64,000 nucleotides of DNA from Escherichia coli (GTDB lineage Bacteria; Pseudomonadota; Gammaproteobacteria; Enterobacterales; Enterobacteriaceae): NCBI RefSeq assembly GCF_051903065.1, contig NZ_CP178438.1; one strand, written 5' to 3'. Made by a program: the position numbers and the translations under genes. The notes beneath the pieces were generated by a model. That model saw only the letters and a list, made by a program, of their open reading frames with translations. It did not search any database and had not been told where the DNA came from. Shown piece by piece: positions 1-64,000 of the stretch (positions within the stretch are counted from its first letter, which is position 1; the number at the start of each line of letters is the position of its first letter).

Positions 1-608
1 ATACAATTATCAAAAAGTATTTTTTCCATTATGGCGAAATTAAAATTCGTTTTATACATATTACAGTCCTGAAAAATAGCGTTTTGTAGTCTGCAACCTG
101 CAAAATTCGAATTGGATAAATCTTCATCTTTAATCACGATACCTTTCAGGCTAAGGTGTGAAAAATCGTAACCACCATTTACTGTCTGTGGGATTTCGAT
201 AGTATTATTATGGACGGTGACATTATTTATAAAATATACCACCTTAATTGACACTTCCTTATCTTTATTAAGGTAAACTCTTCTCGTAATTCTATCGTCA
301 CATTTATTATTTGCATATGAAGCTATATCTATAAAATATTTATGTATTTTCCTGTCCGTTTCTTTCGTGATTTTTCCTGATGGTAAACTATCATAAATTC
401 TTTTCATTTTCTGAATCAAGCCTATCACTTTTTCATGATCATCCATTTTGAAAAGAGAGAGGGCTTTATTGTCAATTAACGTGTTTTTATGATGTTTGCT
501 GTAATTATCTGATTTTGTTTTCTTTGTATGTGATGGACTTGTGACAGAGTGGTTATCGTTAATCAGGCAAAGAGGGAAAAACATATTATTTAAACCATTA
601 TAGCGCAT
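1..608 (-). CDS. yjcF: pentapeptide-repeat protein YjcF, N-terminal ~202 codons (gene continues past left edge of window)
   Basis: Hand translation of minus strand from ATG at 606-608 (MRYNGLNNMFFPLCLINDNHSV...) stays open to position 1; AT-rich; absent from ORF track because it has no in-window stop. Confidence 0.7.
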   Translation of the reverse strand, partial: MRYNGLNNMFFPLCLINDNHSVTSPSHTKKTKSDNYSKHHKNTLIDNKALSLFKMDDHEKVIGLIQKMKRIYDSLPSGKITKETDRKIHKYFIDIASYANNKCDDRITRRVYLNKDKEVSIKVVYFINNVTVHNNTIEIPQTVNGGYDFSHLSLKGIVIKDEDLSNSNFAGCRLQNAIFQDCNMYKTNFNFAIMEKILFDNC

Positions 609-785
609 AAAATATCCTTATAATTAACAAGAAAGAAAAGGCATATTCTCTGCATTATCATTTTCTACGACTGTCAAAAATCGCTCATTTTTTAATGAGT
701 TTATTTGTTTAATATTATGGGAAAAGGTGATGCATTTGGGAGAGGAAGAGTATTCCCCGGTCAGACGACCGGGGAAGGGGAGAGA

Positions 786-2749
<1,964 letters not shown>

Positions 2750-2832
2750 AGATTCTCCAGAGGTAATGTAGGGATTGTTTTAATTCCCGCTCCCTTATGG
2801 GAGAAGGTTAACGCTCGGGTAACCCTTGCCGA

Positions 2833-2940
2833 ATGTAGGCCGGATAAGGCGTTATACGCCGCATCCGGCAATCAATGCCTGATGCGACGCTGTCGCGTCT
2901 TATCAGGCCTACAAACCGTTACCGACTCGCATCCGGCAAT
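2833..2940. repeat. REP (repetitive extragenic palindrome) pair between yjcH and acs
   Basis: gtaggccggataaggcg...cgcatccggca and gcctgatgcgacg...cttatcaggcctac motifs in opposite orientation. Confidence 0.85.
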
Positions 2941-2946
2941 TGTGGG

Positions 2947-4905
<1,959 letters not shown>

Positions 4906-5122
4906 GCTTTTGTTCTCCTTGTAGGATGTTAATAATATGTGGCATAAGCGTTAAATGTAGGGGTATTGGCAGTTTTGTTTAGTATTTGGGCGACAGATCA
5001 CGCAAAAGTAGAATTGTGCAAATAAACGGCAGGGTAATTTTTGAAGGTCAGCAACAAAAGTTGATTAATTCTTTGAGGAACATGCAGTTATGCATGCTGT
5101 TGAAAAAGAGGAAGATACTGAC

Positions 5123-5138
5123 TAACTCTAAAGTGGTA
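5123..5138 (+). promoter_or_regulatory. candidate NarL/NarP 7-2-7 heptamer pair in nrfA promoter
   Basis: taactct-aa-agtggta (right arm = TACCACT on the other strand); centre lies 33 bp upstream of the FNR site centre, matching a -74.5/-41.5 arrangement. Confidence 0.45.
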
Positions 5139-5156
5139 TTTTACATGCACTTACAA

Positions 5157-5170
5157 TTGATTAAAGACAA
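5157..5170 (+). promoter_or_regulatory. candidate FNR site of nrfA promoter
   Basis: TTGATtaaaGACAA resembles TTGAT-N4-ATCAA; about 130 bp upstream of nrfA ATG. Confidence 0.45.
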
Positions 5171-5255
5171 CATTCACAGTGTGGTTATTTGTTACACATA
5201 GGGGCGAGCAATGTCATGACAGTGTAGGTGCGGTTACTGTCGTGAAAAACAATAA

Positions 5256-6734
<1,479 letters not shown>

Positions 6735-6778
6735 CCCCGTTCCGCCTCGCAAGGGGCGGAAAACACAATGGAGTGAAT

Positions 6779-7345
6779 ATGAGCGTATTACGTTCGTTAT
6801 TAACTGCCGGGGTGCTGGCGTCGGGCCTGTTGTGGAGCCTGAACGGAATTACCGCTACCCCTGCGGCGCAGGCATCTGATGATCGCTACGAAGTTACCCA
6901 GCAGCGTAACCCGGATGCCGCCTGTCTGGACTGTCATAAACCAGATACCGAAGGTATGCATGGCAAACATGCTTCCGTTATCAACCCGAATAACAAACTG
7001 CCGGTCACCTGCACCAACTGTCACGGCCAGCCATCACCGCAACACCGCGAAGGGGTGAAAGATGTGATGCGCTTTAACGAGCCGATGTACAAGGTTGGAG
7101 AGCAGAACAGCGTCTGTATGTCCTGCCATCTGCCGGAACAGTTGCAAAAAGCGTTCTGGCCGCACGATGTCCACGTAACCAAAGTGGCGTGCGCCAGCTG
7201 CCATTCCCTGCATCCACAGCAAGATACGATGCAGACGTTAAGTGACAAAGGACGGATTAAGATTTGCGTCGATTGCCACAGCGATCAGCGCACCAATCCG
7301 AACTTTAACCCGGCGTCTGTTCCGTTGCTTAAGGAGCAGCCATGA
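6779..7345 (+). CDS. nrfB: pentahaem cytochrome c NrfB
   Basis: [16 protein letters not shown] signal; five CxxCH motifs (CLDCH, CTNCH, CMSCH, CASCH, CVDCH); GGAG Shine-Dalgarno before ATG 6779. Confidence 0.93.
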
Positions 7346-8013
7346 CCTGGTCTCGTCGCCAGTTTCTCACCGGCGTCGGCGTGCTGGCAGCCGTCAGCGG
7401 CACCGCAGGGCGCGTGGTGGCGAAAACGTTGAATATCAATGGGGTGCGTTACGGCATGGTGCATGACGAGTCGTTATGCATCGGCTGTACCGCCTGTATG
7501 GATGCTTGTCGGGAAGTGAACAAGGTGACGGAAGGCGTCTCGCGCCTGACGATTATTCGTAGCGAGCCGCAGGGCGAATTTCCTGATGTGAAATATCGCT
7601 TCTTCCGTAAGTCTTGCCAGCACTGCGATCATGCGCCGTGCGTTGACGTCTGCCCGACCGGTGCGTCTTTTCGTGATGCCGCTAGCGGGATTGTCGATGT
7701 TAATCCTGATCTCTGCGTCGGTTGTCAGTACTGCATCGCCGCCTGTCCGTACCGCGTGCGCTTTATCCATCCGGTCACGAAGACGGCGGACAAATGCGAT
7801 TTCTGCCGTAAGACCAATTTGCAGGCCGGTAAGCTGCCCGCGTGCGTTGAGGCTTGCCCGACGAAGGCGCTGACGTTTGGCAATCTGGACGATCCCAACA
7901 GTGAGATTTCGCAACTGCTGCGCCAGAAGCCCACTTACCGCTACAAGCTGGCGCTGGGAACCAAACCGAAGCTGTACCGCGTACCGTTTAAATACGGGGA
8001 GGTGAGCCAATGA
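7342..8013 (+). CDS. nrfC: 4Fe-4S ferredoxin-type subunit NrfC
   Basis: 223 aa; Tat-type signal SRRQFLTG; multiple CxxCxxCxxxCP clusters; ATGA overlap with nrfB. Confidence 0.93.
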
Positions 8014-8966
8014 CGCAGACTTCCGCATTTCATTTTGAATCGCTGGTGTGGGACTGGCCGATTGCCATCTACCTGTTTTTGATTGGTATTTCTGCTGGTT
8101 TGGTGACGCTGGCCGTGCTGTTACGTCGCTTCTACCCGCAGGCGGGCGGTGCAGACAGTACGTTGCTGCGCACCACGCTGATTGTCGGGCCGGGCGCGGT
8201 GATCCTCGGTCTGTTGATCCTCGTCTTCCACCTGACAAGACCGTGGACCTTCTGGAAGCTGATGTTCCACTACAGTTTTACCTCGGTGATGTCGATGGGG
8301 GTGATGCTGTTTCAGCTTTACATGGTGGTGCTGGTGCTGTGGCTGGCGAAAATCTTTGAACATGATTTGCTTGCCCTGCAACAACGCTGGTTGCCGAAGC
8401 TGGGGATCGTGCAAAAGGTTCTGAGCCTGCTGACGCCCGTTCATCGCGGACTGGAAACATTGATGCTGGTGCTGGCGGTGTTGTTGGGGGCTTATACCGG
8501 TTTTCTGCTGTCGGCGCTGAAATCGTATCCGTTCCTTAATAACCCGATCCTGCCGGTGCTGTTCCTCTTCTCCGGCATCTCGTCCGGTGCGGCGGTGGCG
8601 CTGATCGCCATGGCGATACGCCAACGCAGTAACCCGCATTCCACGGAAGCGCAGTTTGTACACCGTATGGAAATCCCCGTGGTATGGGGTGAAATCTTCC
8701 TGCTGGTGGCGTTTTTTGTCGGTCTGGCGCTGGGCGATGACGGTAAAGTGCGTGCGCTGGTGGCGGCATTGGGTGGCGGTTTCTGGACGTGGTGGTTCTG
8801 GCTTGGTGTCGCTGGGCTGGGGCTGATTGTGCCAATGTTGCTCAAACTGTGGGTCAATCGCAGTTCCGGCATTCCTGCCGTGCTGGCGGCGTGTGGGGCC
8901 AGTCTGGTCGGCGTGTTGATGTTGCGCTTTTTCATTCTCTACGCCGGGCAGTTAACGGTGGCGTAA
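8010..8966 (+). CDS. nrfD: integral membrane quinol-oxidising subunit NrfD
   Basis: 318 aa polytopic membrane protein; overlaps nrfC stop. Confidence 0.92.
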   Translation: MTQTSAFHFESLVWDWPIAIYLFLIGISAGLVTLAVLLRRFYPQAGGADSTLLRTTLIVGPGAVILGLLILVFHLTRPWTFWKLMFHYSFTSVMSMGVMLFQLYMVVLVLWLAKIFEHDLLALQQRWLPKLGIVQKVLSLLTPVHRGLETLMLVLAVLLGAYTGFLLSALKSYPFLNNPILPVLFLFSGISSGAAVALIAMAIRQRSNPHSTEAQFVHRMEIPVVWGEIFLLVAFFVGLALGDDGKVRALVAALGGGFWTWWFWLGVAGLGLIVPMLLKLWVNRSSGIPAVLAACGASLVGVLMLRFFILYAGQLTVA

Positions 8967-9021
8967 GCCAGAACAGAGGTGGTTTCTGGACGTATTCCTT
9001 CCTGAAGTCGGTTTTCTGGCG

Positions 9022-10704
9022 TTGTTGTTAAGTCTCGGGGTCAACGTGTTGACCCCGTTGACGGCCTTCGCGGGAGTGCGGTTGCGCTGGCCTGCCATGA
9101 TGCGACTCACTTGCATCGGCATTCTGGCACAGTTCGCGCTCCTGCTGCTCGCCTTTGGCGTACTGACGTATTGTTTTCTCATCAGCGATTTCTCGGTCAT
9201 TTATGTCGCCCAACATAGCTACAGCCTGCTGTCGTGGGAACTCAAACTGGCGGCGGTATGGGGTGGTCATGAAGGTTCGCTGCTGCTTTGGGTTCTGCTG
9301 CTTTCCGCCTGGAGCGCGCTGTTTGCCTGGCATTATCGGCAGCAAACCGATCCGCTATTTCCGCTGACGTTAGCCGTTTTATCTCTCATGCTCGCCGCAC
9401 TGCTACTGTTTGTGGTGCTGTGGTCCGATCCCTTCGTGCGGATATTTCCACCAGCAATCGAAGGCCGCGATCTCAATCCGATGCTGCAACATCCCGGTCT
9501 TATCTTTCATCCACCGCTGCTTTACCTTGGCTATGGCGGTTTGATGGTAGCGGCGAGCGTGGCGCTGGCGAGTCTACTGCGCGGCGAGTTTGATGGTGCC
9601 TGCGCCCGAATTTGCTGGCGCTGGGCGTTACCTGGCTGGAGTGCATTAACAGCGGGGATCATCCTCGGTTCCTGGTGGGCCTACTGCGAACTCGGCTGGG
9701 GCGGCTGGTGGTTCTGGGATCCGGTGGAAAACGCCTCTTTATTACCCTGGCTTTCTGCCACTGCGCTGCTGCACAGTTTATCCCTGACACGCCAGCGGGG
9801 GATTTTCCGCCACTGGTCGCTGTTGCTGGCGATAGTTACTCTGATGCTGTCGCTGCTGGGCACCTTAATTGTCCGTTCTGGCATTCTGGTTTCGGTTCAT
9901 GCGTTCGCGCTGGATAACGTCCGCGCCGTGCCGTTGTTCAGTCTGTTTGTACTGATTAGCCTTGCGTCTCTGGCTCTGTATGGCTGGCGAGCGCGGGACG
10001 GTGGCCCGGCGGTGCGTTTTTCGGGGTTATCGCGGGAAATGTTAATCCTCGCTACGCTGTTGCTGTTTTGCGCAGTGCTACTGATCGTGCTGGTGGGAAC
10101 GCTTTATCCGATGATTTACGGCCTGCTGGGCTGGGGACGCCTCTCCGTTGGCGCACCGTATTTTAACCGCGCGACGTTACCGTTTGGTCTGTTGATGTTG
10201 GTGGTGATTGTGCTGGCGACGTTTGTCTCTGGTAAACGCGCGCAGCTTCCGGCGCTGCTGGCGCATGCGGGCGTGCTGTTATTTGCCGCAGGGATCGTGG
10301 TTTCCAGCGTCAGCCGTCAGGAGATCAGCCTGAATTTACAGCCGGGCCAGCAGGTGATGCTGGCAGGATACACCTTCCGTTTTGAGCGCCTCGATCTACA
10401 AGCCAAAGGCAATTACACCAGCGAAAAAGCGATAGTGGCGCTGTTTGACCATCAGCAACGCATTGGTGAATTAACGCCGGAGCGGCGTTTTTACGAAGCA
10501 CGTCGTCAGCAAATGATGGAACCGTCAATTCGCTGGAACGGCATCCATGACTGGTATGCGGTCATGGGGGAGAAAACTGGGCCGGATCGTTACGCTTTTC
10601 GTTTGTATGTACAAAGCGGTGTGCGCTGGATCTGGGGGGGAGGATTGTTGATGATTGCAGGCGCATTATTAAGCGGATGGCGGGGGAGGAAGCGCGATGA
10701 GTAA
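9022..10704 (+). CDS. nrfE: haem lyase NrfE (CcmF-like)
   Basis: Large polytopic protein with WGGHEGSLLLW-type CcmF motif; start uncertain (TTG at 9022 per ORF track, or GTG at 9046). Confidence 0.85.
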   Translation: MLLSLGVNVLTPLTAFAGVRLRWPAMMRLTCIGILAQFALLLLAFGVLTYCFLISDFSVIYVAQHSYSLLSWELKLAAVWGGHEGSLLLWVLLLSAWSALFAWHYRQQTDPLFPLTLAVLSLMLAALLLFVVLWSDPFVRIFPPAIEGRDLNPMLQHPGLIFHPPLLYLGYGGLMVAASVALASLLRGEFDGACARICWRWALPGWSALTAGIILGSWWAYCELGWGGWWFWDPVENASLLPWLSATALLHSLSLTRQRGIFRHWSLLLAIVTLMLSLLGTLIVRSGILVSVHAFALDNVRAVPLFSLFVLISLASLALYGWRARDGGPAVRFSGLSREMLILATLLLFCAVLLIVLVGTLYPMIYGLLGWGRLSVGAPYFNRATLPFGLLMLVVIVLATFVSGKRAQLPALLAHAGVLLFAAGIVVSSVSRQEISLNLQPGQQVMLAGYTFRFERLDLQAKGNYTSEKAIVALFDHQQRIGELTPERRFYEARRQQMMEPSIRWNGIHDWYAVMGEKTGPDRYAFRLYVQSGVRWIWGGGLLMIAGALLSGWRGRKRDE

Positions 10705-11080
10705 AGGACTTCTCACGCTACTGCTGTTATTTACCTGTTTTGCGCGCGCTCAGGTTGTAGACACCTGGCAATTCGCTAATCCGCAACAACAGCAACAGGC
10801 GTTAAATATTGCCAGCCAGTTACGTTGTCCGCAGTGCCAGAATCAAAACTTACTCGAATCCAACGCGCCGGTGGCAGTCAGTATGCGCCATCAGGTTTAC
10901 AGCATGGTGGCGGAGGGGAAGAACGAAGTCGAAATCATTGGCTGGATGACCGAACGCTACGGAGATTTTGTTCGCTATAACCCACCGTTAACGGGTCAGA
11001 CGCTGGTGTTGTGGGCGCTGCCAGTGGTGTTGTTACTGCTGATGGCACTGATCCTCTGGCGAGTGAGGGCGAAGCGATGA
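10697..11080 (+). CDS. nrfF: NrfF (CcmH-like thiol:disulfide protein for haem attachment)
   Basis: 127 aa; signal peptide; LRCPQCQNQ motif; overlaps nrfE stop. Confidence 0.92.
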
Positions 11081-11673
11081 AACAGCCTCAAATACCGGTG
11101 AAAATGCTGACAACACTCACGATATTGATGGTATTCCTCTGTGTCGGCAGTTATCTGTTAAGCCCAAAATGGCAGGCGGTACGTGTGGAGTATCAGCGTC
11201 AGCGCGATCCGCTACATCAGTTTGCCAGCCAGCAAACCCCGGAAGCGCAGCTTCAGGCATTGCAGGATAAAATCCGCGCTAATCCACAAAACAGCGAACA
11301 GTGGGCGTTACTGGGCGAGTACTATCTGTGGCAAAACGATTACAGCAATTCGCTGCTGGCGTACCGTCAGGCGTTGCAACTACGTGGTGAGAACGCTGAA
11401 CTGTATGCGGCGCTGGCGACGGTGCTTTATTACCAGGCCAGCCAGCATATGACCGCCCAGACTCGCGCAATGATCGACAAAGCCCTCGCGCTGGACTCTA
11501 ACGAAATCACCGCTCTGATGCTGCTGGCTTCCGATGCGTTTATGCAGGCGAATTACGCGCAAGCCATCGAACTATGGCAAAAAGTGATGGATCTCAACTC
11601 ACCCCGGATCAACCGGACACAGCTGGTCGAGTCGATTAATATGGCGAAATTGTTGCAGCGGAGATCGGATTAA
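11077..11673 (+). CDS. nrfG: TPR-repeat protein NrfG
   Basis: 198 aa from ATG 11077 ([11 protein letters not shown]...), ATGA overlap with nrfF; ORF track start 11011 is an upstream extension. Confidence 0.9.
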
Positions 11674-12014
11674 TCATCTGGTGATGAAGATTATGTTATT
11701 GAGCTGCATAAAAAATAATCGAATGAACATATGCCAAAAATAATCACTAATCAGTATTATTGCAGATTAAACAAATAAAAATCTTTCCATAACAAATGGT
11801 TATTCATTAATCCTACCATAAACTCGCGTTATTATGCATTAATGCAGCGAAAAGCTCTGTTGTTAAAGGGTTGCGCAACATACCGCGCAAATGATACTGA
11901 TCATAAGCGTTAAAAAAATCTACAAACCAACGCAACACAATTCATGCCCTGGCAGTATGTCACGTTCTCGCGTTTCTGAACGGGGAACGGCGCTCCATTG
12001 AGGAAGTTATTCTG

Positions 12015-13328
12015 ATGAAAAATATAAAATTCAGCCTGGCCTGGCAGATTCTGTTTGCTATGGTGCTGGGCATTCTCCTGGGAAGCTACCTGCACTACCA
12101 TAGCGACAGCCGCGACTGGCTGGTCGTCAATTTGCTCTCTCCGGCGGGTGATATCTTCATCCATCTGATCAAAATGATTGTTGTGCCGATTGTGATCTCC
12201 ACGCTGGTGGTGGGTATCGCGGGTGTTGGTGATGCCAAACAGCTCGGGCGTATTGGCGCGAAAACCATTATCTACTTCGAGGTGATCACCACCGTCGCCA
12301 TCATTTTGGGGATCACTCTGGCGAACGTCTTCCAGCCCGGTGCCGGGGTGGATATGTCGCAGCTGGCGACCGTCGATATCTCGAAATATCAGAGCACTAC
12401 GGAAGCGGTACAAAGCAGTTCCCACGGCATTATGGGCACGATTTTGTCGCTGGTGCCGACGAACATTGTGGCGTCGATGGCGAAAGGCGAAATGCTGCCG
12501 ATCATCTTCTTCTCGGTGCTGTTTGGTCTGGGGCTTTCCTCCCTGCCCGCGACGCATCGTGAACCGCTGGTGACCGTGTTCCGCTCCATCTCTGAAACCA
12601 TGTTTAAAGTGACTCACATGGTGATGCGTTATGCGCCGGTGGGTGTGTTTGCGCTGATTGCGGTGACGGTGGCTAACTTTGGTTTCTCTTCTCTGTGGCC
12701 ACTGGCGAAACTGGTGCTGCTGGTGCATTTCGCCATTCTGTTCTTCGCGCTGGTAGTGCTGGGAATTGTGGCGCGCCTGTGCGGGTTAAGCGTCTGGATC
12801 CTGATTCGTATTCTGAAAGATGAGCTGATTCTGGCGTACTCCACTGCCAGCTCTGAAAGCGTACTGCCGCGAATTATTGAGAAGATGGAAGCCTACGGAG
12901 CACCGGCGTCGATCACCAGCTTCGTGGTGCCGACCGGTTACTCTTTTAACCTTGATGGTTCGACGCTGTATCAAAGTATTGCCGCTATTTTCATCGCTCA
13001 GCTGTATGGCATTGACCTGTCCATCTGGCAGGAAATCATTCTGGTGCTGACGCTGATGGTGACCTCGAAAGGGATTGCTGGCGTGCCGGGCGTGTCGTTT
13101 GTGGTGTTGCTGGCAACGCTGGGTAGCGTAGGTATTCCGCTGGAAGGTCTGGCGTTTATTGCTGGTGTTGACCGTATCCTCGACATGGCGCGTACTGCGC
13201 TGAACGTGGTGGGTAATGCGCTGGCGGTGCTGGTGATTGCCAAGTGGGAACACAAATTTGACCGCAAAAAGGCGCTGGCTTATGAGCGTGAAGTGCTGGG
13301 CAAATTTGATAAAACTGCGGATCAATAA
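12015..13328 (+). CDS. gltP: glutamate/aspartate:proton symporter GltP
   Basis: 437 aa; MKNIKFSLAWQILFAMVLGILLG N-terminus; DAACS family. Confidence 0.96.
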   Translation: MKNIKFSLAWQILFAMVLGILLGSYLHYHSDSRDWLVVNLLSPAGDIFIHLIKMIVVPIVISTLVVGIAGVGDAKQLGRIGAKTIIYFEVITTVAIILGITLANVFQPGAGVDMSQLATVDISKYQSTTEAVQSSSHGIMGTILSLVPTNIVASMAKGEMLPIIFFSVLFGLGLSSLPATHREPLVTVFRSISETMFKVTHMVMRYAPVGVFALIAVTVANFGFSSLWPLAKLVLLVHFAILFFALVVLGIVARLCGLSVWILIRILKDELILAYSTASSESVLPRIIEKMEAYGAPASITSFVVPTGYSFNLDGSTLYQSIAAIFIAQLYGIDLSIWQEIILVLTLMVTSKGIAGVPGVSFVVLLATLGSVGIPLEGLAFIAGVDRILDMARTALNVVGNALAVLVIAKWEHKFDRKKALAYEREVLGKFDKTADQ

Positions 13329-13368
13329 TTGAAGATTGCCGGGGTTATCCCCCGGCAATGTGTGGATG

Positions 13369-13516
13369 CCTGATGCGACGCTGGTGCGTCTTATCAGGCC
13401 TACGTCAGACAGCGCAATAGCCTGATTTAGCGTGATTTTGTAGGTCGGATAAGGCGTTTACGCCGCATCCGACATCAACGCCTGATGCGACGCTTAACGC
13501 GTCTTATCAGGCCTAC
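13369..13516. repeat. REP cluster between convergent gltP and yjcO
   Basis: Three REP-like palindromes (gcctgatgcgacg...cttatcaggcctac and gtaggtcggataaggcg...cgcatccgaca); preceded by hairpin tgccggggttatcccccggca at 13338-13360. Confidence 0.85.
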
Positions 13517-13517
13517 C

Positions 13518-14207
13518 TTAACCGTTGGTTAATTTTTCAAACTCTTCACACCCGGTATCAAACCCTTCCATACAGCTCAGGTTCAACCAGTGCAGCGCCT
13601 TTTGTTTATTCTTCTCGATAAAACCTTCTTCACCGTTTAAGAACATCATTCCCGCCCAGTACTCGGAATAACCGGTTCGGGAAATTGCAGAGCTGCGTTT
13701 GAAATACCAGGTTGCCTTGTCATCGTCGGCCTTAATGCCCACGCCGTTGGCGTAAATCAAACCAAGCAGCATTTGGGCATCGACGGCAGAGTCGTTCTCC
13801 AGATCTTCCGAGGCGTTTTCTAACAGCGAAATCGCCTTTGGATAATCCGGTTTGCCCGCTTGAGTATTTACCAGAATATGCGCCAGCGTTACTTCACCTT
13901 CTTTACTGCCCGCTTGCGCCGCTTTCTCTGCAAGAACTTTTGCTTGTGGATAGTCCAGACTGACCGGATTGGTGATTTTGATCTGCGCCAACAGCGCGCA
14001 GGCATCAGCATCACCGCTGTCGGCGGCTTTCTGTGCCCAATATTCGGCTTTGCTCAAATCGCCGGAGCTAAACCAGCTGTCGGCAAGAAAATATTGTGCG
14101 CGTCGGTCCCCGGCCTCTGCTGCCTTTAAATACTGGCTGCCAGGCTCGGAGTCGTTGGCGTGGGCAAAGAATGTCAAAAACAACATCAATGCGATAATTT
14201 TTTTCAT
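13518..14207 (-). CDS. yjcO: Sel1-repeat protein YjcO
   Basis: 229 aa with signal peptide and repeated AQ..LA..Y..G Sel1-like units. Confidence 0.9.
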   Translation of the reverse strand: MKKIIALMLFLTFFAHANDSEPGSQYLKAAEAGDRRAQYFLADSWFSSGDLSKAEYWAQKAADSGDADACALLAQIKITNPVSLDYPQAKVLAEKAAQAGSKEGEVTLAHILVNTQAGKPDYPKAISLLENASEDLENDSAVDAQMLLGLIYANGVGIKADDDKATWYFKRSSAISRTGYSEYWAGMMFLNGEEGFIEKNKQKALHWLNLSCMEGFDTGCEEFEKLTNG

Positions 14208-14259
14208 TTTGATAATACGATTGGGTAGGGAGTAACCAGTATAAAGAGTTCGAATGGAT

Positions 14260-14286
14260 AAAAAAACAGCCTCCGAAAGGAGGCTG
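14260..14286 (-). terminator. rho-independent terminator downstream of fdhF
   Basis: Stem cagcctcc / ggaggctg with gaaa loop, followed on the minus strand by a U-run (plus-strand A-run 14260-14266). Confidence 0.75.
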
Positions 14287-14300
14287 TAGAAAGGACTGTA

Positions 14301-46012: not shown

Positions 46013-46414
46013 GTGGATTTCCTCAAAAGTCAGCAGGGCAAAAGCGCCAAAAAACGGCAGATTGCCGAAAAAGGCCGCAATTATACACAAAATCCCTGAG
46101 TTTGTCGGGGGTACTGCTGATTTTAGACGACGATCGTTTTCATTTGAAAGAAAACGCAAAAAGAAAATAATCTTTTTGCCTCCATTTATTATTTAAGATA
46201 AGGTTAATGCTCTACTTGTTCTTTTTTTTTATTCACATGATATTTTTATCTTTCTGACGTTTTAAACGTATCGGAAGATGTTATTTATTCTAATAAAAAA
46301 CAACACTCTAAATATAAAATTATTTCTTGCAGTAATTATAAAAGCCGAAAACAGAACTCAAAAACAATCTGGCTAAATAAAAGTAATAAAATTTGCTTTA
46401 AGGAAGAATTTTCT

Positions 46415-48643
46415 ATGTACACACAGACCCTGTATGAGTTAAGTCAGGAGGCTGAACGGCTGTTACAGCTTTCTCGCCAACAGTTGCAGTTACTGGAAAA
46501 AATGCCTCTCTCTGTACCCGGAGACGATGCGCCACAACTGGCTTTACCCTGGAGTCAGCCTAATATCGCCGAGCGTCACGCGATGCTGAATAATGAGTTG
46601 CGTAAAATTTCCCGACTGGAAATGGTGCTGGCGATTGTCGGTACCATGAAAGCAGGGAAATCAACCACCATTAATGCCATTGTTGGTACGGAGGTACTGC
46701 CTAATCGCAATCGCCCAATGACTGCGCTGCCGACGCTTATTCGCCATACGCCCGGGCAAAAAGAACCGGTACTGCATTTTTCACATGTCGCACCAATCGA
46801 TTGTTTAATTCAAAAATTACAACAGCGCCTGCGTGATTGCGATATTAAGCATCTGACCGATGTGCTGGAAATAGATAAAGATATGCGTGCGCTTATGCAG
46901 CGGATCGAAAATGGCGTCGCTTTCGAAAAATATTATCTGGGTGCCCAGCCTATTTTTCATTGTCTGAAAAGTTTGAATGATTTAGTGCGACTGGCGAAGG
47001 CGCTGGACGTCGATTTTCCTTTTTCTGCTTACGCCGCCATTGAGCATATTCCCGTGATTGAAGTGGAGTTTGTCCATCTGGCGGGGCTGGAGAGTTATCC
47101 CGGTCAGTTGACGTTACTGGATACCCCCGGGCCAAATGAAGCCGGGCAACCGCATCTGCAAAAAATGCTTAACCAGCAGCTGGCTCGCGCCTCGGCGGTA
47201 CTGGCGGTGCTGGATTATACGCAACTGAAATCGATCTCCGATGAAGAGGTCCGTGAGGCGATTTTGGCGGTGGGGCAATCGGTGCCGCTGTATGTGCTGG
47301 TCAATAAGTTCGATCAACAGGATCGTAACAGTGACGACGCCGACCAGGTGCGGGCACTGATTTCCGGGACGCTGATGAAAGGCTGTATTACGCCACAGCA
47401 GATATTTCCGGTGTCGTCGATGTGGGGCTACCTGGCAAATCGGGCGCGCCATGAGTTAGCCAACAACGATAAGTTACCAGCGCCAGAGCAACAACGCTGG
47501 GTGGAAGATTTTGCCCATGCCGCGCTCGGCAGGCGCTGGCGTCATGCCGATCTGGCGGACCTCGAACATATTCGTCATGCTGCCGATCAGTTGTGGGAAG
47601 ATTCGCTGTTCGCCCAGCCAATTCAGGCGCTGCTTCATGCCGCTTACGCTAACGCCTCGTTGTATGCTCTGCGATCTGCCGCGCATAAACTGTTGAATTA
47701 TGCGCAGCAGGCGCGGGAATACCTGGATTTTCGTGCGCACGGGTTAAACGTCGCTTGTGAACAATTGCGGCAAAATATCCACCAGATCGAAGAAAGTTTG
47801 CAGCTATTGCAACTCAATCAGGCGCAGGTGAGCGGCGAGATTAAACATGAAATCGAGCTGGCCCTGACCTCCGCCAACCTCTTTCTGCGTCAACAGCAAG
47901 ATGCGCTGAATGCGCAGTTAGCCGCCTTGTTTCAGGATGATTCGGAGCCGTTAAGCGAGATTCGTACCCGCTGTGAGACACTGTTACAGACGGCGCAGAA
48001 CACCATCAGTCGCGACTTTACGCTGCGTTTTGCCGAGCTTGAATCCACCCTTTGCCGGGTGTTAACCGATGTTATTCGCCCCATTGAGCAACAAGTCAAA
48101 ATGGAATTGAGCGAGTCAGGGTTTCGTCCTGGGTTTCATTTTCCTGTTTTTCACGGCGTAGTTCCCCACTTCAACACTCGTCAGCTGTTCAGTGAAGTCA
48201 TTTCGCGCCAGGAAGCAACGGACGAGCAGAGCACGCGTTTAGGCGTTGTGCGTGAGACTTTTTCGCGCTGGTTGAATCAGCCTGACTGGGGACGGGGAAA
48301 TGAGAAATCCCCGACAGAAACGGTTGATTACAGTGTGTTGCAACGAGCATTAAGCGCAGAAGTCGATCTTTATTGCCAACAAATGGCTAAAGTTCTGGCA
48401 GAGCAGGTCGATGAATCTGTTACGGCAGGCATGAATACTTTTTTCGCTGAGTTCGCTTCATGTTTGACGGAATTACAGACGCGTTTACGCGAAAGTCTGG
48501 CTCTGCGTCAACAAAATGAATCGGTGGTCAGGCTGATGCAACAGCAATTGCAGCAGACTGTGATGACTCACGGCTGGATTTACACCGACGCTCAGCTGTT
48601 ACGCGATGATATTCAAACACTTTTCACGGCAGAACGATATTGA
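46415..48643 (+). CDS. crfC: dynamin-like GTPase CrfC (YjdA)
   Basis: 742 aa; P-loop GTMKAGKST near N-terminus; long coiled-coil-rich C-terminal region. Confidence 0.9.
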   Translation: MYTQTLYELSQEAERLLQLSRQQLQLLEKMPLSVPGDDAPQLALPWSQPNIAERHAMLNNELRKISRLEMVLAIVGTMKAGKSTTINAIVGTEVLPNRNRPMTALPTLIRHTPGQKEPVLHFSHVAPIDCLIQKLQQRLRDCDIKHLTDVLEIDKDMRALMQRIENGVAFEKYYLGAQPIFHCLKSLNDLVRLAKALDVDFPFSAYAAIEHIPVIEVEFVHLAGLESYPGQLTLLDTPGPNEAGQPHLQKMLNQQLARASAVLAVLDYTQLKSISDEEVREAILAVGQSVPLYVLVNKFDQQDRNSDDADQVRALISGTLMKGCITPQQIFPVSSMWGYLANRARHELANNDKLPAPEQQRWVEDFAHAALGRRWRHADLADLEHIRHAADQLWEDSLFAQPIQALLHAAYANASLYALRSAAHKLLNYAQQAREYLDFRAHGLNVACEQLRQNIHQIEESLQLLQLNQAQVSGEIKHEIELALTSANLFLRQQQDALNAQLAALFQDDSEPLSEIRTRCETLLQTAQNTISRDFTLRFAELESTLCRVLTDVIRPIEQQVKMELSESGFRPGFHFPVFHGVVPHFNTRQLFSEVISRQEATDEQSTRLGVVRETFSRWLNQPDWGRGNEKSPTETVDYSVLQRALSAEVDLYCQQMAKVLAEQVDESVTAGMNTFFAEFASCLTELQTRLRESLALRQQNESVVRLMQQQLQQTVMTHGWIYTDAQLLRDDIQTLFTAERY

Positions 48644-49518
48644 CCAAGACGTTACTGGACGGCCCCGGTCGCGTGCTGGAGTCGGTTTATCCCCGCTTTT
48701 TAGTGGATCTGGCGCAGGGCGATGATGCCCGCCTTCCACAAGCCCATCAGCAGCAGTTTCGTGAACGACTGATGCAGGAACTTCTTGCGCGCGTGCAGCT
48801 TCAGACATGGACGAACGGCGGGATGTTAAATGCGCCGCTTAGTCTGCGTCTGACATTGGTGGAAAAACTGGCGTCGATGCTGGATCCCGGTCATCTGGCA
48901 CTGACGCAGATCGCGCAGCATCTGGCGCTGCTGCAAAAAATGGATCACCGCCAGCACTCTGCTTTCCCGGAGCTCCCCCAGCAAATTGCCGCCTTGTATG
49001 AGTGGTTTTCAGCCCGTTGTCGCTGGAAGGAAAAGGCGTTAACGCAACGAGGCCTACTGGTGCAGGCGGGTGAACAGAGCGAGCAAATTTTTACCCGCTG
49101 GCGTGCTGGGGCGTATAACGCCTGGTCGTTGCCTGGGCGCTGTTTTATCGTTCTCGAAGAGTTGCGTTGGGGGGCATTTGGCGATGCCTGTCGTCTGGGA
49201 AGCCCGCAAGCGGTGGCGTTGTTGCTGGGTGATTTGCGCGTGAAAGCGACACAACATCTGGCAGAGAGTATCAATGCGGCCCCGACCACGCGTCACTATT
49301 ACCATCAGTGGTTTGCCTCTTCGACCGTTCCGACGGGCGGGGATCATGCTGATTTTTTAAGTTGGCTGGGAAAGTGGACCACGGCAGATAAACAACCCGT
49401 TTGCTGGTCAGTGACCCAACGCTGGCAAACTGTCGCGCTGGGGATGCCACGACTCTGTTCAGCGCAGCGTCTGGCGGGGGCAATGCTCGAGGAAATCTTC
49501 TCTGTAAATTTGGTGTAA
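48640..49518 (+). CDS. yjcZ: YjcZ, CrfC-associated protein of unknown function
   Basis: 292 aa; ATGA overlap with crfC stop. Confidence 0.85.
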   Translation: MTKTLLDGPGRVLESVYPRFLVDLAQGDDARLPQAHQQQFRERLMQELLARVQLQTWTNGGMLNAPLSLRLTLVEKLASMLDPGHLALTQIAQHLALLQKMDHRQHSAFPELPQQIAALYEWFSARCRWKEKALTQRGLLVQAGEQSEQIFTRWRAGAYNAWSLPGRCFIVLEELRWGAFGDACRLGSPQAVALLLGDLRVKATQHLAESINAAPTTRHYYHQWFASSTVPTGGDHADFLSWLGKWTTADKQPVCWSVTQRWQTVALGMPRLCSAQRLAGAMLEEIFSVNLV

Positions 49519-49556
49519 ATAATCAGTTACATCAATGAGTCCTAAACGAAATCCAT

Positions 49557-49572
49557 GTGTGAAGTTGATCAC
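49557..49572. promoter_or_regulatory. CRP binding site in proP promoter region
   Basis: Perfect TGTGA-agttga-TCACA palindrome about 210 bp upstream of proP ATG. Confidence 0.7.
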
Positions 49573-49781
49573 AAATTTAAACGCTGGTAGGGTAAAAAGG
49601 TCATTAACTGCCCAATTCAGGCGTCAACTGGTTTGATTGTACATTCCTTAACCGGAGGGTGTAAGCAAACCCGCTACGCTTGTTACAGAGATTGCATCCT
49701 GCAATTCCCGCTCCCCTTTTGCGGCCGTCGCGCTGATTTTTCTGGCGTTTGCGGAAATGGGCCAACTCTGCGAGGAAAGCT

Positions 49782-51284
49782 ATGCTGAAAAGGAAAAAAG
49801 TAAAACCAATTACCCTTCGTGATGTCACCATTATTGATGACGGTAAACTGCGGAAAGCCATTACCGCAGCATCACTGGGTAATGCAATGGAATGGTTCGA
49901 TTTTGGTGTTTATGGTTTTGTTGCTTACGCATTAGGTAAAGTTTTTTTCCCGGGGGCTGACCCCAGCGTGCAGATGGTTGCTGCACTTGCCACGTTCTCC
50001 GTTCCCTTTCTGATTCGACCGCTTGGCGGACTCTTCTTTGGTATGTTGGGCGATAAATATGGTCGCCAGAAGATCCTCGCTATCACTATTGTGATTATGT
50101 CGATCAGTACGTTCTGTATTGGCTTAATACCGTCCTACGACACGATTGGTATTTGGGCACCGATTCTGCTGTTGATCTGTAAGATGGCACAAGGTTTCTC
50201 GGTCGGCGGTGAATATACCGGGGCGTCGATATTTGTTGCGGAATACTCCCCTGACCGTAAACGTGGCTTTATGGGCAGCTGGCTGGACTTCGGTTCTATT
50301 GCCGGGTTTGTGCTGGGTGCGGGCGTGGTGGTGTTAATTTCGACCATTGTCGGCGAAGCGAACTTCCTCGACTGGGGCTGGCGTATTCCGTTCTTTATTG
50401 CTCTGCCGTTAGGGATTATCGGGCTTTACCTGCGCCATGCGCTGGAAGAAACTCCGGCGTTCCAGCAGCATGTTGATAAACTGGAACAGGGCGACCGCGA
50501 AGGTTTGCAGGATGGCCCGAAAGTCTCGTTTAAAGAGATTGCCACTAAATACTGGCGCAGCCTGTTGACATGTATTGGTCTGGTAATTGCCACCAACGTG
50601 ACTTACTACATGTTGCTGACCTATATGCCGAGTTATTTGTCGCATAACCTGCATTACTCCGAAGACCACGGGGTGCTGATTATTATCGCCATTATGATCG
50701 GTATGCTGTTTGTCCAGCCGGTGATGGGCTTGCTGAGTGACCGTTTTGGCCGTCGTCCGTTTGTGCTACTTGGTAGTGTTGCACTGTTTGTGTTGGCGAT
50801 CCCGGCGTTTATTCTGATTAACAGTAACGTCATCGGCCTGATTTTTGCCGGGTTACTGATGCTGGCGGTGATCCTTAACTGCTTTACGGGCGTTATGGCT
50901 TCTACCTTGCCAGCGATGTTCCCGACGCATATCCGTTACAGCGCGCTGGCGGCGGCATTTAATATTTCGGTGCTGGTTGCCGGTCTGACGCCAACATTGG
51001 CGGCCTGGCTGGTCGAAAGCTCGCAGAATCTGATGATGCCAGCCTATTACCTGATGGTAGTGGCGGTGGTTGGTTTAATCACCGGCGTAACCATGAAAGA
51101 GACGGCAAATCGTCCGTTGAAAGGTGCAACACCGGCGGCGTCAGATATACAGGAAGCGAAGGAAATTCTCGTCGAGCATTACGATAATATCGAGCAGAAA
51201 ATCGATGATATTGACCACGAGATTGCCGATTTGCAGGCGAAACGTACCCGCCTGGTGCAGCAACATCCGCGAATTGATGAATAA
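49782..51284 (+). CDS. proP: osmosensing proline/glycine betaine:proton symporter ProP (MFS)
   Basis: 500 aa from ATG 49782 (MLKRKKVKPITLRDVTIIDD); C-terminal coiled-coil IDDIDHEIADLQAKRTRL; ORF track starts 11 codons upstream. Confidence 0.95.
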   Translation: MLKRKKVKPITLRDVTIIDDGKLRKAITAASLGNAMEWFDFGVYGFVAYALGKVFFPGADPSVQMVAALATFSVPFLIRPLGGLFFGMLGDKYGRQKILAITIVIMSISTFCIGLIPSYDTIGIWAPILLLICKMAQGFSVGGEYTGASIFVAEYSPDRKRGFMGSWLDFGSIAGFVLGAGVVVLISTIVGEANFLDWGWRIPFFIALPLGIIGLYLRHALEETPAFQQHVDKLEQGDREGLQDGPKVSFKEIATKYWRSLLTCIGLVIATNVTYYMLLTYMPSYLSHNLHYSEDHGVLIIIAIMIGMLFVQPVMGLLSDRFGRRPFVLLGSVALFVLAIPAFILINSNVIGLIFAGLLMLAVILNCFTGVMASTLPAMFPTHIRYSALAAAFNISVLVAGLTPTLAAWLVESSQNLMMPAYYLMVVAVVGLITGVTMKETANRPLKGATPAASDIQEAKEILVEHYDNIEQKIDDIDHEIADLQAKRTRLVQQHPRIDE

Positions 51285-51337
51285 GCTGAAACGGATGGCC
51301 TGATGTGACGCTGTCTTATCAGACCAACAATTGAACT

Positions 51338-51354
51338 CTTAAGGTTCACTTAAT
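51338..51354 (+). promoter_or_regulatory. PmrA (BasR) box upstream of pmrR
   Basis: CTTAAG-gttca-CTTAAT direct repeat, 45 bp upstream of pmrR ATG. Confidence 0.65.
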
Positions 51355-51398
51355 CTCTGACGCGCATACTCTCCTCCAGGTTAACGGAGGAGAGTGCA

Positions 51399-51488
51399 AT
51401 GAAAAACCGTGTTTATGAAAGTTTAACTACCGTGTTCAGCGTGCTGGTGGTCAGCAGCTTTCTTTATATCTGGTTTGCCACGTACTGA
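51399..51488 (+). CDS. pmrR: small membrane protein PmrR (29 aa)
   Basis: Hand-translated ATG 51399 to TGA 51488 gives MKNRVYESLTTVFSVLVVSSFLYIWFATY; GGAGG Shine-Dalgarno; PmrA box upstream; below the ORF-track size cut-off. Confidence 0.75.
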   Translation: MKNRVYESLTTVFSVLVVSSFLYIWFATY

Positions 51489-52555
51489 TCTTTCTTCAGC
51501 CGTATCCAGGCGCGCGTGCCAGAAGTCTCTTGCCGGTTTTGCAGGAAAAACTGCCCGTGATGCAACTGTGTAATGCGGCTGACAATACTTAACCCCAGAC
51601 CAATCCCGCCATAACGGCTGTCCATTCGTACAAACGCTTTACTCAACTCCCCGCATTTACTCTCATCAATACCCGGTCCTTCATCTTCAACGGCCATGAC
51701 CGCTCCGTCATCTTCTTGCAGCTTAATCATAATGTTGCTGCCTTGCGGGCTGTAACGATGGGCGTTTTCTACCAGATTTCGCAATAACATCCGCAGCAGG
51801 GTTGCATCACCCTGAACGGTGATGTCGGCGGTGCTCTCTGGCAATAGCAGGGTTTGCTGTCGCTGGTCGAGCATGGTACTGAGTTCGTCATACGAGGGGA
51901 GAATGACATCTTCCAGCAGTTTTACATGTTGATAATTACCGGAAGAAAATGACTGTCCGGCACGCGCCAGTTGCAGCAGCTGGGAGACGCTCTCCATCAT
52001 CTGATCAAGCCGTGCCACTAACGGTGCTACATCAATGTGATGCGTTTTCGCCAGCAGTTCCAGATGCAAACGTACCCCCGCCAGTGGCGTTCGCAGTTCG
52101 TGCGCGACGTCAGCGGTAAACAACCTTTCGTTATCCAGCGTGCTGGTCAGGCGACTGACCAGATCGTTTAACGCCGAAACCACCGCTTCGATTTCGAGGG
52201 TGGCGCTGTGAATGGCAATGGGCGTTAAGTTGTCGGCGGTGCGCGCTTCCAGCTCTTTTTGCAGCTCCGCCAGCGGGCGGGTGATGCGGCGTACCGCCTG
52301 ATAGCAGATAAATAGCGTCAGGCTGACCATAAAGACGCCGGGGACAATCAGGCTGGCGACCGCCTCGCGGATCTCACGCATGATGTGGCGATCGTTGTTG
52401 CGATTGTCGCGTAGCGCCTGCTCAAACAGCTGAATCTGCTCGGTACTTTCATGCCATAGCCAGAAGACGCTGATCAGCTCAAACACCAACAAAATGGCCC
52501 CGATGGTCAATATCAGCCGTTGGCGCAGCGATATTGGTCGGCGCAGAAAACGCAT
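51464..52555 (-). CDS. basS: sensor histidine kinase BasS (PmrB)
   Basis: 363 aa from ATG 52555 (MRFLRRPISLRQRLILTIG); HisKA H-box DVAHELRTP; 3' end overlaps pmrR on the opposite strand. Confidence 0.92.
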   Translation of the reverse strand: MRFLRRPISLRQRLILTIGAILLVFELISVFWLWHESTEQIQLFEQALRDNRNNDRHIMREIREAVASLIVPGVFMVSLTLFICYQAVRRITRPLAELQKELEARTADNLTPIAIHSATLEIEAVVSALNDLVSRLTSTLDNERLFTADVAHELRTPLAGVRLHLELLAKTHHIDVAPLVARLDQMMESVSQLLQLARAGQSFSSGNYQHVKLLEDVILPSYDELSTMLDQRQQTLLLPESTADITVQGDATLLRMLLRNLVENAHRYSPQGSNIMIKLQEDDGAVMAVEDEGPGIDESKCGELSKAFVRMDSRYGGIGLGLSIVSRITQLHHGQFFLQNRQETSGTRAWIRLKKDQYVANQI

Positions 52556-52564
52556 CAGATTCAA

Positions 52565-53233
52565 TTAGTTTTCCTCATTCGCGACCAGCATATAGCCAAA
52601 GCCGCGCACGGTGCGGATACGGGCTTTGCCCACTTTGTCGCGCAGATTGTGGATATGCACTTCCAGGGTGTTGGTCGAGGGTTCATTGTCCCAGTTATAG
52701 ATGTCGTTGTAGAGAATTTCCCGATGCACCGGACTGCCTGCTTTGAGCATTAACCGTGACAGCAGAGCATATTCTTTGGGCGTCAGAATCAACTCTTCAC
52801 CGCCCATCCATACCTGACGCCGACCCATGTTCAGCGTCAGATTGCCAACAATCAGCTCACTTTCGCCCTGATTATTATGGCGTCGTAGCAGGGCGCGGAT
52901 ACGGGCATGTAACTCTTCCAGCGCAAAAGGCTTCACCAGATAGTCGTCGGCACCGACATCCAGCCCGGCGATTTTGTCGGTCAGCGTATCGCGAGCGGTG
53001 AGGATCAGTACCGGCAGGGTATATTTTTTCTGCCGGATACGGGCGAGAAAATGCAGTCCATCTTCGTCGGGTAACCCTAAATCCAGTACCACCAGGCTGT
53101 AATGACCTGCCTCAAGGCTTTGTTCCGCCATCCGCGCGGTTGTCACGCCATCGCACGCGTAGCCTTCGGTTTGCGCCGCCAGAATCAGTCCCTGCAATAA
53201 CAGCGTATCGTCTTCAACAATCAGAATTTTCAT
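52565..53233 (-). CDS. basR: response regulator BasR (PmrA)
   Basis: 222 aa; [16 protein letters not shown] receiver domain and winged-helix C-terminus. Confidence 0.95.
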
Positions 53234-54873
53234 TCACTCACTCTCCTGCAAGTTTGCAGAATATCATCCGCAGCCTGGTAATACTTCGTCTCAACGCCAG
53301 TTAATCCCAATAGCGTGGAGAATAAATTGTCTTGTGAATAGTGTTGCGTTTGCGCCTGTTTTTGCAGGCAGTTCTGGTCAACCTGATACCGTTTTTGATA
53401 ATCCTCCGACAGCCACAGCAGCATCGGCACCTGTTTTTGGCTATCCGGGGCGATGGCATAAGGCAGACCGTGCAGATAGATGCCATTTTCACCTAACGAT
53501 TCACCGTGGTCAGAAAGATAAACCAGGCTGGTGGTAAATTTATCCTGATGTTCTTTCAGCAGATTAATCGCTTTATCAACAATATAGTCGACGTAAACCA
53601 GCGTGTTGTCGTAAGTGTTCACCAGTTGCTCTTTGGTACAGGTCTGGATCTCATTGGTGTCGCAGGTTGGGGTAAATTTCCTGAACTGCGGCGGATAGCG
53701 GTTGTAATAGGTCGGACCGTGGCTGCCGATGGTGTGTAAGACAATCACGCCATCACCCTGCAGGTTATTGATGTACTCTTCCAGCCCGTGGAACAGCACT
53801 TCGTCATAGCATTCGCCGTTGATGCACTGACCAGGCAGATTCAGCGCGGTGACGTTCTGGTGAGGCACGCGGTCGCAGGCACCTTTACAGCCCCCATCGT
53901 TGTCATTCCACAGCACGTTGATGCCCGCTCGCTGAATGATATCCAGCACGCCTTCCTGGTGCTGTGCCAGCTCTTCTTTGTAATGCTCACGCGGCATATC
54001 CGAGAACATGCACGGTACTGAAACTGCCGTTGCCGTGCCGCAAGATGCGGTATTAGGGAAATAGACCACGTTATCTTTCGCCAACCGCGGGTTAGTTTCA
54101 CGCGGGTAGCCGTTGAGGGAGAAGTTCTCCGCCCGCGAGGTTTCGCCGACAATCAGGATGGTCAAATTTTTACGTTTTTCGTTCTGCATTAACGGGTTGC
54201 GGTGCGCGTCTTCACCAATTCGCACCAGCGGCAGATTTGCCAGTCGCTGATGGGAGTACCATGACCAGCTGGCAACAATGCTGTTAGAGGGGCTTAAGGA
54301 CTTCACCAGCTCTTTGTTGTTGCGGAACAACGAGGCGTAGTCTTTATAAAATAGTGCGGCGACCAGCAAAATCAGCAGTACAGAAACCAGAATATTGGCT
54401 CCACGGAAAAGAACACTGCGCAGACGCGAGGTGGCAGGTTTGATTTTTATCCAGCAGGCAATCAGCGCAGCAAGCACGCCGCTGAATCCCAGCGTTAATA
54501 ACATTTGCGGTGTCATCAACGCATAACTTTCTGCCGGAGTGGTATCAATAATATTGGCAATCATCGAGCGGTCGATGACGATGCCGTAAGTCATTATGAA
54601 ATATTGTGCAGCCGCGCCAACCAGAATAAACAGGCAGGCCAGCGGTCGATTAAGCCATAAGAAAGAGCTTAGTGTCAGGACAATATTAATCACGCTGAAG
54701 GCGACGACCGGCATCGACAAGAAAACCAGTACGTTATGCAGCGAGTCCAGCGGCAGCGCCTGCAACACCTGTTTAAAAAAGGCAATATTCAGGCAGATAG
54801 AGATATAAAAAGCGGCCAACAATAGCCAGGCGAGTAAATTCAAAGAGGGTCTTTTTAGTAGGCGCTTCAACAT
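53230..54873 (-). CDS. eptA: lipid A phosphoethanolamine transferase EptA (PmrC)
   Basis: 547 aa from ATG 54873 ([18 protein letters not shown]); N-terminal TM helices and sulfatase-like domain; overlaps basR start. Confidence 0.93.
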
Positions 54874-54919
54874 CACGGTGTTTCCATCGAACAAAGTGCG
54901 CATATGCTCGCAAAGCAAA

Positions 54920-54936
54920 ATTAAGCCAACCTTAAG
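54920..54936 (-). promoter_or_regulatory. PmrA (BasR) box of eptA promoter
   Basis: Minus strand CTTAAG-gttgg-CTTAAT, 47-63 bp upstream of eptA ATG. Confidence 0.65.
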
Positions 54937-54950
54937 TTCTTAAGGTTGGC
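54925..54950 (-). terminator. hairpin terminator downstream of adiC (overlaps PmrA box)
   Basis: Palindrome gccaaccttaag-tt-cttaaggttggc followed on the minus strand by UUAAUUUUGCUUU. Confidence 0.55.
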
Positions 54951-54976
54951 TTTTATCTTTGCTGGATTAAGGGGAA

Positions 54977-56314
54977 TTAATCTTTGCTTATTGGTGCATC
55001 TAAGGGATACGGGTTTTTATGCAGCCGGTTGTAATTCAGCGCATACATGGCGGTGATGACCATCAGGGTGACAAATGACCACATAACCTCTTTCGCCCCG
55101 GACCCCACCACGGCCCAGATGCAGTAGAGGAAGGCAATGGTAGTAACTGCCAGATATGCCGGGCGTGCTTTACCAAAGTGACCGTGTCCGAGCAGCAGTA
55201 ACGCCGCACAGGTGTAAAGATATGGCACCAGTGTAAAGATGACCGACACGGAAGAAACCAGACCGAATTCTTTGGTCGCGTTTGGTGAAATGCTGCTGAG
55301 CTGGAAGATGGTCATCAAAATACCGACGATAATCAGCCCCGCCACTGGCGTACCCGCTTTATTTACACGGGCAAAAATCGGTGGGAACAGTCCGTCATCG
55401 GCAGCGGCTTTCGCCGTTTGACCCGCCAGCAATGTCCAGCCGCCCAGTGAACCTAAGCAACCCGCAGCTGCGCAGAAGGAAACAATAGCCCCGGCGGTGT
55501 CACCCAACGCCATCCGTGCGGCATCACCGAATGGCGAGGCAGAAACGCGCAGTGCGGCATTAGGGATCATCCCCATAATCGCGGTGGTGGAGAGCACATA
55601 GCAAACGGCGGCAATCAATACCCCACCAATGGTGGCTATAGGGACGTTGCGTTTCGGGTTTTTCACCACACCTGCGGCAACGGAGGCACTTTCCACACCG
55701 ATGAACGACCACAGCGTAACGTTAAGGGTACTTTGAATTGCACCGAAGGTGCCCAGGCCGCTGACGTTCCATGCCGCCATATAGGTTTCACCACGAAACC
55801 AGAACCAGCCAAATACGGCAATCCCGACGATGGGGATCAGCGCCAGCACGGTGGCAACGGCCTGCACACGGGTGATCATTTTCGGACCGACAATGTTCAG
55901 CAGGACGAAGATCCACAGCACCACGACGCAGGTGATGGTTAATACCAATGGATCTTTCAGAATCGGGAAGAAGTAACTTAAATATCCTACGCCAATGACC
56001 ACCATGGCGATATTGCCGATCCAGCAGGCCAGCCAGTAGAGGACGTTGGTTTGATAACCGAGAAACGGGCCAAAGCAGCGGCGGGCGTAAGCGTAAGAAC
56101 CACCAGGACTTGGGTCGAGGAACGACATTTTGGCGTATACCATCGAGAGCCCCAGCGCACCGATAATCGTCACCAACCATCCATAAATGGCAATCCCGCC
56201 AGTGGAGGCCAGGTTTGCAGGTAACAGAAAAACACCTGACCCCATAATATTCCCCGACACCATCAGGGTGACGGGGATTAAGCCCACTTTGTGAGCATCA
56301 GCATCCGAAGACAT
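54977..56314 (-). CDS. adiC: arginine:agmatine antiporter AdiC
   Basis: 445 aa APC-family transporter; [29 protein letters not shown]. Confidence 0.95.
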
Positions 56315-56450
56315 AATTAAACTCCTGCGAAGGCGAGCTTCGTGACAATAAATTACGTCATATCATACGCCTGCATTCGATAGTTGAATTATTATCGACC
56401 GGGTTATCGCTGATGCCGTTATTAATATAGCTCTTCGTTAAGGTTAAAAA

Positions 56451-57212
56451 TCAGGCGACAGTGCGTTCTCTGTGCTGACTAACATAATGCAGCGGCGTCA
56501 TACCGTAGAAGTCTTTAAAGACAGAAATAAAGTACGACGTACTGTTGTAGCCGCAGGACTGTGATACCTGAGAGATATTTTTACCGTCCATCATTAATTC
56601 ATTTACGGCATAACGCATGCGGCAGGTGGTGATTATTTGGCTATAACTGGTGTTTTCGCTTTTCAGCTTTTTCTTTAACAGACTTGGGCTAAGACATAAA
56701 CAACTGGCTACCATACTAAGATTCCAGTCTTTGTGAATATCGCTTTCAATAATTTGATAAACGCTGTCACTTACACAATTACGTAACATATACATCATTA
56801 ATGAAAGGAATTTTTTACTGTCGAGAAAACGGGATAGCACCGTGAATAATAATGCGCGTGTTCGTTCCTTTTCTGACTCAGTTTCTGCGGGCATCATGCT
56901 GTGTTGCGCGGCAACGCGAAAGACGTCTGGTGTCAGGCATGGCAGGGTGAGGATGGGCGTAGCGCTACGTTGCCATACTGGTATTTGCGAGAGATCTTTA
57001 TTCAGAAACCGGAGGTAATCTTTGATGATGTCGTGACTAATATGAGCAACCAAAGTGTTGTTAAGAGAGGAGACGTCGATAATATTATTTTCACAATTTA
57101 ATAACGCCATATGGTTAGCTTTAAGGCTAATAGGTTCTTTCCCATTCACCCTTATCCAGACATCTTTTTCAGTCAATAAAACAATACAAGGTTGGTCGCT
57201 GCAAATCCTCAT
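56451..57212 (-). CDS. adiY: AraC-family transcriptional activator AdiY
   Basis: 253 aa; C-terminal AraC HTH; between adiC and adiA. Confidence 0.93.
   Translation of the reverse strand: MRICSDQPCIVLLTEKDVWIRVNGKEPISLKANHMALLNCENNIIDVSSLNNTLVAHISHDIIKDYLRFLNKDLSQIPVWQRSATPILTLPCLTPDVFRVAAQHSMMPAETESEKERTRALLFTVLSRFLDSKKFLSLMMYMLRNCVSDSVYQIIESDIHKDWNLSMVASCLCLSPSLLKKKLKSENTSYSQIITTCRMRYAVNELMMDGKNISQVSQSCGYNSTSYFISVFKDFYGMTPLHYVSQHRERTVA

Positions 57213-64000: not shown

What the first reader, a model, noticed from the sequence alone, without database searches (positions are those of the whole stretch)
5123..5170. nrfA promoter: FNR-like site and NarL/NarP 7-2-7 site spaced 33 bp apart
TTGATtaaaGACAA (centre about 5163.5) and the heptamer pair taactct-aa-agtggta (centre 5130.5) are 33 bp apart, which is the spacing expected for an FNR site at -41.5 and a NarL/NarP site at -74.5. 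That puts the transcription start near 5205 and predicts a ~90 nt leader.
Basis: partly seen in the sequence, partly recalled or inferred. Interest (0 to 1): 0.3.

Follow-up and report, generated by a model that had tools for sequence, protein, structure and literature searches.

The report
Known E. coli nrfA promoter

Summary
The observation and the interpretation are both right, and both are already published. Window 4906-5297 is the acs-nrfA intergenic region and is 100% identical to E. coli K-12 MG1655. TTGATTAAAGACAA (5157-5170, centre 5163.5) and TAACTCT-AA-AGTGGTA (5123-5138, centre 5130.5) lie 33 bp apart. Godfrey et al. 2017 (PMC5434802) place the pnrf FNR site at -41.5 and the shared NarL/NarP site at -74.5. 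Three numbering anchors in that paper (p+102A, p14C, p3A) put +1 at window 5205, exactly as predicted. The leader is 93 nt, because the nrfA ATG is at 5298. Each motif alone is no rarer than chance in 64 kb. The pair at exactly 33 bp arose in only 1 of 300 shuffles. Both boxes keep an unchanged 33-bp spacing in 26 of 29 nrfA loci from six genera, while the DNA just upstream is unalignable between Escherichia and the other genera. Published ChIP-seq puts an FNR peak and an anaerobic-only sigma70 peak within about 20 bp of the site and the start. Novelty: none. The only open item is a side observation: the leader folds into two hairpins kept by compensatory changes, and their role is unknown.

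The parts
5123..5138 (.). NarL/NarP 7-2-7 inverted heptamer pair TAACTCT-AA-AGTGGTA, centred at -74.5 (spans -82 to -67)
   Evidence: Sequence; 12/14 match to TACYYMT-N2-AKRRGTA; position -74.5 stated in PMC5434802. Conserved in Escherichia, Citrobacter, Salmonella, Trabulsiella, Intestinirhabdus and Enterobacter sp.. The variants (TAACCCT..AGGTGTA, TACCCCT..AGTGGCA) keep at most 2 mismatches to the consensus; the Intestinirhabdus variant (TAGCTCG..AGTGGTA) has 3.
5157..5170 (.). FNR site TTGATTAAAGACAA, centred at -41.5 (spans -48 to -35); class II activator position overlapping the -35 region
   Evidence: Sequence; 8/10 match; -41.5 in PMC5434802 and PMC3688515 Table 1. FNR ChIP peak at 4,285,670/671 in U00096.2, about window 5182. 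TTGAT..ACAA is kept in 28 of the 29 loci, including two genomes that lack the NarL/NarP box; L035 carries TTGAC, and Serratia silvae L038 has no site at this position.
5190..5198 (+). Extended -10 TG (5190-5191, -15/-14) and weak -10 hexamer TACACA (5193-5198, -12 to -7)
   Evidence: The paper aligns TGnTATAAT with the pnrf -10, and p14C destroys the TG. O157:H7 carries A5198T, giving TACACT, which is the improved EHEC -10. The generic sigma70 scan finds no promoter here, as expected for an activator-dependent promoter. TTGTTAC is conserved across genera.
5205..5205 (+). pnrf transcription start (+1)
   Evidence: Derived from three numbering anchors in PMC5434802: +102 = 5306, -14 = 5191, -3 = 5202. 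An anaerobic-specific sigma70 ChIP-seq peak at 4,285,698 (U00096.2) maps to about window 5209.
5205..5297 (+). 93-nt nrfA 5' untranslated leader
   Evidence: +1 at 5205 and the ATG at 5298. PMC5434802 calls it a long untranslated leader, conserved between species, of unclear role.
5215..5244 (+). Leader hairpin 1 (5215-5224 pairs with 5235-5244)
   Evidence: MFE fold, RNAalifold on 21 sequences and pair counts. Helix 1 has 95% of cells paired and 4 pairs with compensatory changes.
5260..5278 (+). Leader hairpin 2 (5260-5267 pairs with 5271-5278)
   Evidence: helix 3 has 99.3% of cells paired and 3 pairs with compensatory changes. The scan flagged it as a minus-strand terminator look-alike. The frequent G-U pairs would be A-C mismatches on the minus strand, so the structured strand is the nrfA mRNA.
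5285..5287 (+). GGA motif in the ribosome-binding region (GGAUGA); a possible auxiliary CsrA contact
   Evidence: Invariant in all 21 aligned leaders. PMC5434802 notes additional GGA motifs in the leader as possible low-affinity CsrA targets.
5298..6734 (+). nrfA coding sequence; the GGA at 5305-5307 within codons 3-4 is the published CsrA site (p+102A)
   Evidence: NF008339 871.9 bits; K-12 annotation; CsrA experiments in PMC5434802.
2947..4905 (-). acs, the divergent gene that shares the regulatory region
   Evidence: NF001208 1119.7 bits; annotation. The weak divergent acsP1 promoter lies inside the -87 to +10 fragment and is repressed by FNR.

Best explanation
This is pnrf, the single promoter of the E. 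coli nrfABCDEFG operon (periplasmic cytochrome c nitrite reductase). Without oxygen, an FNR dimer binds TTGATTAAAGACAA centred at -41.5. From this class II position, which overlaps the -35 region, it recruits RNA polymerase to an otherwise very weak promoter (extended -10 TG plus TACACA, no usable -35). Transcription starts at window 5205. With nitrite or low nitrate, phosphorylated NarL or NarP binds the 7-2-7 heptamer pair centred at -74.5. That binding displaces IHF from its repressive site between the two boxes, so NarL/NarP act mainly as anti-repressors rather than as direct activators. Fis bound over the -10 shuts the promoter down in rich medium. FNR bound here also represses the weak divergent acsP1 promoter. 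The 93-nt leader is subject to CsrA repression at a GGA motif just after the start codon. Shown here: the sequence, its coordinates, its identity to K-12, conservation of the sites and their spacing, and the mapping of the published numbering. Taken from the literature: FNR dependence, NarL/NarP induction, IHF and Fis repression, and CsrA. Established general knowledge: the class II contact mechanism.
For: Sequence and coordinates. Flanking genes nrfA and acs. Intergenic region 100% identical to K-12 MG1655. PMC5434802 gives FNR at -41.5, NarL/NarP at -74.5, IHF displacement, Fis I over the -10 and acsP1 repression by FNR. FNR dependence is shown by 5119 units in wild type against 54 and 36 units in the two fnr-deleted strains. 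Numbering anchors place +1 at 5205. ChIP-seq gives an FNR peak near window 5182 and an anaerobic-only sigma70 peak near 5209, with an aerobic/anaerobic nrfA expression ratio of 0.019. The pair at exactly 33 bp occurs in 1 of 300 shuffles. The 33-bp spacing is unchanged across six genera, and conservation between Escherichia and the other genera begins at the NarL/NarP box. The core promoter is present in 5413 of 5426 complete E. coli genomes at 95% identity or more.
Against: Nothing contradicts it. Three caveats apply. The primary footprinting and start-mapping papers (Tyson 1994; Browning 2002, 2005, 2006, 2010) could not be read here, so site positions rest on their summary in a later paper from the same laboratory. 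ChIP peak summits are offset by about 18 bp from the site centre, which is within normal resolution. Converting U00096.2 coordinates to U00096.3 uses the 1977-bp length difference, which I recalled rather than computed. The window is not K-12 itself (about 98% identical overall), but the promoter is identical.
Confidence: 0.97

Rival explanations
1. The two motifs are chance matches with no function. Degenerate FNR-like and heptamer-like sequences are common in AT-rich intergenic DNA.
For: Each motif alone, at this mismatch level, is no rarer than expected in 64 kb: 2 against 1.9 expected for the 7-2-7, and 43 FNR-like sites in the window.
Against: The pair at exactly 33 bp occurs in 1 of 300 shuffles. 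Both boxes and their spacing are unchanged across six genera, while sequence immediately upstream is unalignable between Escherichia and the other genera and the leader length varies. Published genetics and ChIP-seq agree.
Confidence: 0.005
2. The TTGAT-N4-GACAA site is used by CRP rather than FNR, as for nrfA in Shewanella, where Crp is the main activator.
For: CRP and FNR belong to one family with related half-sites. Crp activates nap and nrf in Shewanella oneidensis (review PMC12285233). The same intergenic region carries CRP-like sites for acs.
Against: The half-site is TTGAT (FNR type), and the spacing is 4 rather than 6 bp between the pentamers. Activity falls about 100-fold in the fnr-deleted strains. 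There is an in vivo FNR ChIP-seq peak. Induction is anaerobic (ratio 0.019).
Confidence: 0.01
3. NarL/NarP at -74.5 work as direct class I-type activators that contact RNA polymerase, rather than by displacing IHF.
For: -74.5 lies 33 bp (about three helical turns) from -41.5, so it is on the same face of the DNA as FNR. Such geometry could allow a contact with the alpha C-terminal domain. The strictly conserved spacing fits a geometric requirement.
Against: PMC5434802, summarising Browning 2002, 2005 and 2006, states that FNR alone suffices for maximal induction and that NarL/NarP act by displacing IHF from IHF I. The conserved spacing is equally explained by the need to overlap the IHF I site.
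Confidence: 0.1

Closest known systems
E. coli K-12 pnrf (nrfA promoter; Tyson 1994, Browning 2002-2010, Godfrey 2017)
   Same: Identical sequence across the whole acs-nrfA intergenic region, so the FNR site at -41.5, the NarL/NarP site at -74.5, the extended -10, +1 and the 93-nt leader are all the same.
   Different: Nothing in the promoter. The host strain is not K-12: it is about 98% identical over the window and carries a different sugar island in place of the als operon.
EHEC O157:H7 pnrf
   Same: Same FNR and NarL/NarP boxes and the same spacing.
   Different: O157:H7 has T instead of A at window 5198 (TACACT against TACACA). This improved -10 gives FNR-independent activity and insensitivity to rich medium. 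The window carries the K-12 allele. The paper prints the EHEC hexamer as TATACT, whereas the O157:H7 genome read here shows TACACT.
E. coli pnir (nirB promoter)
   Same: Another class II FNR promoter (-41.5; PMC3688515 Table 1) induced by NarL/NarP through a 7-2-7 site and repressed by IHF and Fis, with NarL acting by remodelling the nucleoprotein complex (title of ref. 177).
   Different: As I recall, the NarL/NarP site in pnir is at -69.5 (28 bp from FNR) rather than -74.5. The 33-bp spacing is therefore specific to pnrf and not a family rule. This was not verified here.

Membership tests
Class II FNR-activated promoter | Inverted repeat matching TTGAT-N4-ATCAA | tested here: met
   TTGATTAAAGACAA at 5157-5170 matches 8 of 10 positions. 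Several genera carry the closer variant TTGATTAAAAACAA, 9 of 10.
Class II FNR-activated promoter | Site centred near -41.5 relative to the transcription start | tested here: met
   Centre 5163.5 and +1 = 5205, from the numbering anchors in PMC5434802. PMC3688515 Table 1 lists nrfABCDEFG at -41.5. The start was not mapped by me.
Class II FNR-activated promoter | Transcription depends on FNR and anaerobiosis; FNR occupies the site in vivo | not testable with these tools
   Published for the identical sequence: 5119 against 54 and 36 units in the fnr-deleted strains; FNR ChIP-seq peak and an anaerobic sigma70 peak.
Class II FNR-activated promoter | Weak core promoter lacking a good -35 | tested here: met
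   The sigma70 consensus scan finds no promoter in 4850-5350. The -10 is TACACA with an extended TG.
NarL/NarP 7-2-7 target | Two TACYYMT heptamers as an inverted repeat separated by 2 bp | tested here: met
   TAACTCT-AA-AGTGGTA, one mismatch in each heptamer.
NarL/NarP 7-2-7 target | Conserved under selection as a unit upstream of the activator site | tested here: met
   Present at exactly 33 bp from the FNR site in 26 of 29 loci; alignable sequence between Escherichia and the other genera begins at this box.
NarL/NarP 7-2-7 target | Bound by both NarL and NarP; mediates nitrite/nitrate induction | not testable with these tools
   Stated in PMC5434802, citing Tyson 1994, Darwin 1997 and Browning 2002-2006. 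All pnrf53 derivatives are induced by nitrite.

The most novel reading that the evidence does not exclude
The promoter itself holds nothing new. The most novel reading left open concerns the leader that the finding predicted. The 93-nt nrfA 5' UTR carries two hairpins maintained by compensatory changes across at least six genera, plus an invariant unpaired stretch at +2 to +13 that includes a perfect palindrome TGTCATGACA (+8 to +17). Together these could be an uncharacterised post-transcriptional or downstream-operator control element, beyond the single CsrA site already described. It might present the two invariant GGA motifs to a CsrA dimer, or control premature termination or mRNA stability.
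Probability: 0.3. Interest if true: 0.35.

Novelty: already known. Interest (0 to 1): 0.05.

Why it matters
As a finding it matters little. pnrf is one of the best-dissected complex bacterial promoters, and the window carries the K-12 allele unchanged. The result shows that a sequence-only reader can recover a real promoter architecture to the base, including the transcription start. The cross-genus comparison adds a clean phylogenetic footprint. The 33-bp FNR-to-NarL/NarP spacing never changes while the flanks diverge, and the FNR box persists in lineages that have lost the NarL/NarP box. The one point with research value is the conserved, structured leader, whose function the authors of the most recent study call unclear.

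Tried and rejected
1. The first translation of nrfA used the wrong frame. The ATG is at 5298, not 5299.
2. The generic sigma70 promoter scan found nothing in the region. This does not count against the promoter, because pnrf is activator-dependent with a poor -10 and no -35.
3. The scan flagged 5278..5260 as a minus-strand intrinsic terminator. I rejected that reading: nothing converges there, and the covariation includes many G-U pairs that pair only in the plus-strand RNA.
4. An Rfam search of 4850-5450 at E <= 1 gave no family.
5. The primary papers Browning 2006 (PMC1636288) and Browning 2010 (PMC2897348) are not held. The exact centres of IHF I-III, Fis I-III and the NsrR site could therefore not be checked and are not given as coordinates.
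6. A literature search for the small ORF name ytcB returned only Bacillus and unrelated papers.
7. A position-by-position comparison with K-12 over 64 kb was misleading because of indels. BLAST replaced it.
8. Extra NarL heptamers that might mediate nitrate repression: only TACACAT (5193-5199, over the -10) and AGAGGAA (5107-5113) match with one mismatch. I did not interpret them further.

Full report
**What is at the coordinates.** TAACTCT (5123-5129), AA (5130-5131) and AGTGGTA (5132-5138) form a 16-bp inverted heptamer pair centred at 5130.5. TTGATTAAAGACAA (5157-5170) is centred at 5163.5. The centres are 33 bp apart. The element lies in a 392-bp intergenic region between two divergent genes. 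On the minus strand is a 652-aa ORF (2947-4905) that is acetate-CoA ligase, Acs (NF001208, 1119.7 bits). On the plus strand is a 478-aa ORF starting at ATG 5298 that is the ammonia-forming cytochrome c nitrite reductase NrfA (NF008339, 871.9 bits), followed by NrfB. My first attempt used 5299 and was out of frame.

**Identity of the locus.** The stretch 4800-5400 is found in 5413 of 5426 complete E. coli genomes, always between acs and nrfA. The whole intergenic region (4906-5297) is 100% identical to K-12 MG1655. Everything published for the K-12 nrf promoter therefore applies directly. The window as a whole is not K-12 (about 98% identity, with an island difference), but that does not touch the promoter.

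**Is it more than chance?** Taken singly, no. FNR-like sites with up to two mismatches occur 43 times in the window, against 26.5 +/- 5.4 in shuffles. 7-2-7 sites with up to two mismatches occur twice, against 1.9 expected. Taken together, yes: a pair with centres exactly 33 bp apart appeared in 1 of 300 dinucleotide-preserving shuffles.

Comparative evidence is much stronger. A scan of one genome per species returned 34 nrfA loci, of which 29 have usable upstream sequence.

- In 25 of the 29, both boxes are found by pattern with centres exactly 33 bp apart. One more (L035, with TTGACTAAAGACAA) is found by alignment.
- These loci cover Escherichia, Citrobacter, Salmonella enterica subsp. arizonae, Trabulsiella, Intestinirhabdus and an Enterobacter sp..
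- Over the same set the distance from the FNR centre to the ATG varies from 134.5 to 140.5 bp. Indels are therefore tolerated in the leader but never between the two boxes.
- In the alignment Escherichia and the other genera cannot be aligned upstream of the NarL/NarP box. Conservation between them begins at the box and runs through the FNR site to TTGTTAC at the -10.
- Substitutions inside the heptamers (TAACCCT..AGGTGTA in Trabulsiella, TACCCCT..AGTGGCA in the Enterobacter sp.) keep at most 2 mismatches to the consensus. The Intestinirhabdus variant (TAGCTCG..AGTGGTA) has 3.
- Two more distant genomes (Entomohabitans and an Enterobacteriaceae MAG) keep the FNR box but have no recognisable 7-2-7 at that distance. 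Serratia silvae has a different arrangement.

**Mapping the published promoter onto the window.** Godfrey, Lee, Busby and Browning 2017 (PMC5434802) state the following.

- The nrf operon has a single promoter, pnrf.
- FNR binds one site centred at -41.5, which is sufficient for maximal induction.
- NarL and NarP bind the same site at -74.5 and act by displacing IHF from the repressive IHF I site.
- Fis bound at Fis I, overlapping the -10, represses in rich medium.

The figures are not available, but the text gives three independent numbering anchors.

1. The p+102A substitution keeps the arginine codon (AGG to AGA) while destroying the GGA motif next to the ATG. nrfA begins ATG ACA AGG, so the changed base is window 5306 and +1 is 5205.
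2. p14C disrupts the extended -10 (TGn) at position -14. 5205 minus 14 is 5191, which is the G of TG in TGTTACACA.
3. p3A is a Salmonella-type change at -3. S. arizonae differs from E. coli by g-to-a at 5202.

With +1 at 5205, -41.5 falls between 5163 and 5164, and -74.5 falls between 5130 and 5131. These are exactly the two centres. The -10 hexamer is TACACA (5193-5198), preceded by TG (5190-5191). There is no usable -35, and the generic sigma70 scan finds no promoter, which is what one expects of an activator-dependent promoter.

**Functional evidence from the literature for this exact sequence.**

- Anaerobic activity of pnrf53 is 5119 units in wild type, against 54 and 36 units in two fnr-deleted strains. 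All natural variants tested are further induced by nitrite.
- Myers et al. 2013 (PMC3688515) list nrfABCDEFG among operons directly activated by FNR, with a ChIP-seq peak at 4,285,670 and a site at -41.5.
- Their supplementary tables give an FNR peak at 4,285,671.
- They give a sigma70 peak at 4,285,698 that is anaerobic-specific (23 against 401), and a separate aerobic-specific sigma70 peak at 4,285,413.
- They give an aerobic/anaerobic expression ratio of 0.019 for nrfA and 24.6 for acs.

I converted U00096.2 to U00096.3 by adding 1977 bp, the length difference between the two versions, which is my recollection and was not computed here. I then converted to window coordinates (record = window + 4,282,466). 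These peaks then fall at about window 5182 (FNR, 18 bp from the site centre), 5209 (anaerobic sigma70, 4 bp from +1) and 4924 (aerobic sigma70, the acs-proximal promoter).

**Mechanism.** Shown here are the anatomy, its identity to K-12 and its conservation. FNR dependence, the anti-repressor role of NarL/NarP against IHF, Fis repression at the -10, repression of the weak divergent acsP1 promoter by FNR, and CsrA repression at the GGA just after the ATG all come from the literature. From general knowledge of class II CRP/FNR-family activation, an activator centred at -41.5 overlaps the -35 region and contacts RNA polymerase directly, compensating for the missing -35 and poor -10. The strictly conserved 33-bp spacing fits the need for the NarL/NarP site to overlap the IHF I target lying between the boxes. 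A direct same-face contact with polymerase cannot be excluded from sequence alone, but the published conclusion does not favour it.

**Variation.** The core promoter (5118-5210) is 100% identical in 3517 E. coli records and at least 95% identical in all others. O157:H7 differs at one base, A5198T, giving TACACT. This is the improved EHEC -10 that confers FNR-independent activity and insensitivity to rich medium. The paper's text prints it as TATACT, whereas the genome read here shows TACACT. The window carries the K-12 allele.

**Side observations on the leader.** The leader folds into two hairpins. On an alignment of 21 leaders from six genera, RNAalifold recovers both.

- 96.3% of cells are paired.
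- Eight pairs show changes on both sides, against 3.5 +/- 1.2 in column shuffles (0 of 500 shuffles reach the observed value) and at most 3 in slid controls.
- Frequent G-U pairs show that the structured strand is the nrfA mRNA, not the minus strand on which the scan saw a terminator look-alike.
- Both GGA motifs (5285-5287 and 5305-5307) are invariant.
- So is an unpaired stretch at +2 to +13, part of which belongs to a perfect 10-bp palindrome TGTCATGACA (5212-5221).
- No Rfam family matches.

Godfrey et al. themselves write that the role of the long conserved leader is unclear. This is the only part of the locus with an open question.

**Verdict.** The feature is already known, and the interest is very low.

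Noticed in passing
window 5205-5297 (hairpins 5215-5244 and 5260-5278): The nrfA 5' leader forms two hairpins kept by compensatory changes across six genera: 8 covarying pairs, with 0 of 500 shuffles as high. It has no Rfam match, and the literature calls the leader's role unclear.
   Followed up: partly
window 5206-5221: Positions +2 to +13 (GAGCAATGTCAT) are almost invariant across genera, and +2 to +10 lie outside the hairpin stems. TGTCATGACA at 5212-5221 is a perfect 10-bp palindrome. It could be a downstream operator, since sequences beyond +10 repress the Salmonella promoter, but nothing was tested.
   Followed up: no
window 5145-5201 (+): K-12 annotates an 18-codon small ORF, ytcB (b4821), here. 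It covers the FNR site and the -10 and ends at -4, so it cannot be expressed from pnrf. Its ATG is ATA in many Citrobacter and in Salmonella, so conservation here reflects DNA sites rather than coding. No E. coli literature on it was found.
   Followed up: partly
window 5041-5054 and 4987-5002: A second FNR-like site (TTGAAGGTCAGCAA, centre 5047.5) lies 53 bp from a CRP-like site (TGGGC-N6-TCACG, centre 4994.5). This fits the two CRP sites of the acs proximal promoter, which I recall as -69.5 and -122.5. It implies a start near 4925, where an aerobic-specific sigma70 ChIP-seq peak maps (about 4924).
   Followed up: partly
window 23841-33196: The K-12 als operon and rpiB are replaced by a 9.3-kb sugar-utilisation island. 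It encodes a D-lyxose/D-mannose isomerase, a ketose bisphosphate aldolase, a kinase, an ABC transporter, a hybrid histidine kinase and a response regulator. The island is present in only 410 of 5426 complete E. coli genomes.
   Followed up: partly
window 13368-13516 and 45163-45662: Short repeated units match several tandem positions in K-12 (downstream of gltP, and between yjdN and yjdM), and the copy number differs between the window strain and K-12. They look like REP/BIME-type intergenic repeats.
   Followed up: no
window 5198: O157:H7 genomes carry T here (TACACT), whereas the paper describing the improved EHEC -10 prints TATACT. This is probably a typographical slip in the paper.
   Followed up: yes

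What the first reader, a model, noticed from the sequence alone, without database searches (positions are those of the whole stretch)
49557..49572. Consensus-perfect CRP palindrome in the proP control region
TGTGAagttgaTCACA is a perfect match to both CRP half-sites, which is rare for natural sites. It lies about 210 bp upstream of the proP ATG, consistent with CRP control of proP P1.
Basis: partly seen in the sequence, partly recalled or inferred. Interest (0 to 1): 0.25.

Follow-up and report, generated by a model that had tools for sequence, protein, structure and literature searches.

The report
Known CRP operator of proP promoters
This 16-base palindrome is the already characterised binding site for the sugar-sensing regulator CRP in front of the E. 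coli osmoprotectant transporter gene proP, where it covers one promoter to repress it and helps activate a second; the finding is correct but not new.

Summary
The motif is real, but it lies at 49558-49573, one base to the right of the coordinates given. It is the only perfect TGTGA-N6-TCACA in the 64-kb window (0.02 expected by chance).

The window is E. coli. The site sits in the rdcB(yjcZ)-proP intergenic region, with its centre 216.5 bp upstream of the proP ATG at 49782. The published proP transcript starts are -182 (P1) and -95 (P2). These place the site at -34.5 of P1, where it fully covers the P1 -35 hexamer TTGATC, and at -121.5 of P2.

Published work states that cAMP-CRP represses the osmotically inducible sigma-70 promoter P1. 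It also states that CRP co-activates the RpoS-dependent P2 together with Fis. Genomic SELEX with purified cAMP-CRP recovered proP.

New here is the conservation evidence. The site is exact in about 99% of 5,426 complete E. coli genomes. It is conserved, spacer included, across about 13 named genera of Enterobacteriaceae, while the DNA to its left is not conserved.

"Perfect" applies to the 10-base core only; the full 22-base consensus is matched at 15 of 22 positions. A perfect core is rare: 9 of 182 RegulonDB sites.

Verdict: correct observation, correct interpretation, already known, low interest.

The parts
49558..49573 (.). CRP core operator TGTGA-AGTTGA-TCACA. The full 22-bp site is 49555-49576 and the centre is 49565.5.
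   Evidence: Mean conservation is 0.94-0.98 across 27 Enterobacteriaceae proP upstream regions. It is exact in about 99% of complete E. coli genomes.
49565..49570 (+). Inferred proP P1 -35 hexamer TTGATC, lying wholly inside the CRP site
   Evidence: It lies 17 bp upstream of TAGGGT, with the P1 start taken at -182 from the ATG (PMC3808355). It is invariant in all 27 aligned sequences. The hexamer assignment is my inference from the sequence.
49588..49593 (+). Inferred proP P1 -10 hexamer TAGGGT
   Evidence: Its position relative to the published P1 start fits a -10 element. Conservation is 0.90. It was not found by the consensus scan because it matches TATAAT at only 3 of 6 positions.
49600..49600 (+). 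proP P1 transcript start (G). The CRP centre is at -34.5 relative to it.
   Evidence: 49782 minus 182, using the -182 position given in PMC3808355.
49599..49613 (.). Candidate Fis site II (GGTCATTAACTGCCC, a G-N13-C pattern), centred about -81 of P2 and overlapping the P1 start
   Evidence: Inference from the sequence plus my recollection of the Fis site positions. PMC3808355 states that Fis binding inhibits P1. The region is moderately conserved at 0.71.
49639..49653 (.). Candidate Fis site I (GTACATTCCTTAACC, a G-N13-C pattern), centred at 49646, which is -41 of P2
   Evidence: Inference from the sequence. The adjacent block CAGGCGTCAACnGGTTyGGTTGTAC is conserved. Fis activation of P2 is stated.
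49674..49681 (+). Inferred proP P2 extended -10 element, CTACGCTT (RpoS-type, with C upstream of the hexamer)
   Evidence: Its position relative to the published P2 start fits. The block AAACCTGCTACGCTTG is conserved across genera (0.82).
49687..49687 (+). proP P2 transcript start (A). The CRP centre is at -121.5 relative to it.
   Evidence: 49782 minus 95, using the -95 position given in PMC3808355.
49782..51284 (+). proP coding sequence (500 aa, glycine betaine/proline transporter)
   Evidence: The product is identical to MG1655 ProP.
48640..49518 (+). rdcB (yjcZ), the upstream gene. The CRP site lies 40 bp past its stop codon and does not travel with it in other genera.
   Evidence: The left flank is not conserved (0.37).

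Best explanation
This is the documented cAMP-CRP operator of the E. coli proP control region, and it serves two promoters.

(1) It is centred at -34.5 of the sigma-70, osmotically inducible promoter P1 and contains the P1 -35 hexamer TTGATC. Bound CRP therefore excludes RNA polymerase and represses P1. According to the literature, osmotic upshift relieves this repression.

(2) The same bound CRP lies at -121.5 of the RpoS-dependent promoter P2. There, together with Fis bound near -41, it co-activates transcription on entry into stationary phase, each protein contacting one alpha C-terminal domain of RNA polymerase.

What is shown here: the site, its geometry relative to the published transcript starts, its overlap with the -35 hexamer, and its strong conservation. 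What is taken from the literature: CRP binding, repression of P1 and co-activation of P2. What is inferred: that the spacer AGTTGA is invariant because the same bases must serve both as the CRP spacer and right half-site and as the P1 -35 element.
For: - Sequence and coordinates.
- Locus identity, rdcB-proP intergenic region of E. coli.
- Transcript starts at -182 and -95 (PMC3808355) give a CRP centre of exactly -34.5 (P1) and -121.5 (P2). These are the values I recall from Xu & Johnson 1997 and McLeod et al. 2000, which I could not read here.
- The literature states that CRP-cAMP represses P1 by binding promoter DNA, and co-activates P2 with Fis through contacts with the two alpha-CTDs (PMC3050693; PMC3808355; PMC5066198).
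- proP is a RegulonDB CRP target and was recovered by genomic SELEX-chip with purified cAMP-CRP (PMC3105977).
- Within E. coli, 394 + 4993 = 5387 of 5426 complete genomes carry an exact match of at least 28 nt to one of two 30-mer alleles that start at TGTGA.
- Across genera, a site with 0-1 mismatch and the same spacer lies 202-332 bp upstream of proP in Escherichia, Citrobacter, Enterobacter, Leclercia, Kosakonia, Pseudescherichia, Shimwellia, Pluralibacter, Kluyvera, Phytobacter, Siccibacter, Superficieibacter and Pseudocitrobacter. About 0.013 such sites are expected by chance per 450 bp (my calculation).
- None of the proP upstream regions outside Enterobacterales has a site with at most 1 mismatch.
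- Conservation is 0.94-0.98 over the site and 1.00 over TTGATC, against 0.37 for the left flank and 0.39 for the 5' UTR.
Against: - The primary papers (PMC178980, PMC317180, PMC101903) are not held, so binding and regulation rest on secondary citations and my own recollection.
- proP is not among the 111 high-confidence CRP ChIP-seq peaks of ETEC H10407 grown in M9-fructose (PMC4287617). That list also omits many classic CRP targets, and I did not confirm that H10407 carries the site.
- The consensus promoter scan found neither P1 nor P2, because both deviate from the sigma-70 consensus. The hexamer assignments are therefore inferences anchored on the published starts.
- The cross-genus alignment was anchored on the best CRP-like site in each locus. 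This inflates conservation of the core, though not of the spacer or the P1 -10.
Confidence: 0.95

Rival explanations
1. The palindrome is a chance occurrence with no regulatory role.
For: One exact core site per 64 kb is not astronomically unlikely: 2 of 100 shuffles had one. About 4 are expected by chance per E. coli-sized genome on uniform composition (my calculation). At one mismatch the window shows no enrichment.
Against: The site is conserved across about 13 named genera while the adjacent DNA is not. It is exact in about 99% of E. coli genomes. CRP regulation and SELEX recovery are documented.
Confidence: 0.01
2. The conserved block is essentially the P1 core promoter (-35 hexamer and surroundings), and its resemblance to a CRP site is incidental. 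Conservation would then reflect RNA polymerase recognition only.
For: TTGATC is the single most conserved element, invariant in 27 of 27 sequences. The right half-site, which overlaps it, is slightly better conserved (0.98) than the left half (0.94).
Against: The left half-site TGTGA (-42 to -38 of P1) lies outside the -35 hexamer, yet it is conserved at 0.94 while the bases just upstream fall to about 0.4. It does not resemble an A-rich UP element. The substitutions seen in other genera (CGTGA, TGCGA, TGTTA, TCACC/G/T) are single changes that still leave a recognisable CRP site. Published work reports direct CRP-DNA association and SELEX recovery.
Confidence: 0.02
3. The site acts on P1 as a conventional CRP activator site (class I or class II) rather than as a repressor.
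For: Most CRP sites in E. coli are activating.
Against: The centre is at -34.5, derived and the sequence. That is neither the class II position (-41.5) nor a class I position (-61.5 and further upstream). The site covers the -35 hexamer. The literature states repression.
Confidence: 0.02

Closest known systems
The proP P1/P2 CRP site of E. coli K-12 (Xu & Johnson 1997; Landis, Xu & Johnson 1999; McLeod, Xu & Johnson 2000; McLeod et al. 2002)
   Same: It is the same locus. The 16-mer and the whole P1-P2 region are identical to MG1655 except for two single-base differences outside the site. The positions of -34.5 and -121.5 are reproduced from the published transcript starts.
   Different: Nothing of substance. 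The window strain carries G instead of A at 49584 in the P1 spacer, an allele shared with O157:H7-type genomes.
CRP-repressed promoters in which the CRP site overlaps core promoter elements, such as gal P2, cyaA P2 and crp (from my own knowledge)
   Same: A CRP dimer bound over or next to the -35 region excludes RNA polymerase from that promoter while serving another promoter nearby.
   Different: At proP the activated promoter (P2) lies 87 bp downstream, uses RpoS and needs Fis as a partner. At gal, the two promoters are 5 bp apart and both use sigma-70.
Perfect-core CRP sites of E. coli, such as caiT, maa, ycfQ/bhsA, ygcW/yqcE, galP, yibI, mtlA and fdhD/fdoG in PMC4287617 Table 1
   Same: All have a 10/10 core TGTGA-N6-TCACA, which is a small minority of natural sites (9 of 182 in RegulonDB; PMC1635313).
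   Different: Those listed gave high-confidence ChIP-seq peaks in ETEC, and proP did not. The proP spacer AGTTGA is constrained by an embedded -35 hexamer.

Membership tests
cAMP-CRP binding site (E. coli CRP regulon) | Two-fold symmetric site with core TGTGA-N6-TCACA inside a 22-bp footprint | tested here: met
   The core matches 10/10 at 49558-49573. The 22-bp consensus is matched at 15/22 (my count).
cAMP-CRP binding site (E. coli CRP regulon) | Location in a promoter region at a defined distance from a mapped transcript start | tested here: met
   It lies in the intergenic region, at -34.5 of P1 and -121.5 of P2, using the starts at -182 and -95 from PMC3808355.
cAMP-CRP binding site (E. 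coli CRP regulon) | cAMP-dependent binding of purified CRP to the DNA | not testable with these tools
   From the literature only. proP was recovered by genomic SELEX-chip (PMC3105977). Direct CRP-promoter association is stated in PMC3050693. The primary footprinting paper is not held.
cAMP-CRP binding site (E. coli CRP regulon) | In vivo occupancy by ChIP | tested here: inconclusive
   proP is not among the 111 high-confidence ETEC H10407 CRP ChIP-seq peaks, but that list also omits many classic targets. No other CRP ChIP table that lists or excludes proP could be read.
cAMP-CRP binding site (E. coli CRP regulon) | crp- or cya-dependent change in expression of the target promoter | not testable with these tools
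   The literature states repression of P1 and co-activation of P2.
cAMP-CRP binding site (E. coli CRP regulon) | Conservation as a discrete footprint in orthologous promoters | tested here: met
   0.94-0.98 over the site against 0.37 for the left flank. At least 99% of E. coli genomes carry it.
Class I / class II CRP-activated promoter (with respect to P1) | Site centred at -41.5 (class II), or at -61.5, -71.5 and further upstream (class I) | tested here: not met
   The centre is at -34.5 of P1 and overlaps the -35 hexamer. This geometry is repressive, not activating.

The most novel reading that the evidence does not exclude
The one mildly new angle concerns how strictly the element is kept. 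Across Enterobacteriaceae, the perfect or near-perfect core and the exact spacer AGTTGA are both maintained, probably because 16 bp are read twice: as a CRP operator and as the P1 -35 hexamer. Despite its perfect core, the site is missing from a high-confidence CRP ChIP-seq list. It might therefore be weakly occupied in growing cells, for example through competition with RNA polymerase or Fis, or through salt-sensitive binding. That would make it a natural case where core perfection does not predict occupancy.
Probability: 0.2. Interest if true: 0.3.

Novelty: already known. Interest (0 to 1): 0.08.

Why it matters
It matters little as a discovery. The site, its protein, both promoters and the mechanism were worked out between 1995 and 2002, and the site is listed in RegulonDB. 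As a check on the scan it is reassuring: a reader with no tools correctly recognised a real, functional operator and its gene. The added value here is descriptive. The coordinates are corrected by one base, and the geometry is worked out explicitly. The analysis also shows that the CRP site marks the upstream edge of a conserved P1-Fis-P2 control module shared by about 13 named genera of Enterobacteriaceae, with the embedded -35 hexamer invariant.

Tried and rejected
- Reading the primary papers (PubMed id 9079929, PMC178980, PMC317180, PMC101903, and PMC1308901 for the Grainger ChIP-chip study): none is held.
- Full-text search for the 16-mer string: 0 papers.
- Searching 'proP, CRP, 121.5': swamped by clinical papers, because 'prop' and 'CRP' match other words. 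A term starting with a minus sign is not accepted.
- Latif et al. 2018 S1 table: it lists proP, but it is a list of RNA polymerase / sigma-70 ChIP-exo promoters, not CRP peaks. The coordinate given there is the 3' end of proP by my recollection of the older K-12 coordinates, so I did not use it.
- The PredCRP supplement and the Kim et al. 2018 text do not mention proP.
- The consensus promoter scan over 49450-49850 found neither P1 nor P2, only one minus-strand match at 49665-49636 that I regard as chance.
- An FNR half-site reading (TTGAT-N4-ATCAA): the right half, AATTT, matches only 2 of 5, so I rejected it by eye.
- Extending the palindrome beyond 5+5: neither the inner nor the outer positions pair (read).

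Full report
**Observation.** The sequence TGTGAAGTTGATCACA is present in the window at 49558-49573. Both half-sites match the CRP core exactly. It is the only exact TGTGA-N6-TCACA in the 64 kb, with 0.02 expected from dinucleotide-preserving shuffles and 2 of 100 shuffles containing one. Allowing one mismatch gives 2 sites against 1.6 expected. The statistical surprise is therefore confined to this one site and is modest on its own.

"Consensus-perfect" holds for the 10-base core only. The 22-mer ATGTGTGAAGTTGATCACAAAT matches the 22-bp consensus at 15 of 22 positions (my count; the consensus half-site is quoted in PMC1635313). The palindrome does not extend beyond 5+5 bases.

**Context.** A 501-bp query around the site matches 5413 of 5426 complete E. 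coli genomes. It is 99.2% identical to K-12 MG1655, and the features under the match are annotated rdcB (yjcZ) and proP (annotation). rdcB ends at 49518. proP starts at ATG 49782 and encodes a 500-aa product identical to MG1655 ProP.

**Geometry relative to the promoters.** PMC3808355 gives the two proP transcript starts as -182 (P1, distal) and -95 (P2, proximal) from the start codon. These correspond to window positions 49600 (G) and 49687 (A).

- The CRP centre is then at -34.5 of P1 and -121.5 of P2. These are the values I recall from Xu & Johnson 1997 and McLeod et al. 2000, which are not held and could not be read.
- Working back from 49600, TAGGGT (49588-49593) sits where a -10 hexamer should. 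Seventeen bases upstream of it is TTGATC (49565-49570), which lies entirely within the CRP site, spanning spacer positions 3-6 and the first two bases of the right half-site.
- Upstream of 49687 lies CTACGCTT (49674-49681), an RpoS-type extended -10.
- Two G-N13-C 15-mers with AT-rich centres, at 49639-49653 (centre -41 of P2) and 49599-49613 (centre -81 of P2, overlapping the P1 start), fit the Fis sites I recall from the literature.
- These hexamer and Fis assignments are my inferences. The simple consensus scan did not report P1 or P2, because both are far from the sigma-70 consensus.

**What the literature says.** Three open papers summarise the primary work consistently.

- P1 is sigma-70 dependent and responds to osmotic upshift. 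CRP-cAMP represses it through association with promoter DNA and acts as an osmosensitive repressor.
- P2 is RpoS dependent and is induced on entry to stationary phase. [quoted passage not shown]
- Binding of Fis and CRP inhibits P1.
- Sources: PMC3050693, PMC3808355 and PMC5066198.
- proP is listed in RegulonDB as a CRP target. It was among the 92 known targets recovered by genomic SELEX-chip with purified cAMP-CRP (PMC3105977).

The direction is repression, and there is a second documented role at P2.

**Independent evidence from conservation.**

- *Within E. coli.* Two 30-mer alleles that start at the first T of the site differ at 49584 (G in the window and in O157:H7-type genomes, A in K-12). 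Between them they find exact matches of at least 28 nt in 394 + 4993 = 5387 of 5426 genomes.
- *How other species were sampled.* I scanned one genome per species for a degenerate DNA pattern encoding the ProP N-terminal motif NAMEWFDFGVYGF. This gave 120 loci. I then located each proP start and searched the 450 bp upstream of it.
- *Across Enterobacteriaceae.* A site with 0 or 1 core mismatch and the same spacer (AGTTGA, or ATTTGA in some) lies 202-332 bp upstream of proP. This holds in Escherichia (including E. albertii), Citrobacter, Enterobacter, Leclercia, Kosakonia, Pseudescherichia, Shimwellia, Pluralibacter, Kluyvera, Phytobacter, Siccibacter, Superficieibacter and Pseudocitrobacter. 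Sixteen of these loci have a perfect core. Chance would give about 0.013 sites with at most 1 mismatch per 450 bp (my calculation).
- *Outside Enterobacterales.* None of the roughly 60 proP upstream regions outside Enterobacterales (Pseudomonas, Rhizobium, Achromobacter, Bordetella, Stenotrophomonas, Gilliamella, Snodgrassella and others) has a site with at most 1 mismatch.
- *Footprint.* In a MAFFT alignment of 27 Enterobacteriaceae upstream regions, mean identity to the window base is 0.94 for TGTGA, 0.96 for the spacer, 0.98 for TCACA and 1.00 for TTGATC. It is 0.90 for TAGGGT and 0.82 for the P2 -10 block. By contrast it is 0.37 for the 57 bp to the left of the site and 0.39 for the 5' UTR.
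- *What this implies.* The CRP site is the upstream boundary of a conserved P1-Fis-P2 module. It travels with proP and not with the upstream gene, which differs between genera and even within Escherichia.
- *Caveat.* Each sequence was anchored on its best CRP-like site. Core conservation is therefore partly built in, but conservation of the spacer, P1 -10 and P2 -10 is not.

**Mechanism.**

- *Shown here:* the site, its overlap with the P1 -35 hexamer, its distance from both starts, and purifying selection on it.
- *From the literature:* CRP binds, represses P1 and co-activates P2 with Fis.
- *Inferred:* repression works by steric exclusion of sigma-70 region 4 from TTGATC. The spacer is invariant because the same bases are read both by CRP, as spacing and right half-site, and by RNA polymerase, as the -35 hexamer.
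- *Against a promoter-only reading:* the left half-site lies outside the -35 hexamer and does not look like an UP element, yet it is conserved at 0.94.

**Rarity of a perfect core.** Cameron & Redfield state that none of 182 experimentally determined RegulonDB CRP sites matches the full 22-nt consensus. They also state that all but nine have at least one mismatch in the 10-nt core (PMC1635313). In the ETEC H10407 CRP ChIP-seq table I count 8 perfect-core sites among 111 peaks (PMC4287617).

**In vivo occupancy.** I could not find a ChIP table that lists proP. It is absent from the 111 high-confidence ETEC peaks, from cells grown to mid-log in M9-fructose. That is weak negative evidence: the list also lacks lac, ara and gal, and I did not confirm that H10407 carries the site, although about 99% of E. 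coli genomes do. The proP entry in the Latif et al. 2018 supplementary table refers to RNA polymerase / sigma-70 promoters, not CRP peaks.

**Comparison and verdict.** This is not merely like the known proP CRP site; it is that site, at the same locus, in a strain that differs from K-12 at two bases nearby. It meets every defining feature of a CRP operator that can be tested from sequence. It does not fit class I or class II activator geometry at P1, which is consistent with its documented role as a repressor.

- Novelty: already known.
- Interest: low.
- The only slightly open point is whether a perfect-core site that is this conserved is nonetheless weakly occupied in growing cells.

Noticed in passing
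window 51330-51495 (+): The Rfam family STnc630 ('enterobacterial sRNA', 181.8 bits) lies immediately after the proP stop codon (51284). It covers the position where K-12 annotates the 29-aa small protein PmrR. The 'sRNA' family is therefore probably the pmrR mRNA or the proP 3' region.
   Followed up: partly
window 45176-45659 (-); also 2838-2909, 13443-13513, 42550-42630 (+): Five head-to-tail naRNA4/CssrE (REP/BIME-type) elements, spaced about 100 bp apart, lie upstream of crfC. Single copies occur elsewhere in the window.
   Followed up: no
window 15982-16036 (-): A SECIS_2 selenocysteine insertion element is present (87 bits). It is presumably the one inside fdhF, which maps in this region of the E. 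coli chromosome.
   Followed up: no
window 49720-49741 (+): A weak terminator-like hairpin (5 pairs) followed by a T-run lies in the proP 5' UTR (0.5 expected by chance). The 5' UTR is not conserved outside Escherichia, so this is probably chance.
   Followed up: partly
window 49584: There is a G/A polymorphism in the P1 spacer. The window carries G, an allele found in 394 complete E. coli genomes including O157:H7, while K-12 and 4993 other genomes carry A. Any effect on P1 is unknown.
   Followed up: partly
L050, L062 (Serratia), L097 (Rahnella), L041 (Rosenbergiella), L077/L084/L110/L117/L119 (Pantoea): 132-186 bp upstream of proP: Outside Enterobacteriaceae, some Enterobacterales have unrelated CRP-like sites with 1-2 mismatches at other distances upstream of proP. 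Yersinia, Providencia, Erwinia, Brenneria and Budvicia have none. CRP input to proP may have been gained or repositioned independently.
   Followed up: no
L010, L026, L035, L040, L073, L005, L075, L090: about 368-422 bp upstream of proP: In the Enterobacter, Leclercia and Kosakonia group, a second conserved CRP-like half-palindrome (TTTAGTTATCTnnnTCACATAT, 2 mismatches) lies about 210 bp upstream of the main CRP site. It is absent from E. coli.
   Followed up: no
L002 1377-1619 (E. coli 19KM2326N): In this divergent 'E. coli' (87% identity over the region, with the same upstream sequence as E. albertii), rdcB is a truncated pseudogene and crfC is replaced by yjdM/yjdN. The CRP site and the P1/P2 module are nevertheless intact.
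   Followed up: partly

What the first reader, a model, noticed from the sequence alone, without database searches (positions are those of the whole stretch)
51338..51488. PmrA-box-driven 29-codon gene pmrR overlapping the basS 3' end antisense, with its RBS inside a hairpin
ATG 51399 to TGA 51488 encodes a 29 aa hydrophobic peptide and is preceded by a YTTAAK-N5-YTTAAK PmrA box at 51338-51354. Its last 25 nt overlap the 3' end of basS on the opposite strand. The GGAGG Shine-Dalgarno (51386-51390) is the right arm of a 10 bp stem (actctcctcc / ggaggagagt, 51368-51395). That stem could be the proP terminator, a translational gate for pmrR, or both.
Basis: partly seen in the sequence, partly recalled or inferred. 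Interest (0 to 1): 0.55.

Follow-up and report, generated by a model that had tools for sequence, protein, structure and literature searches.

The report
Known pmrR gene; promoter-embedded RBS hairpin
This is the already annotated E. coli small-protein gene pmrR with its known PmrA-dependent promoter; the one part not yet described is a conserved hairpin that probably caps the upstream proP message and hides the pmrR ribosome-binding site only on RNAs that read in from upstream.

Summary
But the gene, its PmrA box and its overlap with basS are already known. RefSeq annotates pmrR in about 5,400 E. coli genomes, and NCBIfam NF033224 matches at 74 bits. The whole stretch is Rfam RF02052 (STnc630), whose consensus already contains the hairpin. 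Published work shows translation (Ribo-RET) and a phenotype when the PmrA box is deleted.

The hairpin is real (-19.9 kcal/mol, z -4.5). It is kept with compensatory changes in 50 Enterobacteriaceae and is absent where pmrR is absent. Its left arm overlaps a conserved -10-like hexamer that lies 10 nt after the PmrA box. The PmrA-driven start is therefore predicted at about 51375-51378, at the 3' end of the left arm. That mRNA should lack the left arm and have an open ribosome-binding site.

Only RNA arriving from proP carries both arms. Published Term-seq and TRS data place a plus-strand 3' end 4-5 nt after the stem. Rho terminates the read-through further downstream.

Best reading: the hairpin caps the proP 3' end and masks the pmrR site on read-through RNA. 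It is not a gate on pmrR's own mRNA. The start site itself has not been measured.

The parts
49782..51284 (+). proP coding sequence, the co-directional upstream gene whose transcripts run into the pmrR region
   Evidence: ORF list. RefSeq annotation of the identical stretch in L001, converted to window coordinates.
51296..51326 (.). REP-like imperfect hairpin just after the proP stop codon
   Evidence: Fold of 51285-51420. It resembles the full REP copies found elsewhere in the window but has a shorter centre.
51330..51495 (+). Match to Rfam RF02052 (STnc630), which in fact covers the pmrR promoter plus mRNA
   Evidence: 181.8 bits against a gathering score of 55. The consensus structure includes the hairpin.
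51338..51354 (+). PmrA (BasR) box CTTAAG-GTTCA-CTTAAT
   Evidence: Exact consensus match. A box with 0-1 mismatch is present in all 50 aligned taxa and lies 58-62 nt before the ATG in nearly all pmrR loci. Deleting it in E. coli abolishes PmrR function (PMC8129183).
51365..51370 (+). Inferred -10 hexamer CATACT, 10 nt after the box. Its last three bases are the first three of the hairpin's left arm.
   Evidence: The nAnACT pattern is near-invariant in 50 taxa although the pairing partners of its two A's vary. The eptA promoter has the same box, 10 nt, nAnnnT layout. This is inferred, not mapped.
51375..51378 (+). Predicted PmrA-dependent transcription start
   Evidence: The hexamer rule gives 51377 or 51378. 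Taking the box end as about -21, from the pbgP promoter numbering in PMC10570014, gives 51375. Inference only.
51368..51395 (.). Conserved 10-bp stem with an 8-nt loop. The left arm covers the end of the -10 and the start region; the right arm covers the Shine-Dalgarno sequence.
   Evidence: Fold. Covariation in 50 taxa. Absent in taxa without pmrR.
51386..51390 (+). Shine-Dalgarno GGAGG of pmrR, 8 nt before the ATG
   Evidence: Sequence. A purine-rich GAGG/GGAG core sits at the same alignment columns in the aligned taxa.
51399..51400 (+). Mapped plus-strand RNA 3' end, assigned here to proP transcripts
   Evidence: Term-seq 3' end at K-12 4332116, position 1 of pmrR, with a sequence context identical to the window (PMC7815308). 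TRS dominant position 4332117 (PMC10687069).
51399..51488 (+). pmrR coding sequence, 29 aa, LpxT activity modulator
   Evidence: ORF. NCBIfam NF033224 at 74.2 bits against a cut-off of 30. RefSeq annotation. Ribo-RET and membrane fractionation (PMC11429745).
51442..51456 (+). Terminator-like hairpin with a T-rich tail inside the pmrR coding sequence; role unknown
   Evidence: Consensus scan. It is also paired in the Rfam consensus. No 3' end here appeared among the entries retrieved from the TRS and Term-seq supplements.
51464..52564 (-). basS/pmrB coding sequence, convergent with pmrR, 25-nt overlap
   Evidence: ORF and annotation. Among genera the overlap ranges from an 8-nt gap to 57 nt.

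Best explanation
The locus is the known E. coli gene pmrR. It encodes a 29-aa membrane peptide that inhibits LpxT. It is transcribed from a PmrA (BasR)-activated promoter in which the PmrA box takes the place of the -35 element.

The conserved hairpin is built across that promoter. Its left arm is made of the last bases of the -10 hexamer plus the discriminator and start region. Its right arm is the Shine-Dalgarno region.

Transcripts started by PmrA begin at about 51375-51378. They lack the left arm, carry a leader of roughly 21-24 nt with little structure, and are translated.

Transcripts that come from upstream carry both arms. In Escherichia and Citrobacter the upstream gene is proP; in several other genera it is a uvrB-like gene. 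On these RNAs the stem has two effects:
1. It blocks 3'-to-5' trimming after Rho-dependent termination further downstream. This gives the stable proP 3' end seen 4-5 nt after the stem.
2. It buries the pmrR ribosome-binding site, so read-through RNA does not make PmrR when PmrA is off.

Status of each step:
- Shown by others: gene identity, translation, dependence on the PmrA box, the 3' end, and Rho termination downstream.
- Shown here: conservation, covariation and linkage to pmrR.
- Inferred: the start-site position, the trimming origin of the 3' end, and the masking function.

The confidence given (0.5) is for the full hairpin mechanism; the gene identity itself is essentially certain.
For: Identity:
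- RefSeq annotates pmrR under the match in the listed records, and the stretch is present in 5,408 of 5,426 E. coli genomes.
- NCBIfam NF033224 matches at 74.2 bits against a cut-off of 30.
- Rfam RF02052 matches at 181.8 bits.

Function from the literature:
- Ribo-RET start-site reads rise 5-fold in low Mg2+, and the peptide is in the membrane fraction (PMC11429745).
- Deleting the PmrA box in a PmrA-constitutive E. coli strain gives polymyxin sensitivity, and deleting lpxT reverses it (PMC8129183).

Conservation of the architecture in 50 aligned taxa:
- 83.8% of helix cells are paired, against 34-50% when the partner is slid by 1-3 columns.
- 42 cells carry a change on both sides, against 14.9 in shuffles (0 of 500 shuffles reach this).
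- The covariation score is 0.259 against 0.144.

Linkage to pmrR: relatives that lack pmrR have neither the box nor the hairpin after pmrB.

Promoter geometry:
- The nAnACT hexamer lies exactly 10 nt after the box. Its two A's stay conserved although their pairing partners vary, with A-C in 21 and 17 taxa.
- The eptA promoter in this window has the same layout.
- The pmra-box overlaps the -35 element and lies at roughly -37 to -21 (PMC10570014).

Energetics: opening the ribosome-binding site (-15 to +6) costs at least 19.7 kcal/mol for any 5' end at or before 51368. It costs about 5 kcal/mol for starts at 51375-51380. Across the 50 taxa the means are 16.9 and 6.2 kcal/mol, and the direction is the same in all 50.

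Read-through is real:
- Plus-strand 3' ends map to 51399 and 51400.
- A Rho termination region lies on the plus strand antisense to basS, Rho score 8.6, p = 3e-37.

Strand: in the helix core, G-U pairs that work only on the plus strand outnumber A-C cells 34 to 8.
Against: - No measured pmrR start site was available. Kato et al. 2012 is not held. The whole reading rests on promoter geometry.
- The Rfam model starts 8 nt upstream of the PmrA box. That might reflect a longer transcript carrying both arms, although the origin of this boundary is unknown.
- The G-U asymmetry could partly be a by-product of constraint on the purine-rich Shine-Dalgarno arm. Over all 12 pairs there is no asymmetry, 46 against 47.
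- Mean folding energies of the two strands differ little: -17.0 against -15.7 kcal/mol, Wilcoxon p = 0.03 on related sequences.
- By scan and by eye, roughly 10-13 of 52 loci have a canonical terminator between the upstream gene and the box. Read-through should be low there, yet the hairpin persists.
- Xu et al. 2021 found that cutting the basS downstream region at +86, which removes the left arm, lowers pmrB mRNA about 315-fold and abolishes colistin resistance (PMC8004244). That points to a role on the minus strand.
Confidence: 0.5

Rival explanations
1. One reading: the hairpin lies within pmrR's own 5' leader and gates translation of the PmrA-driven mRNA. Something such as temperature, a small RNA, a protein or processing would have to open it.
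For: The Shine-Dalgarno sequence is in the right arm in every taxon. The stem is strong. The Rfam STnc630 model begins at 51330 and includes both arms. PmrR dosage appears to matter, because both deletion and overproduction give growth defects (PMC11429745).
Against: The PmrA box replaces the -35 element (PMC10570014). A conserved -10-like hexamer lies 10 nt after the box and overlaps the left arm, so the start should fall at about 51375-51378. No sigma-70 promoter-like site lies further upstream in 51100-51700. A transcript cannot start upstream of its own activator site at 51330.
Confidence: 0.12
2. The hairpin works on the minus strand, as the 3'-end stabiliser or terminator of the eptA-basR-basS mRNA. 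Its overlap with the pmrR promoter and ribosome-binding site is a packing accident.
For: The stem folds equally well on the minus strand, -20.3 kcal/mol. Constructs with 86 nt of basS downstream sequence lack the left arm, have about 315-fold less pmrB mRNA and show no lipid A modification. Constructs with 103 nt or 126 nt restore both (PMC8004244). My coordinate conversion places +86 at 51378, +103 at 51361 and +126 at 51338. In most taxa the scan found no terminator-like hairpin between the PmrA box and the upstream gene, leaving this stem the main structure there.
Against: Relatives with pmrB but without pmrR lack the hairpin and use ordinary terminators. About ten or more pmrR-bearing taxa have a canonical minus-strand terminator just beyond the box and still keep the hairpin. 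There is no U tract. Core wobble pairs favour the plus strand 34 to 8. The same study found no change in pmrB mRNA half-life. The +103 and +126 steps also restore the -10 and the PmrA box, and the strandedness of the RT-qPCR was not established here, so the result is ambiguous. This role would not exclude the plus-strand role.
Confidence: 0.2
3. The hairpin is a plain intrinsic (Rho-independent) terminator of proP, possibly bidirectional.
For: Plus-strand 3' ends lie 4-5 nt after the stem in two independent data sets. The TRS authors say that SEnd-seq shows termination of the upstream gene inside pmrR.
Against: The stem is followed by GCAAUGAAAAA on the plus strand and AUGCGCGUCAG on the minus strand, with no U tract on either. 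The consensus scan does not call it a terminator. Plus-strand RNA continues and is stopped by Rho about 350 nt further on.
Confidence: 0.1

Closest known systems
PmrR, LpxT activity modulator (NCBIfam NF033224; first described in Salmonella by Kato, Chen, Latifi and Groisman, Mol Cell 2012, as cited in PMC8004244 and PMC11429745)
   Same: Full-length match of the 29-aa peptide. PmrA box upstream. Position convergent with the 3' end of pmrB. Annotated as pmrR in RefSeq E. coli genomes.
   Different: Nothing. This is the E. coli orthologue, and it has already been studied genetically in E. coli (PMC8129183).
Rfam RF02052, 'Enterobacterial sRNA STnc630'
   Same: It covers 51330-51495 on the plus strand. 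Its consensus structure already holds the 11-bp hairpin and the hairpin inside the coding sequence.
   Different: Rfam files it as a small RNA gene. The region actually holds a PmrA box, a promoter and a translated 29-codon ORF. The model's 5' boundary lies upstream of the activator site, so it cannot be the PmrA-dependent start.
'Fold-back inhibition' of IS10 and IS50 transposase mRNAs that start outside the element (Davis, Simons and Kleckner 1985; Schulz and Reznikoff 1991; recalled from my own knowledge, not checked here)
   Same: One arm of an inverted repeat lies upstream of the gene's own start site, and the other arm covers the ribosome-binding site. Only transcripts reading in from outside can fold and are kept untranslated.
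   Different: Here it would protect a chromosomal regulatory peptide gene from a neighbouring housekeeping gene. The left arm is fused to the -10 of an activator-dependent promoter, and the same stem also marks the neighbour's mRNA 3' end. The mechanism has not been tested for pmrR.
3' stem-loops that define stable ends of Rho-terminated transcripts (Dar and Sorek 2018, listed among the references of the TRS supplement)
   Same: A stable stem without a U tract. A mapped 3' end a few nt downstream. Rho-dependent termination further on.
   Different: The stem also contains the next gene's -10 and start region and its Shine-Dalgarno sequence.

Membership tests
PmrR small protein (NCBIfam NF033224) | Sequence match above the curated cut-off over the full length | tested here: met
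   74.2 bits against a cut-off of 30, residues 1-29 matching profile positions 1-29 of 29.
PmrR small protein (NCBIfam NF033224) | Position next to and convergent with the 3' end of pmrB/basS, with a PmrA box upstream | tested here: met
   The same arrangement occurs in about 55 Enterobacteriaceae loci.
PmrR small protein (NCBIfam NF033224) | Membrane peptide that inhibits LpxT | not testable with these tools
   Literature only. Membrane fraction in PMC11429745. Genetic evidence in E. coli in PMC8129183.
PmrA/BasR-activated promoter with the box in place of the -35 element | YTTAAK-N5-YTTAAK direct repeat | tested here: met
   Exact match at 51338-51354. A box with 0-1 mismatch in all 50 aligned taxa.
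PmrA/BasR-activated promoter with the box in place of the -35 element | Box placed over the -35 position, with a -10 element at a fixed short distance | tested here: met
   The conserved nAnACT hexamer lies 10 nt after the box. The eptA promoter has the same layout. The overlap with -35 is stated in PMC10570014.
PmrA/BasR-activated promoter with the box in place of the -35 element | PmrA-dependent transcription from a mapped start site | not testable with these tools
   The box-deletion phenotype is published. No start-site data were found.
Intrinsic (Rho-independent) terminator | G+C-rich stem-loop | tested here: met
   10-bp stem, -19.9 kcal/mol.
Intrinsic (Rho-independent) terminator | U tract directly after the stem | tested here: not met
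   There is no T run on either strand, and the scan does not call it a terminator.
Ribosome-binding-site sequestering leader of the gene's own mRNA (translational gate) | Shine-Dalgarno sequence paired in a stable stem | tested here: met
   GGAGG forms the 5' half of the right arm.
Ribosome-binding-site sequestering leader of the gene's own mRNA (translational gate) | Both arms lie downstream of the gene's own transcription start | tested here: inconclusive
   Promoter geometry predicts a start at 51375-51378, which would exclude the left arm. No measured start site exists.
Fold-back inhibition of read-through transcripts (IS10/IS50 type) | The upstream arm lies outside the gene's own transcript, and co-directional transcription enters from upstream | tested here: inconclusive
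   Read-through is documented by the 3' end at the stem and the Rho region downstream. The arm lying outside the transcript is inferred. The effect on translation is untested.
Rfam RF02052 STnc630 | Covariance-model score above the gathering threshold | tested here: met
   181.8 bits against 55, full-length match.

The most novel reading that the evidence does not exclude
The hairpin is a conserved 'promoter-in-a-hairpin' insulator. An activator-dependent promoter is embedded in the left arm of a stem that buries the ribosome-binding site. Translation competence is then decided by where the RNA starts. PmrA-initiated RNA is open. RNA reading through from proP, or from a uvrB-like gene in other genera, is closed, untranslated, Rho-terminated and trimmed back to the stem. 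The eptA promoter, fused to the adiC terminator, may be a second example of promoter and terminator sharing sequence in the same regulon.
Probability: 0.4. Interest if true: 0.45.

Novelty: already known. Interest (0 to 1): 0.27.

Why it matters
The gene itself adds nothing new. PmrR is annotated and has been studied as the peptide that switches lipid A position 1 from LpxT phosphorylation to phosphoethanolamine addition, which affects polymyxin and bile resistance.

The hairpin has some modest value:

- It is conserved with covariation across Enterobacteriaceae, and it is tied to pmrR rather than to pmrB.
- Its placement across the -10 region and the Shine-Dalgarno sequence suggests a simple way to keep a dosage-sensitive peptide silent while a strongly expressed neighbour (proP) reads into it.
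- It offers another way to read the published finding that the 'pmrB 3' downstream region' is needed for colistin resistance in BL21. The +86, +103 and +126 truncation points remove, in turn, the left arm with the -10, and then the PmrA box of pmrR.
- It indicates that Rfam's STnc630 is a coding mRNA with its promoter rather than a small RNA.

Tried and rejected
- Kato et al. 2012 (PMC3465083) and Thomason et al. 2015 (PMC4288677) are not held. No measured pmrR start site could be obtained.
- Searches for 'pmrR' with 'transcription start site', for 'PmrA box' with 'transcription start site', for 'STnc630', and for the Salmonella transcriptome compendium gave no start-site data.
- The sigma-70 consensus scan finds no promoter in 51100-51700. 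This is expected for an activator-dependent promoter without a -35 element, so it says nothing against the PmrA promoter.
- The intrinsic-terminator reading was rejected for lack of a U tract.
- A simple unpaired-probability measure of the Shine-Dalgarno sequence discriminated poorly, 0.22 against 0.41. Weak alternative pairings count as fully paired in that measure. I replaced it with the opening-energy calculation.
- Counting G-U against A-C over all 12 pairs gave no strand bias, 46 against 47. Only the eight core pairs do, 34 against 8. The outer pairs involve the conserved -10 A's.
- The genome scan returned no Salmonella locus, so the species in which pmrR was first characterised is represented only through the Rfam consensus.

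Full report
**1. Observation**

- A 29-codon ORF runs from ATG 51399 to TGA 51488 and encodes MKNRVYESLTTVFSVLVVSSFLYIWFATY.
- An exact PmrA box, CTTAAGGTTCACTTAAT, lies at 51338-51354.
- GGAGG lies at 51386-51390.
- A perfect 10-bp stem pairs 51368-51377 with 51386-51395 across an 8-nt loop.
- The ORF overlaps the convergent basS/pmrB ORF (51464-52564, minus strand) by 25 nt.

These features are more than chance would give. The only other exact PmrA box in the 64-kb window is in front of eptA, at 54920-54936 on the minus strand. The stem folds at -19.9 kcal/mol, z = -4.5, and no shuffle out of 200 folds as well. It is one of only two perfect inverted repeats of 10 nt or more in 49000-55000.

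**2. What it is**

The window is Escherichia coli. The 311-nt stretch around the finding occurs in 5,408 of 5,426 complete E. coli genomes. RefSeq annotates the listed records as proP, pmrR ('LpxT activity modulator PmrR'), pmrB, basR, eptA.

The peptide matches NCBIfam NF033224 (PmrR, equivalog) over its full length at 74.2 bits, against a cut-off of 30. The DNA from 51330 to 51495 matches Rfam RF02052, 'STnc630', at 181.8 bits. That family's consensus structure already contains this hairpin.

- Translation: Ribo-RET start-site reads for PmrR rise 5-fold in low Mg2+, and PmrR-His6 is found in the membrane fraction (PMC11429745).
- PmrA dependence: deleting only the PmrA box of the pmrR promoter in a PmrA-constitutive E. 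coli strain causes polymyxin sensitivity and deoxycholate resistance. Deleting lpxT restores polymyxin resistance (PMC8129183).

The gene, its regulation and its overlap with pmrB are therefore already known.

**3. The hairpin: conservation**

The only open part of the finding is the hairpin. I fetched pmrB loci from 80 species. About 55 of them carry a PmrR-like ORF of 27-33 aa convergent with pmrB. All of these show the same layout:
- a PmrA box with 0-1 mismatch, 58-62 nt before the ATG in nearly all;
- ten nucleotides later, a hexamer of the form nAnACT;
- a stem whose left arm begins inside that hexamer, and whose right arm holds the Shine-Dalgarno sequence and ends 3-5 nt before the ATG.

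The arms covary. Examples are ACTCTCCTCC/GGAGGAGAGT, ACTATCCTCA/TGAGGATAGT and ACTGCCCC/GGAGGGCAGT.

On the 50-sequence alignment:
- 83.8% of helix cells are paired, against 34-50% when the 3' partner is slid by 1-3 columns.
- 42 cells carry changes on both sides, against 14.9 in shuffles (0 of 500 shuffles reach this).
- The covariation score is 0.259 against 0.144.

Relatives that have pmrB but no pmrR have neither the box nor the hairpin after pmrB. This group includes several Enterobacteriaceae, Pectobacterium, Rahnella and others. They use ordinary terminators instead. The hairpin therefore goes with pmrR, not with pmrB.

The 25-nt overlap with pmrB is not conserved. It ranges from an 8-nt gap to a 57-nt overlap.

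**4. Where the pmrR mRNA starts (inferred)**

Three lines of evidence place the -10 element at CATACT, 51365-51370.
- The A's at hexamer positions 2 and 4 and the T at position 6 are invariant or nearly so. Yet the bases that would pair with the two A's in the stem vary freely, with A-C in 21 and 17 taxa. The A's are therefore conserved for a reason other than pairing.
- The eptA promoter in the same window has the same layout: box, 10 nt, GAGCAT.
[quoted passage not shown] The start is then at 51377 (C) or 51378 (A) by the hexamer rule, or at 51375 if the box end is taken as -21. All of these positions fall at the 3' end of the left arm or at the first loop base. The PmrA-driven mRNA should therefore lack the left arm.

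I found no measured start site. The original Salmonella paper is not held.

**5. Energetic consequence**

I calculated the cost of opening positions -15 to +6 around the start codon.
- In E. coli it is at least 19.7 kcal/mol for any 5' end at or upstream of 51368.
- It is about 5 kcal/mol for starts at 51375-51380.
- Across the 50 taxa the means are 16.9 kcal/mol for RNA entering from upstream and 6.2 kcal/mol for RNA starting at the predicted +1. The direction is the same in all 50.

**6. RNA from upstream does reach the hairpin**

- Term-seq lists a plus-strand 3' end at K-12 position 4332116, position 1 of pmrR. Its sequence context is identical to window 51349-51409. This places the end at window 51399, 4 nt after the stem (PMC7815308).
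- TRS analysis of RNAtag-seq data gives a 3' terminus at 4332112-4332120, with the dominant position at 4332117, which is window 51400 (PMC10687069). Its authors note that SEnd-seq shows the upstream gene ending inside pmrR.
- The stem has no U tract on either strand and is not called a terminator.
- The bicyclomycin experiment of Adams et al. finds a Rho termination region on the plus strand at 4332468, about window 51751, antisense to basS. Downstream coverage rises from 32 to 443 reads with bicyclomycin, giving a Rho score of 8.6 and p = 3e-37.

The simplest reading is as follows. Plus-strand RNA, presumably from proP because the PmrA regulon is largely off in LB, runs through the stem and through pmrR. 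Rho stops it further on. Exonucleases then trim it back to the stem. The trimming step is inferred.

In other genera the co-directional upstream gene is uvrB-like. In Kosakonia its stop codon falls inside the PmrA box itself. Read-through into pmrR is unavoidable there.

**7. Which strand is under selection**

The stem folds about equally well on both strands in E. coli. Across taxa the plus strand is slightly better: -17.0 against -15.7 kcal/mol, 29 taxa against 18, Wilcoxon p = 0.03 on related sequences.

In the eight core pairs, wobble pairs that work only on the plus strand outnumber A-C cells 34 to 8. Over all 12 pairs there is no bias, 46 against 47. The outer pairs involve the conserved -10 A's.

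This is modest support for a plus-strand RNA. Constraint on the purine-rich Shine-Dalgarno arm could produce part of the bias.

**8. The minus-strand rival**

Xu et al. (PMC8004244) found that a colistin-resistance allele of pmrB needs at least 103 nt of downstream sequence. With 86 nt the MIC is 0.5, there is no lipid A modification, and pmrB mRNA is about 315-fold lower. With 103 nt the MIC is 4, and with 126 nt it is 16. The mRNA half-life does not change.

Converted to window coordinates:
- +86 is 51378, which cuts off the left arm and the -10.
- +103 is 51361, which restores the stem and the -10.
- +126 is 51338, which restores the whole PmrA box.

The series thus restores, step by step, both the minus-strand stem and the pmrR promoter, and it cannot separate the two. 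It does give the minus-strand role some experimental support.

Against that role as the conserved one:
- the hairpin is absent where pmrR is absent;
- the hairpin persists in taxa such as Klebsiella, which have a canonical bidirectional terminator just beyond the box.

The two roles are not mutually exclusive.

**9. Comparison with known systems**

As a gene this is simply PmrR. As an RNA element it is already in Rfam, under a small-RNA label that appears to be a misnomer.

As a mechanism, the closest analogue I know of is the 'fold-back inhibition' that protects the IS10 and IS50 transposase genes from transcripts entering from outside. There the upstream arm lies outside the element's own transcript. 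I recall this from memory and did not check it here.

The stem also fits the class of protective 3' stem-loops found on Rho-terminated transcripts. It fails the intrinsic-terminator test because it has no U tract. The 'own-leader translational gate' test is inconclusive without a mapped start site, and geometry argues against it.

**10. Verdict**

- The gene and the box are right but already known.
- The link between the stem and the proP 3' end is supported by published 3'-end maps.
- The 'translational gate' probably applies only to read-through RNA, not to pmrR's own message.

Novelty: already known. Interest is low to moderate. It rests on the conserved promoter-in-a-hairpin arrangement, which I could not find described and which needs only a start-site map and a few fusions to test.

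Noticed in passing
window 54920-54952: The eptA PmrA box (54936 to 54920, minus strand) forms the promoter-proximal arm of a perfect inverted repeat with 14-nt arms (54923-54936 and 54939-54952). The repeat scores as a bidirectional terminator-like hairpin. The published adiC 3' terminus (K-12 4335633) converts to window 54916, just after it. Both PmrA promoters of this locus are therefore fused to the 3'-end hairpin of the co-directional upstream gene.
   Followed up: partly
window 51330-51495: Rfam RF02052 'STnc630', filed as a Salmonella small RNA, matches this region at 181.8 bits. The region actually holds the pmrR promoter, hairpin and coding sequence. The family looks like a mislabelled small-protein mRNA.
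   Followed up: partly
window 51442-51456: A terminator-like hairpin (TGCTGG-TGG-TCAGCA) with a T-rich tail lies inside the pmrR coding sequence, 32 nt before its stop codon and just beyond the basS stop codon on the other strand. It is also paired in the Rfam consensus. No mapped 3' end at this position appeared among the entries I retrieved.
   Followed up: no
window about 51588 and about 51751: Published maps place pmrR's own 'primary' 3' end about 100 nt into antisense basS (K-12 4332305). They also place a Rho-dependent termination region on the plus strand at K-12 4332468. ExcludonFinder lists pmrR-basS as a convergent excludon. Antisense interference with basS was not examined here.
   Followed up: no
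window 51296-51326: A REP-like imperfect hairpin with a shortened centre lies directly after the proP stop codon, between proP and the PmrA box. It is present in the other Escherichia loci (L002-L006).
   Followed up: partly
window 45176-45615: Five full REP copies (GCCTGATGCGACGCT...CTTATCAGGCC) lie on the minus strand at a spacing of about 100 nt, forming a tandem REP/BIME-type array.
   Followed up: no
loci L008-L062 (for example L040, L062, L016): Outside Escherichia and Citrobacter, the pmrCAB-pmrR cluster often lies next to a uvrB-like gene whose product ends in ...LRELFIAAS. In Kosakonia the stop codon of that gene lies inside the PmrA box of pmrR. Taxa that keep this uvrB-like gene next to pmrB but lack pmrR also lack the box and the hairpin.
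   Followed up: partly
window 54961-54980 (minus strand): Upstream of the eptA box there is a second PmrA-like direct repeat, ATTAAT-TCCC-CTTAAT, with a 4-nt spacer instead of 5 nt. Its function is unknown.
   Followed up: no

What the first reader, a model, noticed from the sequence alone, without database searches (positions are those of the whole stretch)
54920..54950. eptA PmrA box embedded in the adiC terminator palindrome
The 17 bp PmrA box CTTAAGgttggCTTAAT (minus strand) overlaps a 12 bp arm palindrome gccaaccttaag-tt-cttaaggttggc that also looks like the adiC terminator. One DNA segment would then act both as an RNA terminator for adiC and as an activator site for eptA-basRS.
Basis: seen in the sequence. 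Interest (0 to 1): 0.4.

Follow-up and report, generated by a model that had tools for sequence, protein, structure and literature searches.

The report
adiC terminator hairpin sharing eptA's PmrA box
In E. coli, one 30-bp palindrome between adiC and eptA forms the hairpin where adiC messages end, and its downstream half is the PmrA/BasR activator site of the eptA-basRS promoter: a real but fairly ordinary case of two signals packed into a 103-bp gap.

Summary
Window 54923-54952 is a perfect inverted repeat with 14-nt arms, longer than the 12 nt reported, and it is the only one of this size in the 64 kb. The consensus PmrA box CTTAAGGTTGGCTTAAT (minus strand, 54920-54936) covers the whole 3' arm.

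- **Promoter side:** the box lies 10 nt upstream of a conserved -10 (GAGCAT, 54904-54909), the same spacing as at the pmrR and arnB promoters. The box core is invariant in 51 enterobacterial species.
- **Terminator side:** published Term-seq data for E. coli place a strong adiC 3' end at MG1655 4335633, which is window 54916. This is 7 nt after the stem, 4 nt past the box and 6 nt before the -10.
- **Comparative support:** among 27 adiC-eptA loci, all 11 with no other hairpin in the spacer keep a strong palindrome. All 7 weak palindromes lie behind an inserted GC-rich hairpin.

Open points:
- The U-tract is interrupted (UUAAUUUUG), so the 3' end could come from exonuclease trimming of Rho-terminated transcripts rather than intrinsic termination.
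- A 'TTAA' in the left arm is invariant even where no stable hairpin can form, which hints at an extra DNA-level role.

Each component is already known. I did not find the overlap described in the literature I could search. Interest is modest.

The parts
54977..56314 (-). adiC coding sequence (arginine:agmatine antiporter); stop codon TAA at 54977-54979
   Evidence: ORF list; 100% tblastn identity to MG1655 AdiC; annotation
54916..54976 (-). adiC 3' UTR, 61 nt, from the stop codon to the mapped RNA 3' end
   Evidence: Term-seq dominant 3' end at MG1655 4335633 = window 54916
54953..54960 (-). A-rich tract (AAAGATAA) just 5' of the stem; on the plus strand it supplies the U-tract TTTTATCTTT
   Evidence: Sequence; terminator-like sites reported on both strands
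54939..54952 (-). 5' (left) arm of the hairpin, AAGCCAACCTTAAG. It contains a 'TTAA' (54940-54943) that is invariant in 51 species.
54923..54936 (-). 3' (right) arm of the hairpin, CTTAAGGTTGGCTT; it lies entirely inside the PmrA box
54920..54936 (-). PmrA/BasR box CTTAAG-GTTGG-CTTAAT: half-site 1 at 54931-54936, spacer at 54926-54930, half-site 2 at 54920-54925
   Evidence: Consensus match, 2 found against 0.07 expected; TTAA, GTT and CTTAA invariant in 51 species
54912..54924 (-). U-rich tail UUAAUUUUGCUUU. It doubles as half-site 2 plus the spacer between the box and the -10.
   Evidence: Sequence; 3' end peak 54916-54924
54916..54916 (-). Dominant in vivo RNA 3' end of adiC (...GGCUUAAUUUUG-3')
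   Evidence: PMC10687069 Supplementary Data 2; coordinate mapping
54904..54909 (-). Inferred eptA -10 hexamer GAGCAT, 10 nt downstream of the box. The predicted transcription start near 54897 is inferred, not measured.
   Evidence: Hexamer positions 2, 5 and 6 invariant in 51 species; same 10-nt spacing at pmrR (CATACT) and arnB (TAAAAT)
53230..54873 (-). eptA coding sequence (phosphoethanolamine transferase), first gene of eptA-basRS

Best explanation
The 30-bp palindrome is read twice.

**As RNA.** At the end of the adiC message it folds into a 13-bp hairpin with a 4-nt loop, about -18 kcal/mol. An A-rich tract precedes it and UUAAUUUUG follows. adiC transcripts end 7 nt after the stem. This is most likely (about 55%) a moderately efficient intrinsic terminator. 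At the least, it is the hairpin that defines and protects the adiC 3' end.

**As DNA.** The 3' arm plus the next 3 nt form the PmrA (BasR) box. I infer that a phosphorylated BasR dimer binds there head-to-tail in place of a -35 element and activates sigma-70 RNA polymerase at the -10 located 10 nt downstream, driving eptA-basRS.

**Consequences.** The U-tract of the terminator is the promoter's half-site 2 and spacer. adiC transcription therefore stops inside the eptA core promoter, about 18 nt upstream of the predicted eptA start.

**Likely origin (inferred).** The box is the older part. The left arm is an inverted copy of half-site 1 plus spacer. It gave adiC a hairpin in a gap too short for a separate one.

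**What is shown and what is inferred.**
- Shown: the sequence anatomy, the conservation, the in vivo 3' end, and PmrA dependence of the orthologous promoter (from the literature).
- Inferred: intrinsic rather than Rho-dependent termination, the exact eptA start site, and the evolutionary order.
For: **Anatomy**
- The palindrome is perfect and unique in the window. Its hairpin is stable.
- A terminator-like site is called on both strands.

**In vivo 3' end**
- The Term-seq 3' end maps to window 54916, 7 nt after the stem, with signal 1 and p = 0 in three replicates.

**PmrA promoter**
- The consensus box lies 10 nt upstream of the -10, as at pmrR and arnB.
- The box core and -10 positions A2, A5 and T6 are invariant in 51 species.
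- Literature: a PmrA box at the -35 position of pmrCAB, a PmrA-activated promoter upstream of pmrCAB, BasSR induction of eptA in E. coli, and an EMSA with an eptA-promoter motif.

**Comparative evidence for the hairpin**
- Of 27 adiC-eptA loci, the 11 with no other hairpin in the spacer all keep a strong palindrome (-13.5 to -20 kcal/mol).
- All 7 weak palindromes (weaker than -9 kcal/mol) lie downstream of an inserted GC-rich hairpin of -21 to -33 kcal/mol. My Fisher test on that table gives p of about 0.013.
- C. amalonaticus and E. albertii keep the left arm although the flanking spacer is unalignable.
- Two stem pairs show changes on both sides: three Citrobacter loci with an identical segment (L013, L053, L015) have A-T at pair 17-30, and L025 has GACAACC/GGTTGTC.

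**Within E. coli**
- The 42 nt covering the palindrome and tail are identical in 5382 of 5411 genomes. The adjacent upstream 42 nt match the window in only 414 of 5400.
Against: - The U-tract is interrupted by AA. A d'Aubenton-Carafa-type score, using a formula recalled from memory, is below threshold on the adiC strand (-9.5) and above it on the opposite strand (+12.9).
- Only 5 of the 13 stem pairs are G-C.
- The 3' end comes from one dataset, taken in LB, where adiC is probably poorly expressed (my assumption; no expression data were checked). Adams et al. 2021 and SMRT-Cappable-seq supplements list nothing for adiC.
- Hairpin-adjacent 3' ends can be exonuclease-trimmed products of Rho-dependent termination further downstream (PMC6061677).
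- Covariation is weak: 2 of 13 pairs, with few independent events.
- Salmonella changed the right arm (GG to CA or TG) without compensation, so the stem is not universally maintained.
- I did not retrieve a direct BasR footprint at E. coli eptA.
Confidence: 0.7

Rival explanations
1. The hairpin is a protective 3' stem-loop, not a terminator. RNA polymerase coming from adiC reads through the eptA promoter and is stopped by Rho somewhere inside eptA. 3'-to-5' exonucleases then trim the RNA back to the hairpin.
For: - Dar and Sorek showed that Rho-dependent transcripts have precise steady-state ends immediately after stable stem-loops that lack good U-tracts.
- The U-tract here is interrupted and the classical score is sub-threshold.
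- Salmonella and many Citrobacter carry hairpins in this spacer that resemble REP (repetitive extragenic palindrome) elements and are not followed by a U-run (the U-run judged by eye from the printed sequences).
Against: - The hairpin has an A-rich tract upstream, and 6 of the 8 nt after the 12-bp G-C-closed core stem are U. Rho-type ends typically lack both features.
- The end lies 7 nt after the stem, as at intrinsic terminators.
- The pattern scan calls it terminator-like.
Confidence: 0.25
2. The left arm is mainly a DNA-level element of the eptA promoter: a third, inverted PmrA-like half-site, or the site of another regulator such as QseB/PreA. On this reading the hairpin is a by-product, or a clade-specific add-on.
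For: - 'TTAA' at alignment columns 18-21 (window 54940-54943) is invariant in all 51 aligned species. These include Klebsiella, Kluyvera and Raoultella, where adiC is not upstream and most local hairpins are only -1.5 to -7 kcal/mol.
- Salmonella keeps AACATTAAG, the inverted form of CTTAATGTT, although its outer stem is lost.
- PreA (QseB) activates pmrCAB independently of PmrA (PMC2653508).
Against: - The pmrR and arnB PmrA boxes have no such inverted element.
- OmpR/PhoB-family dimers bind direct repeats head-to-tail. An 8-bp inverted spacing fits no described PmrA mode.
- This reading does not explain why the outer stem decays only where another hairpin exists, nor the mapped 3' end.
- Erwiniaceae loci lack the element.
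Confidence: 0.3
3. The palindrome is a chance by-product, arising because CTTAAG is its own reverse complement.
For: The self-complementary hexamer supplies 6 of the 14 arm positions for free once a second CTTAAG lies nearby (sequence).
Against: - Eight further complementary positions are present. No other perfect inverted repeat with arms of at least 12 nt occurs in the 64 kb, against a random expectation of 0.03.
- The left arm is conserved across genera while its flanks are not.
- An RNA 3' end maps to it.
Confidence: 0.03

Closest known systems
PmrA (BasR) box promoters: pbgP/arnB, ugd, pmrCAB in Salmonella, E. coli and Klebsiella
   Same: Two YTTAAK hexamers in direct repeat with a 5-bp spacer replace the -35, 10 nt upstream of the -10. 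The site is orthologous to the Salmonella pmrCAB PmrA-activated promoter.
   Different: The box here is also the 3' arm of an RNA hairpin belonging to the upstream gene. It is preceded by an inverted copy of half-site 1 that arnB and pmrR lack.
Intrinsic (Rho-independent) terminators with A-tract/U-tract symmetry, i.e. bidirectional-type terminators
   Same: A stable stem-loop with a 4-nt loop, an A-rich tract upstream and a U-rich tract downstream. The in vivo 3' end lies 7 nt after the stem.
   Different: - The U-tract on the adiC strand is interrupted (UUAAUUUUG).
- The stem is A/U-rich, with 5 G-C pairs of 13.
- The flanking genes are tandem, not convergent.
- No plus-strand 3' end is listed at 43356xx in the stored supplement text.
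Protective 3' stem-loops of Rho-dependent transcripts (Dar and Sorek 2018)
   Same: A precise steady-state 3' end lies just after a stable hairpin with an imperfect U-tract.
   Different: An A-tract is present and the tail is fairly U-rich. Rho dependence was not tested.
REP (repetitive extragenic palindrome) elements
   Same: A palindrome at the 3' end of a gene. Salmonella and Citrobacter carry REP-like GC-rich hairpins in the same spacer.
   Different: The E. coli palindrome is single-copy (median 1 place per genome), A/T-rich and built from PmrA half-site sequence. It is not a REP.

Membership tests
PmrA/BasR-activated sigma-70 promoter (PmrA box) | Two YTTAAK hexamers in direct repeat separated by 5 bp | tested here: met
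   CTTAAGGTTGGCTTAAT at 54920-54936 (minus strand); 2 matches in 64 kb against 0.07 expected
PmrA/BasR-activated sigma-70 promoter (PmrA box) | Box replaces the -35 and lies about 10 nt upstream of a -10 hexamer | tested here: met
   GAGCAT lies 10 nt downstream, the same spacing as at pmrR and arnB. -10 positions 2, 5 and 6 are invariant in 51 species. The transcription start was not measured.
PmrA/BasR-activated sigma-70 promoter (PmrA box) | Conserved upstream of orthologous eptA/pmrC genes | tested here: met
   TTAA, GTT and CTTAA are invariant in 51 species
PmrA/BasR-activated sigma-70 promoter (PmrA box) | PmrA~P binds the site and transcription depends on PmrA | not testable with these tools
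   Literature only: PMC10570014, PMC3531487, PMC8151780, PMC12774351
Intrinsic terminator | Stable stem-loop in the nascent RNA downstream of the stop codon | tested here: met
   13-bp stem, 4-nt loop, about -18 to -19 kcal/mol, 25 nt after the adiC stop
Intrinsic terminator | Uninterrupted U-rich tract of 7-8 nt right after the stem | tested here: inconclusive
   UUAAUUUUG has 6 U in the first 8 nt, interrupted by AA. The recalled d-score is -9.5 on the minus strand and +12.9 on the plus strand. The pattern scan accepts both strands.
Intrinsic terminator | In vivo RNA 3' end 7-9 nt after the stem | tested here: met
   Term-seq dominant end at window 54916, 7 nt after the stem
Intrinsic terminator | Termination independent of Rho, shown in vitro or by bicyclomycin insensitivity | not testable with these tools
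   Dar and Sorek's supplementary table of Rho-dependence scores is not held
Bidirectional terminator | RNA 3' ends on both strands flanking the same hairpin | tested here: not met
   Only the minus-strand end is listed at 43356xx in the stored supplement text, which was cut when stored. Plus-strand transcription there may simply be absent in LB.
REP element | Multi-copy GC-rich extragenic palindrome | tested here: not met
   Median of one place per E. coli genome; A/T-rich stem
Rfam RNA families | Match at gathering score | tested here: not met
   Best matches score 21-23 bits against gathering scores of 50-80

The most novel reading that the evidence does not exclude
The overlap may be regulatory rather than merely compact.

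- **Coupling of adiC to eptA.** BasR~P bound to the box could act as a roadblock that sharpens adiC termination. Heavy adiC transcription under acid, anaerobic conditions could displace BasR or occlude the eptA -10. Alternatively, it could read through the leaky terminator and feed the eptA-basRS autoregulatory loop without PmrA. Any of these would link arginine-dependent acid resistance to lipid A modification.
- **A third operator element.** The invariant 'TTAA' 8 bp upstream of the box, conserved in 51 species whatever the upstream gene, may be an unrecognised part of the pmrC/eptA promoter, such as the site for QseB/PreA or for a second PmrA contact.
Probability: 0.15. Interest if true: 0.55.

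Novelty: new member of a known kind. Interest (0 to 1): 0.3.

Why it matters
- **Annotation.** It is a clean, checkable example of one short DNA segment carrying two signals, an RNA 3'-end hairpin and an activator site. Such cases matter for annotating and engineering compact intergenic regions.
- **Practical consequence.** Any mutation in the right arm, for example one selected in colistin-resistance studies of the eptA promoter, also alters the adiC 3' end. adiC read-through becomes a possible PmrA-independent input to eptA-basRS.
- **Limits.** Both components are individually known, and terminator-promoter overlaps in tandem gene pairs are a familiar kind of arrangement. The finding does not open a new question by itself.

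Tried and rejected
- **Literature.** Searches for a description of the overlap found nothing relevant: eptA + adiC + terminator; 'PmrA box' + eptA; the literal box sequence; eptA/pmrC promoter phrases. Wösten and Groisman 1999, Marchal 2004 and the SEnd-seq paper are not held.
- **Other 3'-end datasets.** Supplements of Adams 2021 and SMRT-Cappable-seq have no adiC or eptA entry. Supplements of Dar and Sorek 2018 and of PMC9023263 are not held.
- **Rfam.** Nothing near a gathering score.
- **Covariation test.** Only 2 of 13 pairs change on both sides, because the right arm is frozen by the PmrA box. This cannot decide between RNA-level and DNA-level selection.
- **Chance and REP explanations.** Both rejected.
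- **Classical terminator score.** Sub-threshold on the adiC strand. The formula was recalled from memory, so it counts only as a caution.
- **Population comparison.** It shows the palindrome is invariant in E. coli but cannot separate the left arm from the right. The 'upstream control' figure is inflated because the window carries a minority allele at one common SNP.

Full report
**Identity and anatomy.** The window is E. coli chromosome. A 501-bp query around the site matches 5412 of 5426 complete genomes, annotated adiC and eptA. The region is colinear with MG1655, where MG1655 coordinate = window coordinate + 4,280,717; there is one substitution in the 131 nt around the site.

All relevant genes are on the minus strand: adiA, adiY, adiC (54977-56314), eptA (ATG at 54873), basR and basS. 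The adiC-eptA gap is 103 bp. On the minus strand it reads: TAA-ttccccttaatccagcAAAGATAA-AAGCCAACCTTAAG-AA-CTTAAGGTTGGCTT-AATTTTGCTTTGC-GAGCAT-atgcgcactttgttcgatggaaacaccgtg-ATG.

**Observation check.** The inverted repeat is perfect, with 14-nt arms (54939-54952 and 54923-54936) and 2 nt between them. It is the only perfect inverted repeat with arms of at least 12 nt and a loop of at most 10 nt in the 64 kb. Random Markov-1 sequences gave 0.03 per window.

The PmrA consensus YTTAAK-N5-YTTAAK matches at 54920-54936 on the minus strand. There are two matches in the window against 0.07 expected; the other is upstream of pmrR. The box covers the entire 3' arm plus 3 nt.

**Promoter side.** At the two other E. 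coli PmrA boxes I read, a -10 hexamer lies exactly 10 nt after the box: CATACT at pmrR (window 51338-51354) and TAAAAT at arnB (MG1655). At eptA the hexamer in that position is GAGCAT (54904-54909).

I fetched 60 eptA loci from one-genome-per-species bacterial assemblies and aligned 51 of them without gaps (alignment A1). The invariant columns are TTAA and GTT of half-site 1 and the spacer, CTTAA of half-site 2, and positions 2, 5 and 6 of the -10 hexamer. This is the signature of a functional PmrA-dependent promoter.

The literature agrees:
- The box overlaps the -35 in pbgP, ugd and pmrCAB (PMC10570014).
- PmrA-P autoregulates from a promoter upstream of pmrCAB (PMC3531487).
- BasSR induces eptA in E. 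coli (PMC8151780).
- An eptA-promoter motif is shifted by PmrA in an EMSA (PMC12774351).

**Terminator side.** As RNA the palindrome forms a 13-bp stem with a 4-nt loop of about -18 kcal/mol. The 101-nt context folds far better than shuffles, with z = -5.1. The pattern scan calls a terminator-like site on both strands.

The decisive evidence is experimental. Bar et al. [quoted passage not shown] Their table lists a minus-strand 3' end with peak 4335633-4335641 and dominant position 4335633, with signal 1, p = 0 in all replicates and class 'Primary adiC'. The sheet was assigned from its header position and column layout.

Position 4335633 is window 54916, so the RNA ends ...GGCUUAAUUUUG. That is 7 nt after the stem, 4 nt past the PmrA box and 6 nt before the -10. 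adiC transcripts therefore end inside the eptA core promoter, about 18 nt upstream of the predicted eptA start.

**Is it intrinsic termination?** Three features argue for it: the A-rich tract before the stem, the U-rich tail, and the 7-nt distance. Three argue against: the U-tract is interrupted by AA, only 5 stem pairs are G-C, and a classical score (formula recalled from memory) is -9.5 on the adiC strand against +12.9 on the opposite strand.

Dar and Sorek showed that Rho-dependent transcripts also end precisely after stable hairpins, through exonuclease trimming (PMC6061677). That rival stays open. I put about 55% on intrinsic termination, and about 70% on the broader claim that the hairpin defines the adiC 3' end while half of it is the PmrA box.

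**Comparative evidence.** adiC lies upstream of eptA only in Escherichia, Salmonella and most Citrobacter. Among 27 such loci:
- 11 have a short spacer (98-116 bp) with no other hairpin: Escherichia species, the C. amalonaticus group, and C. werkmanii and C. youngae (L024, L010). All 11 keep a strong palindrome, -13.5 to -20 kcal/mol.
- 16 carry an inserted hairpin in a spacer of 120-147 bp. Most of these hairpins are GC-rich and REP-like; L021's is followed by a short U-run. Nine of the 16 palindromes are still strong.
- The other 7 are weak: Salmonella at -1.6 and -1.8, four loci of the C. freundii group (C. braakii, C. portucalensis and two unnamed Citrobacter) at about -3.5, and L014 at -8.

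All losses occur where a substitute hairpin exists. My Fisher test on the table gives p of about 0.013, but there are only about 3-4 independent loss events, so this is suggestive only.

The left arm is retained in C. amalonaticus and E. albertii although the adjoining spacer is unalignable. Formal covariation is weak, with 2 of 13 pairs changing on both sides, because the right arm is frozen by the box. Within E. coli, the 42 nt spanning the palindrome and tail are identical in 5382 of 5411 genomes.

**An unexplained layer.** The 'TTAA' inside the left arm (A1 columns 18-21, window 54940-54943) is invariant in all 51 aligned species. These include Klebsiella, Kluyvera and Raoultella. There the upstream gene is a co-directional 301-307-aa ORF with the same conserved N-terminus throughout; it looks like ybhK/yvcK to me, but I ran no family search on it.

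In most of those species the local hairpin is only -1.5 to -7 kcal/mol. In three Kluyvera loci the upstream ORF even ends at the TAA inside half-site 1. An RNA hairpin cannot explain that conservation.

The arnB and pmrR boxes lack the element, and the Erwiniaceae loci lack it as well. It may be an extra DNA-level operator element of the eptA/pmrC promoter. PreA/QseB is known to activate pmrCAB independently of PmrA (PMC2653508). I could not test this.

**Comparison with known systems and novelty.** The box passes every membership test for a PmrA promoter that sequence can address. The hairpin meets three of five intrinsic-terminator criteria; the U-tract is inconclusive and Rho independence is untestable here. 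It is not a REP element, being single-copy, and it matches no Rfam family.

Both components are already on record: the box in the PmrA literature and the 3' end in a supplementary table. None of my literature searches found a paper discussing the overlap. I rate it a new member of a known kind (overlapping terminator and promoter signals between tandem genes), with modest interest.

**Verdict.** What remains open is the termination mechanism (intrinsic or Rho plus trimming), whether the two functions interact, and the meaning of the invariant third TTAA.

Noticed in passing
window 54940-54943 (alignment A1 columns 18-21): A third 'TTAA', 8 bp upstream of the first PmrA half-site, is invariant in all 51 aligned eptA promoters. 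This holds even where adiC is not the upstream gene and no stable hairpin forms. The pmrR and arnB PmrA boxes lack it, and so do the Erwiniaceae eptA loci.
   Followed up: partly
window 51338-51403 (+ strand): A second perfect PmrA box (CTTAAGGTTCACTTAAT, 51338-51354) lies upstream of pmrR, with CATACT 10 nt downstream. It is followed by a perfect 9-bp hairpin, CTCTCCTCC/GGAGGAGAG (51369-51377 and 51386-51394), whose 3' arm looks like the pmrR ribosome-binding site. The Term-seq table lists a plus-strand 3' end at MG1655 4332117 (window 51400, inside the pmrR start codon). This may be the proP mRNA end or a short leader RNA, and it is another promoter/3'-end overlap in the same regulon.
   Followed up: partly
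L007, L008 (Salmonella) and L011-L019, L052-L056 (Citrobacter), 50-70 nt after the adiC stop: REP-like GC-rich hairpins (-17 to -33 kcal/mol) are inserted between adiC and the eptA promoter. They lengthen the spacer from about 100 bp to 131-147 bp. All weak palindromes occur downstream of such an insertion.
   Followed up: partly
L033, L034, L050 (Kluyvera), about 3938-3942: The upstream co-directional ORF (ybhK-like, by my recognition only) runs through the left-arm position and ends with the TAA that lies inside PmrA half-site 1. The eptA promoter is therefore embedded in the end of the upstream gene, with no terminator between them.
   Followed up: no
window 57389 and 56244 (MG1655 4338106 and 4336961, minus strand): The same Term-seq table lists a strong 3' end (signal 1) in the adiA-adiY intergenic region and a weaker internal 3' end near the 5' end of adiC.
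   Followed up: no
window 54923-54965 (+ strand): Read on the plus strand, the same hairpin is followed by a better U-tract (UUUUAUCUUU) than on the adiC strand. It would therefore be the stronger terminator for any antisense transcription coming out of eptA. No plus-strand 3' end is listed there in the LB Term-seq data.
   Followed up: partly
L047 (Citrobacter koseri) 4001-5642: The eptA match spans 1642 nt, which is not a multiple of 3, and no ATG lies at the expected start. Half-site 1 is ATTAAG and adiC is not upstream. eptA may be a pseudogene here, or the locus may be rearranged.
   Followed up: no
window 54957 (MG1655 4335674): The window carries G where MG1655 and most E. coli genomes appear to carry C, in the spacer just upstream of the hairpin. 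Only 414 of 5400 genomes match the window exactly over 54953-54994.
   Followed up: partly
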